DNA of 42,945 nt from a virus (lineage: Duplodnaviria > Caudoviricetes): positions 1 through 42,945 of the IMG/VR virus record IMGVR_UViG_3300037311_000013. One strand, written 5' to 3'. A program made the position numbers and the translations under genes. Positions 1 to 42,945 of the stretch are shown here, in pieces (within the stretch, counting starts at the first letter, position 1; the number at the start of each line of letters is the position of its first letter). Below the pieces are notes generated by a model that searched no databases, was not told where the DNA came from, and worked only from the letters and a program-made list of their open reading frames with translations.

Positions 1-127
1 GGGTCACCTCGTCGGTTGCGCCGTTCCACGACATCCAGCCGGGGGCGAGGCTGCGCGGGGCGACACACAACCCGAGCGCCGCCAGAATCCGCAGCGGCCG
101 GTCGCCGGTGAGCAGGTGGGCGCGGAG
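1..127 (+). repeat. 127-bp exact direct repeat, copy 1 (copy 2 at 40733-40859)
   Basis: Base-by-base identity gggtcacctc...cgcggag; the copies diverge at 128 and 40860. Confidence 0.97.
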
Positions 128-229
128 CTTCTCGGGCTTAATCGCCAGCATCTTTGACCACAGAGGGTCGAGCCAAAGGCCGTCCTCCTGCTCCATCCCG
201 ATCCGCCGGGCTATCTCGTCGATGGTCAC
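1..229 (-). CDS. Hypothetical protein, allele A (runs off the window start; continues into 40732-40647 if circular)
   Basis: GTG at 229 overlaps the upstream stop (GTGA). Translates MTIDEIARRIGMEQEDGLWLDPLWSKMLAIKPEKLRAHLLTGDRPLRIL..., homologous to 40647..40979. Confidence 0.8.
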   Translation of the reverse strand, partial: MTIDEIARRIGMEQEDGLWLDPLWSKMLAIKPEKLRAHLLTGDRPLRILAALGLCVAPRSLAPGWMSWNGATDEVT

Positions 230-459
230 AGCGTTGCCCTCACACAGAGTACCAGCACGATACCGCAAGCGAAGATCGCCGGCAGCATCCACGAAGGCAG
301 CTCGTGAGACTCGCGGCCCCACGCCTCCAGCTCGCGCTGCCACTGCTTGTCCGCGCGCCAGCGATGCCCGCCGCAGAGATGCTTGCCGGTGCGCTCGTGG
401 CGCCACGCTGGCTTCGCTCCGCACTGCTCACAACGGCCGCTCATTGCTGCCTCCGTCAT
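226..459 (-). CDS. Small protein with CxxC/CxxH zinc-finger-like motif and C-terminal hydrophobic helix
   Basis: CEQC...LCGGH and LPAIFACGIVLVLCV; coupled to neighbouring genes. Confidence 0.6.
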   Translation of the reverse strand: MTEAAMSGRCEQCGAKPAWRHERTGKHLCGGHRWRADKQWQRELEAWGRESHELPSWMLPAIFACGIVLVLCVRATL

Positions 460-1021
460 TACCGATCGCGCAGAAGGTTATCTTGCTCGGCCGGATCTCG
501 TTGATGGCCCGCAGAGCTTCGGCCATCGCCTGCGCCGTGGCGAGCGCCCGCTGCATCTCCGGCGAGTTCCACAACGTCACGCACTCGCGGGCAAGGGCGG
601 CCGTCCGCTCAAGCTGCGACTTGATGGCCTCGCCGTTGCTCGCCATCGACTTGACGTCGTTGCCGGCCTGCGATTTCCACTCGGCGATCGCCTTGCGGTA
701 ATTGGCGGCTGCCGCCTTGACCTTGTCGAGCGCGGCGTCGGTTTCCTGCTCGAATGCTCCGGCGTATTTCTCTGCGGTCATTGCAATCTCCAGTTCGACC
801 GTTAATCCCTGTTCCAGCTTTTCACGGTCCACTTGCACGCTCTCACGAAGTACCGCTTTATCGCGCTGGCTCTTGACAGCCGCAGTCATGACGAGCGCCT
901 GTGCGCCCGTCAGCGTTGCGCGATCTACAGCGGACGCGACGGCGAAATCCACGCGCGGCGAATACGGAATTCGGCGGTCGTCCGTGAGCCCCGGCCAGTA
1001 GTCAGCTTGTGGCGATGACAC
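428..1021 (-). CDS. Hypothetical helical/coiled-coil protein
   Basis: GTG at 1021 after GGAG; A/E/K-rich helical sequence. Confidence 0.65.
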   Translation of the reverse strand: MSSPQADYWPGLTDDRRIPYSPRVDFAVASAVDRATLTGAQALVMTAAVKSQRDKAVLRESVQVDREKLEQGLTVELEIAMTAEKYAGAFEQETDAALDKVKAAAANYRKAIAEWKSQAGNDVKSMASNGEAIKSQLERTAALARECVTLWNSPEMQRALATAQAMAEALRAINEIRPSKITFCAIGNDGGSNERPL

Positions 1022-1265
1022 TGTTCGCTCCCGGGGTGACGTGGCCGCACGACAGCGAGCGCACCTCACGGACGCTCTCGGCGCGATAACCGGACAGCTT
1101 GTAGGCGATCGGCATCGCCGCCTGCATAACTCCCAGCATCACGCCCTCATCCTTCGGCAGCTTCGCCAGCACCGTCGCCAGCTCGACGAGAAAGTCGTCC
1201 GTCTGAGTGCAACTCGTCGTCAGCAGAAACTCTGTGCGCTCAGTGTTTGCGTATACCTCGATCAT
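1002..1265 (-). CDS. Hypothetical protein
   Basis: GGAGG SD; globular-looking 87-aa sequence within the operon. Confidence 0.7.
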   Translation of the reverse strand: MIEVYANTERTEFLLTTSCTQTDDFLVELATVLAKLPKDEGVMLGVMQAAMPIAYKLSGYRAESVREVRSLSCGHVTPGANSVIATS

Positions 1266-1266
1266 C

Positions 1267-1494
1267 TCAGCCTCCCTTCACCTTCGACTCAAAGCTCCCG
1301 CACCAATCAAGCGGCTCCGTGAGGGGCCACATCGCTACCTGCCGCGTCGGTGCTGGCCGCGGCGGCTGCCGGCGACACTCACCGGCGCCGACGTTTGGCG
1401 CGCGGACCCAGAAGCGGCACATCCCGCACGCTGGCGGGGTGCGCGGCGATGTAGGCGCGCTCCCGCTCCCGGGCTGCCTCGAACCATGGGTCAC
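1267..1494 (-). CDS. Small Cys4 protein (CxxC...CRRxPP...WP...DWCG), paralog of 40387..40650
   Basis: CGMCRFW...GECRRQPP...WPLTEPLDWCGSF. Confidence 0.7.
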   Translation of the reverse strand: MTHGSRQPGSGSAPTSPRTPPACGMCRFWVRAPNVGAGECRRQPPRPAPTRQVAMWPLTEPLDWCGSFESKVKGG

Positions 1495-1711
1495 GGCCAG
1501 TCCCCCCGGGCCACGTCGACGTCCGGCTCCAGCTCCTCAAAGCCAGCCCACCGAACGTCGCACGGATCGCCTCCAGCTCCTCCGGCGTCCCCGGGCTCTC
1601 CCGGGCCATCTCCGCCCGCACTTCCTGCCGGCGCAGCTCCCGGGCGTCCTTCGCCGCCCGCTCCCAGTCCGTCATTTGCCACCAGCCCTTCGGATAGCCC
1701 CGCTGTTGCAC
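1379..1711 (-). CDS. Hypothetical protein overlapping both neighbours in a different frame
   Basis: G/C-ending codons and protein-like sequence (MTDWERAAKDARELRRQEVRAEMARE). Confidence 0.45.
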   Translation of the reverse strand: MQQRGYPKGWWQMTDWERAAKDARELRRQEVRAEMARESPGTPEELEAIRATFGGLALRSWSRTSTWPGGTGRDPWFEAARERERAYIAAHPASVRDVPLLGPRAKRRRR

Positions 1712-2099
1712 GATCGGCCCGGGGGGTAGGCAGGGGTAGCTCCCCCCCCGGGGATGCGAACTTCACGGCGATCCCGGCGGCCCGGCACAGCGCCTCGCCA
1801 TAGGGGCCGTCCAAGTCCTTCAGGGCCGCTTCCGGGGCCCGCCCGTCGCCGAACATCTCCCGCAGCTCCCGGGCGAGCCGGGCCTTCTCACGAAGCGCGC
1901 TGTTGAGCTGGTCGCGGGTCAGGAACACCCCGGCCGCCCCGGCCCGCAGCACGATCCCGAAGAGCCGCCGGTTGAGCCCGGCCTGCCACCGGCACGGCTG
2001 GGGCCAGACGGTCGGCGCCGGCGCCGGCGGGCGCCCGTGGGGGACCGGGGCCTTGCGGAGGTGGTCGTCCGCCTTCGGCGGTGTCCAGCGGTCAACCAC
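1491..2099 (-). CDS. Hypothetical protein downstream of the replication initiator
   Basis: GTG at 2099 overlapping the end of the initiator; the C-terminal part is low-complexity. Confidence 0.55.
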   Translation of the reverse strand: MVDRWTPPKADDHLRKAPVPHGRPPAPAPTVWPQPCRWQAGLNRRLFGIVLRAGAAGVFLTRDQLNSALREKARLARELREMFGDGRAPEAALKDLDGPYGEALCRAAGIAVKFASPGGELPLPTPRADRATAGLSEGLVANDGLGAGGEGRPGAAPAGSAGGDGPGEPGDAGGAGGDPCDVRWAGFEELEPDVDVARGDWP

Positions 2100-2910
2100 G
2101 GCGCGCCCCCTTCGTCTCCGCCGCCTTGCGGACCCAGTTGCGCCACGCCCGGTGCCAATCGCTCCGGGGCTTGTCGAACTCGTGGTCCCGGAACTTCTGA
2201 GTCTCGGTGAACAGATCCACCGCCGGGAACTCGGCGCGCGCCCAGTCCGCATCCGAGCCGCGCACGGCGAAGTCCTCCGGCACGAAGTGCCCCAACGCCT
2301 TCCGCCTCTCCCGCTTCGCGTCCTTCGGGGGCTCGGACGGTGTCAGGGCGAAGCCCGTAACACCGGCCTCCAACGCTGAGGGTGAGGAAGAGGTTTCAGG
2401 TAAGAGGTTCTCTCCTTCTGCTTCTGCTTCTGCTTCTGCTTGTGTGACGTTACAGGGTGACGCTGGTGTGACTGCCGTGACGTCACGGCGTGACGATACG
2501 CGCTCACGGTAGCGGCGCGCGCGCTCCGCTCCGGTGTAGTCGCGGTCCCGGTATGCCATGTAATTCAAGACGATCCAGCCGCCGTCGATGCGAGCGAGGC
2601 GGCGCCCGTCGAAGTCCCGGCCCCGGCTCTCGGGGTCGGGCTCGGTCAGCTTCAACAGAGCCCGTCGTGCGTCATCGCGGGGGAGCATCGAGCGCGCGAT
2701 GATCCCGGCCGACGACACCGGGGCGAGCCCGTACCAGCCGGGCGGGATGAACCAGCCGGCCGGCTTCATGTCGGCGTCGATGACCTCGCTGTGCGCGGTC
2801 AGCTCATGAGGCTCCGCCATGCAGAGGACGGTGAGGAACACGCGCGTTTGATCGCAGTCGCACCAGAGCGACGAGTCGAGGATGCGGGTATCCAGCTTCA
2901 CGAAGGGCAT
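2092..2910 (-). CDS. Replication initiator, lambda O / replisome-organizer-like, with DnaT-like C-terminal domain
   Basis: N-terminal FVKLDTRILDSSLW, AERARRYRER helix, QAEAEAEAE linker, C-terminal FRDH...DWHRAWRNWVRKA. Confidence 0.75.
   Translation of the reverse strand: MPFVKLDTRILDSSLWCDCDQTRVFLTVLCMAEPHELTAHSEVIDADMKPAGWFIPPGWYGLAPVSSAGIIARSMLPRDDARRALLKLTEPDPESRGRDFDGRRLARIDGGWIVLNYMAYRDRDYTGAERARRYRERVSSRRDVTAVTPASPCNVTQAEAEAEAEGENLLPETSSSPSALEAGVTGFALTPSEPPKDAKRERRKALGHFVPEDFAVRGSDADWARAEFPAVDLFTETQKFRDHEFDKPRSDWHRAWRNWVRKAAETKGARRG
2416..2496. repeat. Putative replication origin: (TTCTGC)x4 followed by five GTGAC(G) iteron-like repeats inside the initiator gene
   Basis: GTGAC at 2444, 2457, 2468, 2477, 2490, and inverted at 2482. 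An origin inside the initiator gene is the lambdoid arrangement. Confidence 0.5.
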
Positions 2911-2913
2911 CGG

Positions 2914-3138
2914 TCAGCCCTCGCTCAGATAGAGCGGCGGCAGCGACAACAGGCGCACAGCCTCGATCGCGTCCTCGCGGGTTTGGTAGCCCATCACGGA
3001 CGTCCCGGGGTGGCGATCCCAGAGGACGCCGAGCCAACTGCTCTGCACGATGAACTTCGGCACGACGACGGGTTTCGCCTTCTTGCCGTCGTGAACCCAG
3101 TCATTCTCGACTTCGATGACGATGCGGAACTTCCGCAT
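2914..3138 (-). CDS. Hypothetical protein
   Basis: ATG at 3138 with AAGGGGAG SD; MRKFRIVIEVENDW... Confidence 0.6.
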   Translation of the reverse strand: MRKFRIVIEVENDWVHDGKKAKPVVVPKFIVQSSWLGVLWDRHPGTSVMGYQTREDAIEAVRLLSLPPLYLSEG

Positions 3139-3371
3139 GCCTTCTCCCCTTGTGTTTCGTTCTTGAAGCGGCGGCAGTCGCCGCGGAACTTCAGCGTGGA
3201 TGACCACTCGACGCGCGGGCTCGCCGCTGCGGTGAGCTTCCGGCGGCGGCCGTTCGCCTCCACGGTGAAGGAGTAGTGGCCGCCGCCGGTCATGCCGACC
3301 TCGATGACTAAGAGCCCCTCGGCTTCGGCGACGGCGACGAGTTCGCGCTGGCGCTTCACCTTGCTGCTCAT
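2994..3371 (-). CDS. HicA-like (dsRBD-fold) small protein
   Basis: Pattern RELVAVAEAEG...TGGGHY...GRRRKLTAAASP...FRGDCRR; the C-terminal tail overlaps the next gene. Confidence 0.45.
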   Translation of the reverse strand: MSSKVKRQRELVAVAEAEGLLVIEVGMTGGGHYSFTVEANGRRRKLTAAASPRVEWSSTLKFRGDCRRFKNETQGEKACGSSASSSKSRMTGFTTARRRNPSSCRSSSCRAVGSASSGIATPGRP

Positions 3372-3598
3372 TGAATCACCCGCTGGCGTGCTTCGCGAAC
3401 TCCACGAAGAGCCGCCTTGAGTTGATTGGCGAGATCGTCGTCGGTGCGGTCCCAGTCGACGGCGATGTTGCAGAAGAGCGTGAACGCCACGCTCGCCCGC
3501 TGCTCCGCGGTCAGCTCGAAGAAGTCCCAGAGCTTATGCGTCGCCTCGAAACTCAGGACGAGCTGCTCCGGCGCCTCGGCAGGACTGTAGCCTTTCAC
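3368..3598 (-). CDS. Hypothetical protein
   Basis: Start/stop-coupled ORF in the early operon. Confidence 0.7.
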   Translation of the reverse strand: MKGYSPAEAPEQLVLSFEATHKLWDFFELTAEQRASVAFTLFCNIAVDWDRTDDDLANQLKAALRGVREARQRVIQ

Positions 3599-3852
3599 TG
3601 GGAGTCCTCCACGAAGCGGGCCAGCACGGCGCGCAGCTCGGCGAGGACGTCCGACTCGGACAGGCCGCTCGCCCCGCGCAGGATGTCGATGATCGCGGCC
3701 AGCTCCAGCTCGCTGCGGACGACGCTGTACCAGACGGCGTGCCCGTACTTGTCGGCGCCGGCGAGGTAGAGGTCCGTCTCGCGCTGGTTGCTGTCGGTGA
3801 TCGCGCGGACGTAGGCGCGGGCGTCGCGGACGATGTTGCTATCGGTGGTCAT
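3595..3852 (-). CDS. Hypothetical protein
   Basis: CAAGGGAG SD; high GC3. Confidence 0.75.
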   Translation of the reverse strand: MTTDSNIVRDARAYVRAITDSNQRETDLYLAGADKYGHAVWYSVVRSELELAAIIDILRGASGLSESDVLAELRAVLARFVEDSQ

Positions 3853-3880
3853 GGTCTTCTCCCTTGGTTGAGGGGCGGCG

Positions 3881-4336
3881 TTATGCCGCCCCCGTGAGCT
3901 TGGCTTCCTCTTCGTCGAACAGCGCGCCGAGCGGCTGTAGCGGCGGAGTGGTCGGCGGGACGATGGCGACGCGCTTGCCGCCCCGGGTCACGCCGCGCGG
4001 CTTATCAGCCGGCTTCGTGGCCTCGGCCGTGGGGCGCTCGAAGGACTCGCGCAGCAGGATGACGGCGGCGAGCTGCTTGACGCGGTCGGCGTGCGGGCCC
4101 GCGTAGCCCTCGACGATGTCGGTCAGGGCCGCGTCGACCCACGCCGGGATGATCGTCGTGATGCCCTTGCCGAAGACCTCGGCGAGGACGTGGTCGCGGA
4201 ACTTCGGGCTCTGGCGCTGGTTGCCGAGCGCGGTGGCTTCGAGGTAGTGGTTCCACGAGTGCGGGGCGATGGTCGTGACTCTCGGCTCGACTTCGGGGCC
4301 GAGGGCGATGAAGGTCAGCTTTGGCAGGTGGTTCAT
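3881..4336 (-). CDS. Hypothetical protein
   Basis: ATG at 4336 with CAAGGGAG SD, downstream of the promoter at 4384-4413. Confidence 0.75.
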   Translation of the reverse strand: MNHLPKLTFIALGPEVEPRVTTIAPHSWNHYLEATALGNQRQSPKFRDHVLAEVFGKGITTIIPAWVDAALTDIVEGYAGPHADRVKQLAAVILLRESFERPTAEATKPADKPRGVTRGGKRVAIVPPTTPPLQPLGALFDEEEAKLTGAA

Positions 4337-4383
4337 GGCAGTCTCCCTTGTGTGGCTGGCGACGCCCGCCGGCCATGGATCGC

Positions 4384-4413
4384 ACCATAGCGCGGCGGGG
4401 TACGCTGTGTCAA
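4384..4413 (-). promoter_or_regulatory. Sigma70-type promoter with TTGACAC-N3-GTACCC motif
   Basis: TTGACA-N18-TATGGT; motif shared with 5910-5925 and 8021-8036. Confidence 0.7.
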
Positions 4414-4790
4414 CCCTTCCGAATGAGCCGGTTGTCATCCCCGACGTCCCAGTAGCCCCCGAAGGCGCGGACTTGCAGCCCCTCCCGGGTCAGGGCGAAG
4501 AGGACGATTCCCCCGTCGCCGTGCGTGTCGTCGGCGGTCAGCGCCTCGGTGGCGCTGTAGCAGTAGACACTCCCGTAGTCGTCGCGCGTCGGCGCCGGCT
4601 CGAACTCCCGGGCGATCGCCTCGAACACGATCCACGGCGTCGCCCCCTCCGGGTCGAACTTCCCGCGGCAGCGGCGCAGGACCGCGGCGGTGATGATGTC
4701 GCCATCCTCGCCCGCCCAGTTGGCGTACACGACGGGACCGACGCGGCCGTTCACCTCGTCGACGGCTTGGAACAGGATTCTTTCTCCCAT
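4410..4790 (-). CDS. Hypothetical protein
   Basis: CAAGGGAG SD; globular-looking sequence. Confidence 0.75.
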   Translation of the reverse strand: MGERILFQAVDEVNGRVGPVVYANWAGEDGDIITAAVLRRCRGKFDPEGATPWIVFEAIAREFEPAPTRDDYGSVYCYSATEALTADDTHGDGGIVLFALTREGLQVRAFGGYWDVGDDNRLIRKG

Positions 4791-4805
4791 GACGTTCTCC
4801 CTTGA

Positions 4806-4833
4806 GCCCCGGGGGAGGTCAGTCCCCCGGGGC
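4806..4833 (-). other. GC-rich intergenic hairpin (11-bp stem) after the DUF932 gene
   Basis: GCCCCGGGGGA / TCCCCCGGGGC with no U-tract; possible mRNA stabiliser or processing site. Confidence 0.55.
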
Positions 4834-4845
4834 GGTTGTGGTGGG

Positions 4846-5850
4846 TCAGGCCGCCAGCTCCAGCAGGCGCTCGCGGGCAGCGAGCTTGAGCTGCGCGCCG
4901 GTGCCGAACTGGGCGGAGGCGATGCGGGCGCCGTCAGTGCCGTCCTTGGCGGTGTCGCGGACGATGCTCTGGTGGTCGGCGTAGTAGGTCACCGCCTGAA
5001 GGGCGCCGAACGCGGTCCCCGGCACGGCGCCCGGGGCGGACTTGTAGGCCGACAGCAGGGCCTCAAGCTGCCCGCGCTGTTTGGCGGAGGTCTTCTCGAT
5101 CTCGGCGAGGTTGATGCCGAGGAGCGAGGCGAAGACCGCCTTGACCTTGCCGTCCGGGAGCTTCTGGCTGTGCAGCTTCGCCCAGACCTTCTCGGTCGCG
5201 GACAGGCTGCTGCCGAGCTGCTCCCACTCCGCCTTCAGCCCCTCGACGACGTCGTCGCTCCACTGGATGACGTGGGAGACGCGGCGCTGGCGGCTGCGGG
5301 TGTCGGCCTCGACGGCGGCCTCGGTGTTCGCGCACACCTGACGAATCACCGTGGCCGCGAGCGAGGTCGCCCGGGAGCCATCGAAAGACGTCTGGAGGCG
5401 GACGTAGGGGAAGACCTTCGAGCCGTCCGGGGCCTTGATCTGGAACTCCGGGCCGAGCTTGGCGAGGGCCCAGACGATCTTCCCACCCTTGAGCGCGCCG
5501 ATGGTGTCGATCGTCACCTTCCGCTCCGCGAGGAACTCCCGGAAGAAGTTGGCGATGTCGGCCGGCTGGTGGATGTTGTACCGGCTGTCGGACTGCACGC
5601 TCAGGGCCTCGCCGGTGTCGCTCCGGTAGATGACGGAGCGGTTCTCGAAGCTCCGCGACTCCTCGCGGCCGTCGACGGTGACGAGGTAGGAGACGGCGGC
5701 CCGCTCGGCGCGCCAGTTGAGGCCGCCCTTCGCGACGATCGTATCGAGATCGTCGGTCGGGAGGATCTGCTGGCCGAGGCCGTGCCACGCGCGGGCGCCG
5801 GCGTGGGCGAACTCGTACTTGCCATTCCGCTTTTCGATCTGGTGAGCCAT
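4846..5850 (-). CDS. DUF932 / phage-plasmid-like protein (TIGR03299-like)
   Basis: MAHQIE...AWHGLG...GLNW...YRSDTGEALSV.SDSRY..HQP...GALKGGKIVWALA...TSFDGS.AT...IRQVCANT...GTAFGALQAVTYYADH. Confidence 0.9.
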   Translation of the reverse strand: MAHQIEKRNGKYEFAHAGARAWHGLGQQILPTDDLDTIVAKGGLNWRAERAAVSYLVTVDGREESRSFENRSVIYRSDTGEALSVQSDSRYNIHQPADIANFFREFLAERKVTIDTIGALKGGKIVWALAKLGPEFQIKAPDGSKVFPYVRLQTSFDGSRATSLAATVIRQVCANTEAAVEADTRSRQRRVSHVIQWSDDVVEGLKAEWEQLGSSLSATEKVWAKLHSQKLPDGKVKAVFASLLGINLAEIEKTSAKQRGQLEALLSAYKSAPGAVPGTAFGALQAVTYYADHQSIVRDTAKDGTDGARIASAQFGTGAQLKLAARERLLELAA

Positions 5851-5897
5851 TTTCGTAGTTCCCTTGATTGCAGCCGAACCGCTCGGCTGATGGGGTC

Positions 5898-5925
5898 ATC
5901 TTATCTACTGGGTACTCTGTGTCAA
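5898..5925 (-). promoter_or_regulatory. Leftward promoter in the divergent control region, TTGACAC-N3-GTACCC motif
   Basis: TTGACA-N16-TAAGAT in an AT-richer intergenic region, followed by a hairpin and a CAAGGGA SD. Confidence 0.7.
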
Positions 5926-5981
5926 TACCCCGGGGCAACTATTTTTGGCACTCTGTCATCCCCCCATACAGGGTACTTGAC

Positions 5982-6218
5982 ATGACCTCCCAGAGTGTGA
6001 TTGCGAAGGGCGCCCGGATCTACCGGGTGGACAGCCCGGAAGAGGCCCCCCGGTTCGTCGTGGCCCGCTCCCAGCGGGAAGCGGTGGGGCGGGTGGTTGC
6101 CAACCGCTTCAAGGCGAGCCCGGCCTCGCAGGCCGACCTCCTCGAAGCCATCCAGAAAAGCCTGCCGATCGAGAACATCGGTCCGGCAGAGCCGCTGGAA
6201 CAGGAGCCGCTGCTGTGA
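5982..6218 (+). CDS. Hypothetical protein, first gene of the rightward operon
   Basis: MTSQSVIAKGARIYRV...RFVVARSQREAV; stop coupled to the YqaJ start. Confidence 0.7.
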   Translation: MTSQSVIAKGARIYRVDSPEEAPRFVVARSQREAVGRVVANRFKASPASQADLLEAIQKSLPIENIGPAEPLEQEPLL

Positions 6219-7144
6219 CGCTGCCGGCCGCCATCGCGGCGCGCGCCCTGCCCAAGGGCGACGTCGTCCTGCGCCACACCGGGCTCGGCGCCAGCGACGC
6301 GGCGGCGGCCTGCGGCGTGTCTGAGTGGAAGACCCGTCTCCAGCTCTGGGAGGAAAAGCTCGGCGCCGTTCGCTCGGAGCCAACCATCCCAATGCGCTTC
6401 GGGAACGCGATCGAGTCCTTCGTGCTGGAGCTGGCAGAAGAGCGCATCGGCGCCCCGGTCATCGCACGGCAGCTCGTCGTGACCACGGCGGACGACGTCC
6501 TGCCGCGCTGGGCGACGCTCGACGGCGTCACGGAGTTCGAGGGGCAGCTCGCCGTCGTGCAGGCGAAGACCGCGCGCTCCGATGCGAAGTGGGGCGAGGA
6601 CGGCAGCGCCGACATCCCGACCGACTACCTCGTGCAGGTTCATCACGAGATGTTGTGTGCCGGCGTCCGGCTCGCGCTCGTGCCCGTCCTGTTCGCTGGC
6701 GTCGAGTTCCGCGTCTACCGCATCCCTGCCGACGACAACCTGCTGACCGCGGTGACCGAAGGCGAGCTGGAGTTCTGGCAGTACGTCGTCGACAACACAC
6801 CGCCGCCGCCGGTAACGCTGGCGGAGGTGAACCAGCGCTACAGCAAGGCGAACTCAGGCGCGATCGCTTACGCCGACGCTGCCGCCGCGGCTGCCGTCGA
6901 ACAGCTCCGCGAGGCGAAGGCTCAGGTGAAGCACTGGGAGAGCGTCGAGGAGCGGCTACAGAAGGAGGTCCGCCTCTTCATGGGTCCGGCTGAGACTCTC
7001 TACGGGCCGGGCGGTGAGCCGCTCGTGACGTGGAAGAACCAGACGGCGCGACGCCTCGACCAGACGCGCCTGAAGGCCGAGGCCCCCGACGTCTACAGCC
7101 GCTTCGCCATCGAGAGCGAGAGCCGCGTCCTGCGGCTGAAGTGA
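6215..7144 (+). CDS. yqaJ: YqaJ-like viral recombinase exonuclease (lambda-Exo family)
   Basis: GLGASDAAAACGVSEWKT.LQLWEEK, FGNAIE, ATLDG, QAKT, YLVQVHH, FWQYVVDNTPP. Confidence 0.9.
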   Translation: MTLPAAIAARALPKGDVVLRHTGLGASDAAAACGVSEWKTRLQLWEEKLGAVRSEPTIPMRFGNAIESFVLELAEERIGAPVIARQLVVTTADDVLPRWATLDGVTEFEGQLAVVQAKTARSDAKWGEDGSADIPTDYLVQVHHEMLCAGVRLALVPVLFAGVEFRVYRIPADDNLLTAVTEGELEFWQYVVDNTPPPPVTLAEVNQRYSKANSGAIAYADAAAAAAVEQLREAKAQVKHWESVEERLQKEVRLFMGPAETLYGPGGEPLVTWKNQTARRLDQTRLKAEAPDVYSRFAIESESRVLRLK

Positions 7145-7151
7145 GGACACC

Positions 7152-8012
7152 ATGAACGAAGTCGTTCGCGCAGAGAACCCATTCACCGCATCCCCGGAGC
7201 GCGACGCGCTCGTCGAACAGGGGGCGCAGCGTGAGATCGCCGAGGTGCAGGCCGCGATGGTCATGGCCCGGCGCAACCCGCGCGACCAGCGCCGCGCGAT
7301 GGATCGCATCCTCAATGCGTGCTCTCGTATGACGCTCGCGGAGAGCGCGGTGTACCAGTACGCGCGCGGCGGGCAGGACGTCTCCGGCGCGAGCATCCGC
7401 CTCGCCGAGGCGGTGGCTCAGGAGTGGGGCAACATCCAGTTCGGCGTGCGCGAGCTGGAACAGCGCAACGGCGTCTCGACCGTCGAAGCCTATGCGTGGG
7501 ACTTGGAGACGAACACGCGCAGCTCGAAGGTCTTCCAAGTTACGCACGTCCGCCACACGAAGAGCGGCCAGAAGCGCCTCGAAGATCCCCGCGACATCTA
7601 CGAGATGGTCGCGAACCAAGGCGCGCGCCGCCTGCGCGCCTGCATCCTCGCCGTCATCCCGGGCGACGTCATCGAGGCCGCGGTCGCGCAGTGCGACGTG
7701 ACCGTGAAGACGAAGGTGGAGATCACCCCGGAGATCGTCACGAAGATGGTCGCCGCGTTCGCCGAGATCGGCGTCGGTGCTTCGCAGATTTCGGCCCTCA
7801 TCCAGCGCCACATCGAGTCCATGACTCCGGCCCAGTACCTCCGCCTCCGCCGGATCTACCAGAGCATCCGGGACGGAATGAGCGCGCCCGCCGACTGGTT
7901 CGAGCCCGAGGTCGCCCCGGAGGGAGCCCCCAAGGCCGCCGCCGTGGCCGCGGCCATCCGCCGGCGGCAGCAGCCCCAGCCCGAGGAGGCCCCGCCCCCG
8001 GCAGAGGAGTAG
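7152..8012 (+). CDS. Putative single-strand annealing protein partnered with YqaJ
   Basis: Directly follows the exonuclease; QREIAEVQAAMVMARRNPRD...GASIRLAEAVAQEWGNI...AWDLETN...GARRLRACILAVIPGD. Confidence 0.6.
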   Translation: MNEVVRAENPFTASPERDALVEQGAQREIAEVQAAMVMARRNPRDQRRAMDRILNACSRMTLAESAVYQYARGGQDVSGASIRLAEAVAQEWGNIQFGVRELEQRNGVSTVEAYAWDLETNTRSSKVFQVTHVRHTKSGQKRLEDPRDIYEMVANQGARRLRACILAVIPGDVIEAAVAQCDVTVKTKVEITPEIVTKMVAAFAEIGVGASQISALIQRHIESMTPAQYLRLRRIYQSIRDGMSAPADWFEPEVAPEGAPKAAAVAAAIRRRQQPQPEEAPPPAEE

Positions 8013-8020
8013 GGGGGGGG

Positions 8021-8050
8021 TTGACACCCTGTACCCCCTACCCCCAGACT
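8021..8050 (+). promoter_or_regulatory. Rightward promoter with TTGACAC-N3-GTACCC motif
   Basis: TTGACA-N18-CAGACT preceded by a G9 run; followed by hairpin GCCGCA-CGG-TGCGGC and a CAAGGGAG SD. Confidence 0.65.
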
Positions 8051-8091
8051 CCCTCCCATGCCGCACGGTGCGGCCAACAAGGGAGTGAGTC

Positions 8092-8397
8092 ATGAGCGAG
8101 GTTCTGGACAGGGTTGCGACGGCCGCCGATGTCGACGAGTACGGGGACATCGCCCGGCAGATTAAGCGGCTGGAAGAGCGCCGCGAGCTGCTGAAGGCGA
8201 AGATCCTCTCCGAGGCCGCGTTCCGCACGACGGACGGCGTCGTTGACGGCAACAACTGGCGCGCAAAGGTGGTGATCGCCGAGCGCGCGACGGTTGACTG
8301 GAAGACTGTCGCCGAGCGCGCCGGCGCGAGCCGGCAGCTCATCGCCGCCCACACAGCGCATACCATCGTGCGCTCGGTGCGGACGGAGGTGCTGTGA
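8092..8397 (+). CDS. Hypothetical phage protein (coiled coil plus beta region)
   Basis: Good SD; VDEYGDIARQIKRLEERRELLKAKI...ERATVDWKTVA. Confidence 0.75.
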   Translation: MSEVLDRVATAADVDEYGDIARQIKRLEERRELLKAKILSEAAFRTTDGVVDGNNWRAKVVIAERATVDWKTVAERAGASRQLIAAHTAHTIVRSVRTEVL

Positions 8398-8666
8398 TGG
8401 CGACCCTCAGTTACGACGGCCGCGGGATCAATGGGCCGGCCCCGGAACGGGCCCGCGTCGCGACCTTCACGGACGCGCAGCGTGCCGACGAGTGGGGGCC
8501 GCTGCTGGCCGCCGCGCCCGAGCTGCTGGCGGCGCTGCGCGGGCTGCTACTGGCAGTCGAATCGGGGCCGGTAGACGACGCGGCCCTCACCAACCCCGAC
8601 AGCGAAATCGGGCAAGCGTGCGACGCGGCCCTCGCCGCCATCGCCAAGGCGGAGGGCAAGGCATGA
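8394..8666 (+). CDS. Hypothetical phage protein with LLAAAPELLAAL motif
   Basis: Motif typical of small phage early proteins; ends AAIAKAEG. Confidence 0.8.
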   Translation: MMATLSYDGRGINGPAPERARVATFTDAQRADEWGPLLAAAPELLAALRGLLLAVESGPVDDAALTNPDSEIGQACDAALAAIAKAEGKA

Positions 8667-8956
8667 ACATCGTGCGCTGGCATGACGGTTCGCGGTACGT
8701 TTCCGCACTGGATGGCGGCGAGGGCCGGAAGTACCGGCACCTCGTCCTCATCACGGAGTCTGGTGTGAGGGTCGAAGACGTCCCTCTCGATGACCCGATC
8801 GAACAGCTCGGCGTGGCGACGCGCAAGCAGCTTCGGACATTTCGGCGCGCGGGCCGGGTGTTCGGCATCTCCTCCCGCGCGAAGGAAGTTCTCGATGAAG
8901 CAGAAGCGCACGCGAACGCCGCCCGCGAACGCGGAGATCCGGCGCATCGCGCATGA
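8663..8956 (+). CDS. Hypothetical protein
   Basis: ATGA coupling at 8663; MNIVRWHDGSRY... Confidence 0.65.
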   Translation: MNIVRWHDGSRYVSALDGGEGRKYRHLVLITESGVRVEDVPLDDPIEQLGVATRKQLRTFRRAGRVFGISSRAKEVLDEAEAHANAARERGDPAHRA

Positions 8957-9110
8957 GCTGGGTTGGACCCGGCAGGCGCTCGCCGATGCTCTTGGCGTCT
9001 CCATCCACACCCTGCGCTCGTGGCTGAAGAGCCCGGACGCGGCCAACTTCCGCCGGGCGCCTGACATCGCCGTCAAGCTGGCCCGGCGGATCAAGGAGGA
9101 GGCGGCGTGA
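8895..9110 (+). CDS. XRE/Cro-like helix-turn-helix regulator
   Basis: IRRIAHELGWTRQALADALGVSIHTLRSWL. Confidence 0.8.
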   Translation: MKQKRTRTPPANAEIRRIAHELGWTRQALADALGVSIHTLRSWLKSPDAANFRRAPDIAVKLARRIKEEAA

Positions 9111-9364
9111 AGCGGCCCGACCCTGCTCTGCTGGTGGTGGTCGCCTGCGTCGGCGTCTGGTGGCTGGGCTTGCGCTCGTGCGAGGCTCAAGCCCAGACGC
9201 CGCCGCGGTCGGACGTGACGATCACCGTCGACCCGGACGGCCGCCCATGGGTAAGCTACGCCGACGAGCCCGCCCCATGGCCCTCTCTCGACTTCGGAGG
9301 TCAACGTGAGCGCGAGGAAGATCGCCGCGACGACGATCGCGATTCTGGCGACGACGACGAGTGA
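9107..9364 (+). CDS. Small membrane-anchored or exported protein with acidic tail
   Basis: N-terminal hydrophobic helix ALLVVVACVGVWWLGL then EAQA; D-rich C-terminus. Confidence 0.6.
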   Translation: MKRPDPALLVVVACVGVWWLGLRSCEAQAQTPPRSDVTITVDPDGRPWVSYADEPAPWPSLDFGGQREREEDRRDDDRDSGDDDE

Positions 9365-9911
9365 GGCCCAGTCCGGGCCCGCCCCCTACTGGCAGGCCGT
9401 CGGCTACCTCTCGACCCTAAAGGCGCTGGGCTACCTGCCGGAGTGGGCGGGGCTGGAAGACTCGTGGCGGTTCACGGAGTCGCCTGACGGCGCCCGGCAG
9501 CTTGTCTGCCTCGTGGACAAGGCCAGCGGGAAGCGATGGACCGTGACCGCCAGCCGGGAGCGATGGGTTGCCGGCCTCCAGAATCCCGGGGAGGCGTTCC
9601 TGACCCTCTGGGAGCGCGGCAAGCCCGGCCCGGCCCTGCCGGAGGACGTGGCCCAGTGCCACGGGTCCACGCCGGCGGGCGCCAGCTTCCCGCAGACGAT
9701 CGGAGGGCCCCGCTATCGCGCGATCGTCCACACGGGGCCCTCCCGTAGCGACCCCCTCGACCTCGAAGCCATGGCGGGCTTCCTGTTGGGCTCCGTGGAG
9801 CCCGGGGCCTACTGCGGCAGCCCGATCCCCGGGGAGACGGTGACCGGCAACCCGGACCCCGCCGTGCGGTGGCACAACGCGCCGGGCGGCGGCATCACGC
9901 TATGCCGGTGA
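9306..9911 (+). CDS. Putative exported protein
   Basis: Signal-like MSARKIAATTIAILATTTSEA; four Cys; high GC3. Confidence 0.6.
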   Translation: MSARKIAATTIAILATTTSEAQSGPAPYWQAVGYLSTLKALGYLPEWAGLEDSWRFTESPDGARQLVCLVDKASGKRWTVTASRERWVAGLQNPGEAFLTLWERGKPGPALPEDVAQCHGSTPAGASFPQTIGGPRYRAIVHTGPSRSDPLDLEAMAGFLLGSVEPGAYCGSPIPGETVTGNPDPAVRWHNAPGGGITLCR

Positions 9912-10153
9912 GGGGCGCGCCGCAGTCGGCAGACGCCCGGCGGCGCATCTCCGAGGCCGTGCGGGGCGAGAAGAACCCCAAGGCGAAGCTCTCCGACGCC
10001 CAGATTCTTGAGATCGCCATCCTCCACGACGCCGGCCTGAGCTACCGCGAGATCGCGGCCCGCTACGGCGTCTCGAAGTTCTGCATCCACTACGCGGTGA
10101 AGTTCCGCGGCCCCGGCGTGAGGCGGCGCAAGAGTGAAGATCGACCCGGCTGA
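9908..10153 (+). CDS. NUMOD3-like plus HTH DNA-binding protein
   Basis: RRRISEAVRGEKNPKAKLSDAQILEI...GLSYREIAARYGVS. Confidence 0.7.
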   Translation: MRGAPQSADARRRISEAVRGEKNPKAKLSDAQILEIAILHDAGLSYREIAARYGVSKFCIHYAVKFRGPGVRRRKSEDRPG

Positions 10154-10565
10154 CAGTTGGTTCTCGAAGTGCGTTCGCGAGCGTGCGGACTGGAAGTGCG
10201 AGCGTTGCCGGAAGCAGTACGGCCCCGGGACGATGGGGCTCCACTGCTCGCACATCTTCGGGCGCATCCACAAGGCGACACGATGGCACCCCATGAACGC
10301 GGCAGCCCACTGCTACGCCTGCCACCAGTACCTCGGGGCGAACCCGGTCGAGTTCCGGGACTGGGCGCTCGGGCACATGGGGCCCGCGAGGCTGGAGTGG
10401 GTCCGCAAGCTCCACCTGTCGATCTACCCAACGACGGCGAAGCTCCGAAAGGAGATCGCCGCGCACTACCGCAAGGAACACGCCTCGCTGCTTGAGCGCC
10501 GCCTCGGCGGGCTCACGGGGCGGCTGGAGTTCGACCCGTTCCCCGGGCTGGCAGTCTTCCCATGA
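10134..10565 (+). CDS. ninG: NinG/Rap-like (HNH-type) nuclease
   Basis: DSWFSKCVRER...CERC...LHCSHIFGR...TRWHPMNAAAHCYACH. Confidence 0.8.
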   Translation: MKIDPADSWFSKCVRERADWKCERCRKQYGPGTMGLHCSHIFGRIHKATRWHPMNAAAHCYACHQYLGANPVEFRDWALGHMGPARLEWVRKLHLSIYPTTAKLRKEIAAHYRKEHASLLERRLGGLTGRLEFDPFPGLAVFP

Positions 10566-10732
10566 GCGAGCCGCCGGAGATGGAGCGCAACTGGGAGACG
10601 GCGCTCAACAACGTCATCGCGCGGATGACGAACAAGGAAGACGTGCGGGAGCTTTACCGCATCCGCCGCGCGATGCGTCAGCAGGCCGAATGGATCGCGG
10701 AGCTACGTCGCGAGCTTAACCGGCGCCCCTGA
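10562..10732 (+). CDS. Small helical hypothetical protein (56 aa), convergent with the endolysin
   Basis: ATGA coupling; MSEPPEMERNWETALNNVIARMTNKEDVRELYRIRR...; below the ORF-track size cutoff. Confidence 0.6.
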   Translation: MSEPPEMERNWETALNNVIARMTNKEDVRELYRIRRAMRQQAEWIAELRRELNRRP

Positions 10733-11176
10733 AGCCCACCACTGCCTGACATCGAAGCAGGGGCACGCCTTCACCCAGTCGCGACGGTCGATGACGCCGT
10801 CGCCGTTCTTGTCGGGGGAGAGATCGCGGTGCCCCAGCACCTCGGCATTCGGCCACTGCCGCTTCCACGCGGCCACCAGCTCACGAAGCGACCGCACCTG
10901 CGCCGGCGTGAAGTTCGCCGCTGGCTGGCCTGCCATGTCGAGCCCGCCGACAAGGCACACCGCGATCGAGCGCGAGTTGAAGCCCTTCGCGTGGGAGCCG
11001 ATCTCCATCACGCCGCGCCCGCTCTCGATCACACCAGAGCGTTTGATAACGCGGTGGTAGCCCACGTCTACCCAGCCGAGAGCCTTGTGCCACTTGCGGA
11101 TGTCGGCGACGCCGATGTCCATGTGCGGGCGGGTCGCAGAGCAATGCACGACGATGAAGTCAGTCCTGCGCCGCAT
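10703..11176 (-). CDS. Endolysin, N-acetylmuramoyl-L-alanine amidase (Amidase_2, T7 lysozyme-like)
   Basis: IVVHCSAT...GWVDVGYH...GSHAKGFNSRSIAVCLVGG...GHRD...KACPCFDV. Confidence 0.95.
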   Translation of the reverse strand: MRRRTDFIVVHCSATRPHMDIGVADIRKWHKALGWVDVGYHRVIKRSGVIESGRGVMEIGSHAKGFNSRSIAVCLVGGLDMAGQPAANFTPAQVRSLRELVAAWKRQWPNAEVLGHRDLSPDKNGDGVIDRRDWVKACPCFDVRQWWASGAPVKLAT

Positions 11177-11552
11177 CGTGCCACCTCGTCAGGGCGTCGA
11201 GCTGGAGGAGTCGCCGCTCGCAGTTGAGGAGGGCGGGCGTAAGATCGAGTCGAGTTCCGCCAGCTCCTTCGGGTCCACTGGGCGCACCAGATACGGGGGC
11301 GGCTCCGGGCACCGGGTCGGGACAGGCGTACACCCGGCGCACAGGGCGACGCTCAAGGTCAGCGATGCGCTCCAGCAGGCGGCTTTGTTCGGTCGCTCCA
11401 TCGGACTCCCTCTTGCGGACTACCTTCGCGGCGGCTTCGTACATCCGCCGCACCTCGCGGTCGCCATCGGCTTTTCCCATCCTGAAGCCGAGCCACGAGC
11501 CAGCAGCGAAGACAGCCGCGACAAGGATCGCAATGACACGAGGGTCGATCAT
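11160..11552 (-). CDS. Rz: i-spanin (Rz-like)
   Basis: N-terminal TM helix VIAILVAAVFAAGSWLG, coiled coil, two Cys; contains an embedded lipoprotein gene. Confidence 0.75.
   Translation of the reverse strand: MIDPRVIAILVAAVFAAGSWLGFRMGKADGDREVRRMYEAAAKVVRKRESDGATEQSRLLERIADLERRPVRRVYACPDPVPGAAPVSGAPSGPEGAGGTRLDLTPALLNCERRLLQLDALTRWHDAAQD
11189..11401 (-). CDS. Rz1: o-spanin lipoprotein (Rz1-like), embedded in Rz
   Basis: Lipobox-like VALCAG-C, then Pro-rich TPVPTRCPEPPPYLVRP, in an alternate frame. Confidence 0.75.
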   Translation of the reverse strand: MERPNKAACWSASLTLSVALCAGCTPVPTRCPEPPPYLVRPVDPKELAELDSILRPPSSTASGDSSSSTP

Positions 11553-11824
11553 GCATCGGGCGGCCGGCCCGGCATCTGGTCGGCGTACTTCGTGACGACG
11601 TAGCCGGTGGCGCGCTTCTGCTGCCGGTCCTGCCACTGCGCGATCGTCGCAACCAGAGCGGTCACGAGGCTGCCGAACGCGGTGGCTGTCTCGGCATCGA
11701 ACGGCGGCCAGCCGTCAGGCACGAGGATGCTCTTGTAGAGCCAGAGGAGCATCTGCGCCGTGGGCGCGCCAATGGCGACTCCGCCGATGACGCCGACGGT
11801 GACGATGTTTGGCTTCTCGGTCAT
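11549..11824 (-). CDS. Putative holin (2 TM)
   Basis: Two hydrophobic segments and a basic C-terminal patch; located in the lysis cluster. Confidence 0.6.
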   Translation of the reverse strand: MTEKPNIVTVGVIGGVAIGAPTAQMLLWLYKSILVPDGWPPFDAETATAFGSLVTALVATIAQWQDRQQKRATGYVVTKYADQMPGRPPDA

Positions 11825-12129
11825 GACGAGTGCTTCTTCAGCGCCTCAAGGTACATGGCGACGTCCTGCTTGATCTCCAGCCGGGTCGCGGAGATTTCCT
11901 TGCGGAGGCTCTCGCCGGTGTGAGCCACCTCGATGCGAAGGCCGTTCACGGCAACCGCGAGCGCGGCGGTCGAGTCATCCTTCACGTTCTTCAGCTCATC
12001 CTCCAGCTTCTTGACCCGGTCGAAGAGGAACGTGCGGAGGAACCATGCCACAACCGAAGAGCCGACTCCGACGAGGCCCATAAACCCGGCGGCGAGCCAC
12101 GCCACCAGCTCTTCCTGTAGCTGATCCAT
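11821..12129 (-). CDS. Single-TM coiled-coil lysis-cluster protein (holin/antiholin-like)
   Basis: LVAWLAAGFMGLVGVGSSVVAWFL followed by a coiled coil. Confidence 0.6.
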   Translation of the reverse strand: MDQLQEELVAWLAAGFMGLVGVGSSVVAWFLRTFLFDRVKKLEDELKNVKDDSTAALAVAVNGLRIEVAHTGESLRKEISATRLEIKQDVAMYLEALKKHSS

Positions 12130-12146
12130 TCTTGTTCCTTCTTGTA

Positions 12147-13793
12147 TCACAGGATGTCTTTGAGGTAGGGCCAGACGATGTCGGCGATCTTCGCCATGCC
12201 CTCCGCCGTCGGATGCACGTCGCCATCGGCGACAGCAGTGCGCGCGGTGCCCACCACGGCGTTATTCGGGTGAGAGCCGATCGCGTAATTGCGCGGCTGC
12301 GCGCCGCCGGAGAACCAGAGGTCATTCGTGCGGACGCGAATGAACTGGACGGGGGTGACGCCGCCGGCAAGCGGATTCGGGGCGAGCGCGTTGAGTCGGT
12401 CGATGTGTGCCGCAACCTGCGCGTAGCGGTTGGCCGTGTCGTTCGTCTTGTAAGACTCTGGGGTGAAGAACGTATCGAACCAGATGATGCGCTGGAGGTT
12501 GGGGCAGAAGGTCGCCAGCGTCTCGATGTAGTTCTTGATGTCAGTCGTCATCGACGTCGGCGGCAGCGTCGTCGGCGTCACGTCGATGTCGTTGACGCTG
12601 CCGAAGATCACAACCGTCTCGACGGTCGCGGAGTCCCAAGCAGCGATCGCGGCGGCGCTGAAGACCCCGAAGGGCGATAGGTCGGTGCGATAGCCGTTCC
12701 CCGGGTCTGCGGCGTTGTAGACGCGGAACCACTTCCCCTTCGAGAGGTACAGGAGGGCTTGAAGCCACCAGCCCCAGTTGCCGTTGCCCCACACTTGGTT
12801 GAGGCGGGTAGACCACGGCGTTCCGTTGCCATCGATCGCAAGTCCATTCTGGACGGCGTCGATCACGGCGACATTGCCGGCGGTGCCGGGCTCCGCCCAG
12901 CCGCTCGCACGGTCCATCGCGCGCTGCACGAACGAGTCGCCCATGAATGCGATCTTCGCGGCCGACTGTGTCGGCGCGAGGCTGCGCTTCACGAACTGCA
13001 CGCGCCGGATGTTGCCGCCACGGAAGTAGGGCGTCGGGGTGGCGCCGTTGCCGCGGCCGGCAATGCAGATTCTCTGCGTGCGAGTCGATGGGGTCGAAGT
13101 GCGCTTGCCGACGGGCACGCCGTCGACGATGAGCCACTCTTCGGTCCCGCTCCACGTCAGGATCACGGTGGCCCACACGGGGTCGAGTAGCGAGGGAACC
13201 TTGTCGGAGAACCTCGCCTGCGTGATGTTGGCGCCGGCGAGATCATCGTTCCAGACGAGCGTGTTCGCCGTGGCCGTGCGCTGGAAGTAGACCCAACGCT
13301 CGGTCGTGAACGGCGAAGCCGCATTGCCAGTCCAGACGAGCGACGTGTCGCCAGACGCATCCGTCGTGCCGGCGAGGTCTTGGAAGCTGGCGGAGTCCTT
13401 GGTTGCGTCGTCGTAGGCGATGGCGGATCGCTGCACCTCAACGATGATGGCGCCAGCCGACTCCATCGCGGCGCCTGCCGTGAAGCTGTTGTTCTGGAGA
13501 CAGCCGTTGCCAGCCGCAACGAGGCCGAGCTGGGCGTCGAACACCAGCGGCGTCCCGTTGTTGATCTCGGTCCAGCCAGCCGGCACGCCGAGCCGAAGAT
13601 CCAGCGTAGCGACGACGTCGGGGTCGGTCGCCGGCAGGACCGGCGACAGGATCGACCACGGGCTCTCAAGAGAGCGCCGATTGAAGCGGATGCGCGCCCG
13701 CCGGGGGATGTTGGTGAAGTTCGACGTCCGCGTCTGCGGAGTCGTCGGCGTCGACGTGGTCAGGTTGACGCCGGAGTCTGGGGGCAGGGTCAT
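12147..13793 (-). CDS. Tail appendage: LamG/ConA-like domain plus SGNH/GDSL esterase
   Basis: SGNH blocks AFMGDS, NAADPG, GSVND, DVHP; W..VILTWSG....LIVDG lectin-like strands; TGATG-coupled start. Confidence 0.8.
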   Translation of the reverse strand: MTLPPDSGVNLTTSTPTTPQTRTSNFTNIPRRARIRFNRRSLESPWSILSPVLPATDPDVVATLDLRLGVPAGWTEINNGTPLVFDAQLGLVAAGNGCLQNNSFTAGAAMESAGAIIVEVQRSAIAYDDATKDSASFQDLAGTTDASGDTSLVWTGNAASPFTTERWVYFQRTATANTLVWNDDLAGANITQARFSDKVPSLLDPVWATVILTWSGTEEWLIVDGVPVGKRTSTPSTRTQRICIAGRGNGATPTPYFRGGNIRRVQFVKRSLAPTQSAAKIAFMGDSFVQRAMDRASGWAEPGTAGNVAVIDAVQNGLAIDGNGTPWSTRLNQVWGNGNWGWWLQALLYLSKGKWFRVYNAADPGNGYRTDLSPFGVFSAAAIAAWDSATVETVVIFGSVNDIDVTPTTLPPTSMTTDIKNYIETLATFCPNLQRIIWFDTFFTPESYKTNDTANRYAQVAAHIDRLNALAPNPLAGGVTPVQFIRVRTNDLWFSGGAQPRNYAIGSHPNNAVVGTARTAVADGDVHPTAEGMAKIADIVWPYLKDIL

Positions 13794-15805
13794 CACGCCA
13801 CCTCGATGAGCCACTTCGTCGGGTACGCCGGGTCACCGCCGTAGGTGGCCCAGTAGCGTCCGCCGGTCGTGGCGTTGGACGTGAGGTCGGCGCCGCCGCT
13901 GCACACGAACTGCGTCGACGTCCCGGCGGGGGTGTGCTTGAAGCGCGCCTGACCGCCAGCCATGGGCTGCACGTCGAAAAACACGCGCGCCCCGGGGAGC
14001 GGGTTGGACAGCGCCGAGACATCGAGGACGCCAGAGGTGCGCGGCACGCGAAGCTGGATGATGTCGGCGAGCGCGCCGGCCGTGAAGTTGCGGGCAACGG
14101 TCGAGCTGGCCGTGAGGTCGTGGAACTTCACCGCGCCCTTCGGCACGCGGCCATCGTAGTACGTCGTGAAGACCGGCCGGCTCTGCGAGGCGACGAGCGA
14201 GTCGAGCCCGCGGGTGCCCTCGAAGGCGTACTCGCCGAGCTTGAGAGCGGAGGTCGTTGCCGGGATGATGATGTCGTTCACCTCGTCCACCATGAGGTTG
14301 TTCATGTGGACGTACTCCCACTGGATGCCGTCGGTCGCGCCAGTCACAACCTCGCCGACGTCGCGGAGCGGAGGCGCGTCGGCCAACGCCGTGATGCCGC
14401 CATTCAGCGCCTTCACCTGAATGTTGAGGTTGCCGAAGGACCGGCGGTTGCCGGCCACGATCGTCTGGCCGGCGGCCCACGCCGTTCCGGTGTTCGCGAC
14501 GTTGATCGAGAGGCGCTTGAATTTGATGCCGAGGACGTTCGCGGAGTTCCCGAGGACGCGGCCAGCGCCCATGAGGCCGGGGTATGGGAGATCGTTGAAA
14601 CCATGGGCGCCGTCGATCTCGATGAGCGCGTCCATGTCGTTGATGTCGATGCCGATACCGCTGGCCGGGCCGCCGACGGTGACGCCCCAGTCGGCGCGCT
14701 CGAAGTGGAGATTGCTCGCCTTGATGTCCTGCCCACGGAAGACGTAGGCCGATGGCATCGTCGGGATCGACGCGCCGTAGGCGTTCACCATGGTCGCCAC
14801 GTCGAGTTCGAATTTCGTGGCGAAGATGTCGATGCCGTTGCCTTGGTTGCCGGCCAGACTGGAGTTGATGCAGTTGAGCCGCTCTAGCTTGAAGTTCGCC
14901 GGCGTGATCGTGGCGGCGGCGACGATCTTCACGGACGTCTGGCAGCCGAGGATGCAGGCGTCCTTGAGCGCGGAGAGTTCCTGAATCGAGTCGGACCAGA
15001 AGCCGATAGCGCCCGGGACGTCGCGGCCGTTGATCGTGGCCTGCTCCCAGCCGGTCGTGTCGCCGTACTTGGCGCCCGCGCCGTCGCCGCTGTCACTGGG
15101 GAGCGCCTGCACGACGCGCGGCCGGGTGGCGGTCTTGATGACGCCGATGACGTAGCTCGCGTTCCCGTCCGGCGAGAGCGCGGTGTTTGCCGCGACCGTC
15201 GGCGTGCTGGAGGGGATCGAGAACTGGAACGTGCCGGCGGCGGCGTTGACGGCGGTGACGGTGTGGCTGCCGTTGTAGTTGAAGCCCGAGGCGACGGTCG
15301 TGCCGCTGATCTGCACGACGCTGCCGATCGAGACGTCGGCATTGCGCGCGGTCGCAGTGGCGGTCGTCCCCGAGATGGTCAGGGCAGTCACCTCAAGCCG
15401 GCGCGTGGCGCCCGCCGTGAGCGACACCTCTGAGCCAACCGGCTTCGCCGCGTTCGTCGAGTAGGAGCCGTTCCCCTCAACCCAGTGGCCGTGGGGAATC
15501 AGCAGCGGGCCCTCTTGGAGCCCGATGCGGTACTGGAGGAGGGTCTTGCCGCCCTTCGTCTTCGCCGACTTGGTGCCGATCGAGTCCGCGATGAAGGCGC
15601 CGTTCGCCAGAAGGTAGAGCGGGTAGCCGACGGAGGGCTCAGTGTCCGGCGCCGGGACCAGCACCCGATGCCCCCGCGAGGTGACCTTCGCGTAGGCGGT
15701 CTGGAATGCGGCAAGGCACGCGACGGCGAAGTCGGGGACCGCCCCGTGCGCGGTCACCGCGTAGGTGCGCGGGCCGAGGAATCGCATGAGCTTGGTGATG
15801 TTCAT
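13793..15805 (-). CDS. Tailspike-like protein (pectate-lyase-like beta-helix)
   Basis: YAVTAHGAVPD...AAFQTA...VLVP start typical of beta-helix spikes; G/N/I-rich rungs; beta-sandwich insertion. Confidence 0.65.
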   Translation of the reverse strand: MNITKLMRFLGPRTYAVTAHGAVPDFAVACLAAFQTAYAKVTSRGHRVLVPAPDTEPSVGYPLYLLANGAFIADSIGTKSAKTKGGKTLLQYRIGLQEGPLLIPHGHWVEGNGSYSTNAAKPVGSEVSLTAGATRRLEVTALTISGTTATATARNADVSIGSVVQISGTTVASGFNYNGSHTVTAVNAAAGTFQFSIPSSTPTVAANTALSPDGNASYVIGVIKTATRPRVVQALPSDSGDGAGAKYGDTTGWEQATINGRDVPGAIGFWSDSIQELSALKDACILGCQTSVKIVAAATITPANFKLERLNCINSSLAGNQGNGIDIFATKFELDVATMVNAYGASIPTMPSAYVFRGQDIKASNLHFERADWGVTVGGPASGIGIDINDMDALIEIDGAHGFNDLPYPGLMGAGRVLGNSANVLGIKFKRLSINVANTGTAWAAGQTIVAGNRRSFGNLNIQVKALNGGITALADAPPLRDVGEVVTGATDGIQWEYVHMNNLMVDEVNDIIIPATTSALKLGEYAFEGTRGLDSLVASQSRPVFTTYYDGRVPKGAVKFHDLTASSTVARNFTAGALADIIQLRVPRTSGVLDVSALSNPLPGARVFFDVQPMAGGQARFKHTPAGTSTQFVCSGGADLTSNATTGGRYWATYGGDPAYPTKWLIEVA

Positions 15806-16242
15806 CACGCCACCTCGTAGGCGCAAGTCGCGTGCAGGATCTCCCAGCGCGACCCGGCCCAGTTGATCGTCAGCCAGCCGCGCGTCACCGCCGTCAGGAC
15901 GGAGCCGATGTCAATCAGCTCCGCTGCGTTCGGGTCGATCGCGTTGGTGTAGGTGTCGTTATCGAAGTGGAAGATGAAGGGCTGGCCGGCGGATCCTGCC
16001 GGCAGGTTGAACGTGGAGTTCGAGGACTGGCCGGTCGTGCGGATCGGGACGCCGCGCTGGCTGTTCGTGAGCGTGCCGCCGGAGGGCAGGATGATGGGCG
16101 TCGCCCGGTAGCGGTCGGCGTTGCCGATCGCGATCCGGCGCGCGCCAAGCGCGGAGCTGTCATTCAAAGCGATCTCGTCGGCGCTGAAATCGACATCGCC
16201 GATGAGGATCTCTGTCAGCTCGTTGATCTTCTTCCGTGCCAT
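15805..16242 (-). CDS. Small tail fibre/adaptor protein
   Basis: MARKKINELTE N-terminus; C-terminal beta domain; first of three coupled tail genes. Confidence 0.55.
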   Translation of the reverse strand: MARKKINELTEILIGDVDFSADEIALNDSSALGARRIAIGNADRYRATPIILPSGGTLTNSQRGVPIRTTGQSSNSTFNLPAGSAGQPFIFHFDNDTYTNAIDPNAAELIDIGSVLTAVTRGWLTINWAGSRWEILHATCAYEVA

Positions 16243-16253
16243 ACTGCGTCCTC

Positions 16254-16496
16254 ATGAGCATCGTGCTTGCTGCCGCACTCCGCCCGCTGGCTCTCCTCGT
16301 GATGCTGCTTACTGTGCGCTCAGTAGTGCTGGCGGCATCGCCATTGCTGCTCCGGCTCCAGCGCCGACACCCAGCCGTCGCGGACCTTCTTGCAGCAACG
16401 CCTCAAGAGCTGCTGCGACTTTCTGCTTCTGGGCTGGCGGCATGGCGGCGCGGTCGAGTACGCGCAGTGCCTCGATTGGGTCACGATAAAGCGTGA
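16254..16496 (+). CDS. Candidate antisense membrane peptide overlapping the 3' end of an ejection gene
   Basis: MSIVLAAALRPLALLVMLLTVRSVVLAASPLLL; the hydrophobic part begins in an otherwise non-coding gap; no SD. Confidence 0.4.
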   Translation: MSIVLAAALRPLALLVMLLTVRSVVLAASPLLLRLQRRHPAVADLLAATPQELLRLSASGLAAWRRGRVRAVPRLGHDKA

Positions 16497-18171
16497 TGAG
16501 CCGCTGGGCGATGTCGCGCTCCGCCCGGTGGGCGGCGAGGCGCTGCACGCCCACCCCGGCCGCCACCAGCGGGTTCGCGAAGGCGCCGGCCGCGATCGCC
16601 GCGGCGTCGGAGAGGGTCACGCTCTTCATAGCCGGCCGGCCGAATGCCTGCATGGCCGCGAGGTTCTCCGCCGTCGCCGACCCCATTGGCCCGACGTCCG
16701 GGGCATAGGCCATCTTCTCGCGATCCAGCGAGGACAGCACGGACTCCATCGTGTCGCGGGCGCCTTGCGTGAATGTCGGGTCGCCGAAGTCGTTGAACTC
16801 GTTGTCGGGCGACAGCGCGTTGCGGATCGAGCCGCGAGCCGACTGAAGCGACGGGTCGCCGCTCGACATCCGCGTCGCCACGCCCTCAGCGTCGCGCAGG
16901 ACACCACGCCCCGCTTCCGCCTGCGAGGCGCGCGTCATGTCGCGGCTGTAGGACTGCATCATGCCCCGCCAGTCGCCAGAGGCGAGGCGGTTCTGGATGC
17001 GGCGGTCGAGGGCGTTCTTGAACGGGAGGAGCGACTGCCTCACGAGGCGAGCCGTTGCGCGGTCGGAGCCCACTGTCTCGTTGATGACTTGGTTGATGCT
17101 CGTCATGCGGAACTTGTGGATCGCGTCGAGCTGCTTGCTCTCCGGGAGAGCGCGGATCTCGGCCCACTTCCGCTTCAGGTTGTCGAACACCTTCAGGACC
17201 GAATCGCTGCTGCCAGCCATCTTGTTCTGGTACATCGACAGCAGCGCCTTGACCTTGTCGTTCGGGTCGACGCCACCCGGCTGGAGCCGGAGGTTGCCGA
17301 AGTTCTGCTGCCACTGCTGGCTCGCCGGGCCGCGGATCGTCGACGGGTCGACGTCGAGCCCCTGACGAAGGGCGCCGAGGCGGGCCGCGTTGTTCGCTTC
17401 GAGCGTCGCCCGGAACGGAACGCCAGCTTCGCCGCCGCCTTCGCGCAGGGCGCGCTCTGCGGCCAGCATGGGGCGACTCTGGAGTAGCTGGCCGGTCGTC
17501 GGCATCACGCCGGGGATCTCGTTGGAGAGGCCCGAGCGGACGGCCGCCGACGCCGCGGCGGGATCGCCGGCCTCGCGCATGAACATCCGCTCGGCGAGCC
17601 GCTGACGAGGGCCCTCCGTGGATAGCCCCTGCCGCACGAAGAAGTCCCGCGTCGAGCCCAGCGCCGACCCGAGGCGGGGGCCGACGACGTCCATGACCTT
17701 CTGCCCAGCGGCGCCACCGGCAGCGCCAAGGGCGATGTTCTGGAGCTTCCCGGCGGCGAGGTTGTCGTTCTGGGTCGGCATGAGGCCGCCGAGGAGTCCG
17801 CCGCCGAGCGCCGCGCCGCGCATCCCGGCCCCGAAGGGCGCCGCGAGCGTCGGGAGGATGTTGCCGGCCACCTGAAGGGCCGAGCCGCCCGTCGTGGACT
17901 CGGCCAGCTCGGCGTCGATGAGCGCCTTCTCGCGCGCGTCTGCGCCGGAGGCCATGCCGAGCGACTGCCGTGCGCCCATGGCGAGGTCCATCATGCCGGC
18001 GCCGAGGTTCGCCGCGATCCGCTCGCCCGCCCCCATGCCGGAGGTCGCCGCGCCGACGTTCTCCTCGCGGTAGGCGTCCGCGAGCATCTGGCGCAGCTCC
18101 ATGTAGGCCGGCTCGTTGCCGTCGGCCTTGGCCGCCCGCATCGCCTGCTGGATTCGCTCGGCCTTCGTCAC
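16309..18171 (-). CDS. DNA ejection / internal virion protein
   Basis: Helical, Gly/Ala-rich hydrophobic segments (GAALGGGLLGGL); last of the ejection cluster; GTG start with GAGG SD. Confidence 0.7.
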   Translation of the reverse strand: MTKAERIQQAMRAAKADGNEPAYMELRQMLADAYREENVGAATSGMGAGERIAANLGAGMMDLAMGARQSLGMASGADAREKALIDAELAESTTGGSALQVAGNILPTLAAPFGAGMRGAALGGGLLGGLMPTQNDNLAAGKLQNIALGAAGGAAGQKVMDVVGPRLGSALGSTRDFFVRQGLSTEGPRQRLAERMFMREAGDPAAASAAVRSGLSNEIPGVMPTTGQLLQSRPMLAAERALREGGGEAGVPFRATLEANNAARLGALRQGLDVDPSTIRGPASQQWQQNFGNLRLQPGGVDPNDKVKALLSMYQNKMAGSSDSVLKVFDNLKRKWAEIRALPESKQLDAIHKFRMTSINQVINETVGSDRATARLVRQSLLPFKNALDRRIQNRLASGDWRGMMQSYSRDMTRASQAEAGRGVLRDAEGVATRMSSGDPSLQSARGSIRNALSPDNEFNDFGDPTFTQGARDTMESVLSSLDREKMAYAPDVGPMGSATAENLAAMQAFGRPAMKSVTLSDAAAIAAGAFANPLVAAGVGVQRLAAHRAERDIAQRLITLYRDPIEALRVLDRAAMPPAQKQKVAAALEALLQEGPRRLGVGAGAGAAMAMPPALLSAQ

Positions 18172-18175
18172 GGCG

Positions 18176-18547
18176 TCACCTCTTGAAGAGCCAGACGAGC
18201 ATAGCAACCGTCACGACGATCCAGAAGGCCCGGACTATCCGTGCTTCCGCGGAGGGCGTTGGAACGGAACCCCAGAGCGCCTTCCCGGCCTCCTTGCCGT
18301 GGTCGTCGTCGATCGCGTTGAGGAGCCAGTCGACCCAGCGGGCCATCTTGTAGCGCCGCCGGTTCTCGTAGCTGAAGCGCGACCACGAGACGACGGCGCC
18401 ACCCCAGAGGATGACGTGCGTGCCGTAGTTGAGCGCGTACAGCAGCCCGAAGAAGAGCGTGTTCCAGCCCTCGAAGAGCTTGATCTCGTCGAGCTTGCGG
18501 AAGCCCTTGAAGAACACCGCGACGTTGTGGCGGTAGTGCGGGAGCAT
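18176..18547 (-). CDS. Small membrane protein within the ejection cluster
   Basis: Hydrophobic segments; SRFSYENRRRYKMARWVDWLLNAIDDDH; TGATG coupling. Confidence 0.7.
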   Translation of the reverse strand: MLPHYRHNVAVFFKGFRKLDEIKLFEGWNTLFFGLLYALNYGTHVILWGGAVVSWSRFSYENRRRYKMARWVDWLLNAIDDDHGKEAGKALWGSVPTPSAEARIVRAFWIVVTVAMLVWLFKR

Positions 18548-19947
18548 CACTGCCCCACCGCGTTGAGGTAGTCGGTCGCGGACTTCCGCGGCGGCTGGTT
18601 CGGCTGGATCGACCACTGGGGCTGCGGAGCGCCCTGCCCGGTCGGCTGGGGGTTCGGCTGCACTGGCGCCGCCTGCGGGACGGCCGGGGCTGCGCCGGGC
18701 GCTGCGCGGGCTGCGCGAGCGGCGAGCTGGCGGCGCTGGTTCTCGAAGTCCTGCGCCATGAGCGCCTCGATCCGGTTGAGGTGGTTCTGGATCTTGGTGA
18801 GGTTGGACTTCAGGCGATCCGGGCTCTGCCGCTGGCTGAGAGAGGCCACCGTCGACGCGAGGAGCGTCAGCTCACGCTCCGTGATGCTGCCGAGCGCACC
18901 GCCCGTCGGGCTGTTCTGCCTCATGTTGTTGAGTTCGAGGAACGCGAGGTTGCCCTGCAACGTCTCGATGTCGCCCTTGAGGTCTTCGTAGGGCACGTTC
19001 ATCCCGGTCTTCTGGAGGAGTGTCGCAAGCGCGCCGGAGGTTGCGGGGCCGACGTCGCCGCTCGCCCGGGTGACGATCTCCGTGATGCCGGAGAGCTGGT
19101 TATTGAAGGCGCTCTCGCGAGCGTCGAGCTTTGCCAGCGTGTCGACAGCCTTGTCGCCCTGCGTGATCTCGGTCGCCGACGGCGGCTTCACGAACGTCTG
19201 GCTGCCGGAGCTGTTCGCGTCGACGAACACCGTCGCTGGCCGGCCGGTCACCGGGTCGATCGTCTCGACCGCCTTCATGGACGGCTTCGTCGGCGCCTCG
19301 TAGAACGGGACGCCGGTGTCTTCGAGCTGGCCGCTGCGCGTGTTGAAGCGCCAGAGATTGCCGTTCCCGCCCTTCTGGAGTTCGCCAGAGAACGGCGCCT
19401 TGCCGCCCGGGTCGGCGCCGGTGAGCCCGAGGTCACGAAGCGTCTTCGCCTGTGCCGCGCCCGTCTGCGCCATCGCGAGGTCATAGCTCGCCTGCGCCTG
19501 CGGCAGGCCGGCCTCCGCCTCGGCGATCTTCCGCTCGATGTCGCGGTAGTCTTCGAGCTGGTTGTTGAAGTTGTAGGCTGCCGAGCCGACGCCGTACAGC
19601 AGCGCCTCGGAGCCCGAGCCGCCGGCGAGCTTGCCGACAAGCGCGGGGAGGAGCGCGGAGCCGAGCGCGTACTGCCAGCCGCGCCCGCGCGGGTTCGGCG
19701 ACATCTCGCGCATCCGCTGCGACCACTGCTCGAAGGCGGGACGCACGGGCGAGGGCGGGCCCATGCCGAGGCCAGCGGCGATGCCCGGCGGCATCCCGCC
19801 GAACGGGCCCGGCTGTTGAGCCTGCGGCATCGGCGGGCCCTGCTGCGGGGAGCCGAGGACGCCCGCGGGAATGGGCGGCCCCTGCGGCGGCATCGTGCGG
19901 GAGTCGAGCATCGGCGGCGGCATCTGCATGAAGGCGGGGTATGGCAT
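18547..19947 (-). CDS. DNA ejection protein (P22 gp20-like position)
   Basis: Pro/Gln/Met-rich N-terminus; MRQNSPTGGALGSITERELTLL motif. Confidence 0.7.
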   Translation of the reverse strand: MPYPAFMQMPPPMLDSRTMPPQGPPIPAGVLGSPQQGPPMPQAQQPGPFGGMPPGIAAGLGMGPPSPVRPAFEQWSQRMREMSPNPRGRGWQYALGSALLPALVGKLAGGSGSEALLYGVGSAAYNFNNQLEDYRDIERKIAEAEAGLPQAQASYDLAMAQTGAAQAKTLRDLGLTGADPGGKAPFSGELQKGGNGNLWRFNTRSGQLEDTGVPFYEAPTKPSMKAVETIDPVTGRPATVFVDANSSGSQTFVKPPSATEITQGDKAVDTLAKLDARESAFNNQLSGITEIVTRASGDVGPATSGALATLLQKTGMNVPYEDLKGDIETLQGNLAFLELNNMRQNSPTGGALGSITERELTLLASTVASLSQRQSPDRLKSNLTKIQNHLNRIEALMAQDFENQRRQLAARAARAAPGAAPAVPQAAPVQPNPQPTGQGAPQPQWSIQPNQPPRKSATDYLNAVGQ

Positions 19948-19950
19948 GGC

Positions 19951-21702
19951 TCAGTAGCCTCCGAAGTTCATGAAGCCGCTTCGCAGCTCGTCGGGGTCGA
20001 ACGAGAGGATCTCCGGGATGACGGGGGTAGCCGCCGCGGGCTGCGGCTGGTACATCCGCCACTGCGGGAAGTCGAGCGCGATCCCGGGGCGCTTGGCGGA
20101 GAAACTCTCCAGCCACGCGCGCCACTCCGGGTCGCCGGACTGGACCGCCGTGTAGGCGTTGTACGCATTCTGCCCCGCCTGACCGAGGCCGCTGAAGCTG
20201 CCCCAGTCGCCGCCACCCGGCGCGAGCTGCCCAAACTGCGGATTGAAGCCGTACTCGCGCTGAAGGTAGAGCCCGGGCGCCCACTCGCCGCCGCCCTCGC
20301 CCTGCGCGAGCCAGCGGTCTTGCGGAAGCGTGTTGAGGTAGTCGACGAAGGACTGGCCGATTGCGTAGGGGGCTGCCTCGCCGAGCTTGCCGAAGTTCTG
20401 GAACGGAGTTTCCGGCCGGCCGCCGACGCCGCTCGTGGAGAGCCAGTCCTTCCACCCCGAGACGAAGTCCGCATCGGACTGGCCGGCGCCCTTCCACGGG
20501 TCGAAGATCCAGTCGGGGTTGCGATCGAGAACGTCGCCCCACAGGTTGCCGAGAACCTGCCCGGCCACTTCCTGCCCGACCTCGTTGTACCACTCGCGCT
20601 CCTGCTCGCGAGCGGTCGGATTCTTGTTCTGGCCGATCCGCAGCAGCTCGTTGAAGGCGCCCATGATCGCGCCGGCGGCTGGGTTGATGAAGCCGACGAT
20701 ACTGGAGAGAACCTCTCCCGGGTTGTCGCTCTTGATGCCATCGACGACGCCGGCGGCGTTGCCGATCCAGCTCAGGCCGCCCCCGCCGCCACCCCCGCCG
20801 CCGCCCCCGTTGGGGGTGCCGCCAGTCTCTCCGGGCATGAACTGCGGGATGTTCCCCGTGGAACCTCCGCCAATAAGCCCGCCGATCGGGCCAAACTCGG
20901 TGAGGTCTGGCTTGAAGTCGATGGAGTCCGGCCGATCCCACGCGCGATCGGGAATATCAATACCGAAGCCCCAGTCGGTCGGCGGCAGGGGCGGGGGCGG
21001 CGTTGTCGGCTGGCCGTTGCCACCGCCGCCACCGGAACCGCCAGAGCCGCCCGCGCCGCCCGCGCCGCCGTCGCCGGTGTCCTGCCAGCCCGGCGGGAAC
21101 TGGTTCTCGTAGGCTTGCACCGCGGCCTCGTACTCGGCGAGCTGGCGGTTGTAGTCGTCGATGGCGGCTTGATCGGGCGTGCCGATCCCGCGCAGGACGC
21201 CGATCTCACGCTCAAGAGCTGCCTTCGCTGCCGGGTCGCTCTCGGCCTGCGCCACGGCCTCCAGCTCGCGGATGATCTGGTACTGGCCCCACCCGGTCGG
21301 CGCCGAGGGGGCGGTCGGCGGCGGCGGCGCGCCCTGCGGCTGCTCCGGCGGCAACCGGCCGGCGCCCTGCCGCCCGGCCGCGTTGATGATGCCGATGATG
21401 GCCTCCCAGTCGTAGTCCCCGCCCTGATCCCGCGGGGCCGTGCCGGTGTAGCCGTAGCCGCGCAGGATCGAGTCGACGCGCCCCTGCGCGCTACCGAGGC
21501 CGCTGCCACTCGAAGTACCGCCACCCGCGCCCTGACCGCTCCCGGGGCCCTGTCCGGCCCCCTGCGGGCTCTGCGGCTGTCTGGCGAAAGACAGGATGTC
21601 GGGCAGGGCGCCCATGGAGTCGCCGCCCTCGCCCCACGGGACGGCGATCGGGTCGAACCCCCGATACCACGCCGGCGAGCTGAGCGGGGTGAGGCCGCGC
21701 AT
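19951..21702 (-). CDS. Gly-rich internal virion / ejection protein
   Basis: TGATG-coupled ATG at 21702; poly-Gly linkers. Confidence 0.65.
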   Translation of the reverse strand: MRGLTPLSSPAWYRGFDPIAVPWGEGGDSMGALPDILSFARQPQSPQGAGQGPGSGQGAGGGTSSGSGLGSAQGRVDSILRGYGYTGTAPRDQGGDYDWEAIIGIINAAGRQGAGRLPPEQPQGAPPPPTAPSAPTGWGQYQIIRELEAVAQAESDPAAKAALEREIGVLRGIGTPDQAAIDDYNRQLAEYEAAVQAYENQFPPGWQDTGDGGAGGAGGSGGSGGGGGNGQPTTPPPPLPPTDWGFGIDIPDRAWDRPDSIDFKPDLTEFGPIGGLIGGGSTGNIPQFMPGETGGTPNGGGGGGGGGGGLSWIGNAAGVVDGIKSDNPGEVLSSIVGFINPAAGAIMGAFNELLRIGQNKNPTAREQEREWYNEVGQEVAGQVLGNLWGDVLDRNPDWIFDPWKGAGQSDADFVSGWKDWLSTSGVGGRPETPFQNFGKLGEAAPYAIGQSFVDYLNTLPQDRWLAQGEGGGEWAPGLYLQREYGFNPQFGQLAPGGGDWGSFSGLGQAGQNAYNAYTAVQSGDPEWRAWLESFSAKRPGIALDFPQWRMYQPQPAAATPVIPEILSFDPDELRSGFMNFGGY

Positions 21703-22736
21703 CACCCGCTCCCGAAGATTCCGCCGAGCCCGGGGATCTTCCCGAGGATGTCGCCGATCTTGCCCGGCGTGCCCGGCTGGCCGTTGACGCCCGGCGTGCC
21801 GAAGAGCCACTCGCCCGCCTTGCCGCCGCCGGCGGCGAGGATCGGCCCGAGCCCCTGAAGCAGGTAGGCCGGGAGCATATCCTGCGAGCTGGTGCGCTGC
21901 TGAAGGCTGCCAGCGAGCGGGTTGATGTAGGAGCCGTAGGACTTCGCCAGCTCCCACGGGGCCATGAACTGCGCCATCTGGCCCTGAAGCTGCTGGTTCT
22001 GGAGCCCCTGACCCTGCGTGCCCCAGTTGAACGTGTCCTGCGCACCCTGCTGGCCGATGCCGTAGCCCTGCCCGAGGAAGCCGAGGCCCATCTGCCCCAT
22101 GTTGAAGAGGTTCTGAGCTGCCGCCTGCTGAAGCGCCATGTCGGACTGCGCGGCTTGGTTCGCGAAGCCAAGCCCCTGCGAGTAAGCGCCGCCGCGCATC
22201 TGCGCGCCTACGTCGGCCGCCCGGTCGGCGTAGCCACGGTTCGCGATCGCGCTCATGACGGCTTCCTGTGAGCCGCCGGCCTGCCCCGCCATGTTCGCCC
22301 CCATGCGGATGCCCGGGAGCATCTGCTCGGTGAGCTGGCGGTAGGGGTCACGAAGCGCCGCCGTGACCATCGAGTCCATGTAGGGGTTGTTCGCGACGTT
22401 CTCGGCGATGCCGAGGTACTGCTGCGGGTTGGTGACCCACGGGTTCATGCCGCCGGCGAGCGCGGAGCCGAAGTAGCCGAAGCCCTGCTGCATCCCCGGG
22501 AGGAGGCCCTGCCCCTGCTGCTGGTAGGCGTTGGCGATGCCGCCAGCGCCGCCGGCCGCCGCCGCGCCCTGCTGGATGCCCTGCGTCTGGAGCGGGTCGA
22601 TCGGCGCGGTGTACGGCCCGCCCCACGGCCCCTGCTGGAGGAGGTTCTGGATGTAGTTGACGCCGCCGAGCGTGGGCTGCTGGAGCGGCCCCCACGGGGT
22701 TCCGGTGGTCGTGCTTTCGTTGTCGAAGAGTCCCAT
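21702..22736 (-). CDS. DNA transfer / pilot protein (P22 gp7-like position)
   Basis: Q/G/A/M-rich; TTTGTPW, NPYMD, GGSQEAV motifs. Confidence 0.7.
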   Translation of the reverse strand: MGLFDNESTTTGTPWGPLQQPTLGGVNYIQNLLQQGPWGGPYTAPIDPLQTQGIQQGAAAAGGAGGIANAYQQQGQGLLPGMQQGFGYFGSALAGGMNPWVTNPQQYLGIAENVANNPYMDSMVTAALRDPYRQLTEQMLPGIRMGANMAGQAGGSQEAVMSAIANRGYADRAADVGAQMRGGAYSQGLGFANQAAQSDMALQQAAAQNLFNMGQMGLGFLGQGYGIGQQGAQDTFNWGTQGQGLQNQQLQGQMAQFMAPWELAKSYGSYINPLAGSLQQRTSSQDMLPAYLLQGLGPILAAGGGKAGEWLFGTPGVNGQPGTPGKIGDILGKIPGLGGIFGSG

Positions 22737-22743
22737 GGCGACC

Positions 22744-23007
22744 TCAGTTGTCGATGCGGAGCGCCCGGTAGCCGACGCCGGCTGAGTCAACAGGCCCTAT
22801 CTTGACCCGCGACAGGCTCACGCTGCCAGTGCGATTGACGTACAGAAGCAGCCCCGCCTCGCCCGCGGTTCCGTGCTGCCCGCTGCCGGCCTGCTCGATG
22901 TCGCGCGCGAAGGCCGCGGCGATCTTGTCGAGTTCCATCTGGAGGAAGCGGCGCAGGCTTTCGAGGTCGGCCGGCGCCGCGCGCGCGGGCGTGTAGGGGC
23001 GAATCAC
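22744..23007 (-). CDS. Small virion protein after the tail hub
   Basis: GTGA coupling; YTP...LRRFLQMELDKIAAAF. Confidence 0.65.
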   Translation of the reverse strand: MIRPYTPARAAPADLESLRRFLQMELDKIAAAFARDIEQAGSGQHGTAGEAGLLLYVNRTGSVSLSRVKIGPVDSAGVGYRALRIDN

Positions 23008-24665
23008 CGGAGCCCTTCCTGTTGGAGCGAGAGGTCGATGGTCGCGATCTTCCACGCGCCCGACTTCGGCTCGACCCAGTTGCCGGCGCGCCAGTGGAAG
23101 TACCTGCCGGTCAGGCGCACGTCGACCTTCTCCCGGCGCAGCTCCGCGCCCAGCTCGACGGTCCTGACCTTCCCCCAGCGCGGCGGGTCGCGCGGCGAGT
23201 TCGAGATGCCGAACTGGATGTCGAGCGTGCCGTCCCCGCAGGCTTGGAAATACACGGCGTCGAGGTACTTGATCTGGCCGGAGTTGCCGGTCAGCTCGTC
23301 GAGGTCGATCGTCACGCGCTCGACCCATGCGAGGTAGTCCTCGGCGTTGTCGCCGTCGTCCCAGATGAGGTCGTCAACGCCGTCGATCGCGATGTCGTCC
23401 ATGGCATCCGCGGCGGCGAGCGTCTCTTCACCGTAAGCCTTCGTGAAGGCCGGCCCGCGGACATCGACGGCGCGGGCGCGGAGCTGAAGCAGCTTGGTGC
23501 TGCGGTCAGTCCGCGCGAGCTGCGCCCACGTCTGGTTGACGGAGTCCCATGGGAGGGAGACGCCCGACCACAGCGCGCCTTGAGCCGGGCCGACGCCCTG
23601 CACGATGCGCCGCACGCCGACGCCGATCGAGGCGAAAGTCCACGTCTTGTCGATCCAGTTGTAGACGAGGAGCCTGTTCGGAACCGAGCCGGTGGTCGGG
23701 TAGTAGACGAGGATCTCGTGATTCTCCTCATCCTTCGTGACGAACACAGCAGCCGGATCGGACAGCTCGCCGAAGAAGCGATTCTCGACGAAGTCGTCGT
23801 CGGGGCGCGTCACCTGTGAGCCGTCGTGAATGTAGACCGCGCGCTCGCCGACGACGAAGTGGAAGTTCTCGAACTGGCACCATGCGTCGCGGTTGATGAG
23901 GCCGACGTCCAGCACACGACGCGCCGCCATGACGAACGCGCCGCCGACGTACTCCAGCGCCACGCACGCATAACGCTGGTAGATCATGAAGCGGTCGTTG
24001 AGGATGCCGCCGTCGACGATTGCGCCGTCCTTCGACTGGAGCGGGAACCGGCGAGCGAGCTTCGTCGGGTCGGCATAGTCCCAGCTCGTCGGGAAAGCCT
24101 CCGGGCTGCCTTGATCGGAGATGAAGGCGGTGTAGGGGCTGCCGTCGACGCCCAGCGCGATGAGGTGGTTTTGGAAGCTGCGGACGCTCTGCACGGCGCC
24201 CGACGGAGACGTCGCCGCACCCCAGCCGGGGATCTCCCGGAACGTCCACGTTGGCGTCGCGAAGGCGCTTGAGTAGTACGGGATTCCCACCCGGTTGTTC
24301 ATGATGCAGAAGCCGCCGAAGACGTCCGACTGCCATCCCGTGCATGGCGCGACGACGGAAGCGGCTCCCACTTGGTTGAGGATCGTCGCCGTGACGATGT
24401 TGATGCCGTCGATCGTCGTGCTGATCTCGTCAGCGGCACCGAAGGCGATCGAGACGGTGTCGTCGTCCTCCCACGGCTGCATCCAGAGCTGGTCCTTCGC
24501 GAAGCCGGTGATGACCGGAAGCCAGCCCGGCATCTTCCGCGCGCAGCCATCCCGGAAGCTGACGTTGTCGGCCGCCGTGAAGGCGTTCGGCGGGATCTCC
24601 GACGGCGGGAAGTCGTCCGTCGCGCGGACGCCAACCGACCCCAGCTTGGGGATGCGGATGAGCAT
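23004..24665 (-). CDS. Tail hub/nozzle (P22 gp10 / tail tubular B-like)
   Basis: Beta-rich ~553-aa protein; TAATG-coupled start; ends VDVRLTGRY...QEGLR. Confidence 0.75.
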   Translation of the reverse strand: MLIRIPKLGSVGVRATDDFPPSEIPPNAFTAADNVSFRDGCARKMPGWLPVITGFAKDQLWMQPWEDDDTVSIAFGAADEISTTIDGINIVTATILNQVGAASVVAPCTGWQSDVFGGFCIMNNRVGIPYYSSAFATPTWTFREIPGWGAATSPSGAVQSVRSFQNHLIALGVDGSPYTAFISDQGSPEAFPTSWDYADPTKLARRFPLQSKDGAIVDGGILNDRFMIYQRYACVALEYVGGAFVMAARRVLDVGLINRDAWCQFENFHFVVGERAVYIHDGSQVTRPDDDFVENRFFGELSDPAAVFVTKDEENHEILVYYPTTGSVPNRLLVYNWIDKTWTFASIGVGVRRIVQGVGPAQGALWSGVSLPWDSVNQTWAQLARTDRSTKLLQLRARAVDVRGPAFTKAYGEETLAAADAMDDIAIDGVDDLIWDDGDNAEDYLAWVERVTIDLDELTGNSGQIKYLDAVYFQACGDGTLDIQFGISNSPRDPPRWGKVRTVELGAELRREKVDVRLTGRYFHWRAGNWVEPKSGAWKIATIDLSLQQEGLR

Positions 24666-25411
24666 TACGCGATTCGCTCGACCCGTAGCGATGCATTCGT
24701 GACCAGCGTTCCGCCGGCGGTGCCGCCCGAGAAACAGAGGGACAGGGCGTCGCCGGCGGTCAGCGAGATGAAGCCCATGCCGACGCCGCCAGAGAGGGCG
24801 CCGGCGGCCAGCGAGATGATCGCCGCGCCGGACTCGGTGATGGACACCGCGCCGTTCTTGCGAAGGTAGGCGTTCGTGAGCCCGCCAGACGTCCCAGCGG
24901 CAAGGGCGGCGACGCTCCAGTCGACGCGATACACGCCCGCCGCGCCGACGGTGATGTCGTAGTCTGTCACCGCATCGAGCGTGGTTCCGACCGGGCCAGC
25001 GACGGCCGTGTTGAGCGGGATGACGACGGTTCCGCCGGTGGGGATGACGTTCTGCGAGATCGCGAGCATCGCCCCGTAAGCCGGGGGTGGGATGGTGGCC
25101 GCATAGGCGGCAACGGCCGCGGAGGCTGCGGCAGTGGCGATCGCGGTCGCCTCGTTGACGTTCGCGATCGACCAGCCGTTCTTCGTTGGGTTCCCAGTGA
25201 ATGACCATGGGCCGGTGATCGTCTCGGCCGCCGACTTCCCCGGGGTGTCGTTGAGCTGCGGGGCCGACCTCGTGCAGACGTCGTTGCCGGGCGTGAAGTT
25301 CGGGAAGCTCGCGCGGATCTCGGTCTTGATCCCCTTCAGCTCGGACGGGCCGGAGGTGCCGACAACTTCGCCGCCGCTGGGGGTCGCCGTGTTGAGTGAG
25401 CCGATCGGCAT
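24665..25411 (-). CDS. Tail needle / short fibre with C1q/TNF-like C-terminal knob
   Basis: ELKGIKTEIRASFPN anchor, Ala-rich stalk, ITVGAAGVYRVDWSV knob. Confidence 0.6.
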   Translation of the reverse strand: MPIGSLNTATPSGGEVVGTSGPSELKGIKTEIRASFPNFTPGNDVCTRSAPQLNDTPGKSAAETITGPWSFTGNPTKNGWSIANVNEATAIATAAASAAVAAYAATIPPPAYGAMLAISQNVIPTGGTVVIPLNTAVAGPVGTTLDAVTDYDITVGAAGVYRVDWSVAALAAGTSGGLTNAYLRKNGAVSITESGAAIISLAAGALSGGVGMGFISLTAGDALSLCFSGGTAGGTLVTNASLRVERIA

Positions 25412-25415
25412 GACG

Positions 25416-26072
25416 TCACCTGTAGGGCGAGCGCGTCACGAGCGTCCCGCCCGAGACTTCGCTGCGCCGGCTGTTGCCGTTGAGGGAAGTGATGTAGGCG
25501 TCGAGCTTGCCGCGCCACGGGCCGCGGTCTGGCTCCTTGACCTTGAGCCAGCTCTCCGCCTCCACGAGCGCCGCCGAGAGGTAGACGTCCGGGAAGGCTT
25601 GGAACAGCCGCGCCGTCGCCGCGTTGTCGTCGGAGAGCGCCGGGAGCTTGTGGTAGTAGCTCACGTCGATCGCCCAGTTGCCCGCGGGGTAGATGGCCCA
25701 GCTCGCGCCGTCCGGCGTCTCCGCGTAGTTGGCGGGGTAGCCCGGATAAGAGCCGCTCTGGTAGCCGGCGAGGGCTTGGAAGGACACCGGCACCATCGGC
25801 GGCTGCGGGCTCGCCACGAGCGTCGCCACGTCGAGCCCGTCCCACGTCCCCACCGGCTGCACGATCCGCAGCTCGGTGTAGTCGTCGGGGATGGTGATGA
25901 GCCCGTTCGAGACGAAGAACCGGGTCGTCTTCGAGTTGTAGCGGCAGCGGAGGTAGAGGTCGAGCTGAAGCTCGCCGAGGCGGACGAACTTGCCGAGGTC
26001 CGCGTCGTCGATGTCGTCGCGATTCAGCCAGCCCGCGACGTCGGCCTTGAGTTCGGTGAGGTTCGCCGGCAT
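25416..26072 (-). CDS. Head-to-tail adaptor (P22 gp4 / tail tubular A-like)
   Basis: ELKADVAGWLNRDD...FVRLGE...IPDDY...FPDVYLSAALVEA. Confidence 0.8.
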   Translation of the reverse strand: MPANLTELKADVAGWLNRDDIDDADLGKFVRLGELQLDLYLRCRYNSKTTRFFVSNGLITIPDDYTELRIVQPVGTWDGLDVATLVASPQPPMVPVSFQALAGYQSGSYPGYPANYAETPDGASWAIYPAGNWAIDVSYYHKLPALSDDNAATARLFQAFPDVYLSAALVEAESWLKVKEPDRGPWRGKLDAYITSLNGNSRRSEVSGGTLVTRSPYR

Positions 26073-26073
26073 C

Positions 26074-26445
26074 TCACGGCGCCAGCGAGAGCGTGCCCGG
26101 CGCGAAGCGGATCTTCTCGCGCTTCGGCGCGCGATAGACCTTCTTCTGCGTCGTCAGCAGCGCGGGGTATTCGGTCTGGAGGATCTGCCAGAAGCGCTTC
26201 TCTTGATCCGGGCGGATCTTGAGTGCGTCGATGCCATGGCGCTGTTTGATCGACATCACCACGGTCATTGGCAGCTTGGCCTGCGGGCGGATCTCCGCCT
26301 TCTTGTTGAGGCGGTCTGCTTCGAGCTTGCGCTGAAGCTCGGCGGCGCGGATGGCGGGGCCTGCGTCCTGCGCGACAGTAAGCCGGAAACCAACCTTGCC
26401 CGGGCCATCGTTGTCTACGACGGCATTCCATGCGATCCCGGTCAT
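26074..26445 (-). CDS. Hypothetical protein downstream of the capsid gene
   Basis: Fits between capsid and adaptor; AKLPMTVV...HGID. Confidence 0.7.
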   Translation of the reverse strand: MTGIAWNAVVDNDGPGKVGFRLTVAQDAGPAIRAAELQRKLEADRLNKKAEIRPQAKLPMTVVMSIKQRHGIDALKIRPDQEKRFWQILQTEYPALLTTQKKVYRAPKREKIRFAPGTLSLAP

Positions 26446-26452
26446 GGGAACA

Positions 26453-26474
26453 CCCCCGGGGTTTCCCCCGGGGG
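26453..26474 (-). terminator. GAAA-tetraloop hairpin after the major capsid gene (weak terminator or stabiliser)
   Basis: CCCCCGGGG-GAAA-CCCCGGGGG just after the stop; poor U-tract. Confidence 0.55.
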
Positions 26475-26484
26475 CTCCTTCAGC

Positions 26485-27609
26485 TTACTTGTTGAGGTCG
26501 CGGATGCAGGCGGAACCCTTGGTGTTCCGGTTGACGAGCGTGTATTCGGCGGTCAGCAGAGCCTCCTCCGAATCGCCCACCTTGCCGAGCGCCTCCGACT
26601 GCATCTCGCGCAGCCGGCCGAGCGCCCAGAGGTCCGGGTCCGCCAGCAGGATCGACGCCTCCGTGTCGGCGGCGAGAGCGCCGAGCGTGAAGCGGTCGAT
26701 GATGACGGCGACCGTGCCGTAGGGCGAGCGGTAGACGTCGACGACGTTGGTGATCGTCGTCTCGTTCGCGCCCTCCAGCACGCGCGCGCGCTGCGCGTTA
26801 TTGCCGCCCGTCGGGTCGATGTAGGCGAAGTTCGCCATGATCTGCGCCTGCTTGGCGCTCATGATCGCCTGCGTCACCGTGCCGCCGGCCTCCCACGCGA
26901 CCTGCTGGGTGGCGAGGAGAATCGCCTCCGAGAAGTCGCGGTTGGTGCCGGTGGTGACCGTCAGCGCGCCGGCGCCGGCCGTGCCGGTGACGTCGCCGCC
27001 GGTGCCGACGTTGTGGTTGCCGGCGAGGCGGTTCGGCACCGTCTCGGCGGCGGCCGTCTCGGCGAAGATGAGCTGGAACGCGCCACCCATCCGGCCGGCG
27101 GTGCCGGTCGGGCCGAACGGGTAGCCGGCCGCGACGCCGCCAGTGACCGGGGCCTGCGGGGAGTTGTCGCTGAGGAGCGAAGCCTCGATGTCACGCTTCA
27201 GCTCCCGGCCGCGCTTCATGATCTGGTAGTCCAGCTCGTCGCCGCGGCCGTAGGTCTGCACCCGGCGCATGGTGCCCGCAACCGACGCCGTCTCGGTGAA
27301 GAGCTGGACGTAGTTGAAGAGCATCGCCGGGGTCGTGGCGTTGAAGTCGGCGCCGCTCGCGGCCGACGGGCGGTAGCCCAAGACCTTGTTGTTGGCGCGG
27401 CTGGCGGCGCGGAGTTCATCCTGCTGCCAGTAGTGCTGGATGTCCTTGCAGTCGACCTTCGGGAGCTGGCTGTAGAACGGCGTCTCGTATGGCGAGATGA
27501 GTTCGATGATGTCCTCCACGGACTCGACGACGCCCTCGGTGTTGACCGCGGTGTTCATCCGCGCCGTGACGGTCGCGTTCGGCGTGGTGCTGATTACGGT
27601 ACGGGCCAT
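26485..27609 (-). CDS. Major capsid protein (DUF5309 / SU10-like)
   Basis: IELISPYETPF...HYWQQDEL...NYVQLF..TASVAGT...DELDYQIMKRGRELKRDIE...LGKVGDSE...EYTL. Confidence 0.9.
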   Translation of the reverse strand: MARTVISTTPNATVTARMNTAVNTEGVVESVEDIIELISPYETPFYSQLPKVDCKDIQHYWQQDELRAASRANNKVLGYRPSAASGADFNATTPAMLFNYVQLFTETASVAGTMRRVQTYGRGDELDYQIMKRGRELKRDIEASLLSDNSPQAPVTGGVAAGYPFGPTGTAGRMGGAFQLIFAETAAAETVPNRLAGNHNVGTGGDVTGTAGAGALTVTTGTNRDFSEAILLATQQVAWEAGGTVTQAIMSAKQAQIMANFAYIDPTGGNNAQRARVLEGANETTITNVVDVYRSPYGTVAVIIDRFTLGALAADTEASILLADPDLWALGRLREMQSEALGKVGDSEEALLTAEYTLVNRNTKGSACIRDLNK

Positions 27610-27614
27610 GTTGG

Positions 27615-28712
27615 CTATCTCCGCGTCGTGGCCTTCTGTGCGGCTGCGCGACGCTGCTGAAGAAGTTGCACTCCGATCGCGGTGCGCTCACTGGCGCGCG
27701 CGCTCGGTCCAAGCTGGCGGGCCTGCTGCGTCAGCGCCTTCGCCGGAGACGGCTGGCGCGGAGTAGCCTGTCCGCCGCGGACGGGCTTGGGCAGAATCCG
27801 CTTCGTCTTCGACTGGGCGGGAAGCTGCTTGCCCTTCCGGTACAGGTAGGCGTCGTTCGCCAACTCCCAAAACCACGGGTCCGTGACCTTGGAGAGCGTG
27901 TCGACGTCTGCCCGATAGGTGTCCTTCACGAAGGCCATTCGCTCGGAATAGAGCGCGTCGTTCCAGCCCTTGATCCGCTGCTTGATCTCGGGCAGGGCCG
28001 CCTTGGCCTTCATGCGAATCGCCTGCTGCGAGAGCCCGTCGTACTCTTGGGCGAAGGCTTGCCAATGCTGTTGCATGGCTGCGAGCTGGCTCTTCGCCTG
28101 CTCGAACTGCACCTTCCGCCCGTTGTACTCGGCCGGGTTCTCGCGAGCGAGCTTCGCCCAGTCCGTCTCAGCGAACGGCCGGAGGGCACGGGAGGCCATC
28201 TCGATCCGCGACTGGAAGTCCCGGTTGATGGCATGGGCGAACCTGTTGAGGTTCGTCTCCAGCTCCGTGATCCCCTGCTGCTGCTGCGACAGGGCTTGGG
28301 TTTTCCGCTGGTAGTCGGCCTGACGCATGGCGCCTTCGCGCCACTCCTTGATCTGCGACAGCGGGATCTCTTCGCCGTCGAGTTCGAGGATCGCGTCGTC
28401 GGTGATTTCCTCGTTGGCCTCGGCCTGCTCCTCGCCGTCCGGCTGGAGTTCCTGACCTTCAAGTTCCTCGCCTTCGTCGCCTGCCAGCGCTTCGGCCTCG
28501 TCGCCCGCCTCATCGGCGAACTCTTCGGCCGGCGCACGCCCGATCGGGGCCTCGTCGCCGGTTGGTGCTGGCTGCTGGCGCAGGGCACTCCGACGCTGTG
28601 CGAGGAGCCGGGCAGCTTCCGAGAGCCCGAGGGTCTGCGGCTGCTGCTGCGGGCCAGAGGACTGCGCGTTGCGCGCTTGGTCGTTGCCCGGGGGCTGCTG
28701 AGTCACGTTCAT
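27615..28712 (-). CDS. Capsid scaffolding protein
   Basis: Acidic N-terminus, LDGEEI, MRQADYQRKTQALS, DWAKLARENPAEY, basic C-terminus; directly upstream of the capsid gene. Confidence 0.85.
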   Translation of the reverse strand: MNVTQQPPGNDQARNAQSSGPQQQPQTLGLSEAARLLAQRRSALRQQPAPTGDEAPIGRAPAEEFADEAGDEAEALAGDEGEELEGQELQPDGEEQAEANEEITDDAILELDGEEIPLSQIKEWREGAMRQADYQRKTQALSQQQQGITELETNLNRFAHAINRDFQSRIEMASRALRPFAETDWAKLARENPAEYNGRKVQFEQAKSQLAAMQQHWQAFAQEYDGLSQQAIRMKAKAALPEIKQRIKGWNDALYSERMAFVKDTYRADVDTLSKVTDPWFWELANDAYLYRKGKQLPAQSKTKRILPKPVRGGQATPRQPSPAKALTQQARQLGPSARASERTAIGVQLLQQRRAAAQKATTRR

Positions 28713-28732
28713 AAGCTACCTTCTTGTGGGAG

Positions 28733-29080
28733 TCAAGCAGAGATGCGCGTCACGCGGTTGGGCTGGCGCTTCCGATCTTCCAGCTCCCACTCGTTGACGG
28801 TGCGGTTCATGTCGCCCACCAGCTCGCGGAGCGCCTGCGCCTTCGCCACGAGCCGCAGCGCCTTCGACGGCGCGTCGAGATCCGTGACGGTGAGGGCCAG
28901 CATCTCGTCGATGATGGTGTCGAGCGAGGACTGATATGCCGCGACGAAGGCGTCGCTGCGGAGGAGGGCCGCGGCGCGCTCGGCGCGGGCCTTCAGCTCG
29001 GCGAGGCGCTCGTCGGTGTACGCCTGCTTCGGCGGCGTGCCGAGGATCGGCCGGCGGATGAAGCGATCGAGGAGGCTCAC
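28733..29080 (-). CDS. Small head-module protein
   Basis: AERAAALLRSDAFVAAY helix typical of small genes between portal and scaffold. Confidence 0.75.
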   Translation of the reverse strand: MSLLDRFIRRPILGTPPKQAYTDERLAELKARAERAAALLRSDAFVAAYQSSLDTIIDEMLALTVTDLDAPSKALRLVAKAQALRELVGDMNRTVNEWELEDRKRQPNRVTRISA

Positions 29081-29265
29081 GGCTTGGTGCCTGCCAGCTC
29101 GGCCATGCGCTTCCGGCGGAGCGCGGCCTGCGCCTGCGGGGTGGTCGCGTCGCGCCGCTCGCGGGCCTTCTCGATGTCGAAGGGGTCCGCGGCGATCACG
29201 GGCTTCTCATGGGCCGGCTTGGTGTCGGTTGCCGGGATGGGCTTGCTCGGGTACTGTGTCTTCAT
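29077..29265 (-). CDS. Small basic hypothetical protein
   Basis: ATG at 29265 with GGAG SD; GTGA-coupled stop. Confidence 0.6.
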   Translation of the reverse strand: MKTQYPSKPIPATDTKPAHEKPVIAADPFDIEKARERRDATTPQAQAALRRKRMAELAGTKP

Positions 29266-29482
29266 GGACGATGATCTCCGCCAGTCTTCACTTGCGACCT
29301 TCTGGGCCGACCGAACGCTCGACCCTCGGAAGAAGGCGGCGTTTATCGCGTGCATCCATCGTGGGGAGTCGTTCCTCAGTAGCTCGCTTCTGCGAGAGCG
29401 CCTTCGCGAGATTGACGCCGATCCTGTAATCCCAGCGCCACGAGTGCCGCGACGGGCAATCCTGCTGCCCCATATTCCTTGA
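29264..29482 (+). CDS. Candidate antisense ORF overlapping the 3' end of the polyvalent gene
   Basis: MDDDLRQSSLATFWADRTLDPRKKAAFIACIHRGESFL spans an otherwise empty ~110-bp gap; no SD. Confidence 0.3.
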   Translation: MDDDLRQSSLATFWADRTLDPRKKAAFIACIHRGESFLSSSLLRERLREIDADPVIPAPRVPRRAILLPHIP

Positions 29483-32400
29483 CGTGCTGGCGGAGCCCTT
29501 CGAGGCCCGCCTGCTGCACGATCCTGCGGAAGCGCTGGATGTCACGACGGGGAATCGTATCACCCCGCTTCGCCAGCTCCTCGTCGAGCTGGGCAAGCTC
29601 ACGCGCGCGCTCGCGCATCGCGTCGGTCGACAGAGCCCCAGCGATGGCATCCGGGTCGGACGTGCTTTCGAGCTTGTCCAGTAGCGCCATCGTCGCCTGA
29701 CCGGAGTTCTTGCGGCCCCACGACGGCATCTCATAGAAGCTCTTGAACTGGGCGGGCTCGACGTAGTTGCGTGGCCCGAAGAGGGTGTTCGCCAGCTCCA
29801 CGGTCTGCCGCAGCTCGTCCGGGCTCATCTCGGGGCCGTCGAACGACGGCAGGACGGTGAGCGCGCCGCCACCCCGGTCGATGACATCGAGGCCGCCCAT
29901 CCGGTAGGCGTTCCGGGCGTAATCGACCATCTCGGGGCGCGCGAAGCCCGGTAGGTCTACCTGCACCCCGTAGGCGTTGGCGGTCGCGCGGTCGGCCGGG
30001 CTGAGGGTGTGGGCCGCGCTCGCTTCCTGCGCTTCGAGGATGCCGCGGAACTGCTCGGTCACCTCGGCGCGCTCCAAGTCCTGCCCAGACAGCGCCCCGC
30101 CCGGGATGCGCGGCGTGTAGACGTTGAGGGGGTTCTCCTCCAGCTCGCCGGCGGAGTTGCGGTAGCTGCCGCGGCCGTTGCGGAGAATCTCCGGCTGACT
30201 CCAGTCGTCGTACAGGACGTCCATGGGGCCGCCGCGGATGATCGCGTTGTAACGGTCCCTCGTGAGTTCGTCGGCATCGGCCATGGGCGTCCGCAGCGGC
30301 GGGACGACGTCGTGGCCGACCTTCTTGCCGGGGATCGTCTCCGAGGTCACAAACAGCGTGCCGGGCTCCCCCAGAGCGCTGTATGGCGCCGGACGCGGCG
30401 CGAAGGGGTCGCCCCGCATCTGGGCCAGCGCCCCCGTCCTGACGCCCTCTCCGGCGGCCTGACGGATCGCCTCGCGGCCGGGGTTGACCAGCCGGGGGGC
30501 CGCCTTCGCGACGGCCGGCACGCCGCCCAGCGGGGCGACCGTGGAGGCCAGCACGCCGACCGGGGACTCGGGGTTGCCGCCGAAGGCGCGGATGGCCTCA
30601 TCGGTGACCCATGGGGCCTCGTACTCGGGCGGGTCATAGTTCGAGCCGCCGCGCCCCGCGGAGGCCATGCTCATGAGGTCGCCCGCGAAGCGGATCGTGT
30701 CCGGGACGGCGCCCACGATCGCGCCAGCCACGCCGGCCGCCGCGTTTCGCTCGAAGCGGCGGAACTCGTCCCCGAGGTAGGCGACGCGCTCGCCGGCCTC
30801 GGCGATGCGCGGGTCCGGCGCGGAGTGGCTCAGGGCAGCGGCGTTTGCGTCGTCCTGAGCGAACGCAAGAGCGCCCGTGATGCCCGCGCCAGCCCCCGCC
30901 CGACGGGTGATGCCCTTGGGGAGGAAGTAGCCGGCGCGCCGGTAGTTGGTGGCTGCGTCGCCCGGGAGCGCGGGCTGATCGAGGGCGAGGCGGACGCGCT
31001 CGACCGTGTCGATGTACGGCTCCAGCGGGCCGCCCGGGGCGTCACGGCCGCGCAGCTCGCTGGCGCGTGACCCGATCTCGTGAGGGGTCTTCCAGTAGCC
31101 GCGAGAATCGTCGCCGAAGAGGCGCGACAGCATGAACGGGTCGTCGGAGGCCGAGATGCTTGCCTCGCGCTCGATGTGCGGGATCTCGTGAGTGAGGAGC
31201 GTCCCACGCTGATTGAAAAGGCCGGTGAGCGGGGCAAGCTGGCGCGAGAGTGGGCTGGCGTCGAACGTGTTGTCGATGCCGACCACGCTACCCGCCGGTG
31301 TGACCCGGCCGTTCCATGCGTCGCCGGTGCGCCAGCTCGCGGAGCCGACGTAGCCATCGCGGTCGTCGGGAAGGACAGTGAGGGCGCGGTACTCTGGGTC
31401 GAAACGGTAGAGGTCCGGGAGGTCAGCGAACTCCCCGAGGAGCGCGCCGCCCTTCGCGCTGCGTGCGGCGGGGTTCGTCCCGATATCCATGAAGTCGTCG
31501 TTTGGGCCCATCGCCGGAGAGCCGAGCCTGCTCCAGTCGATCGTGCCATTCCACGCCGGGATCTCGCGGCCGAGCATCGACATCGCGTTGTCGAGCGTCG
31601 TGCCCTCGCGAATCTCACGCTCGACGATGTCGCGGGGCAGGACGAGGCCGCGACCGCTCGGCGTGTAGAGTCCGCTCCCGCCGTTCTCGATCTGCATATC
31701 CGGCTGCCAGCCGGTGCGGTCGAGTACGTCGGTGATGCTGTCGCCTTCCTGAAGCGCCTTCGCGGCGTCACGACGGGCATCCATGAGCGCCGACGCCTCG
31801 CCCATCGGGATCGTGCGCGGGATGCGCGTGGAGAAGGCGGCTTCAGCGTCGTCACTCGCGAGAGCGCCGAGGCCGATGGCGCCCGGGGCGACGGCCCACG
31901 TCGGCCACTCCCCCTTCTTGGCGATCTCCAGAAGCGCGGGCGGAATCACGAATGACCACGCATCGGACTGATCCGGCCCCAGCTCTTGCCTCGTCTCCTC
32001 GATGATCTCGTCGCGGCGGCCGCGGACGGCGTCTTCCCAGTCGCTCATCGCGCGCGTGTAAGCCTCGTCGTCAAACTCGCCGGTTTCCTCGCCGTCCTCG
32101 TCGAGAAGGGGGAAATCCTCAGCGTTGGGCTCGTCGTCAGCAAGCTGTCGACGCGCGATTTCTTCCGCCTCGTCCTCGTCGACGTCTGCGCTATCAAGCA
32201 CCGAGTCGAGAGGCTTCGACGGCGGGTCGAGCTGGCCGCCCTCGTACTGGCGCATGAACTTCTGGGCAATCTGCGACGCCTGCTTGTCGTAGATGCTCTG
32301 GTAGCCGGCGAGGTTCTTGGGGTCCCACCGCTGCGCCTGAACGTAGCCCGGAGTCCACTCCAGCGTGTCGAGCCCCTTCTGTGCGGCCTCGGTCAGGGCG

Positions 32401-33581
32401 GCTTGGAACATCCGCTCGACCCAGTTGGTGCGCCACGGGAGGTCGGCGGGAATGCGCGGGTCTACGCCGCGCTCTGCTTCTGGCAGCCGGAGCGCGTAGT
32501 CGTATTCGTTCGCGCGGTCGATCTGCTTGTTGAGCTTCGTGAGCTTGCGACCCAGATTCTCCATGCCCAGCCAGTCGCGGCCGTTTCTGGCATCGACGAT
32601 CGCCTGCTTGAGTTCATTCTTTTCCTCAAGCAGGCCCTTGAGAACCTCGCGGTAGTCGCCAGTGAAGTCGCGGTAATCCCACGGCTTCGTCTGCTGGTAG
32701 AGATCGTTCTGCCACTCCTCGACCATGAGGGCGCCGCCGCTGCGCTCCTTCGTCCTCATGTGGCCGAGGTAGTGTTCGTCGCCCGGGTAGTGAGTGCGCG
32801 ACCTCGCGCTCGAAGGCAGCGGAGTCGCGCCCGGCGTGCGGAATACCGTCTCTTGATCCCGGTCACCGTATGGAGTCGTGTATTGCGTCCACTGAGGCTG
32901 CCGCTCGATGCGCGGCGCAGACAGGCGCGCGCGAGTGGCCTCCTCCAGCAGGCTTGGCGGCAGCGCCTCGTTGAGCGCGCCCTTCACCTTCTCCGCGAGC
33001 TTGAGCCCAGAGTTGTCGCCCTCGATGCCCTCCATGAGGGATGGCAGCTCAAGATCCGACCAGTGCCGCATCCGTAGCAGTAAGCCGCCCTCAGAGGCGA
33101 TGCGGCCGCCCATGAAGGCTTTCCACACCTCGTCACGGACGTCGCTCCCCACCGCCTCTTGCGGCCAGAGCTTCACCTCGCCCTGCGGATTCACCGATAG
33201 CCAGCGCCCGAGCGTCGGGCTGTACCCGGCACCTTCGCGCATGAGCTGCCCGGCGAGCCCCGTGTAGACGCTCTCGACGGACTCGCGGACGCGGTCCTCG
33301 CTGACCTCCTGCGGGACGGGCCGACCGCCGAAGACGCGGGGCTCGACGCGCATCTGCTTCGAGCGCAGCTCGTTGACCCACTCGGTCCCGTTGAGCGGCC
33401 CGAGGTCATCGAAGCCAGCGAAGCCATTTGGTAGCTGCCGCTCGAAGTGTTCGATCTCGGCTGGCTTGACGCCCTTGTTCTTCAGGAACGCGCGGAGCTG
33501 CGTGCCGGTCCACTTCTGCTTCGGCCCGGCGGCCTCGATGGTCTTCAGCAGCGTGGAGACGAAGCGCGGCCCGCTCATCAC
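29376..33581 (-). CDS. Large polyvalent protein (three modules, including an LPD23-like region and a HExxH metallopeptidase-like domain)
   Basis: FLKNKGVKPAEI, HMRTKER...LMVEEWQND, RTGW, LPDLYRFDPEY, LLTHEIPH, YWKTPHEIGSR; coupled to the portal stop. Confidence 0.75.
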   Translation of the reverse strand: MMSGPRFVSTLLKTIEAAGPKQKWTGTQLRAFLKNKGVKPAEIEHFERQLPNGFAGFDDLGPLNGTEWVNELRSKQMRVEPRVFGGRPVPQEVSEDRVRESVESVYTGLAGQLMREGAGYSPTLGRWLSVNPQGEVKLWPQEAVGSDVRDEVWKAFMGGRIASEGGLLLRMRHWSDLELPSLMEGIEGDNSGLKLAEKVKGALNEALPPSLLEEATRARLSAPRIERQPQWTQYTTPYGDRDQETVFRTPGATPLPSSARSRTHYPGDEHYLGHMRTKERSGGALMVEEWQNDLYQQTKPWDYRDFTGDYREVLKGLLEEKNELKQAIVDARNGRDWLGMENLGRKLTKLNKQIDRANEYDYALRLPEAERGVDPRIPADLPWRTNWVERMFQAALTEAAQKGLDTLEWTPGYVQAQRWDPKNLAGYQSIYDKQASQIAQKFMRQYEGGQLDPPSKPLDSVLDSADVDEDEAEEIARRQLADDEPNAEDFPLLDEDGEETGEFDDEAYTRAMSDWEDAVRGRRDEIIEETRQELGPDQSDAWSFVIPPALLEIAKKGEWPTWAVAPGAIGLGALASDDAEAAFSTRIPRTIPMGEASALMDARRDAAKALQEGDSITDVLDRTGWQPDMQIENGGSGLYTPSGRGLVLPRDIVEREIREGTTLDNAMSMLGREIPAWNGTIDWSRLGSPAMGPNDDFMDIGTNPAARSAKGGALLGEFADLPDLYRFDPEYRALTVLPDDRDGYVGSASWRTGDAWNGRVTPAGSVVGIDNTFDASPLSRQLAPLTGLFNQRGTLLTHEIPHIEREASISASDDPFMLSRLFGDDSRGYWKTPHEIGSRASELRGRDAPGGPLEPYIDTVERVRLALDQPALPGDAATNYRRAGYFLPKGITRRAGAGAGITGALAFAQDDANAAALSHSAPDPRIAEAGERVAYLGDEFRRFERNAAAGVAGAIVGAVPDTIRFAGDLMSMASAGRGGSNYDPPEYEAPWVTDEAIRAFGGNPESPVGVLASTVAPLGGVPAVAKAAPRLVNPGREAIRQAAGEGVRTGALAQMRGDPFAPRPAPYSALGEPGTLFVTSETIPGKKVGHDVVPPLRTPMADADELTRDRYNAIIRGGPMDVLYDDWSQPEILRNGRGSYRNSAGELEENPLNVYTPRIPGGALSGQDLERAEVTEQFRGILEAQEASAAHTLSPADRATANAYGVQVDLPGFARPEMVDYARNAYRMGGLDVIDRGGGALTVLPSFDGPEMSPDELRQTVELANTLFGPRNYVEPAQFKSFYEMPSWGRKNSGQATMALLDKLESTSDPDAIAGALSTDAMRERARELAQLDEELAKRGDTIPRRDIQRFRRIVQQAGLEGLRQHVKEYGAAGLPVAALVALGLQDRRQSREGALAEASY

Positions 33582-35704
33582 ACGTCCCCGATGGATGCGG
33601 CGCGCGACTGCTCGCGCTCGATCTGGAGTTCGGCCTTGTCGACCTGAGCGTCGTGCTGGAACTTGCGCTCTTCGAGGTTCTGCTTGGCCGCGGACGTGGC
33701 GGCCTGAAGGTCAAGAGCTTCCTTCTTGAGCTTGGGCTCGGCCTGCTTCGCCTGCGCCTCGGCCATGAGCTTCGCGACCTCGATGCCGATGCGCTGGGCC
33801 ATCTGCGCCTGCTGCTGCTGCTGCATCTGCTGGGCCGCCTGCTGCGCGAGCTGGAGGCGCTGGACAACCTTCGGATCGTTCGGGTTGCCGAGCCAGTTGG
33901 GCTGGCCAAGGAGGTCGAACACCTCGGACATCGCGGCGTACTGCTCCTCCATCTGGTAGAGCGGCGCGAGTGTCTGGTTCGCCATGACCATCGAGTGCAG
34001 CATGATGGTGTTCTGCGCGCGCTTCTGGCCGTACTCCGGCGTGAGCGCGTCGTCAACCTCCATCTCGTCGCCCTCGCCGAGCTGCTTGGGGTTGACATCG
34101 GTGACGTTGCCGTCGACGTCGAGCTTCACGGGAACGTCATACTCGAAGCCGAGCTTCCAGAGGTCTAGAAGCAGCGGGCGCATGAACATCTCGGCGATGA
34201 GCTTGGCGAGCATCATCGGCCGCGCGCTGCCCACCTCGATGAGCTGCGCGATCATGTCCTTAGCGTTCTGGTGCGTGATGATGTCGCCGGTGTTAAGCCC
34301 GCGGCCCATCCGCATATCGCCCGTCCGCATCTCCTTCTGCGTGGCGAGGACTTCCATCATCGGCATGGTGGCCGCGGAGATCGCGGGCTGCGGGACCACG
34401 GCGAAGGCCGCCTGCGGGTCCGCGGTGTCGACGATGCCGCCGATCGGGTTGTCGATGAGATCGCGCGGGTTGCGGATCTTCGAGAGGTCCGCGGCCCGCA
34501 CGCCGGCATTGACCCGATGGACGTTGTCGATGACGCCGCGGGTGACGTTCGAGGCCGCGCGCTGCACGTCCATGGCTACGTCCGCGACCGACAGGCCGAC
34601 GGGCTCGTGCGCGATGCGGTAGGCGGTCGCGAAGCGCAGCGGGATCTCGTCAACGCGCTGCTTGAGGAGGATCGCGGCGCCGGACTTGATGACTTGCCAC
34701 AGCTCGGCGTCCGTCTCCGGCTGGTCACGGGGGGTCGTCATGTCGACGCGGAGGAACGCCTCCTCGATGTCGATCTCATCGAGCCCCTTGATGGTCGAGC
34801 CGTTCGTCGAGCGCCGGTTGCGGGCCATGACGGTTCGATCGTCGGTGAGGGCGGCGCCCGCGGCTGACTCCAGCTCCTCGACGATCGCCGGATCGAAGCC
34901 TTCCGCGATGAGTTCATGACGCCGCTTCCTATAGGTGATAGCCACCCCCGGGATGCGCTCTGGGTCGGAGAGATCCTCCACGCCGGCGAAGACGTGGACG
35001 TTCTCGGGCTTCAGCACCTCGATGCAGATTCGCTGCCGCTCCTCGACCATCTTGACGCGGGCGGTGATGAGCTTGCGGCGCGTGAGGGCCGGGCCGAGCG
35101 GCGTCTGCACCTCGACGTCCTCCCACTCCTCGGCGATGGGCTGAATGTCCTCGATGGACCCCGTAATCACCGCGGCCTCGATCTCCTCCTCGGGCACGCG
35201 CTCCACGTCGCCCCACGTCACCTTGCGATCGGTCTTTATGTACCGCTTCACGCACGCGAACCGCTTCAGGCAGAGGTCGTGGAAGACGTCGTGCAGGATC
35301 GCGGTGCCCGGGTTCTCGCTGAACAGGATGCGCTTGACGTACTTCGTCCGCAGCCGGGCGGGCTCGACATCGCGCTCGCTCATGGGGCGGAAGCGGATGA
35401 CGTCGCGAGAGCCGGCAAAGGTCTTCATGAGCTTCGCCTTCATGCTCTCGACGGACTCGAACACCTCCATCGAGACGTAGTCCGAGGTGTTGGTGCCGGC
35501 CGGCTGCGGCTCGACACCGCGGTAGTAGTCGACGGCGAGGGCGAGGTCGTCCTCTTGATCGTCGGAGTCGCCCGTCGCTGACGAGCTGATCTCTTGGTCG
35601 ATGAGGGCGGCCAGCTCCTCGTCGGTATAGCGGTATTCCGGCTCGGCAGGCTCCGCTTCGCCAGCCACGAGATCCGCCATCACGTCCGCCTCGACCGCCG
35701 CCAT
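33578..35704 (-). CDS. Portal protein (P22-like)
   Basis: AVDYYRG, YVSMEVFESVE, FRPMSERDVEPA, GLSVADVAMDVQR, Q-rich barrel C-terminus. Confidence 0.92.
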   Translation of the reverse strand: MAAVEADVMADLVAGEAEPAEPEYRYTDEELAALIDQEISSSATGDSDDQEDDLALAVDYYRGVEPQPAGTNTSDYVSMEVFESVESMKAKLMKTFAGSRDVIRFRPMSERDVEPARLRTKYVKRILFSENPGTAILHDVFHDLCLKRFACVKRYIKTDRKVTWGDVERVPEEEIEAAVITGSIEDIQPIAEEWEDVEVQTPLGPALTRRKLITARVKMVEERQRICIEVLKPENVHVFAGVEDLSDPERIPGVAITYRKRRHELIAEGFDPAIVEELESAAGAALTDDRTVMARNRRSTNGSTIKGLDEIDIEEAFLRVDMTTPRDQPETDAELWQVIKSGAAILLKQRVDEIPLRFATAYRIAHEPVGLSVADVAMDVQRAASNVTRGVIDNVHRVNAGVRAADLSKIRNPRDLIDNPIGGIVDTADPQAAFAVVPQPAISAATMPMMEVLATQKEMRTGDMRMGRGLNTGDIITHQNAKDMIAQLIEVGSARPMMLAKLIAEMFMRPLLLDLWKLGFEYDVPVKLDVDGNVTDVNPKQLGEGDEMEVDDALTPEYGQKRAQNTIMLHSMVMANQTLAPLYQMEEQYAAMSEVFDLLGQPNWLGNPNDPKVVQRLQLAQQAAQQMQQQQQAQMAQRIGIEVAKLMAEAQAKQAEPKLKKEALDLQAATSAAKQNLEERKFQHDAQVDKAELQIEREQSRAASIGDV

Positions 35705-35710
35705 CGCTCG

Positions 35711-37225
35711 CTACCTCACTCGACGAAGACCCATCTGCGGGTAGAGCCCGCCCTGCGCGGCCAGCGGGCGCTCGCGCTCCGCCGCCTGTATGCCGTGAGT
35801 GGCGACCATCTGGAAGCCGTACCTCACCGCGTCGATCACATCATCCCGCCTTTTGACGATAGCGCCTTTCTCGTCACGGTGGTAGGAGCGGGCCTCTTCG
35901 AGGAAGTGCGCGGCCTCATCCCGGAACACGAGGAACCGCCCGGTGCGGAAGGCTTCCTGCATGGCGAACAGGCCGGGCTCGACGTAGCGCGAGCCGTCGG
36001 GGTTCTGGAATGTCAGCATGGGCGCCGTGATGCCGCCGGCCTCATAGTGGCTCTTCACCGTCTCGCCCGAGCCCTTCTCCCGGGAGTCGATGTCGGGCGG
36101 TACCACGAGCGGGGAGTTGCGCCACATCGAGTTGAGCGTGGAGGCGTGGATGGCGGCCGAGCGATCGCCCTGCCGGAATGTCTTGCACAGGATGTAGGTC
36201 TGAGCCTCTGGGTCGAAGGCGATCCACGCCATCGCGGTCGGGTGGTCGATGCCGATGTCCAGCGAGCGCAGCACGCGCAGCCATGGCCGCTGGGAGATGT
36301 CGAAGGGCGGGATGACCGCCATGCTCTCGTCGATGCTGAAAATCTTCCCGCTCCCGTAGAAGGGCAGCCCCTTGGACCGCATATCGCGCTCATGCTCGGG
36401 GTAGTCGGCGAGCATCTCCTCGCGCAGCTCGGGCGTGAGGTGCGCGGCCCGGTCCCACGCGATCGGACCCACGAGGTAGAGCTGCCTTCGGCTGTCCCTG
36501 CCTGCGCGCTTCACGAGATCACGAGACCCCATGAATTGCGCCACCAGCTCCGTCTCGCCAAGCTCAGGCGTGAGCGTCAGCATGAGGAGCCCGCCACGGT
36601 GCTTGCGGCCCGTCATGAGGCGGGTTCGTAGCTGGCCCATCACCTCGTCAGGGGGCTGCTCGTCCACGAGCATGACGTCGACGGAGGAGCCGGCGAAGGG
36701 CAGCGACTTCTGGCCCGTGCTGGCCTGCCGGTAAGCCTTGAAGTCGATGACACTGATCCCGCCCGACTTGTGGCGGACGTAGACCTTCGACACCGCGCCC
36801 GGGAGGTTGCCGCGCTCGATGTCGACGATCTCCTCGTGGTGAATCCAGCCCCCGCGCCAGACGCCGTCCTGCCCCTCGATGCCCAAGAGGGCGCGCTGTA
36901 GAACGTCGCGGGTCTGGGTCGCGTCGACGCCAAGAGCCCATGCCGTGACGGGGTAGTGGATGACGCACCCGCCCCACCAGTCGGGGTACTGGCCGGTGAC
37001 GTGGATCGCGAAGGCGTAGCTGCCCGGGAAGGTCTTCCCCACGCGGTTCGCCGCGAGGAGCATGACTTGCCGGTGGTGGCGGGTCGCGTTGAAGAATTCG
37101 AGCTGCCAGTCGTACCACGGCGGCGCGAACTCGCGGGCGTGCGTCTCCCGGTAGAGCATCGCCCGTTTCCGCACGGAGACGGCGGAGCGGAGCGCGTCGA
37201 GCGCGGCTTCAGCAGTCTGGCTCAC
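35711..37225 (-). CDS. terL: Terminase large subunit (P22-like)
   Basis: Walker A AANRVGKT, Walker B MLVDEQP, LTLTP, nuclease LDIGIDHPTA and DDVIDAVRY. Confidence 0.95.
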   Translation of the reverse strand: MSQTAEAALDALRSAVSVRKRAMLYRETHAREFAPPWYDWQLEFFNATRHHRQVMLLAANRVGKTFPGSYAFAIHVTGQYPDWWGGCVIHYPVTAWALGVDATQTRDVLQRALLGIEGQDGVWRGGWIHHEEIVDIERGNLPGAVSKVYVRHKSGGISVIDFKAYRQASTGQKSLPFAGSSVDVMLVDEQPPDEVMGQLRTRLMTGRKHRGGLLMLTLTPELGETELVAQFMGSRDLVKRAGRDSRRQLYLVGPIAWDRAAHLTPELREEMLADYPEHERDMRSKGLPFYGSGKIFSIDESMAVIPPFDISQRPWLRVLRSLDIGIDHPTAMAWIAFDPEAQTYILCKTFRQGDRSAAIHASTLNSMWRNSPLVVPPDIDSREKGSGETVKSHYEAGGITAPMLTFQNPDGSRYVEPGLFAMQEAFRTGRFLVFRDEAAHFLEEARSYHRDEKGAIVKRRDDVIDAVRYGFQMVATHGIQAAERERPLAAQGGLYPQMGLRRVR

Positions 37226-37556
37226 GCCGGTCCTCGCGGTCGTTCTCTTCGAGGGTAGTGAAGTGCGAGCCGCAGCACTGCACATAGCGCCCGCTCTTGA
37301 GTGGGATGCCGCACGTCGCGTCGAACGTGCAGCCCTCGACCTCGCACACCCGGACCATCGAGTCGATGCTCTTGCAGGCCGGGCAGCCCTGTATCAGCTC
37401 GTTGATGTCGAAGGGGTTCGCCGCACGAAGGACTTCCGTAAGCGGCATCGTGGCCCCGCACTCGCTGCACGCGCAGACGATGACGCGCGGGTCACGAAGC
37501 CTCGGCTTGCTCGTCAGCTTCCGTATCCGGTGCAGCACTGTCTTCTTCCAGCTCAC
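37209..37556 (-). CDS. Cys-rich zinc-binding protein between terS and terL
   Basis: CSEC, CPAC, CEVEGC, C, CCGSH. Confidence 0.65.
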   Translation of the reverse strand: MSWKKTVLHRIRKLTSKPRLRDPRVIVCACSECGATMPLTEVLRAANPFDINELIQGCPACKSIDSMVRVCEVEGCTFDATCGIPLKSGRYVQCCGSHFTTLEENDREDRREPDC

Positions 37557-37965
37557 CTTCGATGACCTCGCCCTCGCTCACGCCGTAGTCCGCCCAGAGC
37601 TTCTCCACGTCGAGCCCGAGCTGCTTCGCCTCGGCGATGAGCTGCTCCTTCTCGCGCACCGTGGGCACGCCGCTCTCGCTCACGACGAGCTGGCGGATGT
37701 CGGGGATGATCTTGTCGAGCTTCTTGAGGTTGATGTTCGCGACGATCTCCAGCCGGCGAATCTGCTCTGGGCTCAGGTGGTTGGCCGTCAGCAGCCGTTT
37801 CTCGATGGCTTCGATGCGCGTCAGGTATCTCGGCGCGGCCTTGATGTACCGCTCGACCATCCGGCGCGTGGCATCGACGCGGGCGCGGGACGTGTTGGCG
37901 TTGCCCTGTAGCGCGGCGCTGATCTTGGCGCCGGTGGCGATGCGGGCTTCGGTGCGTCGGTCCAT
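37492..37965 (-). CDS. terS: Probable terminase small subunit
   Basis: Position upstream of terL; helical; LKKLDKIIPDIR motif; acidic tail. Confidence 0.6.
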   Translation of the reverse strand: MDRRTEARIATGAKISAALQGNANTSRARVDATRRMVERYIKAAPRYLTRIEAIEKRLLTANHLSPEQIRRLEIVANINLKKLDKIIPDIRQLVVSESGVPTVREKEQLIAEAKQLGLDVEKLWADYGVSEGEVIEGELEEDSAAPDTEADEQAEAS

Positions 37966-38122
37966 GGCTGGGGACTCTACCGCAGGGTGCCAGCACCGGG
38001 GGAGAGCGCGGGGGCTGTGGCCGCGATGGCGCCCGGGCCCGATGGGGAGGACATCGGAGGAACCCGGTTCTCTGGGGGAAGAGTGGGAACGCCGGATCTC
38101 CCGCCGGCGCTGGCGGGGTCGA

Positions 38123-38332
38123 TCATGCCACTGGAGGCTCTTCGCCCACCAGTCCGTAGGGGTGGTTCTCGGGGATGGAGGCTTCGCTGGCGGGGACGAT
38201 GAGCGCGTCCTGCCTGTGGAGGAAGCCGACGATCTTCGCGAAGGCTTCGTAGGGGGCGCGGTACTCGATGACCGTCTCACCGCCGCGGATATCGAGGCGG
38301 ACGGCGACGTAGCGGGCGTGGACGGCTTTCAC
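38123..38332 (-). CDS. Hypothetical protein
   Basis: GTG at 38332 after CAAGGGA; high GC3. Confidence 0.55.
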   Translation of the reverse strand: MKAVHARYVAVRLDIRGGETVIEYRAPYEAFAKIVGFLHRQDALIVPASEASIPENHPYGLVGEEPPVA

Positions 38333-38343
38333 GATGGCATCCC

Positions 38344-38455
38344 TTGTGGGGGCGATGCTCCCCGCCGGGGCTGAGAGTAACGTGCGCCCAAGGGTAAGCG
38401 CGCTCTCAGCTCCGGCGGGGCGGGCTCCGTTGCGCTGGGGGAAGAAGACCCACAA
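38344..38455. ncRNA. Candidate structured RNA or DNA hairpin in the late leader
   Basis: 18-bp stem 38360-38377/38403-38420 (one G-T), an inner stem, and a closing TTGTGGG/CCCACAA pairing. Confidence 0.35.
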
Positions 38456-38481
38456 CCGACCCCAGACGCGCCCATTTTCCG

Positions 38482-38547
38482 TCAGCAGCCCTTCTTGCCC
38501 TTGGCCGGCTTCACCGGCTTCGGGGCGGGCTTCTTGGCCTTCGCCAT
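38482..38547 (-). CDS. 21-aa Lys/Pro/Ala-rich basic peptide
   Basis: MAKAKKPAPKPVKPAKGKKGC; GGAAGGA SD; all Lys codons are AAG. Confidence 0.6.
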   Translation of the reverse strand: MAKAKKPAPKPVKPAKGKKGC

Positions 38548-38593
38548 GTCGGTTCCTTCCACTGCGGCCTGTGTCGGAGGCCGCGCGCGAGAG

Positions 38594-38623
38594 ATGCTAT
38601 CCGCTGCGCGGCGTGTCAAGCAA
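38594..38623 (-). promoter_or_regulatory. Candidate late promoter
   Basis: TTGCTT-N18-TAGCAT (contains TTGACA at non-optimal spacing), followed by hairpin GCGGCCT/AGGCCGC. Confidence 0.35.
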
Positions 38624-38662
38624 CTCTCACGACGCTGTCTGTTGTGCGGACGTGCCGCGTTG

Positions 38663-39109
38663 CTACGGCCGCGGGACGTTGCGTGATGCCTCGAAGAGCG
38701 CGACCACTGTGAAGTCGGACCATGGCACCAGCGCAAGCTCTTCGATGTCGTCGGGGTCGCCGCGGTCACGGCGTCCGCCCATCTGCCGCGGGTAGCGGAG
38801 CTGGGGGTCAATGCGCGTGCTGTATAGCCCGTCGTCGCGGAGGATGCAGTACCAGACGTCGAGGTTGTTCCGCTCTGCCTGCCGGATGGCAGGCGCCTTC
38901 TTGAGCGAGAGGAAGATGCTGGGATAGGGCGTGGGCCGGTACTTCACCTCGGCCAGTGCGACTACCTCGCCCCCGGGGAGTTCGAGGCGGTAGTCGATCG
39001 AGGCCAAGCCTTCCTGCTTGCGCGCCTTGATGCGCCACTCACGCTCAAGAATCCCCGCGGCGAACCGCTCGCGCTCGCGGTCCTTCGCGGATTCATAGAT
39101 CGGCCTCAT
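38663..39109 (-). CDS. PD-(D/E)xK nuclease / resolvase-like protein
   Basis: IDYRL...ALAEVKYR. Confidence 0.7.
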   Translation of the reverse strand: MRPIYESAKDRERERFAAGILEREWRIKARKQEGLASIDYRLELPGGEVVALAEVKYRPTPYPSIFLSLKKAPAIRQAERNNLDVWYCILRDDGLYSTRIDPQLRYPRQMGGRRDRGDPDDIEELALVPWSDFTVVALFEASRNVPRP

Positions 39110-39270
39110 TGCGAGAGGAAGTCGCGCAGCACCTTCAAGCCGCTGGCCTGCTTCATGGCAAGCTCAGGCCACGGCTTCTCGGTTCCATGCTCCTCGCGCA
39201 TCTCGGCGAGCTTGGCGTCGACCATCTCGATGACCAGCGCCGCTGCCTGCCTGTTGATGCGGAAAATCAC
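39106..39270 (-). CDS. Hypothetical protein
   Basis: Coupled on both sides; MIFRINRQAAALVIEMVDAKL... Confidence 0.6.
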   Translation of the reverse strand: MIFRINRQAAALVIEMVDAKLAEMREEHGTEKPWPELAMKQASGLKVLRDFLSQ

Positions 39271-39602
39271 GGCCGCAGCGCCCGCGCCGCGCAGTCCAGC
39301 ACCGCAAGGCCGGGCTTGTCCTGCGCTACGCCGTGGACCCAGTGGCAGCCCTCGCCGGTTGCGTTCAGGGTTTCGGCGATCCAGTGGCACAGCTCCACGT
39401 CGAAGCGCACGCTGACCTTGAGTTCCTCCATGATCCTCACCATCTGCGCCGGCTCGGCTAGGTGTCGGGCCAGCCCGCTCTCGGTAAGGAACGCCCGGCT
39501 GACGGGGTCGTGCCAGTCCAGCCCGCTGATTTCCGGGCGCAAGCGCACCATCCCGATCTCGGTGGCGACCCGGGCGTAGTCCTCGGCGGTCAGGTCACTC
39601 AC
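39267..39602 (-). CDS. Hypothetical protein (possibly NinX/ABA-sandwich-like)
   Basis: IMEELKVSV...WIAE...KPGLAVLDCAARAL. Confidence 0.55.
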   Translation of the reverse strand: MSDLTAEDYARVATEIGMVRLRPEISGLDWHDPVSRAFLTESGLARHLAEPAQMVRIMEELKVSVRFDVELCHWIAETLNATGEGCHWVHGVAQDKPGLAVLDCAARALRP

Positions 39603-40080
39603 GGCGCAGGGCCTCCCTTGCCTTGTCCATCAGGTCCACGAGCGGCCCCATGACGTAGTCCGGGCGCTCGGATTCCAGCCTGACGAACGCCTCAAGGGCC
39701 GCCCGCAGCTTGGCACTTTCGTCCTTCAGGACGGTGGCGCATATCTGCCACGTCTCGACCTGCTGCGTCAGCCGCTCGACCTCGGCGCGCAGGGCCCCCT
39801 CGTGAACGCTGGAGAGCCTCTCGGCAAGCGGCCGGTCATCCCACATCGGCCGCGTTATCTTGGCAATGAGGGCGAGCGCTCCCTCGTCAGGGTCGCGGGC
39901 GATGGACGCCACGTCACAGATTGCGACGCGGAGGCTGGCGTTCTCGGCGCGCAGCTCGTCGATTGCCACGTCGGCAGTCGCGCAGTCCACGTTCAGCCGC
40001 TCGACCTCGGCGCGCAGGGCGTCGCGCTCGTTGCACTGGGCGACCAGCAGCTCCGTGAGAGGGGAATGCATCTTGTCCAT
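39595..40080 (-). CDS. Coiled-coil Ead/Ea22-like protein
   Basis: Repeated ALRAEVERL; 28-bp direct repeat at 39768-39795 and 39993-40020. Confidence 0.65.
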   Translation of the reverse strand: MDKMHSPLTELLVAQCNERDALRAEVERLNVDCATADVAIDELRAENASLRVAICDVASIARDPDEGALALIAKITRPMWDDRPLAERLSSVHEGALRAEVERLTQQVETWQICATVLKDESAKLRAALEAFVRLESERPDYVMGPLVDLMDKAREALRRE

Positions 40081-40328
40081 CACCCCCCTCCCTCGGCCCG
40101 GCGGCGGGCTGCTTCGGCATTGCCCCATGCGGTTGCCAAGTCCCGCACATTCTCTCGCGGCAGGCCCCAGCCGCCGATGTGGTTGGCGTACCGTGCCAGC
40201 GCCTCCCGCTCCGCCACCATCGCCCGCAGCAGGGTGGCGAGTTGGCGGGCCTGCTTGTCGTCGATGGTCACGTCCGGCGACTCGTTGGCCAGCGCATCGA
40301 ACATCGCGGCCCATTCGGTTGCGTTCAT
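40080..40328 (-). CDS. Hypothetical protein
   Basis: AGGAG SD; TGATG coupling; preceded by a hairpin in the 40329-40386 gap. Confidence 0.7.
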   Translation of the reverse strand: MNATEWAAMFDALANESPDVTIDDKQARQLATLLRAMVAEREALARYANHIGGWGLPRENVRDLATAWGNAEAARRRAEGGG

Positions 40329-40386
40329 GGCGTCTCCTGTGGTGGCAGCGCCTCGGCCCGGGGTGAGCGAGCCGAGGCGCCGTCGG

Positions 40387-40650
40387 TTAAACGCGGTTCT
40401 CGTCGAGCTTGTGATCGCCGCACCAGTCGCGGGCGAACACGGCGGGGAAGCCGCCCATCGTCGGCGCGTGCCGGCGGCAGCGGCCCAGCGACTCCATCGT
40501 CGTCCGCAGCACTTCGGCCTCCTTGCGGACCCACCACATACAGGTGCGGCACATCATGCGGGCGCTGCGGTTGGCCCACGGGTCGGCGGGCTGCGGGGCG
40601 ATGGGGTTCGGCTTGTCGAACTCAGGGCGGTCATGGTCATGCATAGTCAC
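40387..40650 (-). CDS. Small Cys4 protein, paralog of 1267..1494
   Basis: CRTCMWW...GRCRRHAP...FPAVFARDWCGDH. Confidence 0.75.
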   Translation of the reverse strand: MTMHDHDRPEFDKPNPIAPQPADPWANRSARMMCRTCMWWVRKEAEVLRTTMESLGRCRRHAPTMGGFPAVFARDWCGDHKLDENRV

Positions 40651-40979
40651 GTCTCCTCAGTGGTGGTAGGTGAAGGCAGCGCCTCGGCGGCGGCGAGGAT
40701 GGCTTCGGCGGGCAGGTTGCCGTAGTACGGGGGGGTCACCTCGTCGGTTGCGCCGTTCCACGACATCCAGCCGGGGGCGAGGCTGCGCGGGGCGACACAC
40801 AACCCGAGCGCCGCCAGAATCCGCAGCGGCCGGTCGCCGGTGAGCAGGTGGGCGCGGAGGTAGCGTACAAACCGGTCGCCGTCAAACCAAAATCCATAAT
40901 CGGTCGGCGGCGGCCCGATCCGCACCCCATCATCGGCCGGCTCCATCCCGATCCGCCGGGCGATCTCGTCGAGGGTCAT
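40647..40979 (-). CDS. Hypothetical protein, allele B of the gene at 1..229
   Basis: MTLDEIARRIGME...LRAHLLTGDRPLRIL. Confidence 0.8.
   Translation of the reverse strand: MTLDEIARRIGMEPADDGVRIGPPPTDYGFWFDGDRFVRYLRAHLLTGDRPLRILAALGLCVAPRSLAPGWMSWNGATDEVTPPYYGNLPAEAILAAAEALPSPTTTEET
40733..40859 (+). repeat. 127-bp exact direct repeat, copy 2
   Basis: Identical to 1-127. Confidence 0.97.
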
Positions 40980-41036
40980 GGCGTCATCACCTCCGCCCGC
41001 GCACGGGCCAGTTCGTCCAGGGTCATGGCGCTCACC

Positions 41037-41291
41037 TCAAAACGGAATGTCGTCGTTGAAGTCGGGCGCCGGCTCGGGCTGCCGCTGCGCCGGCTTGGCG
41101 TCGCGCTGGCGCGGCTCCTGGAAACTCAGGCTCATGTACGTCGTGCCGGCCTTGGACTTCTTGATCCACGCCGAGATTTCCACGTCGGCGCCGTTCACGC
41201 GGGCCTTCCCGCGATAGTCGGGGCGGGTGTCAACGCCGTCCTTGTCGTTCTTGAACAGGGCGCCGTTGTTGTTTTTCTGCTCGTAGCTCAT
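41037..41291 (-). CDS. Small SSB-like protein (DUF736-like)
   Basis: GALFKN...RPDYRG...ISAW.K...YMSLS; acidic tip DFNDDIPF. Confidence 0.75.
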   Translation of the reverse strand: MSYEQKNNNGALFKNDKDGVDTRPDYRGKARVNGADVEISAWIKKSKAGTTYMSLSFQEPRQRDAKPAQRQPEPAPDFNDDIPF

Positions 41292-41965
41292 GCCGCTCTC
41301 CCGTTGGGCAGGATCTTGTGAACGCCCTGCTTGTGCATGGCGACGTACTTCTTGAAGGCCGACCGCTCGGCGGACCCGATGCGGTTGGAAACCTCGACGT
41401 AGAAATCAGCGCCGAAGCCGTTGAGCTTGTTGTGCAGGTCGAACACGTCGGCGGCAATGCCCGCCTCGTCCTTGTCCTGCGCCAGCACCGCCGTCCACGC
41501 CTGGGCGTACTCGGCCACGGCCGCCTCGTGCTTGGCCCGCGCCTCGTCCTCGGGCAAGTCCTCGCCCGCGTAGATGTACAGCCCCAGCCCGAACAGCGCG
41601 CAGCACTTCACGAAGCCGCGCATGATCGACGTATTGATATCGAACACCGACGGTTCCGCGATGGGCTTGTTGCGGTTGTCGAGGACCGGGTACAGGTGGC
41701 TGCGGGTCTTGCTGTGAAAACGCACGGTGACCTTGACCATGCAGCCGCCGGGCATGGCCTTGTACGGCAGGCCGTCGAATTCCTCCGGCCACCAGTCGAA
41801 GTCGGGGTCCAGCTCGGCCATGCGGGCGTGCGCCCATGCCCACGACAGGTACGAGAAGCCGTTTTTCTTCTCGACCTTCTCGTTGACGTTGAGGCCGTTG
41901 AGGGTCTTGAACCAGTTCGGCGGCTCGTCGCCGCGCTCCCGGTTGTCGTCGTCGTTCTCGTTCAT
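41288..41965 (-). CDS. sak: Sak-like (DUF1071, Rad52-fold) single-strand annealing protein
   Basis: NVNEKVEKKNGFSYLSWAWA...MVKVTV...LYPVLDNRNKPI...FDINTSIMRGFVKCCALFGLGLYIYAGEDLP. Confidence 0.88.
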   Translation of the reverse strand: MNENDDDNRERGDEPPNWFKTLNGLNVNEKVEKKNGFSYLSWAWAHARMAELDPDFDWWPEEFDGLPYKAMPGGCMVKVTVRFHSKTRSHLYPVLDNRNKPIAEPSVFDINTSIMRGFVKCCALFGLGLYIYAGEDLPEDEARAKHEAAVAEYAQAWTAVLAQDKDEAGIAADVFDLHNKLNGFGADFYVEVSNRIGSAERSAFKKYVAMHKQGVHKILPNGRAA

Positions 41966-42141
41966 TGCGTGATCTCCCGTTGGATTTCGTCAGCCGCCCG
42001 CGAGCAGTCGCGAGCGAGGTCAAGCAGGTAGTCGGCCATCTGTGCGTCTGACCGAATCAGCGCCACCGCCTGCCGTTCGCACCGTTCGGCGCGTTCACGC
42101 AGGGCCACAACGGCCAAGGCTTTGTGCGCGGGCTGGATCAC
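41962..42141 (-). CDS. Hypothetical protein (59 aa)
   Basis: GGAGG SD; coupled start and stop; MIQPAHKALAVVALRERAERC... Confidence 0.6.
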   Translation of the reverse strand: MIQPAHKALAVVALRERAERCERQAVALIRSDAQMADYLLDLARDCSRAADEIQREITQ

Positions 42142-42299
42142 GCCGCCTCCTCCTGGTCACTCAGCACGCCCCACGCCAGCGCCCGTGCGCGCTTGCACTC
42201 GGTGCTGCTCGCGATCTCGTCGAGCGCGTCCTCGTAGGCGCCGATCTTGGCGTTGAGGCGGGCGATCTCGGCCAGCAAGTTGAGTTCGTTCTGGTTCAC
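42138..42299 (-). CDS. Hypothetical coiled-coil protein (53 aa)
   Basis: Coupled; [30 protein letters not shown]... Confidence 0.6.
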   Translation of the reverse strand: MNQNELNLLAEIARLNAKIGAYEDALDEIASSTECKRARALAWGVLSDQEEAA

Positions 42300-42451
42300 C
42301 GTGCAGCCTCCACAAAGAACAGGACCGCGAGGGAAATGCCGAGCAGGGTTGCGGCAACGCCCGTGGCAAAGCCGGCATTCCAGTGGGCCGACGCCACGGT
42401 GGCGAGCTGCACCTCGCGCAGCCAGTGCTTGTGCGCGTAGTCGATCCTCAT
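42296..42451 (-). CDS. Small single-TM protein (51 aa)
   Basis: ATGA coupling; [21 protein letters not shown]. Confidence 0.6.
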
Positions 42452-42945
42452 GACTGCACTCCCAACCGCGACTCGATCAGCGCTATGGCGGCCCGATAGT
42501 CGCGGCCGTGCTGGTTGTCGCCGTGCGTCTCCTGGACGGCCGCGCGGAACTCGTCGAGCGAGCCTGTGAAGCAGCCGGCGCGCATCCTGATCCCTTCGGG
42601 CGTGACAGTCGCGGTCAGGTAATCTCGGCGCGAGCCGATAGGGCCGACCGACAGCACGTCAGTGATCCCGATGGCGCCGGACAGGTCGGCGCCGGACAGG
42701 TCGGCGCGGGACAGGTCGGCGCGGGACAGGTTGGCGCGGGACAGGTCGGCGCGGGACAGGTCGGCGCGGGACAGGTTGGCGCGGGACAGGTAGGCGCCGT
42801 ACAGGTAGGCGCCGTACAGGTAGGCGCCGGACAGGTTGGCGCGGGACAGGTCGGCGCGGGACAGGTTGGCGCGGGACAGGTCGGCGCGGGACAGGTCGGC
42901 GCGGGACAGGTTGGCGCGGGACAGGTCGGCGCGGGACAGGTCGGC
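42448..42945 (-). CDS. Pentapeptide-repeat protein with DUF5758-like C-terminus (5' truncated)
   Basis: A(D/N/Y)L(S/Y)(R/G) repeats, then [11 protein letters not shown]...[19 protein letters not shown]...YRAAI. Confidence 0.9.
42673..42945. repeat. 15-bp tandem coding repeat (GGCGCGGGACAGGT[C/T] and variants)
   Basis: About 18 units with no spacers; the window ends inside the array. Confidence 0.95.

Follow-up and report, generated by a model that had tools for sequence, protein, structure and literature searches.

Judged by its sequence, the cargo gene beside the portal of this phage is three modules linked by a hydrophobic peptide that ends in A-x-A. The gene lies on the minus strand at 29376..33578 of the window, which is the whole stretch of 42,945 nucleotides that was analysed. 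Translation bears out the 1401-aa ORF, the overlap with the portal stop and the two internal Gly/Ala stretches reported by the first-pass annotation. The ORF (33581-29376, minus strand) is 1401 aa when read from an in-frame GTG at 33581. At 33578 an ATG shares bases with the stop codon of the portal gene (TGATG), so the likely product has 1400 aa; residue numbers here count the GTG as residue 1. The portal (33578..35704, minus strand) is of the SU10 type (PF23899, E 7.8e-99), and Pfam and PHROG scans of the neighbouring ORFs place the cargo gene among the head genes of a portal-terminase phage. In many phages this slot holds MuF head proteins, but Pfam and PHROGs find no MuF domain in the cargo protein, whole or in parts. 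The whole protein has no match in cultured phages, Pfam, PHROGs, NCBIfam or PDB sequences, and a word-based protein search among proteins of similar or smaller length gave none either. The ESM Atlas returned only unnamed viral clusters of ~400 aa, below 0.9. No published description of the joint was found in a literature that was chiefly non-subscription. The protein is apparently of the polyvalent type, with several unrelated domains in one chain, and appears to carry an undescribed joint that resembles a signal peptidase site.

The consensus of the joint is ~16 uncharged Gly/Ala-rich residues, then (P/S)-x-[DE]-A-[EN]-A|[GA]. Joint 1 (aa 559-582; 31836..31907, minus strand) has an uncharged Gly/Ala stretch and then SDDAEA|A, with a predicted cut after aa 581; WAVAPG..DDAEAA within it is aa 562-582 (31898-31836). 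Joint 2 (aa 893-915; 30837..30905, minus strand) has RR, an uncharged Gly/Ala stretch and QDDANA|A, with a predicted cut after aa 914; RRAGAG..DDANAA covers all of it (30905-30837). The uncharged residues number 18 and 15 respectively. A joint profile made from 57 other phage matches, with the cargo protein left out, is an independent test of these joints. They are its top two scores in the protein (13.4 and 9.8); the next separate site scores -8.0, and the maximum over 300 shuffles of the protein is 8.0. Three Gly/Ala tails had been proposed, and two of them are these joints. The third, at the C-terminus (aa 1370-1386; 29424..29474, minus strand), has no adjacent A-x-A, is followed by 15 more residues and scores -11.6. 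Two copies of DDAxAA occur in 1 of 20,000 shuffles of the protein, for a pattern picked post hoc. As a defining motif DDAxAA is ruled out: joint 2 of L001, the full-length ortholog (49% identity), reads EQAEAA, and the wider family has P-x-[DE]. Other variants of joint 2 are SDANA in P0008 and ADANA in P0152, and on these alignments the DD is a local variant.

A targeted scan of IMG/VR phages gave 82 distinct in-frame matches, 25 of which failed the Gly/Ala rule (7 are terminase N-termini); 2 further matches were dropped as off-frame. Three of the failing matches were restored by hand for some analyses, including the HExxH count and the BLAST-end test below. There are 55 joint copies, chosen by the motif itself, of which 43 are internal and 12 are N-terminal leaders. 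Among proteins found via module or portal homology rather than by the motif, A-x-A joints are internal in 10 of 11. Across the family the uncharged stretch has a median of 16 residues, is 65% Gly/Ala and is weakly hydrophobic. It is followed by Pro/Ser at -6, acidic residues at -5/-4/-2, Ala at -3 and -1 and a small residue at +1; the Ala at -3/-1 and the turn residue near -6 are fixed by the pattern in the targeted scan and free in the homology-based comparisons. Genes with the joint adjoin a portal or terminase gene in 16 of the 20 examined. Among the domains that follow it are ART-PolyVal, LPD23, DUF7178 and GNAT, and joint-sharing proteins carry ART-PolyVal and LPD23 above the cut-off. A strict GLGAL..AEA scan of IMG/VR found 3 loci, all known relatives. 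The same scan of metagenomes found 37 distinct in-frame matches, of which 2 are phage-cargo-like and 1 is Tat-leader-like. The latter (L530) is apparently a cellular FAD-oxidoreductase whose twin-arginine leader ends in GLGALTDDAEA, which is nearly joint 1. None of 120 matches of the joint DNA pattern in cell genomes is signal-peptide-like, which makes the acidic end of the joint atypical of host leaders. No cultured phage with the full joint was found.

The joint marks module boundaries, which a profile scan suggested by the first-pass annotation was meant to test. With the joint masked, 281 of the 926 internal BLAST ends in a set of 45 proteins lie close to it, against a null mean of 96 and a null maximum of 172. 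Segments were also clustered by single linkage, but the largest cluster is probably lumped, so we rely on the BLAST-end test only. L004 has a different module 1 ahead of the same joint and module 2, and in P0005, P0152 and P0109 the modules are reshuffled together with the joint. The homologs of module 1 and those of module 3 form separate sets, and the two modules differ in fold. These comparisons support three independently distributed modules with joints at their boundaries and exchange at the joint, and the earlier idea of exchangeable modules holds up. In 23 motif genes the natural N-termini have scores similar to those of the residues that follow a joint (mean -0.4 versus -10.1 for 115 other ORFs, sequences that are not independent). 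A joint matches the tail plus the N-terminus of standalone genes.

What had been read as a single recurring tail is, going by the homologs, two elements: the tail is common at true C-termini, and A-x-A|G is found almost only before further sequence. Terminal module homologs have the hydrophobic tail in 72 of 97 cases and A-x-A in 1 of 97. The tail is present in 26 of 46 terminal module-1 homologs, by a module-1 end profile that missed the cargo protein, L001 and P0109, all of which have tail and A-x-A; for module 3 the counts are 46 of 51 for the tail and 0 of 51 for A-x-A. Keeping the tail while nearly losing A-x-A at C-termini fits a cut site. It must be noted that internal tails without A-x-A occur too (P0013, P0064, P0123, P0147, the L080 group and the second joint of P0109). 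The 632-aa probable ejection protein, said to share the tail, does have a similar hydrophobic Gly/Ala C-terminal stretch (16312..16386, minus strand; tail-only score 17.2), but it has the tail part only, with no A-x-A. Another stretch of the same protein scores 15.4, so this tail is weak support.

Module 1 (aa 2-581; 31839..33578, minus strand) has a core (aa 228-562) with a predicted GNAT fold, coiled-coil inserts and a conserved EExQxD motif. The core model has pLDDT 78.6. Its top 50 structural matches include 12 whole-span ones, every one of them an acetyltransferase or the ICL2 C-terminal domain (middling Z of 8.1-9.4; for example Elp3, Z 9.4, rmsd 2.4, 104 aligned), and Foldseek gave no significant match with this model. 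A whole-sequence search with module 1 in IMG/VR found nothing; its GNAT-fold family has about 960 motif matches there. Module 2 (aa 582-914; 30840..31838, minus strand) begins with an LPD23-like region and carries HExxH at aa 798-802, with Glu835 further downstream. It is likely a zincin-type peptidase by these motifs: H798-H802 and E835 are conserved in L001, and P0005 has HExxH/Glu with variant spacing. LPD23 is below the cut-off in module 2 (E 0.075) and also in four homologs (E 2.7e-4 to 5.5e-3), and in a profile comparison only the LPD23 part aligned (21 columns, probability 39%). Module 3 (aa 915-1401; 29379..30839, minus strand) has hydrophobic stretches at aa 946-960 and 1006-1025 and a core (aa 1070-1368) of ferredoxin-like subdomains. 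The core model has pLDDT 89.8 with a best structural match of Z 7.9; both models were compared with solved structures, and module 3 matched nothing beyond ferredoxin-like pieces, which is not proof of a new fold.

We tentatively argue that the cargo is packaged in the head and cut at its joints by host type I signal peptidase on entry. The chain would enter the cell unfolded and N-terminus first. The hydrophobic stretch of each joint would then become stuck in the inner membrane. The module before it would be cytoplasmic and A-x-A would face outward, oriented as in a signal peptide. Cleavage there would leave the upstream module with the hydrophobic tail that it usually has, and the downstream module with its usual N-terminus starting with Gly/Ala. 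With one conserved joint, effectors could be added, dropped and reordered in a single gene slot. Two caveats arise by reasoning. If the ejection channel is sealed, cargo passing through it might never be exposed to the periplasmic side of the membrane. The producing cell could also export the leader forms, and that would be at odds with packaging.

One can imagine instead that the joint is never cut. The modules would retain it as a tag that binds scaffold, ejection channel or membrane, and the protein would work whole. The tail kept alone at most true C-termini implies a role without a cut, and P0023 carries the whole motif at its end, with A-E-A two residues ahead of the stop. There are precedents in P22, where ejection proteins are recruited via scaffold (PMC8402733), and in N4, whose virion RNA polymerase is packaged unprocessed (PMC5512222). 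However, a tag explains neither the near-confinement of A-x-A to internal and leader positions nor the N-terminus-like residues after it, and we consider this scenario somewhat unlikely.

A cut at A-x-A in the producing cell or prohead seems to us unlikely as well. The enzyme could be a cytoplasmic peptidase of the host, an HExxH peptidase of the phage working in trans, or a head protease. Host OpdA trims P22 gp7 (PMC8402733), processing by MPTase domains was proposed by Iyer 2017 (PMC5512222), module 2 has HExxH, and the leader forms look like removable propeptides. Yet HExxH is present in just 4 of 36 motif proteins and missing from 32, scans of 28 ORFs turned up no head protease, and by our reasoning a soluble protease has no need of 16 uncharged residues ahead of its site. 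The same HExxH count means a peptidase in cis is not general, and general self-cleavage in cis is ruled out.

It is very improbable that the joint is a leftover of gene fusion, an old tail read into an old start with no present function. It does resemble the tail and N-terminus of standalone genes, and joint 1 lies in a block with 92-94% DNA identity to L001 that could reflect recent exchange. Against this, A-x-A|[GA] separates unrelated domains repeatedly, up to three times per protein and in phages of two portal families, and it is nearly absent from free tails (1/97). Module exchange does take place at the joint, but a DNA-level recombination site for cassettes with an incidental peptide is rejected as hardly credible, since each of the seven fixed positions uses every synonymous codon; the joint is constrained as a peptide. 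Short homology there may still aid exchange as a side effect.

It is worth comparing the joint with known systems. Type I (Sec/Tat) signal peptides, the substrates of signal peptidase I, have Ala at -3/-1, a turn residue near -6, a hydrophobic h-region and a basic n-region. The joint shares the h-region, the Ala positions and the turn residue, which supports the signal-peptidase-like look described by the first-pass annotation, and the Tat leader of L530 ends almost identically. Unlike these peptides, the joint is mostly internal (43/55), is acidic at -5/-4/-2, has no consistent twin-arginine and is rare in cell genomes. Both cargo joints are internal, without the N-terminal position and basic n-region; leaders make up 12/55 of the family. 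The Tat consensus is S/T-R-R-x-F-L-K; joint 2 has T-R-R without the Phe and joint 1 has no RR. In flavivirus and alphavirus polyproteins host signal peptidase cuts at internal signal-like segments between modules. Those are membrane proteins cut during synthesis at the ER, whereas the phage cut is proposed on packaged cargo entering a bacterium. T4 internal proteins have a capsid-targeting sequence that is removed by proteolysis. P22 gp7 (PMC8402733) is likewise delivered in the virion and loses a leader, as proposed here, but both have single N-terminal leaders with other motifs and no internal repeats between swappable domains.

A close comparison is with the polyvalent proteins of Iyer et al. 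2017 (PMC5512222), for which injection and division into units are predicted. They too are multi-domain proteins encoded by portal-terminase phages, and the domain types in common with the joint-bearing family are LPD23, HExxH peptidase, ART and GNAT. Self-cleavage by a peptidase domain is proposed there, with no site named in the text we cite, and the words 'glycine', 'transmembrane' and 'signal peptid' are absent from its main text. The cargo family differs in that a portable joint marks its boundaries, mostly without a peptidase in cis. MuF-toxin fusions (PMC5512222, PMC9503650) use the same portal-adjacent slot for variable effector domains, with a MuF that is not detected in the cargo protein. 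The virion evidence, which is indirect, comes from Sulfitobacter phage phiGT1 gp5, detected in virions with 12 spectra (PMC10386132, Table S3). Its gene occupies the same slot, flanked by portal and scaffold; the protein has a Gly/Ala tail at its end and matches the second ART-bearing segment of L199, but it is one module with no internal joint and is not a detected homolog of the cargo protein.

The first-pass interpretation is partly supported overall. The joint locates domain boundaries in proteins that otherwise lack annotation, and it helped to isolate the GNAT-fold family of module 1. It also predicts precisely where the chain would be cut, after A581 and after A914, and it bears on how polyvalent proteins become separate units and on how non-structural cargo is selected and passes the host envelope. 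More broadly, it is possible, if rather doubtful, that many uncultured portal-terminase phages deliver injected effectors as modular polyproteins with a universal joint that host signal peptidase cuts at entry. If true, it would be the bacterial-virus counterpart of the animal-virus polyproteins processed by signal peptidase, and the joint would offer a portable tag with which proteins of choice could be delivered from a phage head.

The cargo gene (29376..33578, minus strand; 1400 aa from ATG, 1401 from GTG) adjoins an SU10-type portal gene (33578..35704, minus strand), whose stop overlaps the cargo start in TGATG. The window, a virus record of 42,945 bases, also encodes an SU10-type major capsid and adaptor, a scaffold and probable ejection genes. 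A 668-aa Gly/Pro-rich ORF (19951-21957, minus strand) with no family match is located among these last. No cargo homolog was found in distant portal relatives (~30% portal identity), and the slot beside the portal is empty or holds only a small gene in 4 of the 4 that have gene lists. This argues that the cargo gene is a lineage-specific occupant of that slot. A related locus, L001, has a portal that is 87% identical and a full-length cargo ortholog. The cargo is 49% identical versus 92% for the 632-aa ejection protein, which argues that cargo evolves fast. The major capsid gene (26485-27609, minus strand; 17926-19059 in L001) seems far more diverged than the flanking scaffold and adaptor genes, which suggests capsid gene exchange. 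Gp5 of the Sulfitobacter phage phiGT1 resembles our putatively packaged protein in occupying the same slot, and it has a Gly/Ala tail at its end. Virions of phiGT1 yielded 12 spectra of gp5, whereas the scaffold and two non-structural proteins had 2-3 (PMC10386132).

The first-pass annotation proposed a polyprotein marked by DDAxAA. Its two internal Gly/Ala stretches are indeed present in the sequence. Joint 1 (aa 559-582) and joint 2 (aa 893-915, counting GTG as residue 1) are each an uncharged Gly/Ala stretch followed by A-x-A. They divide module 1 (aa 2-581), module 2 (582-914) and module 3 (915-1401). A profile built from 57 matches in other phages, with the window protein excluded, ranks them top at 13.4 and 9.8 (shuffle maximum 8.0). 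Joint 1 of L001 is near-identical to ours, while its joint 2 is an uncharged stretch and then EQAEAA. In L004 (portal 59%) an unrelated first module is followed by GAVGLGALAESDEAEAA and an LPD23-like module 2. Comparing these loci, the DD is only a local variant, and module 1 has been swapped at the joint. A block covering joint 1 and the first part of module 2 (31692-31907, minus strand) has 92-94% DNA identity to L001 in a gene that has otherwise diverged far more, and is possibly a recent recombination patch. The protein ends in ALAEASY (29379-29420, minus strand), with A-E-A two residues ahead of the stop and charged residues between it and the tail. Remnants of this kind also lie close to the end of the protein P0023 and of the L001 ortholog, the latter ending in a Gly/Leu tail and then REEDAES.

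Residues 202-1401 were searched with phmmer against 1.84 billion representatives. Among the 150 matches listed of 252, nearly all cover module 1 alone or module 3 alone, and the modules are independent of one another. Module 1 is predicted to adopt a GNAT fold. Twelve of the top 50 structure rows span its whole model, with Z 8.1-9.4, and each of them is an acetyltransferase or the C-terminal domain of ICL2; the remaining rows are coiled coils. Foldseek gave nothing significant for this model. Its family (31896-32900, minus strand; L068-L188) carries an EEIQSDxHQ motif, has ~960 IMG/VR matches and no Pfam model, and appears from modelling to represent a polyvalent-protein domain of GNAT fold that has no name yet. 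Module 2 matches LPD23 below threshold and carries an HExxH with a downstream Glu; profile comparison aligned the LPD23 part and did not reach the putative peptidase part. Module 3 has a confident predicted fold, with structure matches limited to ferredoxin-like pieces. Its start (30507-30746, minus strand) has two hydrophobic stretches, and a segment similar by eye is the last module of P0109, which suggests a fourth exchangeable unit. Homologs found without the motif differ in their order of parts: P0005 and P0152 carry a DUF7178-like module ahead of modules 2 and 3, with a joint at each of the two boundaries; P0109 is module 1, joint, module 2; and in P0059 the joint precedes a different module pair.

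The annotation treated tail and A-x-A as a single tag. The tail does occur at free C-termini (after 26 of 46 protein-terminal modules 1 and 46 of 51 terminal modules 3), but A-x-A almost never does (1 of 97). Giant proteins have neither after module 1 (0/57). In mid-sized proteins internal module 1 gives 1/24 by the tail rule and 0/24 for A-x-A. Internal module 3, counted separately, has the tail without A-x-A in 3 of 3. The module-1 end profile behind the module-1 counts missed the window protein, L001 and P0109. Of the 11 A-x-A joints in proteins collected by homology, 10 are internal. Another clan has a second tag, [KA]GGxV, often with DTMxxEL, behind module 1 at internal boundaries and C-termini (L079, L106, L107, L138, L077, L133; P0037, P0050, P0141, P0147). 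This tag looks like the KGGKG with which P22 gp7 begins once OpdA has cleaved it to its mature form (PMC8402733).

What follows the joint looks like a natural N-terminus that has lost its Met (23 genes vs 115 other ORFs, p 4e-8, with sequences that are not independent). The N-terminus of L258 is the same sequence type as the residues after its first joint. Since terminal tails almost always lack A-x-A, a cut after A-x-A would restore both natural ends, the upstream tail and the downstream N-terminus. Mainly for this indirect reason we argue that the joint is probably cleaved by some enzyme; the alternative, that it is an uncut tag, is less likely. The joint codons are fully synonymous.

Signal peptidase I is the leading candidate enzyme, though at less than even odds. 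The joint anatomy agrees with the rules for its substrates, and a twin-arginine leader on an apparently cellular FAD-binding enzyme has an end nearly identical to joint 1. However, acidic ends of the joint type are rare in cells, and cargo entering through a sealed channel could miss the peptidase altogether. Comparisons can be drawn with the Tat consensus, with T4 capsid-targeting sequences and with animal-virus polyproteins. Just 4 of the 36 motif proteins carry HExxH, and a scan of 28 window ORFs turned up no head protease. P22 gp7 and OpdA (PMC8402733) are a precedent for host processing of a virion protein; the cut in our cargo is predicted.

IMG/VR DNA was scanned for a run of nine codons, none with A as its middle base, and then P-[DE]-[DE]-A-E-A-G. 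There are an estimated 240 such stretches, and 123 of these gave 82 distinct in-frame matches. The Gly/Ala rule is satisfied by 57, or 55 once two off-frame ORFs are removed, so there are at least 55 joint copies (43 internal, 12 N-terminal leaders). A PPIFPDEAEAG near the N-terminus, conserved in L196, L219, L220, L223, L225, L256 and L280, is a false positive of the scan from a probable terminase family. Applied to cell genomes, the scan pattern yielded 120 examined matches, none resembling a cargo joint or leader by inspection; 15 pass the simple rule, and the best scores 26.5 versus 29-60 for viral joints, which are partly self-scored. Among 20 loci picked for having flanks, the joint gene directly adjoins terminase or portal in 16 and is separated from them by a single gene in 1; in 2 the neighbour is truncated and unassigned, and in 1 the gene lies elsewhere. 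In L199, L222, L226, L259, L268 and L269 the joint gene follows terminase with no adjoining portal, and an adaptor-like or tail gene is next. Proteins have up to three joints, with ART-PolyVal, LPD23, DUF7178 and GNAT domains downstream, and one inter-joint segment matches a stand-alone mycobacteriophage protein. Joints also fall at module boundaries, as the annotation had asked: 281 of 926 BLAST alignment ends among 45 proteins lie near a masked joint (null mean 96).

The literature searched, PMC5512222, PMC9503650, PMC10386132, PMC8954989 and PMC8402733 among it, gave no account of the joint, though the PMC5512222 supplements might contain the motif. The joint is portable, signal-peptide-like and apparently undescribed. 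The feature is real and broader than was first seen: polyvalent-type cargo with portable joints.
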